From positions 73,968,001 to 74,032,000 of the forward strand of contig CM059432.1 of NCBI GenBank assembly GCA_030390025.1: a stretch of DNA of 64,000 nt. Direction: 5' to 3'. The position numbers and the translations under genes are program-made. This stretch comes from Squalus acanthias (lineage: Eukaryota). The notes beneath the pieces are model-generated. The model saw only the letters and a program-made list of their open reading frames with translations, was not told the origin of the DNA and ran no database searches. Positions 1 through 64,000 of the stretch are shown here, in pieces. How positions within the stretch are numbered: the first letter of the stretch is position 1; every line of letters begins with the position of its first letter.

Positions 1-349
1 TTTTCCATGGTCAGCTCATTTGAATAATTATTCATAGCTGCATGCCCAAGAGTGTTGTCTGTAAGCTTGTTCTACATTTACTGCTCACCCATGCCATAAC
101 CTCACATAAACTTACGGCTCTTGCATTGCATCTCATGCATATCCATAACTCAGTATGACATACCTTCAAGGTGCAACATACAATTGAAAGCCTTGCCTCT
201 CTTACATCTTACAAAGGCATAACACCTCAAGTCATTGTAAAACAACCTTGCTGCATGATGTACAGTCTCTCACTGACACCCAGGTCAGCATGCAGATTGT
301 GCAAATATCATTAACTGAGCTGTTATCACCTCCTGCCCTTTTAAGCTAT

Positions 350-1175
350 TGTAAACAGTTGAGGTCCCGCAGGCTGAGATTGTCACATCAGGTGGTCGCA
401 GTCATCTGCAGCCTCCAAGAAGAAGACCTGCGACCTGCTACCTGCTGTACCTGGTGGCCATGTATTATCAGTGGCTGTGAAAGTCACCACCGCCCTCAAT
501 TGTTTTGCCTCTAGTTCCTTCCAGGGCACTACCGAAGATATACTGAGGGTCTCACAGTCTGCTGCACATAAATGCATCAGGCAGGTGACAGATGGATTGT
601 TTGCCAGGGCTGGGAGTTATGTGAACTTCCCCTGTGATGACAATAGCCAGACTGCAACCACAAGAATAGGTTCATGCAGGTGTGTGCTAGATTTCCTGGG
701 AGCTGTCATGATGCTTTCATACAGCGTCAGTCCAACATTCCAGACCTTTTCATTCTAGGAACCAGACTTAAAGGCTGGCTCGTAGGAGACACGGGATACC
801 CTCTTCAAACTTGGCTCATTACACCTGTGAGGAATCCCACCAATGTGGCGCAGGAGCACTACAATGAGAGCCACATGACCACCAGGTGTGTCATAGAGCA
901 AGCTTGTTTAAGATGCGCTTCCGGTTCATAGATAGGTCTGGAGGCGCCCTTAAGTACTTGCCAGCAAGGGTGTTGAGAATCATAGTGGTGTGCTGCGTCC
1001 TGCACAACATTACGCAGCAGAGAAGATGACAGTTGGAGGATGACCAAGACACTCATCAGGCATCTTCGGATAAGGAGAAAATTGAAGAAGAGGAGGAGGA
1101 ATATAAAGGTAAGGCACCCATCGCCAGACCAGCCTGCGATGCCAGGGATGCCATAATAGCTAGAAGGTTTGGTTA
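350..1175 (+). pseudogene. PIF/Harbinger DDE transposase (HARBI1-like), decayed
   Basis: Frameshifted fragments read VAVKVTTALNCFASSSFQ..SQSAAHKCIRQVTDGLF, then MQVCARFPGSCHDAFI..GWLVGDTGYPLQTWLITPVRNP..YNESHMTTRCVIEQ, then LKMRFRFIDRSGGAL..IIVVCCVLHNI, followed by an acidic tail. The segment with the first catalytic Asp (IDxTH) is deleted near 650. Confidence 0.9.
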
Positions 1176-1504
1176 ATTATTCTGACTGGAACAAATAACA
1201 AATGAAAGCCATCACCAGCACTAAACACCAGCCCCCCCTTGCCCCCCCGCCACCCCCGCCCCTCCCTTTGCACTAAACAGTCCTTCAACCACACATACAC
1301 CCATTGCACATCTGCGCAATGAGTCCCATCATGAATTGACATTCAGCATCAAACAAGTTAAAGGGCGAGTTGGCATTCGCCTCCTTGCAATATTAGGCAA
1401 GACGTGGAAGTGTGCTAATCAATAAATTTTATGTGGCGTTATAATAAAAAGAAATTTAACAACATAACATTTTGTCAAACACCGATGTGCCTACCCTTGG
1501 TGAA

Positions 1505-3338
1505 TTACAATTCCTTTAACTTACGCTTCCTACCACTTCTACATGGTGCATCTGATATGGCTTCAGCAGAGGTAGAGGCAGGCTGCTGAGGTCCCTGCCC
1601 TGACTGCTCAGGTCCCTGCCCTGACTGCTCAGGTCCCTGCCCTGACTGCTCAGATGCTTTTCACCTACGATACCTGGGTTTTGGAGCCCCTGAGGGCCCC
1701 ACCAAAGATTGCTTCACATGCACCTGTGAAGGGGCAGACTCGGCCATCGGGAGACGGGGTAGCATGTTGGGTACTGACGGGGGGGCAATGAGTGAGAAGT
1801 GGGAGCACACTGAATCAAGTTCCCACTTCCATGTCCCCTTTCGCCATCATCCCATTGCTGGTCCAGTACCACATCACTCCTACCACTCTGCTGCAGACCA
1901 GCTTGGTGAAAATCAGTGATGCATTGTAAGGCCATGGGTAAGGTATCTATCATCCTGTTTAAGGCGGCAAACATGTTGGTATCCAAAGTCTGCATGACCG
2001 TGGTCATGGCCTGCATGGACTCATGTGAGAGCCATGCTTGAAGCTCCATGGAGGTGGTCACTCTCTCCATGGCAGACATTCTCGCAATTACCTGCACCAC
2101 CAATCTATTAGTGTTCGAGTTGGACTCCTCCATCCTCTCTGCTATTGTGGAGAGTATGTGTGGCACACCTGTCAGTATCTTGCAAAGTTTCTGATGCACC
2201 TCCAGCATTCTCCTTCTCAACGATGGCTCCGGGGGTTCAGCATCTGTGTCCAGCTGAGCAGATCTTGGAGAGGATTGCACTCCCAACACAGACTCTCCAC
2301 AGCTGTTCCTGCCATCAGTATCTGCTCGCGCTTACTTGTGAATTGTGAGTCACCAGGTGAAAACCCAACTAACTCTCTGACTGGACCCACTGAAGTGTGA
2401 GTATTTGCGCTGGTGCATGGCTGTGTTGGTGCACCCTCAGAAGGAATGAGGTCTGCTGCGGAATCATCCCCATGCATCTCCATCAACACTTGCTGAACGT
2501 GTGAAGGCCCTGGAAGACAACAGAAAGGGTTATGAATTAGTCGTGGCAAAGTAACGATCTTGAGAATCACCATACTCAGTATTCTCATAGTTCAGTCATT
2601 GATGAAATAAAGTCAGCATTTGTGTTAGAGATATTTTTAATACTGTCACCAGCCATCTGTGAGTTCCCAGTCTCTCCGTCTCTGACAGAGAGGGACGCAG
2701 ATGTGTCACTTATCTCCATGGCATCCTTTTCTGCATCTGTGAGCTGCACAATTTGTGGCAGCCCACCTCCAGTCTACTCCCTCTCCCTTGTGTTTTGTGC
2801 TCTCTTCTTCAAGGGGCAAAAAATCAAACCTGTGAATGAGTGAAGGTCACCCGATGGATGCAGTGCATTCAATGAGGGTGACTATGAGACAGATGCATCA
2901 CATTGCATAAGGATTGGGGTAAGTGGCAGCGGTGGATGGATACATGGGGAGGTGAGGAAGTGTATAGAAAGTGAAGGATGAGTGCTGCTGAAACTTAAGT
3001 GGGTGTGAAGAGTGACGTGATGGAGTACGCTTGGCAAGACAGCGTGAAAGACGGGGGAGATACATTACAGGATGTTGGTGAATCAGCAAATGTAGTCACT
3101 TTTCCTGACCCGGTTGGGTCATTTAACTGCTTCCTGCACTGCATCCAAGACCGGGGCACAATGCTCCTGCTGCTCACCTCCTCAGCCATCTCCAATTACA
3201 TGTTCTTGGTGGCAGCAGCAGGTTTCTTCCTCCTGTTGCTGGGGAAAGTATGTCCCTCCTGCTGCTGACTGCACCCAGCAGTAATTCCAGGGAAGCATCA
3301 TTAAATCTGGGTGTTGCCCTTGCTCTTTGTGCTTCCAT
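1505..3338 (-). pseudogene. Harbinger Myb/SANT-like DNA-binding protein gene (multi-exon, decayed), convergent with the transposase
   Basis: ATG at 3338: MEAQRARATPRFNDASLELLLGAVSSRRDIL..EMAEEVSSRSIVPRSWMQCRKQLND. A second exon at ~2650-2810 reads KRAQNTRERE*TGGGLPQIVQLTDAEKDAMEIS. The last exon has a coiled-coil (ORF 1714-2289) and ends RSGRKRKLKEL* (TAA at 1505-1507). TATA-like TATTTAAAGGG lies ~45 bp upstream of the ATG. Confidence 0.85.
1589..1651. repeat. 21-bp tandem repeat x3 (AGGTCCCTGCCCTGACTGCTC)
   Basis: Three perfect copies; they encode EQSGQGP x3 in frame in the Myb/SANT gene C-terminus. Confidence 0.95.
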
Positions 3339-3809
3339 CCTAAACACCTCCTGGCGCCTCCAAATTCCATTTCTGCATTGGCCCTTTAAATAGTGGACTT
3401 AATAGGGTGTGCATCACGCCCGCTGCACAGCTTGGAGGCGCGGAACCCGCAAGTCAAAATTTATTGCCTCAATCAATCTGACATCGGAGAATCCGACCCA
3501 CTGACTTTATTTCCGGGTTTCACATATGCATTCTCCCGCCGCCCCCCACACCCCGCCACCCCGCCACCCCCCGCTCGGAACCCACCTTTACATTAATATC
3601 GGGGTCCAGGTATCTGGGGAATTCAATTCTACAAGAGGCAACCTCTACAAAAGCTCAAGCAGCTTCTTTACTCAACCTACATTGCCTGCCACAAGAGCTA
3701 CTTGTAGTCTTCAAATTATTTAAATAGCCAATGCACCTCCACATTTCACTGGGTGCATGCACTCATATGGTGAAAGTGTCAATGCCACTCACATGCCCTT
3801 AGCATTGTC

Positions 3810-4870
3810 TTCTCTCCCTGAAAAGGAAAAGATGACCTAGAGCCAGTGCCAAAGAAATATAATCAGGAAGGAGCAGGGGTGATGAAAACTCCAACCACAC
3901 AGGAAGAGGAGGCTCTGCAAATCTTAGTCAGGCATACAGCAGAGCATATAGGAGAAAGGGAGTTAAGGTGGCAAGAGAAGGCTGGGAAATGCTCATCATA
4001 GGTAGTCTCAACTTTATGTGCTTTCTCAAAGTAATGCCCTTACACTCAAAACTATTTCTTAATGTGCAAATGTCACTCTACACATCTAAACAAGCTCCTC
4101 TGTGTTTTACATCACAGGGGGTGCCTTGCAGGAAAAATAACAGCCTTGACAAGGACCACCCATGCACTTCCACTGACAAATCTGCTGCCAGTTCCACAGC
4201 CTCAACTGTTGCCACCTCCTCACCAACTCCGTCATGGCATCGCACCTGCGTAAGCACCAACCCAGAGTCACCCAATCAGGAGGAAGTAACTATTGAGTCA
4301 GAAGGGTTTTCACCTGGTGAGGCACTGAACACGAGTTAGCATGAGGACCTGGGAGTGGAAGATAGGGAAAGTTCCTTTCCTCCACGGAGGAGTAAGAAAA
4401 GACCATCCTCGATTGAGGAGCCTATGGACCCATATCTCTGGCGAACAGTCTTCAAAAGAGCTATGATTAGGGAGTGTCAATTACATGTGCAGGCAGTGGA
4501 GACAGTTTCCTCGCATAAGGTTGAAATGATGGACAAATGGGAGGAGTTCACTACCCACAGCTGCAATACATTGTGAGAAATTTCCCACGACCTGCAGAAC
4601 AGCATGGAGACTGACAGCCCAGGAGATGCCAGAAACAGCTTCTACAGACTTTGGTGGTTTCCGAGTGGAAGCTACTATTGCTTCAATAGAAACCTTAAGG
4701 GCCAGCCTTAATGCCATACTTGCACAGGGCTTCCAAGACCTGGTTGGAACTATTCGGTCTGTGATAACACCAACCAGTAGTACCTCTGAACCTGTGCCCA
4801 GCACCAGTGAACTGCAGGGGGTGGTAGTAGATGTTACACTCTCTGGAAGACTGGAATCTGCATGAGAGCA
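3810..4870 (+). pseudogene. Probable downstream exons of another Harbinger Myb/SANT-partner gene (degenerate)
   Basis: Exon-like block ..QEEEALQILVRHTAEHIGE.., then a Ser/Thr-rich region and VESEGFSPGE-type motif (cf. ELVGFSPGD in the first element), then a coiled-coil-like segment. The layout matches 1505-2810. Confidence 0.5.
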
Positions 4871-5178
4871 GTCCATAGAGTGTATCCAATCTCGGTAAAG
4901 CCCACTGTCAGTGCTCTTTTCAAATGTTCACCCAGTCTGTTAAATCCAGCATTGGCAGATTCATGGTGCCAGTCAGTGTTTGCAAGAGAACATTGTTCTG
5001 ACCTTCTTTCCTAGCTGTTTTGTGGCTCCCCTGCAGATGGTTGTGAAGATGACACTCATGTCATGACTCTCTGCATTTGAGTAAATCCCTCCTACCATAC
5101 TATACAGATGTGAGTGTGAGTGTTGCAGCAGTGGTAAGTGTGTGCGGGTGAAGTAAAGCTATGATTGTGAGGTATGAG

Positions 5179-5339
5179 CAGTATTCCCTTTAAGCGCAGC
5201 TGTGCAGCTGTTTCGAGGTCCTGCGCAGCCAGTGAGCCACTTCCTAATGCAAAAAAACGCGCATGCGTGGAAGTTTGAATGGGCCGTGCAGCCCGTTAAA
5301 GGGGCCGCTGCAGCCCAAAAAAAAATAGGAGGAACATTG
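5179..5339. mobile_element. hAT-type MITE, copy 1
   Basis: TIRs CAGTATTCCCTTTAA / TAGGAGGAACATTG; 8-bp TSD GGTATGAG/GGTACGAG (7/8). Confidence 0.85.
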
Positions 5340-5462
5340 GGTACGAGTGGTGATTGGTTGAGATTGTTGGTAGGTGAGTGATAGGGGTGTGGTGCATTGA
5401 GTAGTATGTGAGGCTTGTGGTGCAGATGGTGGGATATGGCATTTGATAATGCATTCACTCAC

Positions 5463-5977
5463 CTTGATCACTCACATGAGGTAATTAAGCTTTTTGCGGT
5501 ATGGGATCCAGGTCCTGGGGACAATACTCGTTGAAGTGACAGCTTGAGCGATCTCCTCCCAGATCCTTCTTGAGGTCACCCTTGAAGGCCTCCTGCCTCC
5601 CTGCGGGTAGAGGACATCACGGCGTCTATGGACCTCCAGGACCAAGGCCTCCAGTGCTGCATCATGAAACTGTCTAGCCTTTTCCCTTGGCTGTTGGGCC
5701 TTGGCTTCCTTTCAACTGACAATGAGGTGCTTTTGCAACAAAGCACCTCCCCTTTAAGTAGTGGAGAGAGCCTAGGCCAAACTTTATTTGGCCATTAGAC
5801 CCAATATTGGCCCCCCTTTTGAGCGCTAAGCCAATCAGCAGTGCGTTTAGCGCTGAGATCAGCACTCCAATCATGTAAATAAGCAGGCAGCAGGAATTTT
5901 GCATGCTGCCTGCACCACTTTGAACAGGCGCTGGACGATGCCCCCACCCGTTTTCAGGCCTTATCCAATTCTAGGCC
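5463..5977 (-). mobile_element. Harbinger fragment: Myb/SANT exon 1 plus promoter and terminus
   Basis: Minus-strand translation PREKARQFHDAALEALVLEVHRRRDVLYPQGGRRPSRVTSRRIWEEIAQAVTSTSIVPRTWIPYRKKLNYLM*VIK, then a GTGAGT donor. TIR-like end AATTCTAGGCC at ~5967-5977. Confidence 0.8.
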
Positions 5978-6771
5978 TCTGAAACATGGCTGCAAGACGG
6001 TCAGGACTGGGAACTGAATATAGCAGGTCTACAGGAAGGATAGGGAATCTGGTAGAGGGGGAGGAGTTGCATTAGTGAGTAAGGATGAAATTACTTCTAT
6101 GATAAGAGGATGTAACGAGAGGTAAGCAGGCAGTGGAGACTTTATGGGTAGAATTAAGAAATAGAAAAAGATTTAAGACTGTAGTGGGAGTTGTGTATAG
6201 GCCCCCTGGTAGCAGCTGTGAAGTGCTAGTTTGTATAAATGCAGAGATTAGACAAGCATGTAGTAAAGGCAGAGTTTTTTTAATGGGGGATTTGAACTTC
6301 CATATAGATTGAGATAAGCAGATGAGCTCAAGTCAGAAAGGTAGAGAATTTCTTGAGTATATTCAGGACAATTTTCTGTAACAATATGTCCTAGAACCAA
6401 CAAGGGGGCAGGCCATATTATATTTAATAATGAGTAATGAGCCAGATTTAGTTAACAGTCTAACAGTGCGTGAACATTTATCTAATAGCGACCATCATAT
6501 GATTGAGTTCAATGTTGTTTTTGAAAGGGAGAAATGCGAAACAGCTACTAAAATTCTAGATTTTGCGAAGGCCGGCTTCAACAGGATGAGACAGAGACTG
6601 TCCACAGTAAACTGGGCAAATCTGTTAATGGGTAAAATGACAGAAGATCAGTGGGAGGTGTTCAAAAAAGAATTTAATGTGATACAGAACCAGTTTACAC
6701 CCCTAAGGAGCAAGAACTCTACTTGCCAAAAAAAATAGCCATGGTCGACTAAAGAGGTAAGAGACAACATA

Positions 6772-6996
6772 ACGGTTGTGAACATTTGGAATGCTCTGCC
6801 CCAAAGGGTTGTAGATGCTCAGTCATTGAGTACATTCAAGGCTGAGATAGATTTTTGGACTCTAGGAGAATCAAGGAATAGGGGGATCAGGCGGGAAAGT
6901 GGAGTTGAGGTCAAAGATCAGCCTTTATCTTATTGAATGGCGGAGCAGGCTCGAGGAGCCGTATGGCCTACTCCTGCTCCTAATTCTTACTTTCTT
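6772..6996 (+). mobile_element. CR1 3'-tail fragment inserted into CR1 ORF2
   Basis: Matches the CR1 tails at 13090-13330 and 57760-57960 (GGCCTACTCCTGCTCCTA..TTCTT); host ORF2 resumes after it. Confidence 0.85.
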
Positions 6997-7999
6997 ATAA
7001 AACTAAAAGAAAAAATGTACAAGAATGCAAAAATTAGCACAGATCCTGGCGAATGGGAAAGATACAAAGAACAGCAAAGTGTGACAAAACAGATAGGAAG
7101 AGCTACAAAAAGGGAGTATGAAAATAAATTTGCAAGGGATATCAAAATCAACACAAAGAACTTTTACAATTATATTAGGAAAAAGAGGGTGGTTAAGAAC
7201 AATGTGGTCCCCTTAAAAACTGATAATGGTGATGTTATAAATGAAAATAAGGAAATGGCGGACATGTTAAATAATTACTTTGTGTCAGTATTTACAGTAC
7301 AGGAAGAGGATAGTATGCCGGACACCTCAAGGAAACTAATTTGAATCTGGGCCGGGGACTCACCATAATTAACGTAAGCAAATTAACAGTAATGAAGAAA
7401 ATAATGGCACAAAAGAGTGACAAATCCCCAGGACCAGATGGTTTCCATCCCAGGGTTTTAAAGGAAGTAGGTGAGCACATTGCAGATGCCCTAACTATAA
7501 TCTTCCAAAGTTCTCTCAATTCAGGAACTGTTTCTTTAGATTGGAAAATTGCACATGCCACTCGCTATTTAAGAAAGGTGAGAGGGAAACCAGTGAATTA
7601 TAGACCAGTTAGCCTAACATCTGTTGTCAGGAAATTACTAGAGTCTATAATTAAGGACAGGGTGACTGAATACCTTGAAAATTTTCAGCTGATCAGAGAG
7701 AGCCAGCATGGATTTGTAAAAGGTAGGTCATGCCTGACGAACCTGATTGATTTTTTTGAAGTGGTGATTAAAGTAGTGGACAGGGAATGTTTATGGATGT
7801 TACTTATATGGACTTCCAGAAGGCATTCAATAAAATCCCTCATAAGAGACAGTTAGCTAAAATTGAAGCTCATGGAATTGCGGGCAAATTATTGACCCGG
7901 TTAGAAGATTGGCTGAGTGGCATGAGACAGAGATAAGGGATAAAGGGCAGGTACTCAAATTGGCAGGATGTAACTAGTGGTGTCCCACAGGGATCTGTG

Positions 8000-8172
8000 C
8001 AATGTTCCCCCTAAATTTCTTTTTGGGTGCGTAACCCCTTTAAGGGGCTGCGAAGCCTATTCACAGTTTCGTGCATGTGCAAAATTTAACATGGGAAAAA
8101 CAGGTCCCGGGCTGTGCGGGACCGGCAGAAAGCTGCGTGGCCGCGTGACCACACAGCTTAGAGGGAATGTTG
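8000..8172. mobile_element. hAT-type MITE, copy 2 (opposite orientation to copy 1)
   Basis: TIRs CAATGTTCCCCCTAA / TTAGAGGGAATGTTG; TSD GATCTGTG/AACCTGTG (6/8); splits the CR1 GVPQGSVLGP motif. Confidence 0.85.
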
Positions 8173-8201
8173 AACCTGTGTTGGGGCCTCAACTATTCAC
8201 T

Positions 8202-9458
8202 GGCCCAGAATTTGCAATCGGGATGGCGGCGAACCGGCAGCGTTTGCCGTCGTTCCGCCTTTGAAACTGACCGCAACTTTGGGATTTGGCACATGCACAT
8301 CGAAACGCGGAAATTCTGAAGTTGTGGTCTGAAAATGACAGCTCTGAAATAGGCTGCGCTGTGCTCCCACAGAGCCGGCAATCAGTGTAATCAATCAATT
8401 CAGGGAAACTGAGGAAAACTTCGGCTCTTCTGCAGTAAGTATGTTGTTAAATTCCCCATTAAAGTTAGACCCAAAGGAATTAGAACAGTGTAACTGGGGT
8501 TTTGACAGCATTATTACTGCTAAACAAATGTTAAGGGCTTGGAAAACTAATTTTAATTTTGTGCAGTGTGAAATTTGTCCTTTGGGGTGCTAACTTCGCC
8601 GGGGCGCTACTTTTAGTGTCCTGGAAAAATTAGCACCCCCGCGACAGAAATTGAGTGGCAGCGCCTCAAGAAGGAAGCGGGGCGCTACTGGAAGAGCCCC
8701 ACCTCCCTCTTGGGGCGCTGCAAGGGAATATCGCAGCGCTACGTGCCGCGGTATTACAGGCCTTCCTCCCCTTCTTAAAGGGGTCGGGAGCGGAGGCAGG
8801 TGCTGGCAGGTGGCCAGCAACAAAAATGGCCGCCCCGCACCTCGCCTTTAAATAGCGCCTCCCCGGCCGCAGGTAGGCCCCCCCTGACCCCGTCGGACAT
8901 AGCGTCTGGTGGTAAGTCAGGGGGCGCTCCCGAAGATCGCGGCCGGGGCGTGAGCGGGGCGTTGCGCACGGCAATGACATCATCGCCAGCGGCACAGCGC
9001 CGCGGGGCGCTACCGGTTACCGCCGCCGCTAACCTCCCGCTGAATTTCGCGGGAGGCGTTAGCGGCGCCGCACCTGGGCACTAGTTGCTTTGTGCCCCAT
9101 TAGCGCCCCCTTAGGGCACTAACGGGAGGCGCAAAGCAACTGAATTTTTCCCCCTAAAATTTTTAAGGAACTTTTCCAAATTTAAAAAACATTTTTTTAA
9201 AGTTTGTTCATCTTTATTTCAGGTTTGTCTTTTCCCCATGTGAGAGCCCCAATATTTGTTTTGCTCTCTCTAACATTTATAAAAAGTTAGAATTTTAAGA
9301 GCTTACTCACTTCCTTGTTCGCTGTCTGTGAGAATTCTGCGTTTTGATTGGCTGCTTAGACAGCCTGTTGACGTGACAGCAGTTCACACAAGAGAATCCC
9401 CACTAACTTCGTTGATTTCAATTGAAGGTCGGAAAACCCGAAGTTCTCAACACAGGCC
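8202..9458. mobile_element. Harbinger-type non-autonomous element with a nested GC-rich element (~8584-9154)
   Basis: Begins GGCCCAGAATTTGC and ends CAGGCC, with an ACT duplication (8199-8201/9459-9461); the CR1 sequence resumes exactly. The inner GC-rich piece has recurrent GGGGCGCT motifs and ends GAATTTTTCCCCC. Confidence 0.75.
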
Positions 9459-10410
9459 ACTGTATTTATTAATGACTTAGATGATGGTTTAGAGAGCCAT
9501 ATATCCAAGTTTGCCGATGACACAAAGATAAGTGGCATTGTAAGCAGTGCAGATGGAAGCATATAATTATAAAGAGATATTAATAGATTAAGTGAACAGG
9601 CAAAACTGTGGCAAATTAGGCAAATAGGAAAATTTGAAGTCATTCACTTTGGACCTAAAAAGGATAGATCAGAGTACTTCCTAAATGGTGAAAAGCGAGA
9701 AGCAGTGGCGGTCCAAAGAGAGTTCGGGGTCCATGTACACAGATAATTAAAATGTCATGGACGGGTACAAAAATTAATCAAAAAGGCTAATGGAATGCTG
9801 GCCTTTATATCTAGAGGGCTAGAATACAAGGGGTTAGAAGTCATGCTACAGCTATACAAAGCCCTGGTTAGACCACACCTGGAGTATTGTGAGCAGTTCT
9901 GGGCATGACACCTTAGGAAGGATATATTGGCCTTGGAGGGAGTGCAGGGTAGATTTACTAGAATGATACCTGGACTCCAAGGGTTAAATTACGAGGAGAG
10001 ATTACACAAACTCGGGTTCTATTCCATTTAAAAGGTTAAGGGGTGATTTGATCGATGTTTTCAAGATATTAAGTGGAACTGATAGGGTAGATAGAGAGAA
10101 ACTATTTCCGCTGGTTGGGGAATCTAGGTCTATGGGACATAGCCTAAAAGTTAGAGCCAGGCCTTTCAGCAGTGAAGTTAGGAAACACTTTTACACACAA
10201 AGGGAACTCTCTTCCACAAACGGCAGTTGATTCGGTGACAATTGTTAATTTCAAATCTGAGATTGATAGATTTCTATTAACCAAAGGTATTAAGGGATAT
10301 GGGGTAAAGGCGGGTATATGGAGTTAGGTCACAGATTAGCCATGTTCTCATAGAATGGTGGAACAGGCTTGAAGGGCTAAATGGCCAACACCTGTTCCTA
10401 TGATCCTATA

Positions 10411-10640
10411 TTCCTACTATTCAACAAAGAACAGGGCATTCTCTTGTTGTCCGAGCCAATATTTATCCCTCAACCAACATCACTAAAACAAATTATTTGG
10501 TCATTTATCTTATTGCTGTTTGTGGGACCCTGCATTCCCTACATTACTACAGTGACTACAGTTCAAAGGTACTTCATTGGCTATAATGCGCCTTGGGATG
10601 TCATAAGGTTGTTAAAGGCACTAAATTAGTACAAGTTCTT
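10411..10640 (+). mobile_element. Deu-domain SINE 3' fragment (SacSINE1/AmnSINE1-like)
   Basis: Aligns by eye to the 3' half of 19962-20410 (TGCTGTTTGTGGGA..GTACTTCATTGGCT..AAAGGC). Confidence 0.75.
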
Positions 10641-10829
10641 CTTATTTTTTGTTTTGCTATTATTGTTACTACGTGAAGCTTCTGTTGAGTGAAGGAATGT
10701 TTCAATAAAGGGTAAATGCTCTGTGAATTATTTTAAGCTTATCTTTCTGAGAGTGCAGCAACTGAATATTAACAGTGGATCCATATCTTGTATGAAGGAA
10801 AAGTTTACATATATAAAATGGTGCCAACA

Positions 10830-11070
10830 TTTACCATGGCTCTTCTCTTGATGTCACTGAATTTTATCCTCACTTGCTCCCAGGTACAGTAGACCAGCGA
10901 CAGTGCATGCACTTGCTCAGTAAACTCTATCCATGCATCTCGTACTTGAGATTTTGTAGGTGGGTATCCTTTAGCACCAAATAAGGCCACCCTCCTTTGC
11001 TGCATTTGTTGCAATAACATCTGCAATGAGTCATTACTGAAGGCGAAGGTCTTTGGTGCTGCCATCATTG
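10830..11070 (-). pseudogene. Myb/SANT-like (NAIF1/MSANTD-type) domain exon, probably from a third Harbinger family
   Basis: MAAPKTFAFSNDSLQMLLQQMQQRRVALFGAKGYPPTKSQVRDAWIEFTEQVHALSLVYCTWEQVRIKFSDIKRRAM, then GTAAAT as a possible donor. Shows the F-S..L..F..W..V..W..KF.D pattern. Confidence 0.75.
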
Positions 11071-11436
11071 TGCACCTGTTGATGGCAAATCTGTTGCTCC
11101 CTTCAGCCCCGTTTACATTGCCCCCAGATTTCTGGATCTTCTCGGGGGTGGGCATGGAGCTCAGTGCATGTCTGTTCCTGCAGTGTTGTCTAAATGAAGC
11201 AAGAGGAGACATTTCCAGCTCTCCCACCTCCATTTCTTCTTTTCTCCGGTTGGGTGCCCATTTTTAGGGTGTGCATAGAACACGCCGTTGGGCTTACTCA
11301 CTTCTCACTTCTACATTGTTTTTGGTTAGATTTTGCTTCTGGCCGGGCTGCCTTCCACCTCAGCTCATGTCTGTGAGACCCCAGGATGGCTCACACTTCC
11401 CACAGTTTTATGTGTGTGGAATTCAGAGTGGCAAAG

Positions 11437-13330
11437 CGGGTAATATACTAGCATGGATTGAGGATTGGTTAACGGACAGAAAACAGAGAGTAGGAATAAA
11501 TGGGTCATTTTCGGGTTGGCAGGCTGTAACTAGTGGGGTACCGCAAGGATCAGTGGTTGGGTCTCAGCTATTCACAATCTATATCAATGATTTGGATGAG
11601 GGGACCAAATGTAATATATCCAAGTTTGCTGATGATACAAAGCTGGGTGGGAATGTAAGTTGTGAGGAGGATGCAAGGAGGCTTCAAGGGGATATAGACA
11701 GGCTAAGTGAGTGGGCAAGAACATGGCAAATGGAATATAATGTGGAGAAATGTAAAGTTATCCACTTTGGTAGGAAAAATAGAAAAGCAGAGTATTTTTT
11801 AAATGGTGAGAGATTGGGAAATGTTGGTGTTCAGAGGGACCTGGGTGTCCTTGTACATGAATCACTGAAAGTTAACATGCAGGTACAGCAAGCAATTAGA
11901 AAAGCAAATTGAATGTTGGCCTTTATTACAAGAGGATTTGAGTATAAGAGTAAAGATGTCTTACTGCAATTATATAGGGCCCTGGTGAGACCACACCTGG
12001 AGTATTGTGTACAGTTTTGGTCTCCTTACCTAAGGAAGGATATACTTGCCATAGAGGGAGTGCAATGAAGGTTCACCAGACTGGTTCCTGGGATGGGGGG
12101 GATTGTCCTATGAGGAGAGATTGAGTAGACTAGGCCGATATTCTCTAGAGTTTAGAAGAATGAGAGGTGATCTCATTGAAACATATAGGCCCGTATTTTC
12201 CGATCGAAGGCCTCCCGCGGGCGGAGGCCTGCGATCTGGAAAAATCTGCGCCCTTACCTGAGGGCTCCCGGGACGCACACGCTTCCGCTCGTGGGCCTCA
12301 CCAAACTTGAAGTGTGCAGGGCCCACGTATCCCAGAGGCGCATGTAGTTTGCAGCGTGCCTGGGATCATGTGGGCCACGGGGAGCCAATCACAGGAGGGA
12401 ATCTCCCTTCATACATTTGACAGGAAGACCTGTCAAATATATGAATGGAGATCAATGAAAAAACATAGTAAAACTTTAAATAATTTTTTTTTAAAATCAC
12501 ATTTTTAAAATGACTTGAAATTACAATAAATTAAGTATTTTAAACAAAAATTTTATTTTTTAAAAAACAAAATTAAAGTTTTTTACAGGGCTAAAAATAA
12601 ACTTACCTTTTTTTAAAGTATTTTTAAATGATAAATCAGTGAAAAATATTTTTTTTTAAACTTTTTTGAACTCTTATCCTGGTAAAAGCAGGCCTTATGC
12701 CTTCTTTTACCAGGCGTAAGAATTGTAAGGGTTTTCTGTGGGCGGAGCGTCTCCAAAAAGCGGAACTATCCGCCTGCAGAGGCCCTTCTCCAGGCAGCTG
12801 GAGGATCTGTCAAGAGGATTCTTGACAGATCGGAAATGCCTTTTTTCAGCGCATGCGCTGTGCATGCCTGAAACCGGCATTTCCGATGTCCCTACGGGTG
12901 GGTACACAGCGCGTACACACCCGTAGGGATCGGAATATCTGGGCCATAAAATTCTTACGGGGCTTGACAGGGTAGATGCAGGGAGGATGTTTCCCCTGGC
13001 TGGAGAGTCTATCTAGAACCAGGGGTCACAGTCTCAGAATAAGGGGTCGGCCATTTTGGACTGAGATGAGGAGAAATTTCTTCACTCAGAGGGTGGTGAA
13101 TCTTTGAAATTCTCTACCCCAGAGGGCTGTGGAGACTCAGTCATTGAGTATATTCAAGACAGAGATCGATAGATTTTTGAATATTAAGGGAATCAAGGGA
13201 TATGGGGATAGTGCAGGAAAGTGGAGATGAGGTAAAAGATCAGCCATGATCTTATTGACTGGCGGAGCAGACTCGAAGGGCCAAATGGCCTACTCCTGCT
13301 CCTATTTCTTATGTTCTTATGTTCTTACGG
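11437..13330 (+). mobile_element. 5'-truncated CR1 LINE (RT to 3' tail)
   Basis: GNILAWIEDWLTDRKQRVGING..GVPQGSV..ISKFADDTKLGG; tail TTCTTATGTTCTTATGTTCTTA. Confidence 0.93.
12188..12945. mobile_element. Harbinger-type MITE (family A)
   Basis: 18-bp TIRs GGCCCGTATTTTCCGATC / GATCGGAATATCTGGGCC (15/18); ATA TSD; AT-rich core; host CR1 resumes exactly. Confidence 0.9.
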
Positions 13331-13689
13331 TTTGCTCTGTCACCCCAGTGCCCATTCACATTGTACTAGGTTGAACTGTGCACCTCTCTGCACCTCTGTA
13401 TCAGAGAGCTGGCGCAGCACTGCAAAACCCTGGAAGAGCAGCTGTACCATGAAAAGATTTCAGAGACAATGGGAGATTTTAACTGGGAGCAGGTTGTCAG
13501 GTGGGCGGGATGGTAGTGTGAGTGTGAAACCCACCCGCCATCATCAGTTTGAAGTGGGGGGACGGGAATCAGGGCTTTTTCTTGTGTAGGAAGAGGGCAG
13601 AGCCCAGGGCAGCAGAGGCAAAAACTTTCCTTGTAGAGCCCGGCTCCCCTTGGGCCTACTAAGGAACTTGACTTAACTTTTCTTTTTTT

Positions 13690-15150
13690 ATTTGTTTATG
13701 TGATGTGGGCGTTGTTGGCAAGGCCAGCATTTATTGCCCATCCCTAATGGCCCTTGAGAAGGAGGTGGTGAGCTGCCTTCTTGAACCGCTGCAGTCCGTG
13801 TTGTGATGGTACTCCCACAGTGCTGTTAGGTTGGGAGTTCCAGGATTTTGACCCAGCGACGATGAAGGATCGGCGATATACTTCCAAGTCAGGATGGTGT
13901 GTGACTTGGAGGGGAACTTGGAGGTGGTGGTGTTCCCATGCGCCTACTGCCCTTGTCCTTCTAGACGGAAGAGGTCGCGGGTTTGGGAGGTGCTGCCGAA
14001 GAAGCCTTGGCGAGTTGCTGCAGTGCATCTTGTAGATGGGACACACTGCAGCCACGGTATGCTGGTGGTGGAGGGAATGAATATTTAAGGTGGTGGATGG
14101 GGTGCCAATCAAGCGGGTTGCTTTGTCCTGGATGGTGTCGACCTTCTTGAGTGTTGTTGGAGCTGCACTCATCCAAGCAAGTGGAGAGCATTCATCACAC
14201 TCCTTACTTGTGTCTTTGGGGAGTCAGGAGGTGAGACATTTGTTGCAGAATACCTAGCCTCTGACTTGCTCTTGTTGCCACAGTATTTATGTGGCTGGTC
14301 CAGTTAAGTTTCTGGTCAATGGTGACCCCCAGGATGTTGATGGTTGGGGATTCGGTGATGGTAATGCCGTTGAATGTCCAGGGGAGGTGGTTAGACTCTC
14401 GCTTGTTGGAGGTAGTCATTGCCTGGCACTTGTGTGGCATGAATGTTACCTGCCACTTATCAGCCCAAGCCAGAATGTCGTCCAGGTCTTGTTGCATGCG
14501 GGCATGGACTGCTTCATTATCTGAGGAGTTGTGAATGGCGCTTAACACTGTGTAGTCATCAGCGAACATCCCCATTTCTGACCTTATGTTGGAGGGAAGG
14601 TCATTGATGAAGCAGCTGAAGATGGTTGGGCCTAGGACATTGCCCTGAGGAACTCCTGCAGGGATGTCTTGGGGCTGTGATTGACTTTCAACCACCACAA
14701 CCATCTTCCTTTGTGCTAGGTATGACTCTAGCCAGTGGAGAGTTTTTCCCCCGATTCCCATTGACTTCAGTTTTACTAGGGCTCCTTGATGCCACACTCG
14801 GTCAAATGCTGCCTTGATGTAAAGGCAGTCACTCTCACCTCACCTCTGGAATTTTTGGACCAAGGCTGTAATGAGGTCGGGAGCCGAGTGGTCTTGGCGA
14901 ACCCAAACTGGGCATCAGTGAGCAGGTTTTTGGTGAGTAAGTGCCGCTTGATAGCACTGTCGATGACACCTTCCATCACATTGCTCATGATTGAGAGTAG
15001 ACTGATGGGGTGGTAATTGGCTGGATTGGATTTGTCCTGCTTTTTGTGGACAGGACATACCTGGGCAGTTTTCCACATTGTCGGATAGATGCCAGTGTTG
15101 TAGCTGTACTGGAACAGCTTGGCTAGAGGCACGGCTAGTTCTGGAGCTTG
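13690..15150 (-). mobile_element. LINE of a second CR1/L2-group family, 5'-truncated RT
   Basis: APELAVPLAKLFQYSY..ANYHPISLLS..GVPQGNVLGPTIFSCFINDLP..MFADD; tail GGGATGGGCAATAAATGCTGGCC shared with 39275 and 48362. Confidence 0.88.
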
Positions 15151-15743
15151 GAGGGCCTCCTCTTCTTCCTGACCAGGTTTTACTGAGTGAGGTGCTTGCA
15201 GCAGGTGAGCCAAGACTGGCAATGGTGCTTTACTATCTATTTGATGTCAGGTATGATCTGAGGCACGTCTGGGACTCTGAGGTGCATCCCTTCCTTTTGT
15301 CTCTTTGCATTGAAGCTTCATGCTCAAAACCCACCCAGATAAATTCAGTCCGCCAAACAGCCCATGATGGTGACTAATGAATTGAGTTCTGTGTTCCACT
15401 CTGTACCTTTGTGATTGGTGAGTTTCTGACATATCTGTGCTACCCACTGTCAGTGGAATGCTGTCTTTGAATAGCTTCGTGGCCAGTAAGGTACATGGGG
15501 AAGTAGAGGGAGATGGGGGGAAAAAGCTTATGTATGCAGATCATGGTCATGAGTAGTTACTGATTTATTTTGAGCTGTACAAGCATTAAAGCATCTGAAG
15601 GTTGTCGTACTTCATTCTCTTTGATATAAAATACACTAGTAAATTAAGTCATCAGATAAATGCACGTGTATAAAACTGAAGGTGGCATTCAACGATATGA
15701 GCGTATTGTTCGGAAATGAATGTGTTATTCCAAATAGGATTTA

Positions 15744-16395
15744 CGATGTGGTCTCCTCTACATTGGGGAGACCAAACGCAGATTGGGTGACCGCTTTGTG
15801 GAACACCTCCGTTCAGTCCGTAAGGGTGACCCCGAACTTCCGGTCGCTTGTCATTTTAATTCACCCCTCCACGCCCACTCAGACCTCACCGTCCTCGGCC
15901 TCGTGCATTGTTCCACGGAAGCTCAGTGTAAGCTCGAGGAACAGCACCTCATCTTTCGTTTAGGCACTTTACAGCCTTCCGGACTCAATATCGAGTTCAA
16001 CAATTTCAGATCATAACCTCGGCCCCTACCACATATATATACATTTTATCCACCCTTTTGGTCCCTGCCTTTTTCCTTTTTTTTCTCTCTCTCCCCCTAC
16101 CGCAGCTGTCTCTCATTCTGCCAGCATTTCACACCTCACCTTTTGTTTCTTAACCTGTCCCATTACCATCTCGTCTTGCCTTGAGCATCTCTTAATGTCT
16201 CTACTTACCATAGACCACCCCTTTTGTTCTTTTATTCCTCCCCCCAGCCTCCCCCTTGCATTTTTATGTTTAATTTCCTGCTCTTTTCTCAGTTCCGACG
16301 AAGGGTTTCGACCTGAAACGTTAACTCTGTTTCTCTCTCCACGGATGTTGCCTGGCCTGCTGAGTTTTTCCAGCGTTTTCTGTTGTTATTTAGGA
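15744..16395 (+). mobile_element. Penelope-like element fragment: GIY-YIG endonuclease C-terminus plus tail with hammerhead motif
   Basis: Uninterrupted frame 15744-16016 RCGLLYIGETKRRLGDRFVEHLRSVRKGDPELPVACHFNSPLH..LEEQHLIFRLGTLQPSGLNIEFNNFRS*, then a pyrimidine-rich UTR. Confidence 0.88.
16291..16326 (+). ncRNA. Minimal type I hammerhead-ribozyme-like motif (core variant CCGACGA)
   Basis: AGTT-CCGACGA-A-GGGT-TTCG-ACCT-GAAA-CGTT-AACT; U4>C relative to the canonical CUGANGA. Confidence 0.55.
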
Positions 16396-16499
16396 TTTGG
16401 AAGGTCTCATGTGTCCCTGTGTCTGCACCGTTGGTGCCCGTGTATATCTGAGTATCTGTCTCTACGTGTTTGAGTTTCTATCTCTTGCGTTCACCTTCC

Positions 16500-17320
16500 C
16501 CAGTGCCGACGTGTGCGTGCACTGACTGGGAGGACGGCGAGGCGGTAGTTCGGGGCGGTGCCGCAGGTGGCGCTGTGAGTGGCCGACTGCGAGCCCGGCA
16601 CTTCCGCTGCTGACGTCGACAGGAGCTGTTATTGTTGAGGCGGCGGCGGCTCGAGTGCGCAGTCACCGCGGACACAGCATGGCGTACGCTTACCTCTTCA
16701 AGTACATCATCATCGGCGACACAGGTGAGCGCTGAGCCCAGCCCCGGGCCCGTACAGCCTCTCGGCCCCGTGGGGATTGTCACTGCAGTGGGTGAGAGGA
16801 TGGGGACTCCCGCCAGCACCAGGCCTCTGCCTACGCCTCCCATCCCAGCCGGCTGCCAGCTCACCTGCCCGCCGCCGCTTTTAACCAGCGTCAAGTGCGG
16901 GGAAGTGGCCTCAAAGGACGCTAGAGGCCGGGGCAGAGGCGAACCATCTATCTCTGGTTCCGCGCCTGCTCCCGCTCCCCGGTGCCGAGACCACAAGTCT
17001 GGAGCCTGCGAGTGAGAGCTGGGCCCAGGGACCTGAGCACTGGGCGAGGGAGAGAAGGATTGCGGCCCGGGTCCCGTCGGCCGTGACTGCGGGTTAAACC
17101 TGCACCGAGACGTTTTGGGAGAAAGAAAAAGACAAACTTCCCCCAGGCCTTGATCTGCGGCCTCGGCCGTAAGTTGAATGTTGCTCCAATCTGGCTGCTG
17201 GCCCGGACCGCTCTGTTTCGTCTTTGCTTCGGTGTACGAGGCTTGGCCAAGCTGTACCGTGTTGTCCCCAGGATGGTGACACCGGTGCGTTTCGGGGGAG
17301 TGACTGAATCTGGTGCCATG
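16500..17320 (+). promoter_or_regulatory. CpG-island promoter / first exon region of RAB2A
   Basis: Strong local GC and CpG enrichment around exon 1. GC box GGGGCGG (~16552), CTCF-like CCGCAGGTGGCGC (16561), ETS CACTTCCG (16599) and CRE-like TGACGTCG (16611); no TATA box. Confidence 0.85.
16679..16724 (+). CDS. RAB2A: Ras-related protein Rab-2A, coding exon 1
   Basis: MAYAYLFKYIIIGDT(G); Kozak AGCATGG; donor GTGAGC at 16725. Confidence 0.98.
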
Positions 17321-18329
17321 AAAACCGGAGAGGGTTTAATTTTCCATTCGTATAAATGTAACCACAGTCAGATCCACTTGTGCTTCTGGAGTGAGTTTGA
17401 GAGTTCGAGGAGAGATTGATGCAATTTTTTTTAATGTTGATTTATGCATAAACATTTCTGTCAGCGCACTCAATGAGTGATCCTTTTCCTGCATCTGGAG
17501 AACAGGCTTTTGTGGGTACGGTTTGGTGGATTGTGGGATGGCGATGGGAGGAAGAAAAGATTTAAAACTAAACAAGCAATCTGACCGATTGGAAGAGTTT
17601 GTGAAACGGCAAGTTTCCTCCGCCCCCCATAAAACGCCGGTTGCAGGTGACCAGCTGCGCGCACTGTAGTCGACTGTTCAGGTATTTTAAGTCAGAGGCC
17701 CGGGTGCATCAACTTTTGTAAACATCGGTGACTTGATTTCAAATGTACACCACAGTTGCCGCCTTACAAGAAACATTTGGCAGGAGTAAAACTGGTCGCA
17801 AACCATTTAAACATGAGAACTATATTTTTCAGTGTGTAAAAAAAAAAAGGTTCATTTTTTCTAAAGAAGCAAATTAGTGATTCAGTTCTAGTGAGTGATA
17901 CATGATATGTTTTTTATTTTACCACTTCAAAAAAATCAGTCCTTATTGTGCTCCTTAAACTTGTATCTTATGGTGACATCTATAGTTGTACTTGTGATTA
18001 TGTGCAATAGACTTCAAAGTTCAATGGCCCTCTTAAAATGCAATATAACCTGATGTGAGTAGTGTCTGACACCTTCTAATACATTGTTTGCACTATTGAA
18101 TTTGTATTGTTGTCCTGCTGTGAAGTGGTGAGCAGTCCAATACAGTATAGTTTTGCTGCTGTTCATGTAAGCAATTAATCAAATGTGTAAATGCTGCCAA
18201 TAGGTATCTTTATTTTTGAACTGTGTATGAATGGTTACAGAGTACAAGGCAAAAAATAACAAATTGAAGAAAACTGAATTATCACATTGTGTGATGGAGT
18301 AACAATATTGTAAGGATTAAACAAGTAAA

Positions 18330-18740
18330 AGTTCACCAGAACGATACTGGACTTGTATTCCATTCACTATAGAAGATTAAGGGGGGGATCTAATTGAGGT
18401 GTTTAAGATGATTAAAGGATTTGATAGGTAGATAGAGAAACTATTTCCTCTAGTGGGAGAGTCCAGAACAAGGGGGCATAACCAATGTTCCCTTTAAGCA
18501 GTGCAGCGCTATAGGGGTCCCGTGCAGCCAGCTTATAAATAGAAAAACCATGCATGCACTGTATTTTGAGTGGGCTGCGCAGCCTGTTAAAGGGGCTGCA
18601 TGGCCCCCAAAAAATTACAGGGAACATTTGTCACGCCATTCAGGGGGTGATGTCATTAACCACTACTTCACACAAAGCGTAGTGGAAATCTAGTAACCAC
18701 CCCCCTCAAAGCTGCTGAGGCTAGGTCGAGTGAAAAAGGA
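18330..18740 (+). mobile_element. CR1 3' fragment
   Basis: RRLRGDLIEVFKMIKGFDRVDREKLFPLVGESRTRGH motif. Confidence 0.8.
18483..18630. mobile_element. hAT-type MITE, copy 3
   Basis: TIRs CAATGTTCCCTTTAA / TTACAGGGAACATT; internal similarity to 5179-5339; TSD not recognisable. Confidence 0.8.
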
Positions 18741-19961
18741 GGACCAGAAGCCAATTCAGGCCTCATTGGCAAGAAAATTTGGGAGTGGCACACCAAATCA
18801 TAGAGTTTCAATTAGGAGGGCTGTTAGGCATGTTTATTGGGGCTGTGAAGGATCAGTCCAACAAAAGTCGACATGTCTGTGGGGAGAATAAAATTGAGGA
18901 AATTAGGCATGAACTTTGGGGAAGGAACAGGTGTAGCCAAGGCAATGCTTAAGGGAGGTTCCCCCCCTCCCCCTTTCCTGGTACATTCATATGGAAGGGT
19001 GCTGGAAATACAGACCATTAAGCATTTTATTTCTAATTACTTTGATGGAGTAGTTAAAGCAGTTTTAGTTATCTAATCTAAGTGACTTTTTAGGGAAGAT
19101 GAAACTAAAAAAATTTTTTGACTTGAAGGTGATTTTATCAGTTCCAAGACATCAATTGAGTATTGCAGTCTACACTATTCCAACCTACCAGTTATGCTCT
19201 ACAGACATTTTAATTTTGTCAGCAGTGGTGAATGTGTAATGTTTGATTTATGCCTATGTGCTTATAATCTTCAGACTGGCTTGATCCATATGATTGACCA
19301 TCACATTTTCAAAAGTTATTTTGGTATTACTGTAACTACTTTTGATAGTCTATTCTACCAAAATGTCCCAGTTATGCTGTTAGAGCTCTGGAATTTGAGC
19401 TCCATGTAAAAGCATAAAAGTATAATCCTGGACATTTCCAGCAAACTGATATGAACAGAGCCTACCTTGCATGTTGGGATCAACTAGCATGGCCAGAAAC
19501 TGGCCACTATTTAACTGTGTGGCAGTTTTCCTGTTAGTTTAATCCACCTAGCTAAATGTGCAATTAAAAATTATGGTTTTCAGGAAAAACAAAATGATTG
19601 CAGTCATTGGTACAAATAAAAACCTGTGTTGATGTTGCATAAGCAAATGAGCCAAATTGTTGGACAGCAGTATCGCTGGTAAACTATGCATTTGCAGAAA
19701 CATAAATTTGAATAAGCAACCTGCTCCTGGATGAGCATTGTAATTGCTGAAAATCTAACTCATTTGGTGATTCACAGCAAGATATATTCTCAAGAAAGGA
19801 ATAATTGAACTGACTATGTTTGCCCACTGTTGAATAAGTGCTGGTGCAACACAAAGGCAGTTTCTAAAATTATTTCAGATTGTTCTATAAATTCAAAAAA
19901 AAGTTCTTTGCTTTAGAAGTAGCTTTAAGAATTTGATTATCTTTGCTGTTTTTTCTCTGGT

Positions 19962-20410
19962 GTCAGTCTTGGCTCAGGGGTAGCAATCTTGCCTCCGATT
20001 CAGAAGATCATGGGTTCAATCCCATTCCAGAGACTTGAGCTCATAATCCAGGCTGACACTTCAGTACCGTACTGAGGGAGTGCTGTGCTATTGGAGTTGC
20101 CGTCTTTCCGATGAAACGGTAAACCAAGGTCCTGTCTGCCCCCTCCAGTAGATGTAAATGATCCCATGGCACTATTTTGAAGAAGAGCAGGGGAGTTCTC
20201 TATTGTCCTGGCAAATATTTTTCCCTCAACCAGCATCACTAAAACAGATCATCTGGTCATTATCTCAGTGCTGTTTGTGGGAGCTTCCTCTGCAAATTGG
20301 TTGCTGCATTTCCCAGCATTACAGCAGCAACAACATTTCTGATGTATTCCATTGGCTGTACAATGCTTTGGGACATCCAGAAGTTGTGAAAGGTGCTATA
20401 TAAATGCAAC
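19962..20410 (+). mobile_element. tRNA-head Deu-domain SINE (SacSINE1-like), near full length
   Basis: A box TGGCTCAGGGGTAG and B box GGGTTCAATCCC; Deu-type body; tail AAAGGTGCTATATAAATGCAA. Confidence 0.8.
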
Positions 20411-20732
20411 ATTTGGTTTAACAAGGAAATTGTTCTAAAAGATGCAGATATTTTGCCTTGTATGTATAACAAGCAGTGTCTGACTCTGGGCAAGTAATGT
20501 CGTGTGAAGCTTTACTGCTTTGCATTGTCTGCCTTCTATTAGATTGGTCTTGTGACATTCTGGTGCAATTTGCAAGCCAGTCTTGTTAAAATTAGGTATT
20601 GTATCAGTGCTGCCGTGACTGGAGATGTACAGAGTACAGCAATTCAATATTGGGTGGTATGCAATTGTCCTGGACAGCCTCCTTTACATTAGGTAAAGAT
20701 AGAAATCTTCAAATATTAGTTTTGATAGAATT

Positions 20733-21115
20733 GTCAGCCATGGCTCAGTCAAAAGGTTGAGAGTTCAAGCCCTACTCGAGATTTGAGCAATAATCCGGAC
20801 TGGCACTTAGTGCACTATTGGAGGTACAATTAGATGTTAAACAGAGTCTGCCCTCGGGTGGATGTAAAATATCCAATGGTACTATTCGAAGAGTTCTCCT
20901 GGTTTCTCGTCCAACACTTATCCTTCCACGAACGAACATCACTAAAACGGATTATCTGGTCATTTATTTCATTGCTGTTGGTGGGACCTTGTGTGCAAAT
21001 TGCATGCTGTTTCCCTGCATTACAACAGCGAATACACTTCAAGTACTTAATTGACTGTAAAGCACTTTAGTACGTCCTGAGGTGGTGAAATATGTTAATG
21101 CAAGTTTGTTCTTCT
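20733..21115 (+). mobile_element. Deu-domain SINE copy
   Basis: GTCAGCCATGGCTCAG head, GAGTTCAAGCCC B box, same body and tail as 19962. Confidence 0.78.
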
Positions 21116-24100
21116 GTAGAATTTATCACTTCTATGAAAAAGATTGTGAAAAATGCAATGCTCAGCCATCAATACATTGTTTTGTACAAACTGTAAAATG
21201 CAAAGATGGCAGGAGGATGAATGGCAACTCTGATCCAGTGTTTGTAAGTTTTAAAACTGTGTTCGGCAGAACTTGAATTCCAGTCATTCACTGAAAATAA
21301 GTAATAATCCCATTTGAGACTTGGACTATAATGTTATTGTGACCATGAGCACTATTGCCAACACATGGACTGGTTGTAACTGGTGTTACTTTGCTGGAAG
21401 TGTGCTGTAAATGTGGTTTCTGAAGCACTGCTGGCAAGGTAATGCTAGCGGAGCGGGAGCAGCTCCTATGAATTTCCTGGCCATGATTTTGGAACATTAT
21501 CTTTTTTGGAGTATTGATTATAGAATTAAAGTTTGCCAGGTTTAATGTCACTTCTATATTGGTGCTCGTCTACCAGGAGCGGCACTCGTGGAGACCTATG
21601 ACCTCAGCGTCACTTTTTACTGCAACTGCTGGTACACTGTTGGAGGGGCCTGTGTTTTCTGCTCCGCTGGCTGCTATTGGGAGCCATGAAAGGTTGGGCC
21701 CCAATTTTGTCATTTTCTAGCGTGCCATCATAGTGGAAACACATTTTGGGGGCAGAGTGCATAACCTTTTATCAGCTGATTCAGTAGGTTGGGAGCAGCC
21801 CATGCTTGAGCAGATTTTAGGGACTATAACGAGTGTGTTTGATAGACCAAGTCAACTTTTGATTCCGTTAGTTTTTCTAATTACTGAATTTCTTAAAGGA
21901 GTCATGTTGCATAACTAAAATCACTTTCTTCTGGCAGGATTTAAGGCATTGTTTATTTTCAGGCTAGATTTTTAAAGAGTCTGCATCAAATTTTTTGGCT
22001 ATTCTATCATGTGATTAATATGACGTTGCAGCTTCTGGGAAATATGGTAACATTCCAGTGATATTTCTAGTTTAAAAAATTATTTGAACAAGTTCAAAAA
22101 TAGCTCGTTAAAGAAAAACAATATGCTGAGCTATTACTGACCATTCCTGGCTTGGGCAGCTCTTTATTGGTACCTATGGCTGCCCATATATATTGATCTA
22201 CAAGTTTCTGTGTGGAATGGTGATGCCTACTGCTGATTGCCTAGCAGGGGAAGAGCACAAAATCTAGATACCCATGGACTAAAATTGAATAACTTAACGT
22301 TATCTCAAGCAAGTGGGAGATTTCACCTTTATTTTACTGTTGCATAGTTATGGAGGGGGGGGGGAACGAGACAAGGGAGAAATGCTTTCAATATGAAGTC
22401 AACCCACATGTTATTTCATCACTGTGGCGCAATTACATTTTCAGGAATAATTCATGTTTTGTAGTGCCTGAGGCTGAAATTTACAAGTAGAATGTGAAGC
22501 TAACATTAGTGACTTGTTTCTGTCACAGCCTATTTTGGAGGGCTAGAGCTGGGAAGGGGGAGGACTAGAGCTGGGTAGGGAAGAGCATCGATGGTGAGTT
22601 TGTTCTGATATGTGCACCCTTACACCCTATTGCTACTTAACTAATTTGTGGCAACCATTCTTATTCTGTTGCCTGATTGCTAACTAAACAACCCTCAAAG
22701 GTCCAGAAAGTAAGCCTTAGTTTCTAATTAATTGTAACCGTTACATAAAAATCTGATAGGATATGAGCTATTTATAAGTAAAGTTTCGTATGTGCAATCC
22801 TCATTGTTTGTATATCCCTTGTTGTAAGTTTTTTTTATTTAGCACATCTGAATCTAAATGTGACTCTAATTTTTGTGTCAAACTAAGATTCAGAACTGGT
22901 GGGAGTGCTGTCCTTATAAATATAGTATCGGAGCTCTATAAGCAGTTCTAATTCTTTGATTCTGAATTGTTTGCAGTGTTACTGCTGTACAAAAAAATGC
23001 AATTTAATAAGCTTTAATGTGTGAATCTGTTGCAGGAGTGTCATTCTTAATTCATGTCAAATTGTTCCACTACCAACAATAGCCATGTAGCCATCAGATT
23101 TTACCCTGGCATTCAAAATGTTGTCACCACTCAATCCTACATTTGAAAGAACAAAATACTTTCACTGCTGGATGTTCACAGTTGAAGTGTGCATAGCATG
23201 AAAATTGCTCATGCCCACCATTACACTTTGCTGCAATCCTACTTTCAACACTGAATCAGTGTATCCTGATGTACATTAGCATCTTTTCATTGGTTTGAGT
23301 AGTTCTTGCCCACCCAAACAATACTGCAATGCCATGGGGAAAATGGATTTTTCATAAAAGGATGTAATTATTGCATTCAACTTAATTAATTGACTATGAC
23401 AACTGTGGTGAAAGTTGCAGAGACGTCCAGAAAGCGTTCATCACGAGTGCGTTAATGTTACCATGAAATTGAACAGTTTGGCTCTAAATTTAAAACTATT
23501 GTTTACCAATTTTTTAAATAGATAGTAAGCAGGAGTTTCGTACAATAGTTAATAATCTGGATGTAGTAGAAGCACGATTTTTAATTTATACGTTCTGTTG
23601 GAGGTATTTGAAATGGCAACTGATTTAAAGGTGACATATTCCTAATTAGTGTGCTATGTGGATTACAATCTATAATTTTATACTTTAAAAAATAATCAGA
23701 AGGGTATGCTTGACACCTGTAGGATGCTCTTTGTGGGCAGGCTGCACAAACTGCAAGCTGTGTTCTAATCTATGCAGCATGACACTGTTTCGTATGCTGC
23801 TCAAGAAGCCGTGATGTACAATTGACTCACCATTGATTGCATCACTGCAGCTGACTGAAGGGGATTGGAACAGCTGGTGCAGAGATATGGTGGCATTTTT
23901 AAAATCTACTCGTATAAAAGCTTAAAGGTATTTCAGTATTACCAGCACTTCTGTTGTATTATTTTGTTTCTTTGAGATGTAGCGGTGTTAAATCAGATTT
24001 GGAAATTTATAGAACACCACACCACATTTGTTACGCTTGATTGTAGCCAAATACATTGATCCTTTCCTTCTATTAATTTCACATTGCTTAACAGGTGGAG

Positions 24101-24514
24101 CCCTTCATGTTTGCTGCAGGTGTAATTAAATAAATACAAGTTCATTTTATTTTTCCTTGTCCTGTCCTGCAGCATTCCGAACAAATTTATGAAGTTTGAG
24201 TCTTCAACGATATAAAGAATTTTTAATGTTTGTTGCCAATGACACCATAGTATGAGGTTTCTGATGGTAAAATGGTTGGAGTTTCTTCTGTCATAAAAGG
24301 AATTTGAAAAATGTTTAAATTTGCTTTAAACATTCAATGTATTATCACTTGTCTCCTGCTTTTCTAACATTTTCTCATGGAGGTCATCTAGCTATATTGA
24401 ATGTAATTTCTTATCGCAAGCTATTTCACAATAGGTGTCTCGGTCTAATCAGACACTCTACTGAAACATACTCATTCATGCATCCCTTTTGCAAAGCAGG
24501 CGTGTGTCTATTTT

Positions 24515-24750
24515 ACTTTTTTACGCAACGAGTGGTTAGGATTTGGAATGCACTGCCTGATAGGGTGGTGGATACAGATTCAATAGTAGCCATCAAAAGG
24601 GAATTGGATAAATACTTGAAGGAGAAAAAGTTGCAGGGATATGGGGAAAGAGGTGGGGGAGTGGAACTAACTGGATTGCTGCTCTTCAAAAGAGCCGGTG
24701 CAGACTTGATGGGCCGAATGGCCGCCTTCTGTGCTGTACTATTCTGATTT
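24515..24750 (+). mobile_element. CR1 3' end
   Basis: FFTQRVVRIWNALPDRVVDTDSIVAIKRELDKYL plus GATGGGCCGAATGGCC tail. Confidence 0.88.
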
Positions 24751-26295
24751 TTGTAAACCACTTTGGCACCATTTTTTGCATCACTGTATTCTCACAAGCT
24801 ACACCATCAGTGATATGTTGCCCAGATTGCTTAGTGTCTAGTTAGCAAATTTAATTAATCTGGATCTTTTCTGCTAGGTCTCCTTTTTTAGTTTGCCTGC
24901 TTGATGGGTCGACAATGAGAAATGGTATCTTGGGTTTGAGTCTGACCACAGTAATGTAGTTTATACAAATGTATGTACAGTGACTGACAGGAAAAGACGC
25001 AGTGGTCCATCCAGCCTGCCCCACAGAACTGCGATGCCTGAACTTCATAACATATACACTCCCCACCTGAAAGCCATGTAATTTCTATGCATTGACTCAT
25101 CACCAGGTTGCCTGCGTACACACTAACTCATCTGTTGATGCAGATGTGAAAATAAGTTCAAAACATAACTTTATTGGGAAAAACTTTGTGGCTGTAATTC
25201 AAATGAAGGATTCGTGTATCTGAAATCTTGAGCAAAGCTAGAGCACTTTATCTGAAACCTGAAGTTGGGGCTGAACAAAGTGTGCTGTGGCAATCCTCAC
25301 AGATGTTACAGAAATATATATAAAAGCTATTTTCAATTCACAATTTAAAAGCTCCCATTGAGGGTTTTAAATTCACATTTTAAACCTTCAACAGGAGGGT
25401 TTAAAGTGTGAACTTAATCTGCTTAAATTTTTCATGGCTATATCAATCTCCTGTGGTGTTGCACTCTAGTCAAAACCAAGTGTAGTCTTGTGGTGAAGCA
25501 GAGTTAGAGGGCAGGAGATAATTTGTTCCAAGTTGCATAGACATAATTCAGGCTTCATTTTAAAGTCATACATTTTGTCCTTATTTTTATATTTCTAAAC
25601 TATGTAAACCTCTTGTGCTACAACACCTCCACTGTTACTAGGATGTGATTATAGTGTGAAATTTACATGTGCAGATATAAACATTTTAATATATAAAATG
25701 CTTCCTGTCCTGTGGCTAGGTTGGGATCCGAATCAGTATTTAATGAGATCAGTATTTTAGAGCAGCGATGCACTCAAGTTTTGATGGGGTCAGACAGGTT
25801 AAGGAATTCTCAGAATCTGCTCGAGATTCATGGTTACTCTGCATTATAACTATCTAGATGGCATCTGTTACTGAGTTCCTTTTTAAAAAAAAAAAAATAG
25901 AAGACCAGTGATAGGAATATATTTTCAGCAGTTTTCTAGTACTATTTGCATAAACAGAACATTTTCAGGATTTGGGCTAGAGTGCATTGCTGTTTTGAGT
26001 TTAATTGTGTGTAAGTGATAGGTGCTGTCCTAGAGGCTTTGCCATTTTAAGCACTTTAATAAATTGCTGGAATCACAGTCCATTACCTAACTCACTCAGT
26101 TAACTAGCTAACGATTATGTGGATTGGAGATTTTCCATTGTTACAAAACATATTTAGGTGTATAATGTCTTAAATTACTATAAGGGTCTACGGTACAGAC
26201 TATTACATGCTCAGATTAGAAAAGATGTATTTGCCAGTAACTGTTAACTGCAGTTATAGAACATAAGTGACAAACTCCCAAAGTTCCTAATTGAG

Positions 26296-26297
<2 letters not shown>

Positions 26298-26329
<32 letters not shown>
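26298..26329. repeat. (TC)16 microsatellite
   Basis: Direct observation. Confidence 0.97.
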
Positions 26330-26332
<3 letters not shown>

Positions 26333-26410
26333 ATATATTGGCTAATAGTGTGACGAAACAAAATGCTCAAATGTAGGCATGCCTTCTGACAAGGTCGACA
26401 ATTATGATTT

Positions 26411-26995
26411 AACACCTCCATTCAGTCCATAAGGGTGACCCTGAGCTTCCAGTCGCCTGTCACTTTAATGCTCTGCTCCACTCCCACTCTGACCTCTGTC
26501 GTTGGCCTCTTGCACTGTTTCAATGAAGCTCGGAGTGGCACTTTACAGCCTTCTGGACTCAACATTGAGTTCAACAATTTCAGACTATAACCTCTACCCC
26601 TATTTTTTTTATTTTTTTCTCTCGGCAGCTGTTGATCATTCTGCCATTTACACTTCATCTAGAGCCATCTTTTGTTTCTTAACTTGTCCCAATACCATCT
26701 CCTTTTGCCTTGCACCATCATCTCTTTTTTGTCTCTTAATCTCTCTTGCCTTCCATCCTCCTTCCATCCTATCACAGACCTTCCCTTTTGTTCTTTCCTC
26801 CCCTCTCCCTTTCCCTGCCCCAACACTTGCTTAAAAACCTGTTCCACCTCCAGCTTTTTCCAGTTCTGACGAAGGGTCATCGACCTGAAACGTTAACTCT
26901 GTTTCTCTCCACGGATGCTGCCTGACCTGAGTATTTCCAGCATTTTCTGGTTTTATTTCAGATTTCCAGCATCTAAAGTATTTTGCTTTTGTATT
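26411..26995 (+). mobile_element. Penelope-like element fragment (copy 2)
   Basis: Aligns to 15800-16395 (AACACCTCC.TTCAGTCC.TAAGGGTGACCC..GAGTTCAACAATTTCAGA), with the same tail. Confidence 0.88.
26862..26898 (+). ncRNA. Minimal type I hammerhead ribozyme motif, intact core
   Basis: AGTT-CTGACGA-A-GGGTC-ATC-GACCT-GAAA-CGTT-AACT. Stem I AGUU/AACU, 5-bp stem II, palindromic ACGU in place of stem III, GUU cleavage triplet. Confidence 0.7.
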
Positions 26996-27066
26996 ACTGT
27001 TAAGAATTAATTGTATATTATGTAGCTTTTTATGAGTTACTGATGGCGTGCAAAGAAAAGCTCATT

Positions 27067-27740
27067 GGGCCAGATTTTGCTGTGACCGGCAAACGAACAG
27101 CACCATCCATGTGTTAGACTTGCACTTGGCCATCGACTTTTTCCATGAGGGCAAGTTGCTGTCAGTGGGACATCCAGACGGTGCGAAGCTCTCTGAACAG
27201 GGCAAGCAACTCAATTTCCTTAATCAATCAGATTGAAGAATTGTTAATGAGCAGTAGAGTCCAAATCCCCAGAAATGTCAAGATAGAATATTGAATTCAA
27301 TGTCAAATCAGGTACTGAAAGCTAAATAGAAGGAAAGAAAGATTGGATTAAGAGAGCGATAAGAGACAAAAGTTTAAGAAAAATATATATTTTTTAAATA
27401 AATAAACCTCCCAATGCTAATTAAAAGCTGAAGGACTGAGACTCCACACTTGTAAAAGTTTTCAGTGCCAGAAAAGTTGTTTGATAGTAACTATAACTTA
27501 CCATGCTGTTAAGAGGGTACTTACACTGTGTTTAATCTGTATCTACGATGTCAGTACAGGAACTTCACGGTGTTCAATACATTCGAATGGGGAGCCAGAT
27601 GGCACGATCCTGGACAGCAGCTTCTGGATTTTTGCGTTTAACTGCACATGAGCACTTGCCAGAAGTTGCTGTCTGATTTTCACATAAATAACGGTGCGTG
27701 TTGTTAGCCTCACAGTTATTTTCGCAGCAAAATCTGCCCC
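27067..27740. mobile_element. Harbinger-type MITE (family B)
   Basis: TIRs GGGCCAGATTTTGCTGTG / CGCAGCAAAATCTGCCCC (16/18); flanks ATT/AAT. Confidence 0.88.
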
Positions 27741-27819
27741 AATGTAAATTTATTCAGCAAGGCAAACAATGGAAATCGTATCGTGAATTTGATGGGCTAT
27801 TTAATGTGATGTATTTCTC

Positions 27820-28078
27820 CTGGAATCATGGAATGGTTACAGCACAGGAGGAGGCCATTCGGCCTGTTGAGTCCGTGCCGGCTCTAATAGCATTTCAGCT
27901 AGTCCCATTCCCTGTAGCCCTGTAAATTTTTTTCTTTCAGGTACTTAGCCAATTCTCTTTTGAAAGCCACAATTGAATCTGCCTCCACCACCCTTTCAGG
28001 TAGTGCATTCTGGATCCTAGCCACTCACTGCATAAAGTTTTTCCTCATGTCGCCTTTGGTTCTTCTGCCAATCACCCT
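27820..28078 (-). mobile_element. CR1 3' end
   Basis: Near-identical to 57965-58240; reverse complement of a CR1 tail. Confidence 0.85.
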
Positions 28079-28338
28079 ACCCACACAGAATTTTTAATTT
28101 ATTGGAGCAGGTCTAGTAATGTTGTATTGGTGCACTGTTAACACCATCTATCCATAATAAAAATGTAAACATCTCCATTTCTTACATTTTTAAAAAACTT
28201 GTAATAGAAATATAATTAGCTTTTGCAGTTAACTTTAAACTGCAAGATAAAGGGCTACAACTTTAATTGGAATGGCAGACTTTTAGAAAGCTTCTAGGTA
28301 TCTGTTCTATAAATATCCTCAAGTTAATGGGTTACCTA

Positions 28339-28768
28339 ATCAGCTTGGTTCAGTTGCAAGTATTCTTGTATCTGTACCAGAAGGTTGTGGGTTCAGATTC
28401 CACTACGAATGTGAGCACATAATCTAGCCTGTGCTGAGGGAGTACTGCATTGTTCAGGGCACCATCTGACCAGCGGGATGCTAAACTGAAGTCTGTGTCC
28501 CTGTTCTGATGTTTTAGGTAAATTTAAAAGGTCTGTGGTACTGTTTGAAGAGGAGCAGGCAATTTTCCTGATGTCCTGGCCAACATTCCTCTCAACAAGT
28601 GCCATTAAAACTGTAACTGGTCATTCATCTCCATTACTATTTGTAGGATTTTTTTTGAAAAAATCAGCTACTGTTATCCATGTAAGTGACTTCACTGCAA
28701 AAGTAATTTGTTCTGAAGAGATTTAGGACATTCTGAGCATACAATAATACCCTGCATAAATGTGAGTT
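28339..28768 (+). mobile_element. Deu-domain SINE, degenerate
   Basis: CAGAAGGTTGTGGGTTCAGATTCC B-box region; GAAGAGGAGCAGG..TGTCCTGGCCAACATT body. Confidence 0.7.
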
Positions 28769-29184
28769 AAGATGTTACCTTTTTTAAATTCTGTCTGACT
28801 TCAGATTTCCCTCCAGGGGCTAGAGTTATAAGTAGGCTTCCCCAACCAAGTTTTAAATACTGTGTTTTATCTATACTATGTCTTGGAGAAAATTTACAAC
28901 ACTTGATTTTGGATTTGAGTGCACTTCAATAAGCATGCTTGTAGCTGCTATATTGAAAATTGCCAGTGAGTGTTAACGTCACCATATCTTTGGGTTATTG
29001 GTTGTAACTTTGATTACACCCAGAATCTGGCTTTTCTGGTCAACATCGAGGAAAGCGATAGCGAGACCCAGTGATTGTAACACAGAACCCTTATTCTTTG
29101 CACCAGCTACTGGAATTGTCATTTTCTTCTTTTGAATGGCAGACATACCAATTGTAGGCGTTGGACCAACAAGTGGTTTTATTT

Positions 29185-30624
29185 ACATAAGGATTACAAA
29201 GGATATACAGCACAGAAACAGGCCATTTGGCCCAACCAGTCCATGCCGGTGTTTATGCTCCACTTGAGCCTCCTCCTGTCTTTCCTCATCTAACGCAGTA
29301 TAACCCTTCCAATTTCCCTCATACTTATCTAGCCGCCCCTTCAATGCATCTATACTATTCGCCTCAACTACTCCGAGGTAGCGAGTTCCACATTCACACC
29401 ACTCATTGGGTAAAGAAGTTTCTTCTGAATTCCCTATTGGATTTCTTGGTGGCTATCTTATATTGATGACCTCTAGTTATGCTCTTCCTCGCAAGTGGAA
29501 ACACGCTGTATCTACTCTATCAAAACCTTTCATAATTTTAAAGACCTCAATTAGGTAACCCCTCAGCCTTTTTTCAAGTGAAGAGACCCAGCCTGTTCAT
29601 CTGTTCCTGATAAGTATACCCTTGCATTTCTGGTATCATCCTTGTAAATCTTCTCTGCACCCTCTCCAGTGCCTCTCTATCCTTTTTATAAATTGGAGAC
29701 CAGAATTGTATGCAGTACTCCAAGTGTGATCTAACCAAGGTTTGATACGAGCTTAGCATAACTTAACAACTTTTCAGTCCTATCCCTCTCGAAATAAATC
29801 CTAGTGCCTTGTTAACCTGTGTTGCTACTTTTAGTGATTTGTGTATTTGTACACCGATCCCTTTTCTCCTCTACCCCACCCAGACTTGCACCCTCCAAGT
29901 AATAAGTGACCTCCCTATTCTTCCTACCAAAATGTAATACCTCACATTTGTGTTGAATTTAATTTGCCAATTATATGTCCATTCTGCAAGTTTATTAATG
30001 TCTTCCTGTAATTTGTTAGTTTTCCTCAGTATTAACTATCCCTGCCAATTTGGTGTTATCTGCAAATTTAGAAAATGTTTTTGATTCCAAAGTCTACATC
30101 GTTAATATAAATTGTGAATGACAGTGGTCACAGCACTGATCATTGTGGAACACCACTACCCACCTTCTGCCACTGAATAGCTACCCTTTACCCCTACTCC
30201 CTGCTTTCTGTCTTGAAGCCAGCTAGCTATTCATACTGCTACTTGTCTCCATACTCCGCATTATCTGACCTTTATTTTATTCTATTATGTGGTACCTTAT
30301 CGAAGGCCTTTGGAAAATCTAGATAAATTACATCTTCTGCATTACCCTTGTCTACTCTCTGTTACCTCTTCAAAGAATTCAATGAGGTTGGTCAAGCAAG
30401 ACTTTCCCTTTCGAAATCCATGCTGACTATTCATTGTTAGATTTTTGGCCTCTAGATGTTCTATTTTCTCCTTTAGTAGGGATTCCATTATTTTTCCTAC
30501 CACCAATGTTAAGCTGACTGGTCTATAGTTCCCTGGACATGTTCTATCTCTCTTAAATATAGGTATTATGTTAGCTATCCGCCAGTCCTCTGGCGCTACA
30601 CCTTTTTCTAATGAATTATTAAAT
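29185..30624 (-). mobile_element. CR1 LINE (RT to 3' tail), degenerate
   Basis: [49 protein letters not shown] and QHGF motifs on the minus strand. Confidence 0.88.
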
Positions 30625-30913
30625 TGTGTCCAAAAATGTGTGGGTTAGGTTGATTTGGCTATGATAAATTGACCCTTAGTGTTAGGGGGGGGATTAAATA
30701 TGTGGGGTTATGGGGATAGGATGGGATATGGTAGGGGGAATTAAATACGTGGGGTTACGGGGGTAGGGTGGGATATGTGTACTGTGGGGATTAAAGCAGG
30801 GACAGGGTACTGGATTTGGATGATCAGCCATGATCGTATTGAATGGTGGAGCAGGCTCGACGGGCCGAATGGCCTACTCCTGCTCCTAGATTCTATGTTT
30901 CTATGTTTCTATG
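30625..30913 (+). mobile_element. 5'-truncated V-SINE-like (HE1-like) element with a CR1-derived tail
   Basis: TCCAAAAATGTGTGGGTTAGGTTGATTTGGCTATGATAAATTGACCCTTAGTGT V-domain-like block; CR1 tail ending in TTTCTATG repeats; flanking TAAAT duplication. Confidence 0.7.
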
Positions 30914-31571
30914 TAAATGTGTAGTAAAGAGATGAATAGTATAAGTGAAATATATATTACTCTACATTCTTCAAATACATAAACAATAAATATGCCATTC
31001 ATTTTTCTCTAAATATAGGCCTCAAGCAAGTTACTTGCTATAACCTAAATCTAGCCTAAATTCCCTCGTTGGGCTGGTACTGAAACTTTTGACAAAACAA
31101 ATAGCCCCCTGGCTGTTGGCTGCAAGATTCTAACGCTGTCTGACATCCTAGTTTTGTATTTAAAACATGTTAAATGGGCTGAACACTTGCAAAGAGATCA
31201 TTCAGATGTAAAATCTTTTAGTTTGTGGCTTTTATCAAACTTTTGGACACTGTTGTTTTGCATTTTAATTTTAAAAGATTAGGTCCATACTCTGAACACA
31301 TTTTAATGTAGGTCAGTGACTTGCAACAAATATTTTAGAATAGTCAAAACCTGCATCTATTACATGCTAACTATTGACACCATCTGTGTGCGATTGGCTA
31401 ATGTTTGTGTTGCTCTTAACAGTAACAATAACTACATATTGCAGTATTCTCCAAGATCTTTCATCAGTGGTATTGCTTTTAGATGTTTGGAATTAGTATT
31501 GGTTTGTTAGGTGAACTTTTTCAACGCTGTTTCCATTTAATTAAGTAACATTAGCAGCCAAATGAAATAAT

Positions 31572-32283
31572 GGGCTGGAAATTGCTGAAAAAAATAACAG
31601 CATGCAAATGGCATATGTGCAAATCAGCCAGCAACAGGAAGATATACTTCATGAATTGTGAATCGCCACAGGTTGCTGGATGATTTGTGCCACTCCACCA
31701 TTAGCTTTGTGAAAATAGCATCTCTCCCTTAACCTCAGTTTCATGAAGTTGCTGCATTTGCACATTAAACTCAAAAGCGAAGTCTGGTAATTAATAACAT
31801 AAGTACCCTTTTAACACTGTGATAATTGTTAATGACTATCACTAAACCTCTGACCCAGAAAGTGAACAATTAAGTGTGGAGTCTCATTCCTTCAGGTAGT
31901 GAATTGTTGGAGATTTTAAAAATGTAATTTTAATTTTTTTAATTACTTTTCCTTTCTGTCTCTTGTCTGTCTGAATCCATCTTTCTTTCCCTCATTTCTT
32001 TTTGTACCTGATTTGACATTGGGTGAATTAGAATGGGTGAATTCATTCTAATTCACCATCCTTCTCAGTCCTTGCTCTGTTTATTAATCCTTAAATCTCA
32101 TTGGTTAATGAGATAGACTGTTGGTCCTCTCATTCACAAGTCCAAAATGCCCTGTTGCCCTTGCCATGCTGTTATCGGCCTGCACCTCCAGCAACTTGGA
32201 CAAAGATTTTTTGAAGTGAAGGGTGCAGGAAAAAGTCTAACTGGGCATGTTGCGAGATGCCCTGCTCCAGCAAATTCCAGCCC
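31572..32283. mobile_element. Harbinger-type MITE (family B)
   Basis: TIRs GGGCTGGAAATTGCTG / CAGCAAATTCCAGCCC (15/16); perfect AAT TSD. Confidence 0.92.
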
Positions 32284-33852
32284 AATACTTAATTTCCCTT
32301 GGGCATTGCATGTCAAGCAAATAAATTTACCTACTTGACTTATAATTAGTTTGAGTGGTACATTGTGCAAAATCTACTGTGTGCCTTCTGCTAAACATGA
32401 AAATCAGATTTGCCTTAATTCATGCTCCGTATGTCATCTTTCTATGCACGTTTGTACAATGTGAATATTGGCAGACTATTCAACTTTTGGGTGAGTGTGG
32501 GGGCACAACAGTTGAATCTGATTTTTTGCAAACATACGATCAGCAGTGGGAATGCTTATTGTTCCACTTTCTTATTCCTGCAAATCCTCTCCCTGTATCC
32601 CAAAGGTAGCAGCACTGAGGCCTAATATGTTGCAGCATTGGGTAACTTGCTAAAATCAAACAGGAATTTCTTGATTTTTCCCATACCTTCGGACTAGTGT
32701 CTAGTGATCAGTTCTGGAAAAGCCATGTGCTTAATACGCTTGAAAATATGAAATTGTAGATGGGCAGTACTGGATGTGATGTGTTAACTTTGATAAAGCC
32801 CCAAGACCTGCATCATCGTGTTGGTTTGTTTTTCCTCTGCTTAAAATGTTTTCTTCTCTGCTTTGTCATCCTTTTTGCTATTGAGTTGGGGCGAAGCCTG
32901 CAGTGTCTCAACATGAGGTTAGATTAAATAATCAGTCATTTTCAGTTTCCCAGGAGTCAGGCTGTTGGTTTTTTGGTGTCTTTTCTACCTTCTTTGCTCT
33001 AGGTTTTCAGCTTTCGTATCTTGGTCCACACTTATTGGTGAGTCACAGCCTCTTGTGCCTTTTGAGATTGTCTTCACTAGCTTTGCTATCTACTTAAATA
33101 GAGGATCTCTCTCCAGTCTTTAAGTTAGAGCATCACCTCAGTTTGTTCCAGGTCTATACTATTGAGCAGATTAAGCAATGAGCAAGCGAATATGTAACAC
33201 TACTTACAGTAGATATTTACCTCAAGCAGAAATTAACTATGCTAAACTGTTCTGTTTAAATATCTGATTTATGCAATTCTTAAATTAGCTAGCTAGTTTA
33301 CTATATTTCTGTGAAGATTTCAATTTTGTTGAATGCCCCAATGAAAGGATTCTGCCATGTTCGCTTCCTTTTATACACTTTGGTAGCAGAGGGTTGCTAG
33401 ACTTCCATTACTGGCAGTCGTGTTCAAAAATAATTGGCTATCATATCCATAACACAATTAGTTATGAAGTCTTTGTATTGATTTAAAATCTTTGCATTGG
33501 TCCCACACACAAACCTATTACTGCAGAAACAATGAGCCATTAAAAAAAAAGCACCGCAGAGAGCTGAGGCAACAAGTTTGAATTTAATGCTCAGCATAAA
33601 GTGTACTGCAGCTGGATGGTTGTTATTTAGTATGTCTACTGGCACTAACCCGTGCAGTATGCTACTTGCATCAAAACAAATGGCCTCTACAATTGGGACA
33701 GTGTATCAATGCAAACTTCTGCCAAAGGCTTAAAGTATTATTTGTCTGCAATTGTCCATTTATGATTACTGATGGGTATGATTGTTAAAATATCTGCTAC
33801 CAAAATATGGCACAGTTGCTTGCCACATTCCCCTCTGCTTTCCAGCAACTAA

Positions 33853-34257
33853 AGAAATAACTTGCATTTATGGTGCTTTTCATGACCTCAGAACATTCCA
33901 AAGTGTTGCACTACTAATTAAGTACTTTGGAGTGTAATTAAATACACTAAGAAACGTGGCAGCCAATTTGTGCACAGTAAGGTGCCATAAACTGCATTTA
34001 AATAAATGACCAGATAATCATTTTTAGCTGTTGGTTAAGTGATGAATGTTAGCCAGGACACTAGAAGAACTCCCCTGCTTTTTTTTTTAGAATAGTGGGA
34101 TCTTTTGCATCCACCTAGGAGGGTAGATGGGGTCTCTGTTTAATGTCTTATCCAAAAATGGCACCTCTGACCACCTGGAAGTGCCAGCCTAGATTGTGCT
34201 CAAGTCTCTGGAGTGGGCCTTGAACCCACAACCTTCTGACTGAGTCGAAGCTGACAC
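33853..34257 (-). mobile_element. Deu-domain SINE copy
   Basis: Reverse complement of the 19962 family (CTTGCATTTA..GCAGCCAATTTG..TTGAACCCACAACCTTCTGACT). Confidence 0.78.
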
Positions 34258-34549
34258 TAAGATTTATTCCCTCCTTTTATGGTAAATACCTTGTTTAGTT
34301 CCTGCAGGTTGCCCACTTGTAAGGCTTATAATGTTGAAAGTTTGTTGATTGACCTACTAAGTTAGTTAGCCTTATATTCTGGTGTACCTGTCATTTTGGA
34401 GTACTTCAAGCAATTGTTCGAAGTTGGTTTGAAATCAATTCTATTCATATTGTGGTTGTTTCAGTCTTTCACGATCTGTTTGTGTTTTGCTGATGGGGAT
34501 GCTGCGATTCGACTTGCTCGCAATACCTTTTCCCATATTTGCTGTAAAA

Positions 34550-36590
34550 TGCAAAGAGAATATGAAGAAAGGATCTCGATACTAAAGAATGGTAAAATAA
34601 CCAATGAATCTAACAGTAAAAAGAGAATTGTTAAATATAAGGTGGGACACCGAGAGGAGAGAATATTGTTAGTAGAGGGTACATGGAAATTAGTGAAGAT
34701 ACTGAAGTATTTTGCATCAGTGTTTACAGAGAAAGATATTTGAGGGAGTAAACCATTAAAAGGTCAAAAGTGAGATGAAAGGTGAATATTGGAGAAGTTA
34801 AACAAGCTAAAGCAGGACAAAGCGTCTGGACCAAACTGGATAACCCCCTCTAATCTCCTCCCCCCCCTCCCTCTCCGTCACCCGATCTATCACCTCTATC
34901 TATCCTTTATTTCCCCAGTTCCCCCTCTTTCTCCTTATCTGCCCCCTCTCACTCTCCCTGGCTTCTCTCCTGCCCTTCCTTCTGCTCCTAACCCTCTGTC
35001 CCTGGAGTAAATCCCAAGTAATGTGTCGCTTTCCCCCAAGGGATGGCGTTTGTTTCGTTAAGTAAGGTGCAGTCCCTCGATGGATGTGGTGTGAACTGTG
35101 GTACTCAGCCTAACAGCTCCGAGGGCCCCAGGTGACACCCCAGGCGTGTGCTCTGTTCATCTGGGTCAGTGCTGTTGGCCTCAGCACCCGTGTTTCAAGA
35201 TGGGAAGCAGAGAGTAGGGGTAAAGGGTAGCTATTCACAGTGGCAGAAGGTGGCACAAGGATCAGTGCTGGGACCACTGTTCACAATTTATATTAACGAT
35301 TTAGACTTTGGAATTAAAAACACTTTCTATATTTGCGGATTACACCAAATTGGCAGATAATCAATACAGGAAACTCTTTATTAACCGGGACCGGCGTGGT
35401 GCCGGTTTATCGAAAGTACCGGATAACGGAGTTATATCTACTGAGGCTATTTTTAACAAAGAAAAATAAATCAAGAAATGTGCAGTATACTTCCGACAGC
35501 GCCAGGAGGCCGAGTAGTGGCACTTTTGAAAAGTACCCTACTGACTAAATCGGCGTTCGCGGACTTGGACTCGGGATCGGCAACATTGCCGGTTATTTGA
35601 GAGGAGTTTTCGGAGTACTCTGCGTTCGCGGAGACTCGACTGCGACTCTGCAACATTGCCGGTTATTTGAGAGGAGTTTTCAGAGGATGATTTTTGCCGG
35701 TTAAGCGAGAATTCCGGATATTTGGGTGCCGGATAAACAAGTTTCCTGTACTGAGGAGGACTGCAACAAATTACAGGAAGATATTAATAAACTTTCAGAA
35801 TGGGCATATAATTGGCAAATGAAATGCAACACAGATAAATGAGATTACATTTTGGTAGGAAGAATAAGGAGGTCACTTATTACTTGGCGAGGGTGAGTCT
35901 GGGTGGGGTAGAGGAGCAAAGGGATCAGAGTACAAATACACATCACAAAGTAGTGACACAGGTTAACAAGGCCATAAAAAAAGCAAACTAGGCACTAGGA
36001 TTTATTTCTAAAGGGATAGAATTGAAAAGTAGTGAAGTTATGCTAAGCTTGTATTGAACCTTGGTTAGACCACACTTGGAGTACTGTGTACAATTCTCGT
36101 CTCCATATTATAAAAAGGATATAGAGGCGGTGCAGAGAAGATTTACAAGGATGATACCAGAAATGCGAGGGTACACTATCAGGAAAGGATGAACAGGCTG
36201 GGTCTCTTCACTTGGGGGGGAAGACTGAGGTGACCTAATTGAGGTTTTGATAAAGTAGATACAAAGAGTTTCCACTTGCAGGGAGGAGCATAACTAGAGG
36301 CCATCAATATAAGAGTCACCAAGAAATCAAATTGGGAATTCAGAAGAAACTTTACCCAGAGAGTGGTGAGAATATGGCACTTGTGACCATAGGGAGTAGT
36401 TGAGGCAGCTAGTATAGATGCATTTTAATGGATGCTAGATAACCATATGAGGGAGAAGGGAATAGAGAATTATGCGGATACTTAGATGAGGAAAGACGGG
36501 AGGAGGCTCAAGTGGAGCATAAACGCCGGCATGGACTGATAGGGCTGAATGGCCTGTTTCTGTGCCGTATATCCTATGTAATCCTATGAA
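34550..36590 (+). mobile_element. Degenerate CR1 LINE with internal insertions
   Basis: [51 protein letters not shown]; tail ATCCTATGTAATCCTATG. Confidence 0.85.
35367..35748. mobile_element. Tc1/mariner (Tigger-like) MITE, copy 1
   Basis: TIRs CAGGAAACT / AGTTTCCTG; TA TSD; internal ~70-bp direct duplication (35580/35650). Confidence 0.9.
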
Positions 36591-36719
36591 CTGGGGGGGG
36601 GAGGGAGTAACAGCAGAAGTCTTAAAAATTGTATTTCTGGGTTCAATTGAGTGCATTAGTAAATTCATATTCAATATCTTTGGCACTGAAAATTTTGGAT
36701 TTTTTTAAATTGAATAAGA

Positions 36720-37580
36720 ATTTACTAAATATCTAGACGAGAAAGTAATTCAAAACAGCCGGGACTGATTTCAGAAAGGAAGATCATGCTTGAAGTTTTG
36801 AGGTGATGGATATGGTGTACATGGACTTTTAAAAGCAAGCTGCAGACAAGGTACTACACGAGATTATTAAGGGGTATAGAATTAGGGGTAGGACAGCAAA
36901 TTGAATTTAAAAACTGATTAGAAGGGGCGAACGGTAGGAATTAGGGGCAGTTTCTCTGGTTGAAAGTGGCTCGTGGTCCTGCTCTGGGACCACTTCTGTT
37001 AACGGCGTACACGTCAATAATTCTGAGGACCAAAGAAAACAGCAAGGGGATAATGGCGTTCAGGTTGTGGAATGGGCAGATAGAATTCAAGGTCACTAAA
37101 TGTGAGATGGCATTTTATTAAACAATTATAGTTTAGGGGAAAATGGAAGAGCAGAGTGATTTGAGGTTCAGGTTCATAAGACATTCAGAGCAGCACTGCA
37201 AATTAATAAGCCCATTTATATTTAAAAAAAAACTATTGAAATACAGTGGATTAAGGCAAGAAGTATAGAATGCAAGTTGAGCTGTAATGGTGAATCTATA
37301 CAAAATCTTAGTAAGACCACAGTTGGAGTATTGTCCAGTTTTGGGCTTAACACTAGGAAGGATGTTGCTGCAATAAAGAGATTCTAGCACCGATTCACTG
37401 GAGAAAGACTGAAAAAATGAGGCTGTTTTTGAGAACAGCTGAGTTTAGAGTGATTTGATAGGTGTGTAAAATTGATGGGATGGGAGAAGGTACATAGACA
37501 TATGTTGAGTGGCCATAGGTACAAGAGAATTTTAAATTTGAGATTTAGAACATATAGCAGGAGAAACATTTTGGTGGCTC
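36720..37580 (+). mobile_element. Old CR1 RT fragment
   Basis: GATTTCAGAAAGGAAGATCATGCTTG (GFRKGRSCL-like) and [13 protein letters not shown] remnants. Confidence 0.7.
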
Positions 37581-37609
37581 CTTAAAACTTTTGGTCATCT
37601 TGCATAGAA

Positions 37610-38310
37610 GTAATTAGAATATACAGCACAGAAACAGGCCATTTGGCCCAACTGGCGTTTATGCTCCTTGAGCATCCTTCCTCATCTAACTCTATCAGTA
37701 TAACCCTCTATTTCCTTCTCCCTCGTGTTTATCTAGCCTCTCCTTAAATGCATCTATACTATTTGTCTCAACCACTCCCTCTAGAAATAAATCCTAGTGC
37801 TTGGTTTGCTGTTTTAAGGCCTTATTAACCTATGGTGCTACTTTTAGTTATTTGTGTATTTGTACTCTCCTCCCTTTGTTGCTCTACCCCATTTAGATTC
37901 TTATTTTCCAAGTAATATGCAACCTCATTTTTCTTTGCAAAAGGTAATACCTCACGCTTTTGTGTTGAAATTCATTTGCCAATTATATGCCCATTCTGCA
38001 AGTTTTTTAATGTCCTTTTTGTAATTTGTTTCAGTCCTCCTCAGTATTGACTATCCACCCAATTTGGTGTCATCTGCAAATTTAGAAATTGTGTTTTTGA
38101 TTCCAAAGTCTAAATTAAAATAAATTCTGAACAAAGTGGTCCCAGCACTTCTGCTTGTGGGACCCCACTTTCCACCTTCTGCCACTGTGAATAGCTACCC
38201 TTTACCCCTACTCTCTACTATCTGTCCTGAAGCCAGCTAACTATCCATTCTGTTACTTGTCCCCTGACTCTCTGCTCTGACCTTATTAGTCTTGTGGGCT
38301 AACCTATCCT
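37610..38310 (-). mobile_element. CR1 fragment with internal deletion
   Basis: Similar to 29185-30300 (ATACAGCACAGAAACAGGCCATTTGGCCCAAC..ATCTGCAAATTTAGAAA). Confidence 0.82.
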
Positions 38311-39274
38311 AATATCTGCTTATGTAGCTCGGTGCCAAATTTTCTTTCATCATGCTCCTGTGAAGTGCCTTGGGATGTTTTACTACGTTAAAGGCGCTAT
38401 ATAAATGCAAATTGTCATCGCCGCCACCACCAGTGATTGCCGTAGAGACCATATCAACATTTTTAAATATTAGGTACGTGATTGTAAGAAATGGGAATAA
38501 AAGGCTGTGATTAGCACCACTACTAATTTGTAGGATAAACACCAACATAGGCTGGGCTGATCGGCCTATTTTGTGATGTAATTTCTTTTTAATTCTCTAA
38601 TTTCCATCGGTGAACCCGCGTTGCCTATTACCTGATACTTAACTTTAGTACATGGGCAACAGTGTGCCACAGGGCAAATAATCTTCCTCCTTATTGTAAA
38701 CTTGCTACTGGATACTACATAGAACTGTATTCACATCAAAAACAAGTATTGGCCATGCCAGATAGGCATTCAGTGGTTCCCAACAAGGACCGTAATTTCG
38801 TTTTCCAAGTTGATATGCCCACAATTCAAACCTCCAGTGTGATCTTCAGTTTCTTGCATGGAAAACTAAACTCTTAACAGTAGTTCTACTTTAGAATTTA
38901 AAGGATCATTTGTCCCATCTTTTTGCTGATTCCATCTCTTGTACAAATCCTCCTTTTTCCCCACCCTCCGAGGCGCAAAAAATCTGTCAATTTAGGAGTC
39001 CTTTCAAATTCCTTTCCAAGCCCTTGTCTGCAAGCCTTGGGATTCCCAAACAATTTAATTATTTTGCAGAATGAATTACTTTTTCCATCTGCAGCAAACA
39101 TCCCTTTTTTTTACAGAAGTCCATCTGTTACCTTTTTGAAGGCATGTAAAGAATCAGACTTAACTGCATTCTCTGGGATCCTTTTCCAAAGATTATTCAC
39201 CCTCTGGGTAAAGTAAAACTCCTGGAAATCTAGCTTCATTCACTGCTTCCTCAGATTACTTTCTTTCTATTAAT

Positions 39275-42200
39275 TCACAGAATGTGGGCGTCGCTGGCAA
39301 GGCCAGCATTTACTGCCCATCCCTAGTTGCCCTTGAGAAGGTGGTGGTGAGCCCTGCTGCCTTGAACCGCTGCAGTCAGTGTGTTGAAGGTACTCCCACA
39401 GTGCTGTTGGGTAGGGAGTCCCAGGATTTTGACTCCGCAATGATGAACGACGATATATTTCCAAGTCAGGATTGTGTGTGACTTGGAGGTGAACATGGAT
39501 GTGGTGGTGTTCCCATGCGCCTGCTACCCTTGTCCTTCTAGGTGGTAGAGGTTGTGGGTTTGGGAGGTGCTGTCGAAGAAGCCTTGGTGAGTTGTTGCAG
39601 TGCATCTTGTAGATGGTACACACTGCAGACTGTGCCAGTGGTGGAGGGAGTGAATGTTTAAGGTGGTCGATGAGGTGCCAATAAAGTGGGCTGCTTTGTC
39701 CTGGGTGCTGTTGAGCTTTTTGACTTGTTGGAGCTGCACTCATCCAGGCAAGTGGAGAGCATGCCATCACACTCCTGACTTGAGCCTTGGAAATGGTGGA
39801 AAGGCTTTGGGGAGTCAGTAGGTGAGACACTTGTTGCAGGATACCCAGCCTCCGACCTGCTCTTGTAGCCACAGTATTTGTGTGACACGTCCAGTTAAGT
39901 TTCTGGTCATTGATAACCTCACCACCCCGGATGCTAATTGTGGAGGATTTGACTATGGTAATGCCATTGAATGTCGAGAGGTGGTTAGACTTCCTCTTTT
40001 ATTAGAGATGGTCATTGCCTGGCACTTGTGTGGCATGAATGTTACTTGCCACATCAGCACAAGCCTTAATGTTGTCCAGGTCTTGCTGCATGCAGGCACG
40101 GACTGCTTTATTATCTGAGGAATGGAACTGAACACTGCAATCATCACTTCTGACCTCTGATGGAGTGAAGGTCACTGACGAAGCAGCTGAAGATGGTTGG
40201 ACTGAGAATGCCCTGAGGAACTCCTGTAGTGATGATCTGGGGCTGAGATGATTGGCCTCCAATAACCACAACCATCTTCCTTTTGAGCTAGGTATGACTC
40301 CAGCCAGTGGAGAGCTTTCCTCCTGATTCCCATTGACTTCAATTTTACTAGGGCTCCTTGATGCTGTACTCTGTCAAATGCTGCCTTGATGCCAAGGGCA
40401 GTCACTCTCTCCTCTGGAATTCAGCTCTTTTGTCCATGCTTGGCCCAAGGCTGTAATGAGGTCTGGAGCCGAATGGTCCTGGTGCAACCCAAACTGAGCA
40501 TCGGTGAGTAAGTGCAGCTTGATGGCACTGTCGACAACACCTTCCATCACTTTGCTGATGATTGAGAGTAGACTGATGGGGCGGTAATTTGCCGGATTGG
40601 ATTTGTCCTGCTTTTTGTGGACAGGACATAGTTGGGGAATTTTCCACTTTGTCAGGTAGATGACAGTGTTGTAGCTGTACTGGAACAGCTTGGCTAGAGG
40701 GGCGGCTAGCTCTGGAGCGCAAGACTTCAGTACGACAGCCGGTATGTTGTTGGGGCCCATAGCCTTTGCTGTATCCAGTGTGCTCAGCGTTTCTTGATAT
40801 CACGTGGAGTGGATTGAATTGACTGAAGACTGGCTTCTGTAATGGTGGGGACGTCTGGAGGAGGCCGAAATGGATCATCCACTCGGCACTTCTGGCTGAA
40901 GATGGTTGGAAACGCCTTGTCTTTTGCACTTGCATTTTGGGTTCCACCATCATTGAGGATGGGGATGTTCATGGACCCTGCTCCTCCTGTTAGTTGTTTA
41001 ATTGTCCACCACCATTCACTACTGGATGTGGCAGGACTGCAAAGCTTTGATCTGACTCGTTGGTTGTGGGATTGCTTAGCTCTGTCTATAGCATGCTGTT
41101 TAGCATGTATGTAGTCCCGTGTTGTAGCTTCACCAGATTGGCACCTCATTTTTAAGGTATGCCTGGTGCTGCTCCTGGCATGCTATTCTACACTCATTGA
41201 ACCAGGGTTGGCCCCCTGGCTTGATGGTAATGGTAGTGAGGGATATACCAGGCCATGAGGTTTCAGATTGTGGTGGAATATAATTCTGCTGCTGATGGCC
41301 CACAGCATCTCATGGATCCTGAGTTTTGAGCTGCTAGATCTGTTCTGAATCTGTCCCATTTAGCATGGTGGTCGTGCCACACAACATGATGGAGGGTGTC
41401 TTCATTGTGAAGACGGGACTTTGTCTCCAAGGACTGCAATGGTTACTCCTACCAATACTGTCATGGACAGATGCATCTGCGACAGGTAGATTGGGGAGGA
41501 TGAGGTCAAGTAGATTTTTCCCTCGTGTTGGTGGTTCTCTCCACCTGCTGCAGGCCCAGACTGGCAGCTATATTCTGCAGGATTCAGCCAGCTCGATCAG
41601 TATTGGTGCTACCGAGCCACTCTTAGTGACATTGTAGTCCCCCACCCAGAGTGCATTCTGTGCCCTTGCTACTCTGTGCTTCTTCCAAATAGTGTTCAAC
41701 ATGGAGTTCTGATTCATCATCTTAAGGAGGACAGTAGGAGGTAATCAGCAGGAGGTTTCCTTGCCCATGTTTGACATGATGCCCTGAGACATCTTGGGGT
41801 CTGGAGTCAATATTGCAGACTCCCAGGGCCACTCCCTCCCAACTATATACCACTGGCCACCACCTCTGGTGGGTCTGTCCTGCCGGTGGGGCAGGACATA
41901 CCGAGGGATGGTGATGGAGTTCGGGACGTTGGCTGAAAAATATGAGTAGGACTGTCGGCTATTGCTTGACTAGTCTGAGACCGCGCGCTCAATTTTGGCA
42001 CAAGTCCCCAGATGTTAGTGAGGAGGACTTTGCAGGGTTGACTGGGCTTGGTATGCCTGTCCGAATCCTGTGCCTAGGTCGGTGGTCCATCTGGTTTTAT
42101 TCTTATTGTTTGTCATAGCAATTTTGTTACAACCGAGTTGCTTGCTAGGCTATTTCAGAGGGCAGTTAAGAATCAACTACAGGAAACTCTTTCGTATCCG

Positions 42201-42680
42201 GCACCGACGGGACCAGGATGGTGCCGGTTGATTAAAAATTCCGGATAACTGAGGTATATCGATCGAGGCTATTTTTAAAAAAACAAAAATAAAAAAATCA
42301 AGAAATGTGCAGTATAATTGGGTACTCACCTACAGAATGTTGTGTTAAATGGATGGTGGAAGATGCTTGATTAAGTACAGTACTGCCAGTTGAGGGTGAT
42401 CCATAACTCTTTAATTACTTAACAGTAAAACAAAACATATAAACGACTATACTGTAGCTTTCAGAGTATGAATTCTGCCAGTTATTAGAGAATTCTGGAT
42501 ATTTAGGTGCCGTTTAAACGAGAGTTTCCTGTACATTGCTGTGGGTCTGGAGTCACATAGGTAAGGATGGCAGATTTCCATCCCTAAAGGGCATTAGTGA
42601 ACCAGATGGGTTTTTATGACAATCTGGAAGTTTCACAATCCGCATTACTGACACTAGCTTTTTAATTCAAGACTTGGACT
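39275..42680 (-). mobile_element. Near-full-length LINE of the second (CR1/L2-group) family: APE endonuclease + RT, decayed
   Basis: RT motifs MGPNNIPAVVLKSCAPELAAPLAKLFQYSY..NYRPISLLS..QFG; endonuclease remnants toward 41300-42030; same 3' tail as 13690. Confidence 0.87.
42180..42531. mobile_element. Tc1/mariner (Tigger-like) MITE, copy 2
   Basis: Perfect 11-bp TIR CAGGAAACTCT/AGAGTTTCCTG; TA TSD. Confidence 0.92.
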
Positions 42681-42768
42681 TGAGTGCCATCTGGGATATG
42701 TCCCTTTCTATATGGGTAATATTATGCTGACTGCAATTGAAAATCTATTCCTTCAATATGTGCACAAT

Positions 42769-43417
42769 AGCCCAGAATTTGCTGCCAAAATAACGGCGAT
42801 TAATGGTGTAAATTGTCCAGCAACTTTGGACGATTAAGAGATAATCTGTGAATTGAGAATTTCCACAAATTGCTGGCCGATTTGCACCGCTGCCTCAGGA
42901 AAATGGCAGCTCGCCCTCAACCTTCCAGTTAGTTTCCTGAGGTTGCTGCATTTGCACATTACTCACCGTAGAAAGTTAGGGCAGTACAGAACAGCGTAAG
43001 TACCTTTTTTTAACTGGGAGATTTTATATTCCTGCATGCTAATCAACCTCTCCAGCCCAGAAAGGGAACAATTTGAAGTGTGGAGTCTCATTCCTACAAG
43101 TAAATTGTTGGAGACTTTAAAATTTAAACTTTACATTTTTTAATTGATTTACTTTTCCTTTGTCTTTTTATCTCTTGATCCAATCTTTCTTTCCCTCTTT
43201 ATTTCTCTTTTTGTCTCTGATTCGCCCTCCATAAATCTCATTGGTTAAGGAGATAGACTGTTGGTTCCATCATTCACTAAGGTCCCAGATGCCCAGTTAT
43301 CAGCTCGCAATTCCAGCAACTTAAAGGGCAAAATATTTTCAAGTTGAAGGATGAGGGGGAATAAGTCTAACTAACTGGGCACGGCGTGAGATAACTCGCT
43401 CCAGCAAAATCTGGGCC
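42769..43417. mobile_element. Harbinger-type MITE (family B)
   Basis: TIRs AGCCCAGAATTTGCTG / CAGCAAAATCTGGGCC; body colinear with 31572-32283. Confidence 0.85.
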
Positions 43418-43640
43418 ATGATTTCTGGTTTCCCAATGAAGCTGTAGGCAGCGTTTATATACTTTCAGATGATGCGAATCAGGAGAACTTTAAGAAATTT
43501 GGTGTAATCTTAACAATTTGTGGCATGGTTTGTTTGGTGATTTGCTGTTCCATGTGTTGTCAAGCATCCACCCATTATGCCTTCCCTTGCCTTTTGTTGT
43601 AAAATATTATTTTGATACCGTTTGCCAATTACACTTTTAA

Positions 43641-43790
<150 letters not shown>

Positions 43791-44248
43791 TGACTATCTT
43801 CTTGCCTCCCCTGATAGAAATCTCATTAAAATGGTTTGCCATATCGATCACCATAAAGACTAGATTTGAACCAGACATTGCAAGCCCCTCTGATATTCTT
43901 TTCTTTTTGAATAAGACTGTTAGAAGTTGAATATATTTCTTTTTAAATAAATAGCTGTACAGTAAAGTAAGCATTTTAATTTAAGGGTATTGTTGGCCTT
44001 TTTCTTAAGTTAGCACAATAACAGGAGCTTAGGGCAGATGCAGGTGCTAACAAGTTAATACTGCTAGACCAGGACCTGACAGCAGGATGTGAGTCAGCTG
44101 TTTTTGAGGAGTGCACTCTTGTAGATAATCCTATCTACTGAATGAGTCACACATTTTTCAAAAAACTTGTAAGTGCATTCTTCTAAATTCATAAATTCTT
44201 GAACTGGATGTTTACTTGAAAATGTTCTTTAACCGAATGAAACTAATT

Positions 44249-44887
44249 GGGCTGAAATTTGCGGTTGGAGGCATGCCTCCGACCTGGGGAAAAAATCCAC
44301 AAGTACCTGGTGGCGCCGGGTTCTGGGCCTCCAAGCGTGAAGGCCCGCAGATCCCAAGGACGCAGGTGGTTCGGAAGCATCCCTGGGATCATGTGGGCCC
44401 GGCCAACCAATTAGAAAGAGGGATTTCTCAAGCTTATGGGGATTCCATTTACAAACGGAATCTGCATAAGCTTAATAGAAATCCCCAAATAAATAATTAA
44501 AACAATTCTAATAAAATAAATATTCCCATATTCAGAATTCATTAAGTCCCTTTGATTAAGCATTTAAAATAAAATTAAATAAAAAAAAAACATTTGCCCA
44601 AAATTTACATTAATTTTAAATATGTGTTCGTACGTTTTAATTTTAAAAATGTTAATTTATCCTTTTATTTTACCCCTTATGCTGGTAAAAGCGGGCCTTG
44701 CGCTGTGCCGTTACCAGGCGGATGGGTTTCGTGGGCAAACAACCCAACTCTGCGCCTGCGAAAGTGATTTTGGGATGCTTGGAGAAATTTGACGGATTGT
44801 AAGTTCGGGTTTTCGCGCATGCTGAAACCCAGAACTTGCGGGGCCATTCTGAGGGCTTGCCATCATCGGCCCTAGAAAATCCAGGCC
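44249..44887. mobile_element. Harbinger-type MITE (family A)
   Basis: Ends GGGCTGAAATTT / AAAATCCAGGCC; shares CCTGGGATCATGTGGGCC and the AT-rich core with 12188-12945. Confidence 0.82.
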
Positions 44888-45553
44888 ATGATTTTACTGC
44901 GGTTAAAATAATGAGCAAAATCTTGCTGGGGCGGGGCTTCTTGTTGCGTGAGCCATTAGTTAGACTTTTTCCCACACCCTTCAGCTCAAAAAAAAATGTT
45001 TGTCATAACTTGCTGGGAGTGAGAGCTGATAAGAGGGCATCTGGGACCTTCATGAACAACGGGATCAACAGTGTATCTCAACCAATGAGATTTAAGGATT
45101 GAGAAAAACAGGAATAACAAGGAAATAGGGTGAATTAGTCAAATCGGGTACAGAAGAGAAATAGAGGGAAAAAGATTGAGGGGAAAGAAACAAAGCCAAA
45201 GTAAGAATAAGAGAAATTAATTTGACTTTTTAAAAATCTCAATTTACTACATGCAGGAATGAGACTTAATTTTCTGCATGAACAATTTTCACATTAAAAG
45301 GGTACTTATGCTATTAGCCCTAACTTTCTGCCACGCATTTAGTGGACAATTAATCTGCAAATCCAGCAAGTTCTTAAAAATAACAGGGGAGACTAAGGGT
45401 GAGTTGCAGTTTGTGCAAGGCAAACTGTAAATTGAACAAATTCTGGAGATTCACAGCTCTATCTTGCCAGCGCCTGAACTTGCTGGCTGATTTGTACATT
45501 AATAATGGCGTGTGTCATTAGCGCACCATTATTTTTCCAGGAAGATTTGGCCC
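44884..45553. mobile_element. Harbinger-type MITE (family B, same orientation as 27067)
   Basis: Ends GGCCATGATTTTACTG / CAGGAAGATTTGGCCC; internal CCAATGAGATTTAAGG and GTCAAATCGGGTAC shared with family B. Confidence 0.8.
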
Positions 45554-47499
45554 ATTACTTGCTAAAAATACTAAGTAATCTTTGCTTTTTATTTTGATGC
45601 TCCTTTTAATTGGTTCTATTTAGGGGCAGCCATTGGTTTCACAAGTATTCTAGGGGAGGAGTTAACTATCTATCCACACTTCATATATAATTAATGCAAT
45701 GCTTTTGTTAGAGTAAACAAAGCAACCCATTTGCTCTCTTTAAAACAAAAAATAGTTTGGCACTTGTATCATTTCTATGTACTGTATCAAAATATTATTT
45801 CATTGTCTTTGGCCAACCTAGGTTGGTTCTGGTGAAACCATGTGTTGGGCCCACCCAGACAAATTTGAATCCTGACATCCTGCTGGGTGACGTGTCCTGC
45901 TCCTGCTCTATATAAAGCTCATTTTTTATTTAAAGTTGCTTTGAGTGCTATTCACTTTTTTCTGGTGCGATTTCACTTTTAATCATGTTCTCTTTAGCTC
46001 TAAGCTGCTCTCGTGTAGCTCAGCAGGGGTCAATTTTGTTACAACTTCAAGAAAGCCAATAGTCTTCAACAGTTGCCTCTTAAAGCATAAATTCCTGTAA
46101 AGGTGCTCAGCCCTTATGTATTGGAATTCGCCAAAGCATTAGATATCCGGGATACTCGCTGCTTCAGCAGGGTTGGTATGTTTCCCTCGAATTAGTAACT
46201 TCGGCTTAGCGCTCGCCTCAATACATAGCTTGGTATCTTTGATTGTGTCCTGAACCCACTATCTAGAATAAGGCCTAATATGATCAGAGCATGGGTAGCT
46301 CAGCTTTGTTCCTGGGAACCTGCCTCTGCTGTAAGAGTATTACAGAAACCAAGAGCTTTATCTGAATGTGTTCTTCGATTTAAATAATTTGGACCAGCTC
46401 CAGTAAACAATATATTCATACAGCCTGCTCTCAGACTACATTTGTGTTTTGAACGGCAGCGAGAGTCCCGCACACATGGGTCCGGCCCGGCGTGTGTTTG
46501 CACAGTGGCAGTGTCACTATTCAGTGATTTTAATATGTATTAAAGATAGTGCTAAACTGGTGGCTTTCCTTCAGTTAGAAGCCTTTGCTGTTCTGATTGT
46601 GTTCCCCACACACTGTTCAATTGTTTAGTTATAACTGCTACGTAACACTGAGCTGTTTTGCCTGATGTGTCACCCAGCAGCTAAGTGCTGGTATTTGCAG
46701 CATTGCATTTCCTAGCTTAAGTGCCATTGCCATGCTCTTGGCAGACAAAACCAGTACCACCCGCTGTTAAATTAAACTATGATCGATTCACTAGTACATT
46801 AAACTAGGGTATATTTTCATCACTGCACTCTTAAGCCTACCCTCAACCCATCTGTCTTCTCCAACTCCCTCCCTTTCCTCTCGAAGGTTCTCTAACGTGT
46901 TCTCAGCTCCCAACTCCATCCCCATTTCTCCAAAAGCTCTGTTTGAATCCTTTTAAGTCCAGTTTCTGCTGTGCTTTCAGCATTAAGACCATCCTGACAA
47001 GTCACAAATTCATACAAATATATAAAACGACAGACAGAAATGCATTGTGTCCCATTCATTTATGTTGCAATTAAGCAACATGACCCCAATACTTCCAACC
47101 ATATTGGGAGAGGCAAAATAACAGATTTTAAAAAACACATGGGCTAACTGGAGTTGGTGGGGGAAGGTGTGAAGGAGTGGTGCATTTGGGAAATTCCTTT
47201 TGACTCAAAAGCCATCATAAATGAGTTCCAGGAGATGACCACAAGATACATTAGCCAACACCTCCCCCCCCCCCACCTTTTGTATGCAGCAATATCTGAC
47301 TACTCAAGTTCTCTCTAACGTTTACAGTGAATGCAGCCACTGCATGAGCCGGCAACCTATTCCAAAGGTCAATAATCCTCGGATAAGAAAAACCTCCTAA
47401 TATCCTCTAAGAGTGCATTATCCTCCTTGTTCTCGGCTCTTCCACAGTGTTCGGTCACTATCCCCAACGCATTGAACTGAAATGCTAGTTCATGTCTTC

Positions 47500-47870
47500 A
47501 GATTTCTCCATGGGCTCACTCACTCTGCATCCTCCTCCAGCCTTTCATCGCCACCGAAATCCTTCAGTCCTCCAACTCTGGCTTTTTGTGCACTCACCCT
47601 TTTCTGCCATTGGTAGGCTTTCAGCTGCTTTGCCTGACTTCTCTGGGACAAATTCTCTCTTTTTCCTCGACCCGTCCCGCCATCCCACAGGAAAAAAAGT
47701 CTGCAGTTCCACTTCTCGTCATCCTTTAAAAACCATCTCAAAACTCATCATTCAGCTTTCGGTAAGCTCTTTGAACTTCCCCACCATAGCTGGTTATTGG
47801 TTTCTTAATTTTTTTCCTCTGCTTCTGTAAAGTGCCTCAGGATGTTTTTAATGTCCTATGTAAATGTTAT
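47500..47870 (+). mobile_element. Old L2-like LINE 3' end
   Basis: CCTCCAACTCTGGC..GCTTTCAGCTG..CCTTTAAAAACCATCTCAAAAC..CTGTAAAGTGCCTCAGGATGTTTT tail, resembling the Deu-SINE tail. Confidence 0.55.
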
Positions 47871-48361
47871 TGTAATTTTAAATAGGGAGGGGAGAAGAGA
47901 TTGCAACTTAATGCTGATTCTGTGTTTATCGTACTAGGAGATTTATTTGTAAATACTGTCACTTCAAATGTTCTGAACAGAGGCTCAGTAGAACACCACA
48001 AGCTCTGGATACACAGCTTCTGATTAAGGAGCTGAGATCAAAGAGGTTAAGTAATCCTCATGCATTTCACACTTTCACACTTCAACACAGGTACAAGTGG
48101 TCCAGCTGCATCCAGAATACTATCTAGTTTCGGACCTTGCTGGAGGATATTGCGGCACTGGAAAAGGTTCAGACTCAATTAAATCCTAGGTTAAGAGCCA
48201 TTAGTTTCAGGACCGGCTTGGAGAAAAACATAGACTTTGAGGGGCTATGATTGAGATCTTTAAAATAATGAAGGGATTTAATGTAGTCACTGGATTGATG
48301 ATTTTAAGTGAGATAGATGGGAGAAGACTGGGGGCATTCGTACAAGTTTTTTTTAGATAAG

Positions 48362-48480
48362 TTCCTGGGATGTGAGCGTCGCTGGCAAAGCCAGCATTTA
48401 TTGCCCATCCCTAATTGCCCTTGAGAAGGTGGTGGTGAGCTGCCGCCTTGAACTGCTGCAGTCCGTGTGCTATTAGGAAG
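48362..48480 (-). mobile_element. 3' tail of the second LINE family, inserted in an old CR1 remnant (~48080-48660)
   Basis: GCCAGCATTTATTGCCCATCCCTAATTGCCCTTGAGAAGGTGGTGG, as at 13720 and 39300. Confidence 0.85.
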
Positions 48481-49719
48481 TACTTTTTGCAGTGTCGTCA
48501 ACCTCTGGATTAAGTTGCCTGTACATGCTTTAATGTGTGGTAAGTGTAAAAAAAGAAGGGAGCTGGATGCGTTCTTGCGCGTGAAAGACATCTCAAGTGA
48601 AAGAAGATGGTATGTGTAGGTTGGGACAGTACAGGCTTGATGGACCAACTAATCTTTTCCTGTCGATTGCAAATTTTTTAAATCCCCAAAATACAGAAAT
48701 CAGTGGGAATTAGAGGACTAGTGTGATTTGACATTATTTGAATTATGAAATCCAGGCCTTGGTTCTGATGCAAATAAAAATTGAGAAGGCGTGGAAGGGA
48801 AATGAGATGAGAAATGGTGGGAATGAAGCTCAGGATGGTTTCTGTGGCTGTGCAATCCCTGAGAACTGAAGGCCCTGCTTCTGATGAATTGATGTGAACT
48901 TCATCACTTTGAGATTTTTTTTTTAATGTTACAATAATCTATAAAGATGCCTCTCCGATTTTAACTCTCTTTTGTTCTTTCTACTAAATGCTTTTCTTTG
49001 CTGAGGCAAAGTTGAATTTTCTCCATAAATGGCCATTCCTTTTACCTCCTTGCCCAAGCAAGCTTATGGCTTTGTGTTAGTGCTGCCTTGGCTTTGATAT
49101 GTGAGGCACAAAAGCATCCAAAGAGAAAGAAAGCTATTCTACAACATTATCTGCCTGGTGGGCTCGATGAGATGTTAGATCCTGTTAGCACTAATCAGTC
49201 TCAGAATAGTCAATGCTATCAGAGATGATGCTGCCACCAATTCACTAGCAGCTGGTACTTCTAATTAAGTAGTAAAATTATAGTTAAAAAAAGCATAACT
49301 GCTGAAGAATGGAAAAAATTCTTAAAGGGTTTATCATGCTTTGCAAGAAAGTCTTTGGAATAGAAGTTTCTGGCTTCTGGCATGTTTTGTTTTCCTGTAA
49401 AACTGTTAGCATATCAAGCAGGAAATTGGAAATGAGCCTTTCAGCACCTTCAATGAATAAACTCTCAAAGCCATACTAATCAGGTAGGTCTCAAGTTAGC
49501 TGATACCAGCAGGGCATCATTTGACACCCTACAATTTGCCTCCTTCCCCCCCCCGACCCCTTGGGTTAGGTGAAATTGGCCAGGATTCTTGTCCTCGCTG
49601 TTATTATGCGACACCCTGCTTGATTGTGTGCAGATGTTGAATGAGGACAGGATCAGAATTTGCTGTGATGCCCCTTGTGTCTCTTCAGTCGTTCACCTCC
49701 TCTCGGCACAATATACTAC

Positions 49720-50267
49720 TCAAGCAAAAGCAAAATACTATTGAAGCTGGAAATCTGAAATAAAAACAGAAAATGCTGGAAATGGTCACCTGGTCAGGCA
49801 GCATCGATGGGGGAGAGAAACCAAGTTAACTTCAGGTCGGTGACCTTTCATCAGAACTGGAAAAAGTTAGAGATTTAACAGGTTTTAAGCAAGTGCAGGG
49901 GCAGGGAAAGGGGGGAGGAAAGAACAATTGGGAAGGTCTGTGATTGGGTGCAACCCAGGAGATATTAAATGACAAATGGGATGATGGTGCAAGGCAAAAG
50001 GTGATAGTAATGGGACAAGTAAAGAAACACAATATGGGTCTGGGAGAGGTGTAAATGGCAATAGCAGAATCAGTACCAACAGCCGCTGTCTGGAAAAAAT
50101 GGGAGTGGTGGTTATCTGAAATTGTTGAACGCGAGTCGGAAGGCTGTAAAGCGCCTTATCGAAAGATGAGGTGCTGTTCCTTGCGCTTCCGTTGAGCTTC
50201 ATTAGAACTGTGTACGAGACAGAGGACAGAAGTAAGAGTGGGAGTGTGGCGGAGAATTAAAATGACA
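49720..50267 (-). mobile_element. Penelope-like element fragment (copy 3), including a broken hammerhead motif at 49824-49858
   Basis: Reverse complement of the 26411 family; motif AGTT-CTGATGA-A-AGGTC-ACC-GACCT-GAA-GTT-AACT (AC deleted). Confidence 0.86.
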
Positions 50268-53200
50268 GGATTAGGGCTTGTGGGTTGGCGCAATAGCATA
50301 GATTGGTTAACACAGAAAAGAGTAGGAACAAACAGGTCATTTTCAGGATGGCAGGGTGTAACTGGTGGAGTGCTGTCAGGATCAGTGCTTGGACCTCAGC
50401 TATTTACAATCTATATCAATGACTTGGATGAGGGGACCGAGTGTAATATATCCAAGTTTGCTGACGATACAAAGCTTAATGGGGAAGTAAGCTGTGAGGA
50501 GGACGCAGAGGCTGCAAAGGGATGTAGACCGGCTAAATGATTAGGCAAGAAGGTGGCAGATGGAGTATAATGTTTATGGAGTGTGATATTATCCCCTTTT
50601 GTTAGGAAGAATGGAAAAGCAGAATATTTTTTAGAAGGTGAGACTAGTAAATGTTGGTATTCAGAGGGATTTGGGGGTCCTTCAACACTAATCACCAAAA
50701 GTTAACATGCAGGTACAGCAAGCAATTAGGAAGGCAAATAGTATGTTAGCATTTATTGCAAGGGGATTGGAATATAAAAGTAAGGAAATCTTGCTGCAAT
50801 TATCTAGGGCTTTGGTGAGACCACACCTGGAGTACTGTGTACAGTTTTGGTCTCCTTACCTAAGGAAGGATACACTTGCTCTAGTGCAACAAAAGGTCAC
50901 TAGATTGATTCCTGGGATGAGACGATATAAGAACATAAATAGGAACAGGAGTAGGACTTTTGGCTCTTCGAGCCTGCTCTGCTATTCAATAAGATCATGG
51001 CTGATGATCTACCTCATGTCCACTTTCCTGCACTATCCCCAAATCCCTTGATTCCCTTAATATTCAAAAATCTATCGATCTCTGTCTTGAATGTACTCAA
51101 TGACTGAGCCTGCACAGCTGTCTGGGGTAGAGAATTCCAAAGATTCACCACCCTCTGAGTGAAGAAATTTCTCCTCAGTCCTAAATGGCTGACCCCTTAT
51201 TCTAAGACTGTGGCCCCTGGTTCTAGACTCCACAGCCAGGGGAAACATCCTCCCTGCATCTACCCTGTCAAGCCCTGTAAGAATTTTGTATGTTTCAATG
51301 AGATCACCTCTCATTCTTCTAAGCTCTAGAGAATATATCCCTAGTCTACTCAATCTGTCCTCATAGGACAATCCCCCCATCCCAGGAATCAGTCTAGTGA
51401 ACCTTCATTGCACTCCCTCTATGGCAAGTATATCCTTCCTTAGGTAAGGAGACCAAAACTGTACACAATACTCCAACTGTGGTCTCACCAGGGCCCTATA
51501 TAATGGCAGTAAGACATCTTTACTCTTCTACTCAAATCCTCTTGTAATAAAGGCCAGCATACCATTTGCTCTTGCTGTATCTGCATGTTAACTTTCAGTG
51601 ATTCGTGTACAAGGACACTCAGGTCCCTCTGAACACCAACATTTCCCAATCTTGCACCATTTAAAAAATACTCTGCTGTTCTATTTTTCCTACCAAAGTG
51701 GATAACTTCATATTTCTCCACATTATATTCCATTTGCCATGTTCTTGGCCATTCACTTCGCCTGTCTCTATCCCCTTGAAACCTCTTTGCATCCTCCTCA
51801 CAACTTACATTCCCATCTTGCTTTGTATTATCAGCAAACTTGGGTGTATTACATTTGGTCCCCTCATCCAAATCATCGATATAGATTGTGGATAGCTGAG
51901 GCCCAAGCACTGATCCTTGCGGTACCCCACTAGTTACAGCCTGCCAACTCGAAAATGACCCGTTTATTCCTACTCTTCTGTCTGTTAACCAATCCTCAAT
52001 CCATGCTAGGATATTACCCCCAATCCCATGAGCCCTAATTTTGTTAACCTCTTTTGTGTGGCACCTTATCGAATGCCTTCTGAAAATCCAAATACACTGC
52101 ATCCACTGGTTCCCCCTTATCTATTCTACTAGTTACAACCTCAAGAAACTCCAACAGATTTGTCAAACATGATTTCCCTTTCATAAATCCATGTTGACTC
52201 TGCTCAATCCTATTATTTTCTAAGTGCCCTGTTACCACGTCCTTAATAATAGATTCTAGCATTTTCCCTACTACTGATGTCAGGCTAACTGGTCTGTAGT
52301 TCCCTTTTTTTTTCTCTCCCTCCTTTCTTAAATAGTGGGGTTACATTTGCTACCTCCAGTCTGTGGGAACTGTTCTAGAATCTATGGAATTTTGGAAAAT
52401 GACAACCAATGCATCCACTATCTCTATAGCCACCTCTTTCAAAACCCTAGGATGTAGGCCATCAGGTCCAGGGGAATTTATCAGCTTTCAGCCCCATTAA
52501 TTTCTCCAGTAGTTTTTTTTATACTAATACTAATTTATTTCATATCCTCGTTCTCGCTAGAGCCTTGGTTCTCCACTATTTCCGGGAAGTTTTTTGCATC
52601 ATCTTCTGTGAAGACAGACACAAAGTATTTGTTTAATTTCTCTGCCGTTTCCTTATTCCCCATTATAATTTCTCCTCTCTCAGCCTGTAAGGGACCCACA
52701 TTTACTTTTGCTAATCTTTTCCTTTTTACATACCTATAGAAGCTTTGAGTCTGTTTTTATGTCTCTCGCTAGTTTACTCGCATTCTATTTTCCCTTTATC
52801 AATTTCTTGGTCCTCCTTTGCTAAATTCTAAAATCCTCCCAATCATGCTTATTTTTTTTTGCCAACATTATAAGCCTCTTCCTTTGATCTAATACCATCT
52901 TTAACTTGTTAGCCACGGTTGGACCACTTTTCCTGTGGGGTTTTTGTGCCTTAAAGGAATGTATATTTGTTGTAAATTATGTTTTAATTCTTTAAATGCT
53001 AGCCATTGCTTGTCGACCATCCTACCTCTTAATGTAGTTTCCCAGTCTACCTTAGCCAGCTCGCCCCTCATATGTAGTTTGCTTTGTTTAGATTTAAGAC
53101 CCTAGTTTCTGATTTAACTAAATCACTTTCAAACTCTATATAAACGTCTCATATTATGGTTACTCTTCCCTAAAGGCCCCTTTACTACAAGGTTATTAAT

Positions 53201-53364
53201 TAATCCTTTCTCATTTCACAATACTAGATCTAAAATAGCCTGTTCCCTAGTTGATTCCTCAACCTACTGATCTAGAAAACTGTCTTGCATACATTCCATG
53301 AATTCGTCCTCCACTATTATTGCAAATTTGGTTTGCCCAGTCTATGTAGATTAAAGTCCCCCAT

Positions 53365-56042
53365 GATTAGATAAAGGGCAACCAGTGGATGTAGTATATT
53401 TTGGATTTCCAAAAGGCATTTGATAAGGTGCCACATGAAAGATTACACAAGATATGGGCTCATGGGGTTGGGGGTAATATAGTAGCATGGATAGAGGATT
53501 GGATAACTGACAGAGTAGGGATAAACTGATCTTTTTCAAGTTGGCAGGCTGTAACGAGTGGGGTGCTGCAGGGTTCAGTGTTGGGGCCTTGGCTATTTAC
53601 AATCTATATTAATGGCCTAGATGAAGGGACAGAGTAATGTATCCAAGTTTGCTGATGATGCAAAGCTAGGTGGGACAGTAAGCTGAGAACAGAGTCTGCC
53701 AAGGGATATAGATAGACTAAGTGAGTGGGCAGTAAGGTGGCAGATGGAGTATAATGTAAGGAAATGAGGGTTTTCACTTTGGTAGGAAGAATAGAAAAAC
53801 AATTTTTTAAATGTTGAGAAACTTTCAAATGTTGGTGTTCAGAGAGATTTGGGTGTCCTCGTGTAAGAAACAAAACTAGCATACTCTCTGGGTGAAGAAG
53901 TTCCTCCTCAGCTCAGTCCTAAATGGCTTCCCCTTAATCCTTAGACTGTGACCCCTGGTTCTAGTTTTCCCTACCATTGGGAACATTCTGCCCGCATCTA
54001 ATTTGTCTAAACCAGTCAGGATTTTAAATGTCTCTAAGATCCCCCCCTCATTCTTCTGAACTCCAGAGGATACAAGTTCAGTTGACCCAATCTTTCTTGA
54101 TATGTCAGTCCGGCCATCCCAGGAATCAATCTAGTGAACCTTCGCTGCACTCCCTCAATAGCAAGAATGTCCTTAAGTTAGGAGACCAAAACTGCGCACA
54201 ATACTCCAGGTGTGGCCTCACCAAGGCCCTGTACAACTGCAGCATCACCTCCCTACTCCTGTACTCAAATCCCCTTACTATGAAGGCTATCATTCCGTTT
54301 GCTTTCTTGACTGCCTGCTGCACTTGCATTCCCACCTTCACTGACTTATGTACCATGATGCCCAGGTCTCGTTGCACCTCCCCTTTCCCTAATCTGCCAC
54401 CATTCAGGTAATAGTCCGCCTCTCTATTTTTACCACCAAAGTGGATAACCTCACATTTATCCACATTGTACTTCATCTGCCATACATTTGCCCATTCACC
54501 CAACCTGTCCAAGTCACTCTGTAGCCTCCTAGCATCCTCCTCATTGTTCACACTGCCTCCCAATTTAGTGTCATCCGCAAATTTGGAGATATTACATTTA
54601 ATCCCTTCGTCCAAATCATTAATATATAATGTAAACAGCTGGGGTCCCAGCACCGAACCCTGCGGTACCCCGCTGGTCACTGCCTGCCATTCTGAAAAGT
54701 ACCCATTTACTCCTACTCTTTGTTTCCTGTGTGCCAACCAGTTCTCAATCCACGTCAACACATTACCCCCAATCCCATGTGCTTTAACTTTGCTCACCAA
54801 TCTCTTGTGTGGAACCTTGTCGAAGGCCTTCTGAAAGTCCAAATACACCACATCTACTGGTTCCCCCCTGTCCACCCTATTGGAAACATCCTCAAAAAAT
54901 TCCAGAAGATTTGTCAAGCATGATTTCCCTTTCACAAATCCATGCTGACTTGGACCTATCATGTCGCCACTTTCCAAATGGTCAGTTATGACATCTTTAA
55001 TAATTGCTTCCATCATTTTACCCACAACCGATGTCAGGCTGACCGGTCTATAATTCCCTGCTTTCTCCCTCCCTCCTTTTTTAAAAAGAGGGGTTACATT
55101 GGCCACCCTCCACTCCATCGGAACTGATCCAGAGTCTAAGGAATGTTGGAAAATGATCGTCAATGCATCCACTATTTCCAAGGCCACCTCCTTAAGTACT
55201 CTGGGATGCAGACCATCAGGCCCCGGGGATTTTTCAGCCTTCAGTCCCATCAATTTTCCCAATACCTTTTCCTGACTAATTAGGATTTCCCTCAGCTCCT
55301 CCCTCTTACCAGATCCTCTGACCCCTTTTATTTCTGGCAGGTTGTGTGTGTCCTCCACAGTAAACACCGAACCAAAGTACTTGTTCAATTGATCTGCCAT
55401 TTCCTTGTTCCCCATTACGACTTCCCCTGTTTCCGACTGCAGGGGACCTACGTTTGTTTTTACTAACCTCTTTCTTTTTACATATTTATAGAAGCTTTTG
55501 CTGTCCATTTTAATGTTCTCTGCAAGCTTCCTTTCATATTTTATTTTCCCTGCCCTAATCAAACCCTTCGTCCTCCTCTGCTGAGTTTTGAAGTTCTCCC
55601 AGTCCCCGGGTTTGCTGCTACTTCTGGCCAATTTGTATGCAACTTCCTTGGTTTTAATACTATCCCTGATTTCCCTTGTTAGCCATGGTTGAGCCACCTT
55701 CCCTTTTTTATTTTTACGCCAGACCGGGATGTACAATTGTTGTAGTTCATCCATGCGATCTCTAAATGTCTGCCATTGCCCTTCCACTGATAGCCCCTTA
55801 AATATCGCTTGCCAATTTAACCTCGCCAATTCACGCCTCATACCCTCAAAGTTGCCCTTATTTAAGTTCTGGACCATGGTCTCTGACTTAACTAGCATGC
55901 AGGTACAGCAAGCAATAAGGAAGGCAAATAGCATGTTGGCCTTTATTGCAAGGGGGTTGGAATATAAGAGTAAGGAAGTCTTGCTACAATTGTACAAGTC
56001 CTTGGTGAGACCACACCTAGAGTACTTTGCACAGTTTTGGTC
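53365..56042 (+). mobile_element. CR1 RT fragment nested in the minus-strand CR1, split by a further insertion
   Basis: DKGQPVDVVYLDFQKAFDKVPH.. to 53882; resumes SMQVQQAIRKANSMLAFIARG at 55890. Confidence 0.85.
53883..55889 (-). mobile_element. Young internal CR1 ORF2 fragment (2007 bp, long open RT frame) flanked by a 9-bp duplication
   Basis: Open frame KSETMVQNLNKGNF..KSPGPDGLHP..GVPQGSVLGP..FADD..QFWSPNL; AACTAGCAT at 53874-53882 and 55890-55898. Confidence 0.93.
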
Positions 56043-56385
56043 CCAACCTTGGCCACTTTACAACCACGTCTCCGTTATGGCTATTAGATCAAACCTTTTA
56101 ATTTCTATCTGCGCTATTAATTCATAATTTTTGTTGCGAATGCTTCGCGCATTCAGATATAGTGCCTGTAGCTTTGACTTATTTCTATTTATCACTGATG
56201 TCACCTTAGTCACTGATGCCTTATTACCTTTGTAACTCTCTGTCCCTTCCTGATCCACTCTTATTTTTACCCAAAACTGTACTCTGCTCTAGAGCCTTGA
56301 CATTTCTCCCGCTGCTTTTAAATTTACTCTTTCCTGAATCCTCCCACCCCCCCTTATTAGTTTAAAGTCTTGTCCACTGCCCTAG

Positions 56386-57300
56386 TTATTTGGTTTGCCA
56401 GGACACTGGTCCCAGCCTGGTTTCAGTGGAGCCCGTCCCAATGGAACAGCACCCTCTTTCCCCAGTACTGGTGCCAGTGCCCATGAACTGAAACCCCTTC
56501 CTCCCATGCCACTCTTTGAGCCACTCATTTAAACTTCTAATCTGTTTGTCCCTATACCAATTTGCATGTGGCTCAGGTAACAATCCAGAGATTATTACCT
56601 TTGAGGTTCTGCTTTTTAATTTGGATCCTAGCTCCTCAAACTCCCTCAGCAGAACCTCATTCCTAGTTCTACCTATGTCATTGGTTCCTAGGTGGACCAC
56701 GACAGCTGGATCCTCCCCCTCCGACTCCAAGTTCTTCTCCAGCCACGAGGAGATGTCTTTAACCCTGGCAGGCAACACAGCCTTCGGAGCTCTTGGTCGC
56801 GGCTGCAGAGAACAGTATCTATCAACCTGAATATACTGTCCCCTACCACAACTACATTCCTTTTCACTTGCCCCACTTGAATGGCCTCCTGTGCCATGGT
56901 GAGCTTGCTCATCCATCCTGCAGACTTTTCCCTCATCACACAGGCAGCAAGAACCTCATACCTGTTGGACAAGGGCAAAGGCTGAGGCTCCTCCAGCAGT
57001 GCACCTGGGGTCCCCTTAACTGCCTGAGTTGCAGTCACACCCTCCTGTCCCTGACTACTAACCAGACCTGTACCACTACCTAACCTAAGGGGTGTGACTG
57101 CCTCCTGGATCAAAGTGTTCAGGTAACTCTCCCCATCCCTCCCCTGATGCCCCGCAATGTCTGCACCTCAGACTCCAGCTCAAAAACTGATCTGAAGTTC
57201 CTCGACGCAGGCACTTACTGCAAACGTGGTTGTCCAGGATCGCACTGCTCTCCATAAATTCCCACATGCTGCTGTTGCGGCACACCACCTGCACTGCCAT
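56386..57300 (-). pseudogene. CR1 ORF1 (Cys-rich N-terminus + SGNH/GDSL esterase domain), frameshifted
   Basis: MAVQVVC..HVCSKC; LSNRYEVL; VVVGDSI (block I), VHLGTNDIG (block III), WDGLH (block V). Confidence 0.88.
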
Positions 57301-57960
57301 CCCTATATGACCTTGTTTTATTTAATTAAATTTGTAATTGGGTAACTTAGTTTACAGTGTAGTTTCTTGACTATTTACTTGATCTAGATTAAGTTAAGGG
57401 TACTGAAATTAAATATCTACCTGTAACACAGCACTACAAGCAGTGTAGGCAAAAAGCAGCAACTCCTTCCCCCTCTTCTCCAAATTCCCACTCTTTCCAA
57501 ATTCAGCTCTGTTCAAGTCCACTCTGTTTAATCCTGCTCTGTGCAAACCGCCTAAGTACTGTCCTGTGAGGAGATCAAGTAGAATAGGCCTATATTCTCT
57601 GGAGTTTAGAAGAATGAGAGGTGATCTCATTGAAAAGTATAACATTCTTGAGTATGACAGGGTAGGTGCTTAGAGGCTGGAGAGGCTAGAACTAGAGGTC
57701 ATCAAGATAAAGGGCTGGCTATTTAGGACTGAGATGAAGAGGAATTTCTTCACTCGGAGGGTTGTGAATTTTTGGAGTTCTCTACCCCAGATGGCTGTGG
57801 ATGCCCAGTCGATGAGTATATTCAAGACTGAGATTGATAGACTTTTGGGCACTAAGGGAATAGAGAGGTACGGGAAAGTGGAGTTAATGTAAAAGTTCAG
57901 CAATGATCTTATTGAATGGTGGAGCAGGCTGAAGGAGCCGTATGGCCTACTGCTCCTAGA

Positions 57961-58710
57961 ATCATAGAATTATGGAATGGTTACAGCACAGGAGGAGGCC
58001 ATTTGGCCTGTCAAACCTGTGCTGGCTCTCTGGAAGAGCACTTCAGCTAGTCCCACTACATCACCCTTTCCCTGTAGCCCTGTAAATTTTTTTCCTTCAG
58101 GTACTTATCCAATTTCCTTTTGAAAGCCACCATTGAGTCTGCCTCCACCACCCTATCAGGCAGTGTATTCCAGATCCTAACCACTCGTGTAAAAAAAAAA
58201 AAGTTTTCCTCATGTCGCCTTTGGTTCTTCTGCCAATCACCTTAAATCTGTGTCCTCTGAATCTTCAACGATTTGTGCACATATATCCCCAGGTGTCTCT
58301 GTTCATGCACTCCCTTTAGTTTATATTGCGCCTCCTTCCTACCAAAATGCATCACTTTGTACTTTTCTGAGTTAAATTTCATCTGCCACGTGTCTACCCA
58401 TTTCACCAGCCTGTCTGTTGTCTTGAAGTCTATCACTTTCCTCCTCACTGTTCGCTATACTTCCAAGTTTTGTGTCACCTGCAAATTTTGAAATTGTGCC
58501 CTGTGCACCCAAGTCATTAATATATATCAAGAAAAGCAGTGGTCCTAGTACCGACCCCTGGGGAGCACCACTGTATGCCTTCCTCCACTCCGAAAAACAA
58601 CCGTTCACCACTATTCTGTTTCCTGTCGCTTAGTGAATTTCGCATCCATGCTGCCACTGTCCCTTTTATTCCATGGGCTTCAACTTTGCTGGCAAGCCTA
58701 TTATGTTCTT
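57961..58710 (-). mobile_element. CR1 fragment (RT + 3' tail)
   Basis: GAPQGSVLGPLLFLIYINDLGAQGTISKFAGDTKLG; tail like 27820. Confidence 0.87.
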
Positions 58711-58719
58711 GTGTTCTTA

Positions 58720-59455
58720 AGTCATGCTTGCGGACTAAACTGAGGTGTTCCACAAAGCGATCACCCAATCTGTGTTTGGTCTCCCCAATGTAGAGGAGAC
58801 CGCATTGTGGAAAAACAAATAAGAATACTAAATTGAAAGAAGTAAAAGTACACCTGGAAGGAGTTTGGGACCCTGGACGGGAGGAAGTCAAAAGGGCAGG
58901 TGTTGCATCTCCTGTGCTTGCGCTGTGGGAAGGGAAGGAGTTGTTTGGAGTGATGGAGAGTGGACCAGGGTGTCGTGGAGGGAACGATCCCTTCGGAAGA
59001 TGTTTGGTGGTGGCATCATGCTGGAGGTGGCGGGATTGGCGGAGGATGATCCGTTGAATGTGGAGGCAGGTGGGGTGGAAGGTGAGGACAAGGGGAACCC
59101 TACCTCATTCTGGGAGGCAGGAGAAAGGGTGGAGCCAAAGTGCAGGACATGGGTCGAACACAGTCGAGGGACCAGACAACCACAGTGGCAGGGAGTCCTC
59201 GGTTGAGGAACGAGGAATACATAGCTGAAACACTGGTATTGAAGGTGGTATTATCAGAACAGATGCAACTGAGATGGAGAAACTGGTAATTGGAGTCCAG
59301 TACTTACAGGCAGCTGGTGAGAGGAAGCATAGTCAAGGTAGCTGTGGGAGTCGGTGGGCTTATCGTAGATATTGGTCGACAGTCTATCTCCAGAAATGGA
59401 GTTAGAGAAGTCGAGGGAAGGGTAGAGTTGGAGATGGACCATGTGAAGGCAAGGC
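58720..59455 (-). mobile_element. Penelope-like element coding fragment (RT C-terminal region, linker, GIY-YIG)
   Basis: SISGDRLSTNIYDKPTDSHSYLDYASSH, FRRDRSLHDTLVHS, CGLLYIGETKHRLGDRFVEHL. Confidence 0.85.
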
Positions 59456-60028
59456 AAGGGAATTGGAGTGGCAGTAGGAGGAAAGGGAGGAAAATTGGTG
59501 TGGGGGTCAGTGGCAAGTGAGCCTTTGGTTTTGAGCATACTTTTTCTGAAGGGTTCCAGTTCTGTTTGCAACTTCTGCGTTTAATCAACATGTTAACTAT
59601 TTTTGATGTAATGATTCTTGGAAAATTTAAGTCTTTCGTAGGTATACAATTGATAAGACAAACAGATGTTCCAAATGTTGAATATTTATGGAAGATATAA
59701 ACATTTTATATAATGGCATTGCATATGAAATTTATACAATAGAACCAAATCATTTCATTCACATTAAAGATACAATGTTGGTGAAATCAAGCAAGTGGAT
59801 GAATTTGATCTGTTGGGTAAATGAAATCAGCAATTCAAATTCAGCTAGTATAAAGTCACTAAATTGCACTCCGGATGACATTCTGTTATGGTATATGTTG
59901 GATTTTATGCTGATGGTTTCACATCACTTCTACTTAATTTGGTGATGAGTGCAAAGTTTAACTTTTAAGCAAAGGTTCAAAGATTGAATTTGGACAGATG
60001 TGTAAATTATTTTTACTCTTGTATCTGA

Positions 60029-60232
<204 letters not shown>

Positions 60233-60788
60233 TGATTGCTGGAATGATTCTCGACTGATCCAGTAGATACAACTGGCATAGTCTTTTTTTTAAGCAGACA
60301 GTAGACATAAATCATTGACTTACAGTAGACTTTGTGCTTGTGCCTATAGCTGTTAGTTTGTGTGGTGTTTAATTAAAATGTAAAACTCAGTTCTTTCCCT
60401 GCTTTCACATCATTCAAGAATAGTTCGAAGAAGACAATTTGTATTTAAGATATTTCTGTAAATTAAGCTGGAAAGAACTGTTTGAGGTAATTTGTAGTTC
60501 ATTTTGTAATAGAATTTGTGATGGCATTCTTTCTGTAGTAGCAAGCGGTGTCTGTTTTTGTTAACATTTGCATAATGTCCTGCCTGGTGTTTGAGTAAAT
60601 TGAAGCATTTGGGCCCCCTTGCGCGCTCCAAACCACATGGTGTCAGACAAGGGTAAGAATAATAAGTATAGATACCTTGTAGTTAAAAGTAGTTATCAGG
60701 TGTGATACCTACACTTAACTAATTCATGTCCCAGTAAGTGTATGCTTGTAATATATTGATTATATACACCTTGCATAAGTAACACTAG

Positions 60789-60902
<114 letters not shown>

Positions 60903-62691
60903 TAATTCTTTTAAACTTAGTTGATTTCCAGACCAGTGATCAGAAATATAATTGTTTTGGGTTATTTAATATTGGATCTTTGTGTGTTAATTTGGCTCAT
61001 TTTTAATTCAACTAACTAAGTTCTGAAAACAAAACGCTCTCATTGTGTAAATGTGATCTATTTGAACATTCAGTGAAATCAAGCTAAGTTCCTTATTTAC
61101 ATTTATGGTAAGATGTCCAGCCTTTTAATGTATTTATTTAATGTAACTGGGAATAATTTAGTGACTCTCAGATCCAGCTTCACTCCCCTTGGTTTTCCTC
61201 CTTCTATCCTCCTACCCCACTAATTTATGGTAGTATATAATTTGGAGCATTTCAGTTAACAAGTCTGTAGAAATGGCACTATGTGCTAAAGCTTAAACAC
61301 TATTATGTTTCTATTGCAGTTGCAACGCACCAGTGAAAAGCCTTTAGATACACTACCTTATTGTCAGAATTAGTGTGTTCTTTCCTGAATTAATTTGCTG
61401 GACATCCTGAGTTTGTACCACGTAAATTGCTGTTGTATGCAAGATTGGTTCTTGGTTATCATAGAAGATATTTTTATATTAGTGCCACCAATTCTCGACA
61501 TACTGTTCCCATTCAGTTGGTGGCACTACTGAAGATAAATGTACCTGTCTGCAGTGAAAACCCAATTTTTGCTTAGTCTTGATCTGCCAGTTCCTGGAGC
61601 TCCATGGACTCCCAGTAAACGTGCTGAATCAGATTTGTGAATTAATCAGTGTTCATGAAGTCAAAATACATTCTTGGGCATTTGAATGTTGCAGGCACTC
61701 ATAATTTTGCACATTTGCAAAGTATTTCAGCCACTTGCATGTGCATGCAATCTGATCAGTAGGTTTACAATGCTGGATCAGGCTTATGAATTATGTATGT
61801 GGGCTTCTCATGAGATCTAGAGCACACTGCAGTATAGAAGTGGCTATAGAATAGTGCATGCATACATTTCAAATGAGAAGTTAATGCCATTAATCCATTT
61901 GTGAACATTTTGTGGTTAGTTATTTTCATCATTGTACTTTTTTTTACATAGGAAATTGTTATGTAAAAGACACTATGGTATCTTACAGGAGAGTCAGGCA
62001 TATCTGAACAGAATCTAGGAGAACAGTTAGGCAGGTGGCCAAAGGTATATTGAGAAGTGGGCTTTGGAGAGGCATTTGAAAGAGGGCAGGGCATTGTGGC
62101 TGAAAACTCTCTACAAATGAGTGGGGGAGCGATGTAGGGAAAGAGAATGCAGCAGACCAGTCAGAAGAGTTGGCATACTAGGATATAGGGCTGGCAAAAC
62201 AAAGCCATAGAGCTTTTGAAAACATTGACCTAAAAATCTTTACCTATGTGCCTGGGAGTAGAGAGCCAGTGGAGGTTGTTGAGGATGGGATAGTGCAGGA
62301 CTGCTGAGATGAGATTACAATTACCAAGTTCTAGGTAAGTTGGAGTTTAAAGGTCGAGAGAGGGAGCACAGAAGAGACAGTGGAGGATGATCATGATGAA
62401 TGCCACAGAACGGTTGGTGAACGATAGTGTGCTGTTGTAGCCATGTCTGATGTGAACTTTTACCAAGCTGTCTAGCTGTTGTGGATGGAATGAAAATCAG
62501 ACTGAAGGAATTCAAACCAGGAATGGTTGGAGAAGTGGGCTTGGAGTTTGGTGGCATTGACCTGTCTGATGGGGAGGTTAGAAATGGGCAGGAATAAGAA
62601 AAGGGTTTGCAACTTCGCTTATAGTTATAAATTAAATAGGAACATGCTGCTGTTCAATGGTGAGGCTTAATCAAACTTTTTTCTATCATAA

Positions 62692-62796
<105 letters not shown>

Positions 62797-63084
62797 TAAC
62801 TTTTTAATTAACATGTATGCCAAGCTAGCAAAAGCTGACTGGCTTCAAAAGAACTGACTATACTTAAGAGCAGTTTTTGAACTATGACGGGAAGACATGG
62901 AGCTAGACTGATGGCAGTTATAGCCTAAACTGTAGGTATTCTCAACATTCCATTACTTTTATGCAGTACACAAAAGCACAATTGATAGTGATTTAGAAAC
63001 TACCGAAGAGAATGTGTGCTGAAGGCATGAAAATTATTTTCAGTGAAGGAATGTCCCCACAGAATATTTTGATTTTTGACAGCT

Positions 63085-64000
63085 GATTTCTATAGGCATA
63101 TAAATAGTAAATGGGTAGTAAAAGGAGGGGTGGGGCTGATTAGGGACCAAAAAGGAGACCTACATATGGAGGCAGAGGGCATGGCTGAGGTACTAAATGA
63201 GTACTTTGCATTTGTCTTTACCAAGGAAGATGATGTTGCCAAAGTCATAGTGAAAGAGGAGGTAGTTGAGATACTGGATGGACTAAAAATTGATAGAGGA
63301 AGTACTAGAAAGGCTGGCTGTGCGGACCGGATGGGATGCATCCTTGAATACTAAGGGAAGTAAAGGTGGAAATTGCGGAGGTACTGGCCATAATCTTCCA
63401 ATCCTCCTTAGATGTGGGAGTGGTGCCTTAGGACTGGAGAATTGCAAATGTGTTAGCCTTATTCAAAAAAGGGTGAAAGGATAAACCCAGCAACTACAGG
63501 TCAGTCAGTTTAACCTCGATAGTGGGGAAGCTTTTAGAAACTATAATCCAGCACCATTAAGTTACTTGGACAAGTGTGGATTAATTAAGGAAAGCCAGCA
63601 TGGATTTGTTAAAGGCAAATAGTGTTTAACTAACTTGATTGAAGTTTTTGTTGAGGTAACAGAGGGTTGAGGGCAATGCAGTTGGTGGTGTGCATGGACT
63701 TCCAAAAAGCATTTAAGTGTCACATAATAGGCATGCCAGCAAAGTTGAAGCCCATGGAATAAAAGGGACAGTGGCAGCATGGAGATGAAATTGGCTAAGT
63801 GACAGGAAACAGTAGTGGTGAACGGTTGTTTATCAGACTGGAGGAAGGTACACAGTGGTGTTGCCCTAGGGATCGGTACTAGGACCACTGCTTTTCTTGA
63901 TATATATTAATGACTTGGGTGTACAGGGCACAATTTGCAGATGAGACAAAACTTGGAAATATAGTGAGGAGGATAGTGATAGACTTCAGGAGGACATAGA
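63085..64000 (+). mobile_element. CR1 ORF2 fragment (runs off the window)
   Basis: FYRHINSK..MAEVLNEYFAFVFTKED, NYRSVSLTS, SQHGFVKGK, DFQKAF. Confidence 0.88.

Follow-up and report, generated by a model that had tools for sequence, protein, structure and literature searches.

The hammerhead motif at positions 26862–26898 of the 64,000-nucleotide stretch of DNA analysed here (the window) is very probably a minimal hammerhead from the pLTR of a Penelope-like element (PLE) of Neptune type; a 5′-truncated, dead copy of that element brought it into intron 1 of RAB2A, where it is likely to be an inactive passenger. Sequence analysis placed RAB2A coding exon 1 at 16679–16724 (ATG at 16679, end approximate) and coding exon 2 at approximately 43690–43761, both on the forward strand, with later exons on the same strand near 60.1k, 60.8k and 62.7k, others past the window and a stop codon at ~126.6k in window-extended coordinates. 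Exon 6 was closest in the PDB to Rab-2A (E 4.9e-18, compared with 1.8e-16 for Rab-2B). The motif falls between coding exons 1 and 2 on the forward strand, in agreement with the sense-strand, intron 1 setting claimed in an earlier note on this DNA.

A minimal type I hammerhead motif in the window

A descriptor for minimal hammerheads (stem I of at least 4 bp, CUGANGA, an optional extra base, stem II of 4–8 bp, GAAA and UH) gave a single match when both strands of the window were scanned, namely the motif at 26862–26898 on the forward strand. The 37 bases read letter for letter as in the earlier note, and the descriptor parse reproduced each of the parts described there, that is, the core boxes, stem I, a 5-bp stem II, the extra A and the ACGU palindrome. 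Stem I comprises 4 bp (26862–65 with 26895–98), and the CUGACGA box at 26866–72 is followed by an extra unpaired A at 26873. Stem II comprises 5 bp (26874–78 with 26882–86), with a 3-nt loop and a G-U pair at the junction, and the GAAA box at 26887–90 is followed by CG and UU. The palindrome ACGU at 15.1–16.1 stands in place of stem III, and N17 is U. The predicted scissile bond is 26894/26895, so that the proposed cut after 26894 holds as a predicted position.

The bare core pattern was not above chance in the window (5 matches compared with 6.15 expected), and the significance of the motif is therefore carried by its stems. The descriptor matched none of 150 first-order Markov control sequences of 64 kb. 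Covariance models gave no support for the hammerhead, in that an Rfam scan of 22000–32000 returned no hammerhead match at E≤10; the Rfam hammerhead models presuppose a complete stem III.

The motif lies in a truncated Penelope-like element

Alignment of relatives and junction sequences delimited a 5′-truncated Neptune-type copy from 26411 to ~26996 (586 bp, forward strand), with no clear target-site duplication (TSD) in the junction sequences. About half of its 29 closest relatives align from 26411; relatives run further upstream into EN and RT, several of them with longer EN/RT frames. Repeat alignment and these EN/RT-bearing relatives establish the Penelope-like context that had been proposed and, taken with the descriptor match, identify the motif as a type I hammerhead of the minimal kind, located in the pLTR of a Penelope-like element.

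Six-frame translation and alignment showed that 26411–26590 (forward strand) is a frameshifted and deleted remnant of the C-terminal GIY-YIG domain, with about 60 broken codons. The copy begins downstream of the GIY-YIG motif, which is consequently absent from the 180-base coding remnant, and gave no Pfam match. The intact counterpart of the remnant is present in loci L041 and L003. The autonomous relative L041 has a single 943-codon ORF, with RT followed by a C-terminal GIY-YIG, whose Pfam RVT_1 and GIY-YIG matches fall below the curated cut-offs. In both loci a C-X4-C-X2-C linker precedes EN, fitting the CX2-5CxxC definition in PMC8557442, where this linker is described as common to Neptune and Nematis. 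The element is accordingly placed as apparently Neptune-type (Neptune/Nematis layout by the definitions of PMC8557442), on the basis of the linker motif rather than of a tree.

Two further segments lie downstream of the ribozyme on the forward strand. The pLTR segment at 26899–26961, defined by copy alignment and folding, contains a predicted hairpin (26914–26944) whose pairing persists across subfamilies: of 121 copies, 116 have at 26942 either A (U-A 86) or G (U-G 30), paired with 26916. This hairpin is a candidate protein-binding or RT-initiation element. An optional PLE tail of ~35 nt follows at 26962–26996, as judged from copy 3′ ends, and continues into the ORF leader in young tandems.

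Many ORF 5′ ends are 100% identical across 297 bp, indicating that the element family is young. Among 30 loci with such young ORF 5′ ends, a sense upstream pLTR reaches past the 5′ edge of the ribozyme in 21; five begin inside or after the ribozyme, and four have no upstream pLTR or only an inverted piece. In none of the 30 does the upstream pLTR begin at the scissile bond. The ribozyme stands ~110 nt upstream of the ORF leader in the young tandems, and from the pLTR-ORF tandem layout it follows that full elements carry two hammerheads in cis, ~3.2 kb apart.

Three other copies of the element were found around the gene. The copy at 15802–16398 is on the forward strand and has a broken core (U4 to C) and a shortened stem-loop II; that at 49725–50269 is antisense (reverse strand) in RAB2A intron 2, with a deletion that breaks the GAAA box; and a further antisense copy at ~79.9k has a core with G8 to A. 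The first of these stops ~280 bp upstream of the RAB2A ATG on the same strand, likely in the promoter region, and the start site in its pLTR might conceivably provide RAB2A with an alternative promoter.

Other repeats interrupt or adjoin members of the family. In about 800 copies (806 pattern matches; loci L238–L267 inspected) the ribozyme is split in the stem III palindrome by MITE-like elements of 0.7–1.1 kb, bounded by terminal inverted repeats of GGGC type, with what seems to be a duplication of 3 bp. The 5′ half of the ribozyme was found upstream of the insertion in 13 of 30 loci (15 were flagged by the script, of which two look spurious), and the palindrome has the look of a hotspot for insertions of PIF/Harbinger type. 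Within the window, 27068–27739 is taken up by a MITE-like element whose terminal inverted repeats are of this same kind, ~70 bp downstream of the Penelope copy. A composite repeat, consisting of an inverted pLTR-tail pair that lacks the ribozyme 5′ half, recurs in shared flanks (L042:6195–6330, L175, L176, L182, L135 and L164) and would represent a fold-back of Penelope sequence that some other repeat picked up and carried with it as it multiplied. At L032, L033 and L036 (C1, ~6.99–7.13 Mb), truncated copies occur every 1.6–1.7 kb in a larger duplicated unit, beside gag- or protease-like frames.

Variation and abundance of the hammerhead

We collected 261 copies, of which 178 remained when groups chosen for similarity across the ribozyme were dropped; 121 of these span the ribozyme. 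The common variants inside the motif in the 121 copies are at N7, loop 2 and position 10.1. The pair 10.1–11.1 is A-U in 56, G-U in 53 and G-C in 3, both A and G pairing with U11.1, and the unpaired A between 9 and 10.1 and the ACGU palindrome are the majority state. In a second Penelope family the core, the extra A, the lengths of the stems and the two-base palindrome are all the same, but the stem sequences are different ones that pair throughout; its hammerhead has G10.1-C11.1 and a variable loop 2. This family gave at least 28,090 pattern matches (for example at loci L170, L182, L185, L198 and L202), and three of seven inspected matches lie downstream of GIY-YIG remnants. As to whether the family consensus preserves core boxes and stems, a question posed by the earlier note, the 121-copy alignment and the compensatory stems of the second family show that it does. 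The structure-preserving variation between subfamilies and between the two families indicates that the hammerhead fold has been kept by selection on active parent elements.

After insertion, the core accumulates changes at least as fast as the tail beside it, with no sign of selection. Non-CpG core sites differed from the majority in 3.5% of cases (42/1210) compared with 2.4% for tail sites (91/3751; p=0.065), a comparison biased by anchoring, since the tail was the anchor for collecting copies and its divergence is therefore biased low. The motif is intact in 65 of the 121 copies, making intactness the usual state of a copy, although this figure is biased because most copies were anchored on the stem I flanks (only 7 of 19 are intact among those not so anchored). 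The window copy carries 4 rare alleles in 157 sites, so its intact 37-mer is unremarkable, and there is no sign that it is special among family members.

The suggested abundance of the element family was borne out by genome-wide counts. A tight pattern gave 24,531 exact matches in the genome (reversed control 0), which is a lower bound on element copy number, and a flank-anchored pattern gave 27,838. Forty arbitrary 10-kb windows contained 28 tail fragments and 14 descriptor-intact hammerheads, seven from this family and seven from the second. Extrapolation from these 40 windows gives ~130,000 intact hammerheads genome-wide for both families (Poisson 71,000–218,000) and ~65,000 (26,000–134,000) for the family of the window copy.

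Ends of genomic copies and a putative transcription start

The 3′ ends of copies form two clusters, at ~26956–26962 and 26991–26996. These match the pLTR end and the 30–40 bp tail; the equivalent positions in the Anolis element are two sites at which reverse transcription begins (PMC11167929).

At the 5′ side, we considered whether copies start at the cut site (a cleavage footprint as for R2 elements) and rejected this reading. Copies without both upstream Ts at the scissile bond numbered 349 of 43,770 (~1.6% if a detection rate of 0.5 is assumed) and were mostly inversions, internal deletions and MITE junctions, with clean starts in about 6 of 30 inspected. Starts at the stem I A (26862) gave 875 matches compared with 32,111 continuing upstream, or ~10% when corrected for a presumed detection rate of 0.25; 12 of 30 inspected had TSDs of 10–16 bp and lengths of ~100 or ~133 nt, although two of them may be one duplicated event. 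A further 825 matches start at C3, and inspection of 30 by eye gave 12 clean starts and 18 inversions. In the arbitrary windows, 5 of 15 copies reaching C3 begin at most 4 bases upstream of it. Among the best-supported rows listed, contigs of three further organisms show loose, heterogeneous ends at 26861, 26863 and 26867. The 5′ ends of the second family pile up at an A three bases before stem I (1,821 matches compared with 28,090 continuing); of 20 inspected, 16 were flagged as inversions and 2 had TSDs. A control position inside stem III is confounded by MITE insertions, so that the genome counts have no clean neutral-position control; what the comparison relies on is the count at the cut site together with the sample histogram.

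The initiator consensus is YYANWYY. An initiator-like match at 26860–26866 (forward strand) has as its A position 26862, the first base of stem I and the family-wide 5′-end hotspot, and one subfamily context of the pile-up A in the second family also fits the consensus. The element is probably transcribed from the first base of stem I onwards, a putative assignment drawn from DNA junctions, in several of which the TSD overlaps the first 2–5 bases of the element (microhomology). Internal promoters and Inr-like sequences have been described in pLTRs (PMC2377424, PMC3846280). A cap-like extra G was not clearly enriched in the family of the window copy (47 of 100 among the matches listed, by hand count), and the extra bases after TSDs are mixed. 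If transcription starts at stem I, upstream pLTRs longer than start-to-tail would need read-through, circular or switched templates.

Splicing at a 3′ acceptor, namely the polypyrimidine-CAG whose last base is 26863, could instead have produced the cluster of 5′ ends at stem I, as could a microhomology bias. A pyrimidine tract ending in CAG is indeed found directly upstream, the intron of the D. virilis Penelope ends at helix I (PMC4209133), and the overlap of TSDs with the first element bases would fit the latter. However, clean copies keep the AG that splicing would remove and are without a constant upstream exon, and the pile-up in the second family occurs in the absence of an AG acceptor. 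In that family a G stands directly upstream in 83 of 100 among the matches listed (hand count), a cap-like feature, although inverted arms, flagged at 16 of the 20 loci inspected, confound it. On balance we regard splicing or microhomology as an unlikely source of the cluster. The short copies also bear on the suggestion in the earlier note that GIY-YIG+HHR units are an abundant non-autonomous family. Such units, or the HHR-first units of ~100/133 nt, might amplify independently in the manner of retrozymes or SINEs, given the discrete short class with TSDs that starts at stem I and the proposal that vertebrate non-LTR retrozymes derive from PLE pLTRs (bioRxiv 10.64898/2026.07.22.740005). The longer copies, on the other hand, have 5′ ends spread across hundreds of bases and extend into RT, the short copies share the tail variants of both subfamily types of long copies (by eye), and the window copy is solo, with no tandem of ribozyme units. 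Because young autonomous parents (the 943-codon RT+GIY-YIG ORF and the pLTR-ORF tandems) are present in the same genome, we read the short units as variably 5′-truncated products of autonomous RT+EN elements, and consider a separate family decidedly unlikely. The genomic record of copy ends argues that insertion templates were mostly uncut at the hammerhead, many of them beginning at its first base.

Cleavage of the RAB2A pre-mRNA is unlikely

Nearest-neighbour folding, which ignores tertiary contacts and proteins, gave a monomer MFE of −9.1 kcal/mol in which core U4–G8 is paired with the cleavage-site strand. The fold with stems I and II has −5.9 kcal/mol and an ensemble probability of 0.2%, and an active-like dimer has −8.5 kcal/mol compared with −22.9 kcal/mol for the dimer MFE. 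Published tests point in the same direction as the predicted misfolding of the monomer: a single min-HHR of S. mansoni gave no cleavage and dimers gave low cleavage only (PMC4209133), and the HHR of the Anolis PLE cuts only with protein and is dispensable for insertion in vitro (PMC11167929).

Between the window start and the RAB2A stop codon there was no second intact sense hammerhead that could partner the intron 1 motif, by a descriptor scan reaching 124 kb and a relaxed scan reaching 164 kb. Since intact hammerheads are so dense genome-wide, a gene of 110 kb should contain about two intact ones in sense orientation, and RAB2A contains one. Given that the gene has no second intact sense copy and that the monomer is predicted to misfold, cleavage of the RAB2A pre-mRNA at the lone intronic copy appears unlikely. 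Together with the absence of core selection and the expected number of motifs, these results do not sustain the view of the motif as a meaningful self-cleavage site in this transcript. A contig from another organism's run (X19, record 16) crosses the element 3′ junction and flank (window 26944–27151) with 17 differences and 9 gaps; its diverged flank is a weak hint that the insertion may be shared with another organism and not very recent.

It could be argued that the intronic copy is cut in vivo by trans pairing or by the element protein, thereby lowering or regulating the RAB2A pre-mRNA. The core and stems are intact and in the sense orientation, the intact copies of the family, many of them in introns, form a plentiful pool of possible trans partners, young autonomous elements could supply the protein, and protein-assisted cutting has been reported for the Anolis element (PMC11167929); the X19 contig adds its weak hint of an insertion that is not very recent. 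Yet the gene offers no partner in cis, the intermolecular stem III would be just 4 bp and the active-like dimer lies well above the dimer MFE, the core is not conserved family-wide after insertion, about two intact sense motifs would be expected by chance in a gene of this length, and the 10.1–11.1 pair is G-U instead of the highly conserved G-C (PMC4209133). We therefore hold cutting of this kind to be very improbable. We give a similarly very small probability to the broader proposition that sense intronic copies genome-wide are latent cut sites, which trans dimerisation or the element protein would switch on, in every setting with expression of the element, to sever host pre-mRNAs such as that of RAB2A. 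That the motif merely resembles a hammerhead by chance, with no ribozyme ancestry, might be read from the lack of an Rfam match and from a folding z-score of only −1.29. The control sequences without a single descriptor match, the compensatory stems across two PLE families and the canonical pLTR position refute this at the level of sequence and structure, and its probability is negligible. The preferred reading remains that of a PLE-derived hammerhead carried as a passenger.

Discussion

In the mechanism that we propose for the parent element, transcription would start at the first base of stem I, and a full transcript would therefore carry a hammerhead at each end, ~3.2 kb apart. The two terminal hammerheads could pair via their ACGU palindromes, possibly with the element protein, and so cut out a unit-length RNA. 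Most reverse transcription would use uncut or religated RNA and would initiate about 65 or 100 nt 3′ of the cut; this would account for the presence of the whole motif in copies. A lone intronic copy would rarely cut, because it has no cis partner and its core is predicted to form an inactive hairpin.

The single RAB2A site is of little weight, being one of tens of thousands of passengers of a known type, and the locus itself would become important only if cleavage of the host pre-mRNA were demonstrated. The family is of modest use as material: its autonomous parents are young, its stems can be compared with the compensating ones of a second family, and the genome preserves an extensive record of copy ends. 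This record makes the function of PLE hammerheads testable.

Host-conserved intronic hammerheads such as amniote HH9/HH10 are single-copy loci conserved under selection, with a canonical helix III. The present motif, unlike these, belongs to a multicopy repeat in neutral decay and has no helix III loop. Our literature search found neither this family nor the clustering of start sites described; Repbase, Dfam and the supplements of PMC4209133 and PMC11167929 may list such motifs or 5′ ends.

The closest likeness is to the min-HHRs of metazoan PLEs (Cervera and De la Pena 2014, PMC4209133), which share the type I core, a 4-bp helix I, an unpaired base between 9 and 10.1, the lack of a loop 3, a palindromic 15.2–16.2, the pLTR location and the occurrence mostly as solo copies from truncated PLEs. 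The motif has the CUGANGA, GAAA and UH boxes, a helix I within the 4–5 bp of this class and a closing helix II. In the metazoan set G10.1-C11.1 is highly conserved (PMC4209133), whereas helix II here has 5 bp with R10.1-U11.1. The R-U pair may lower activity and does not exclude membership under the descriptor; G-C is a trend outside the search descriptor. Abundance also differs, with ~10^5 intact copies here for the two families together compared with 4,000–9,000 for coelacanth and Xenopus (PMC4209133).

Animal non-LTR retrozymes (bioRxiv 10.64898/2026.07.22.740005) likewise have type I HHRs from PLE pLTRs and occur as dispersed monomers, many of them intronic (~43% in introns for those of Xenopus). 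They are defined in that preprint as non-coding tandems of at least two HHR units, whereas the window copy is solo and has an EN remnant. In PAc, a Poseidon element of Anolis (Frangieh et al. 2024, PMC11167929), two 3′ ends similarly bound a tail downstream of the HHR and no ends are described at the cleavage site, as seen in RNA reads for PAc and in genomic copies here. The PAc ORF starts inside the HHR (PMC11167929), in contrast to the ribozyme upstream of the ORF leader and the Neptune-type linker of the present element. With the Neptune-clade EN+ PLEs (Craig et al. 2021, PMC8557442) the family shares the single ORF of RT and C-terminal GIY-YIG, the CX2-5CxxC linker and an HHR in the pLTR, as well as partial tandems forming pLTRs, inverted 5′-truncated copies and an optional 30–40 bp tail, all of which we found here. 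What distinguishes the window copy from those elements is that it is a dead 586-bp 3′ fragment.
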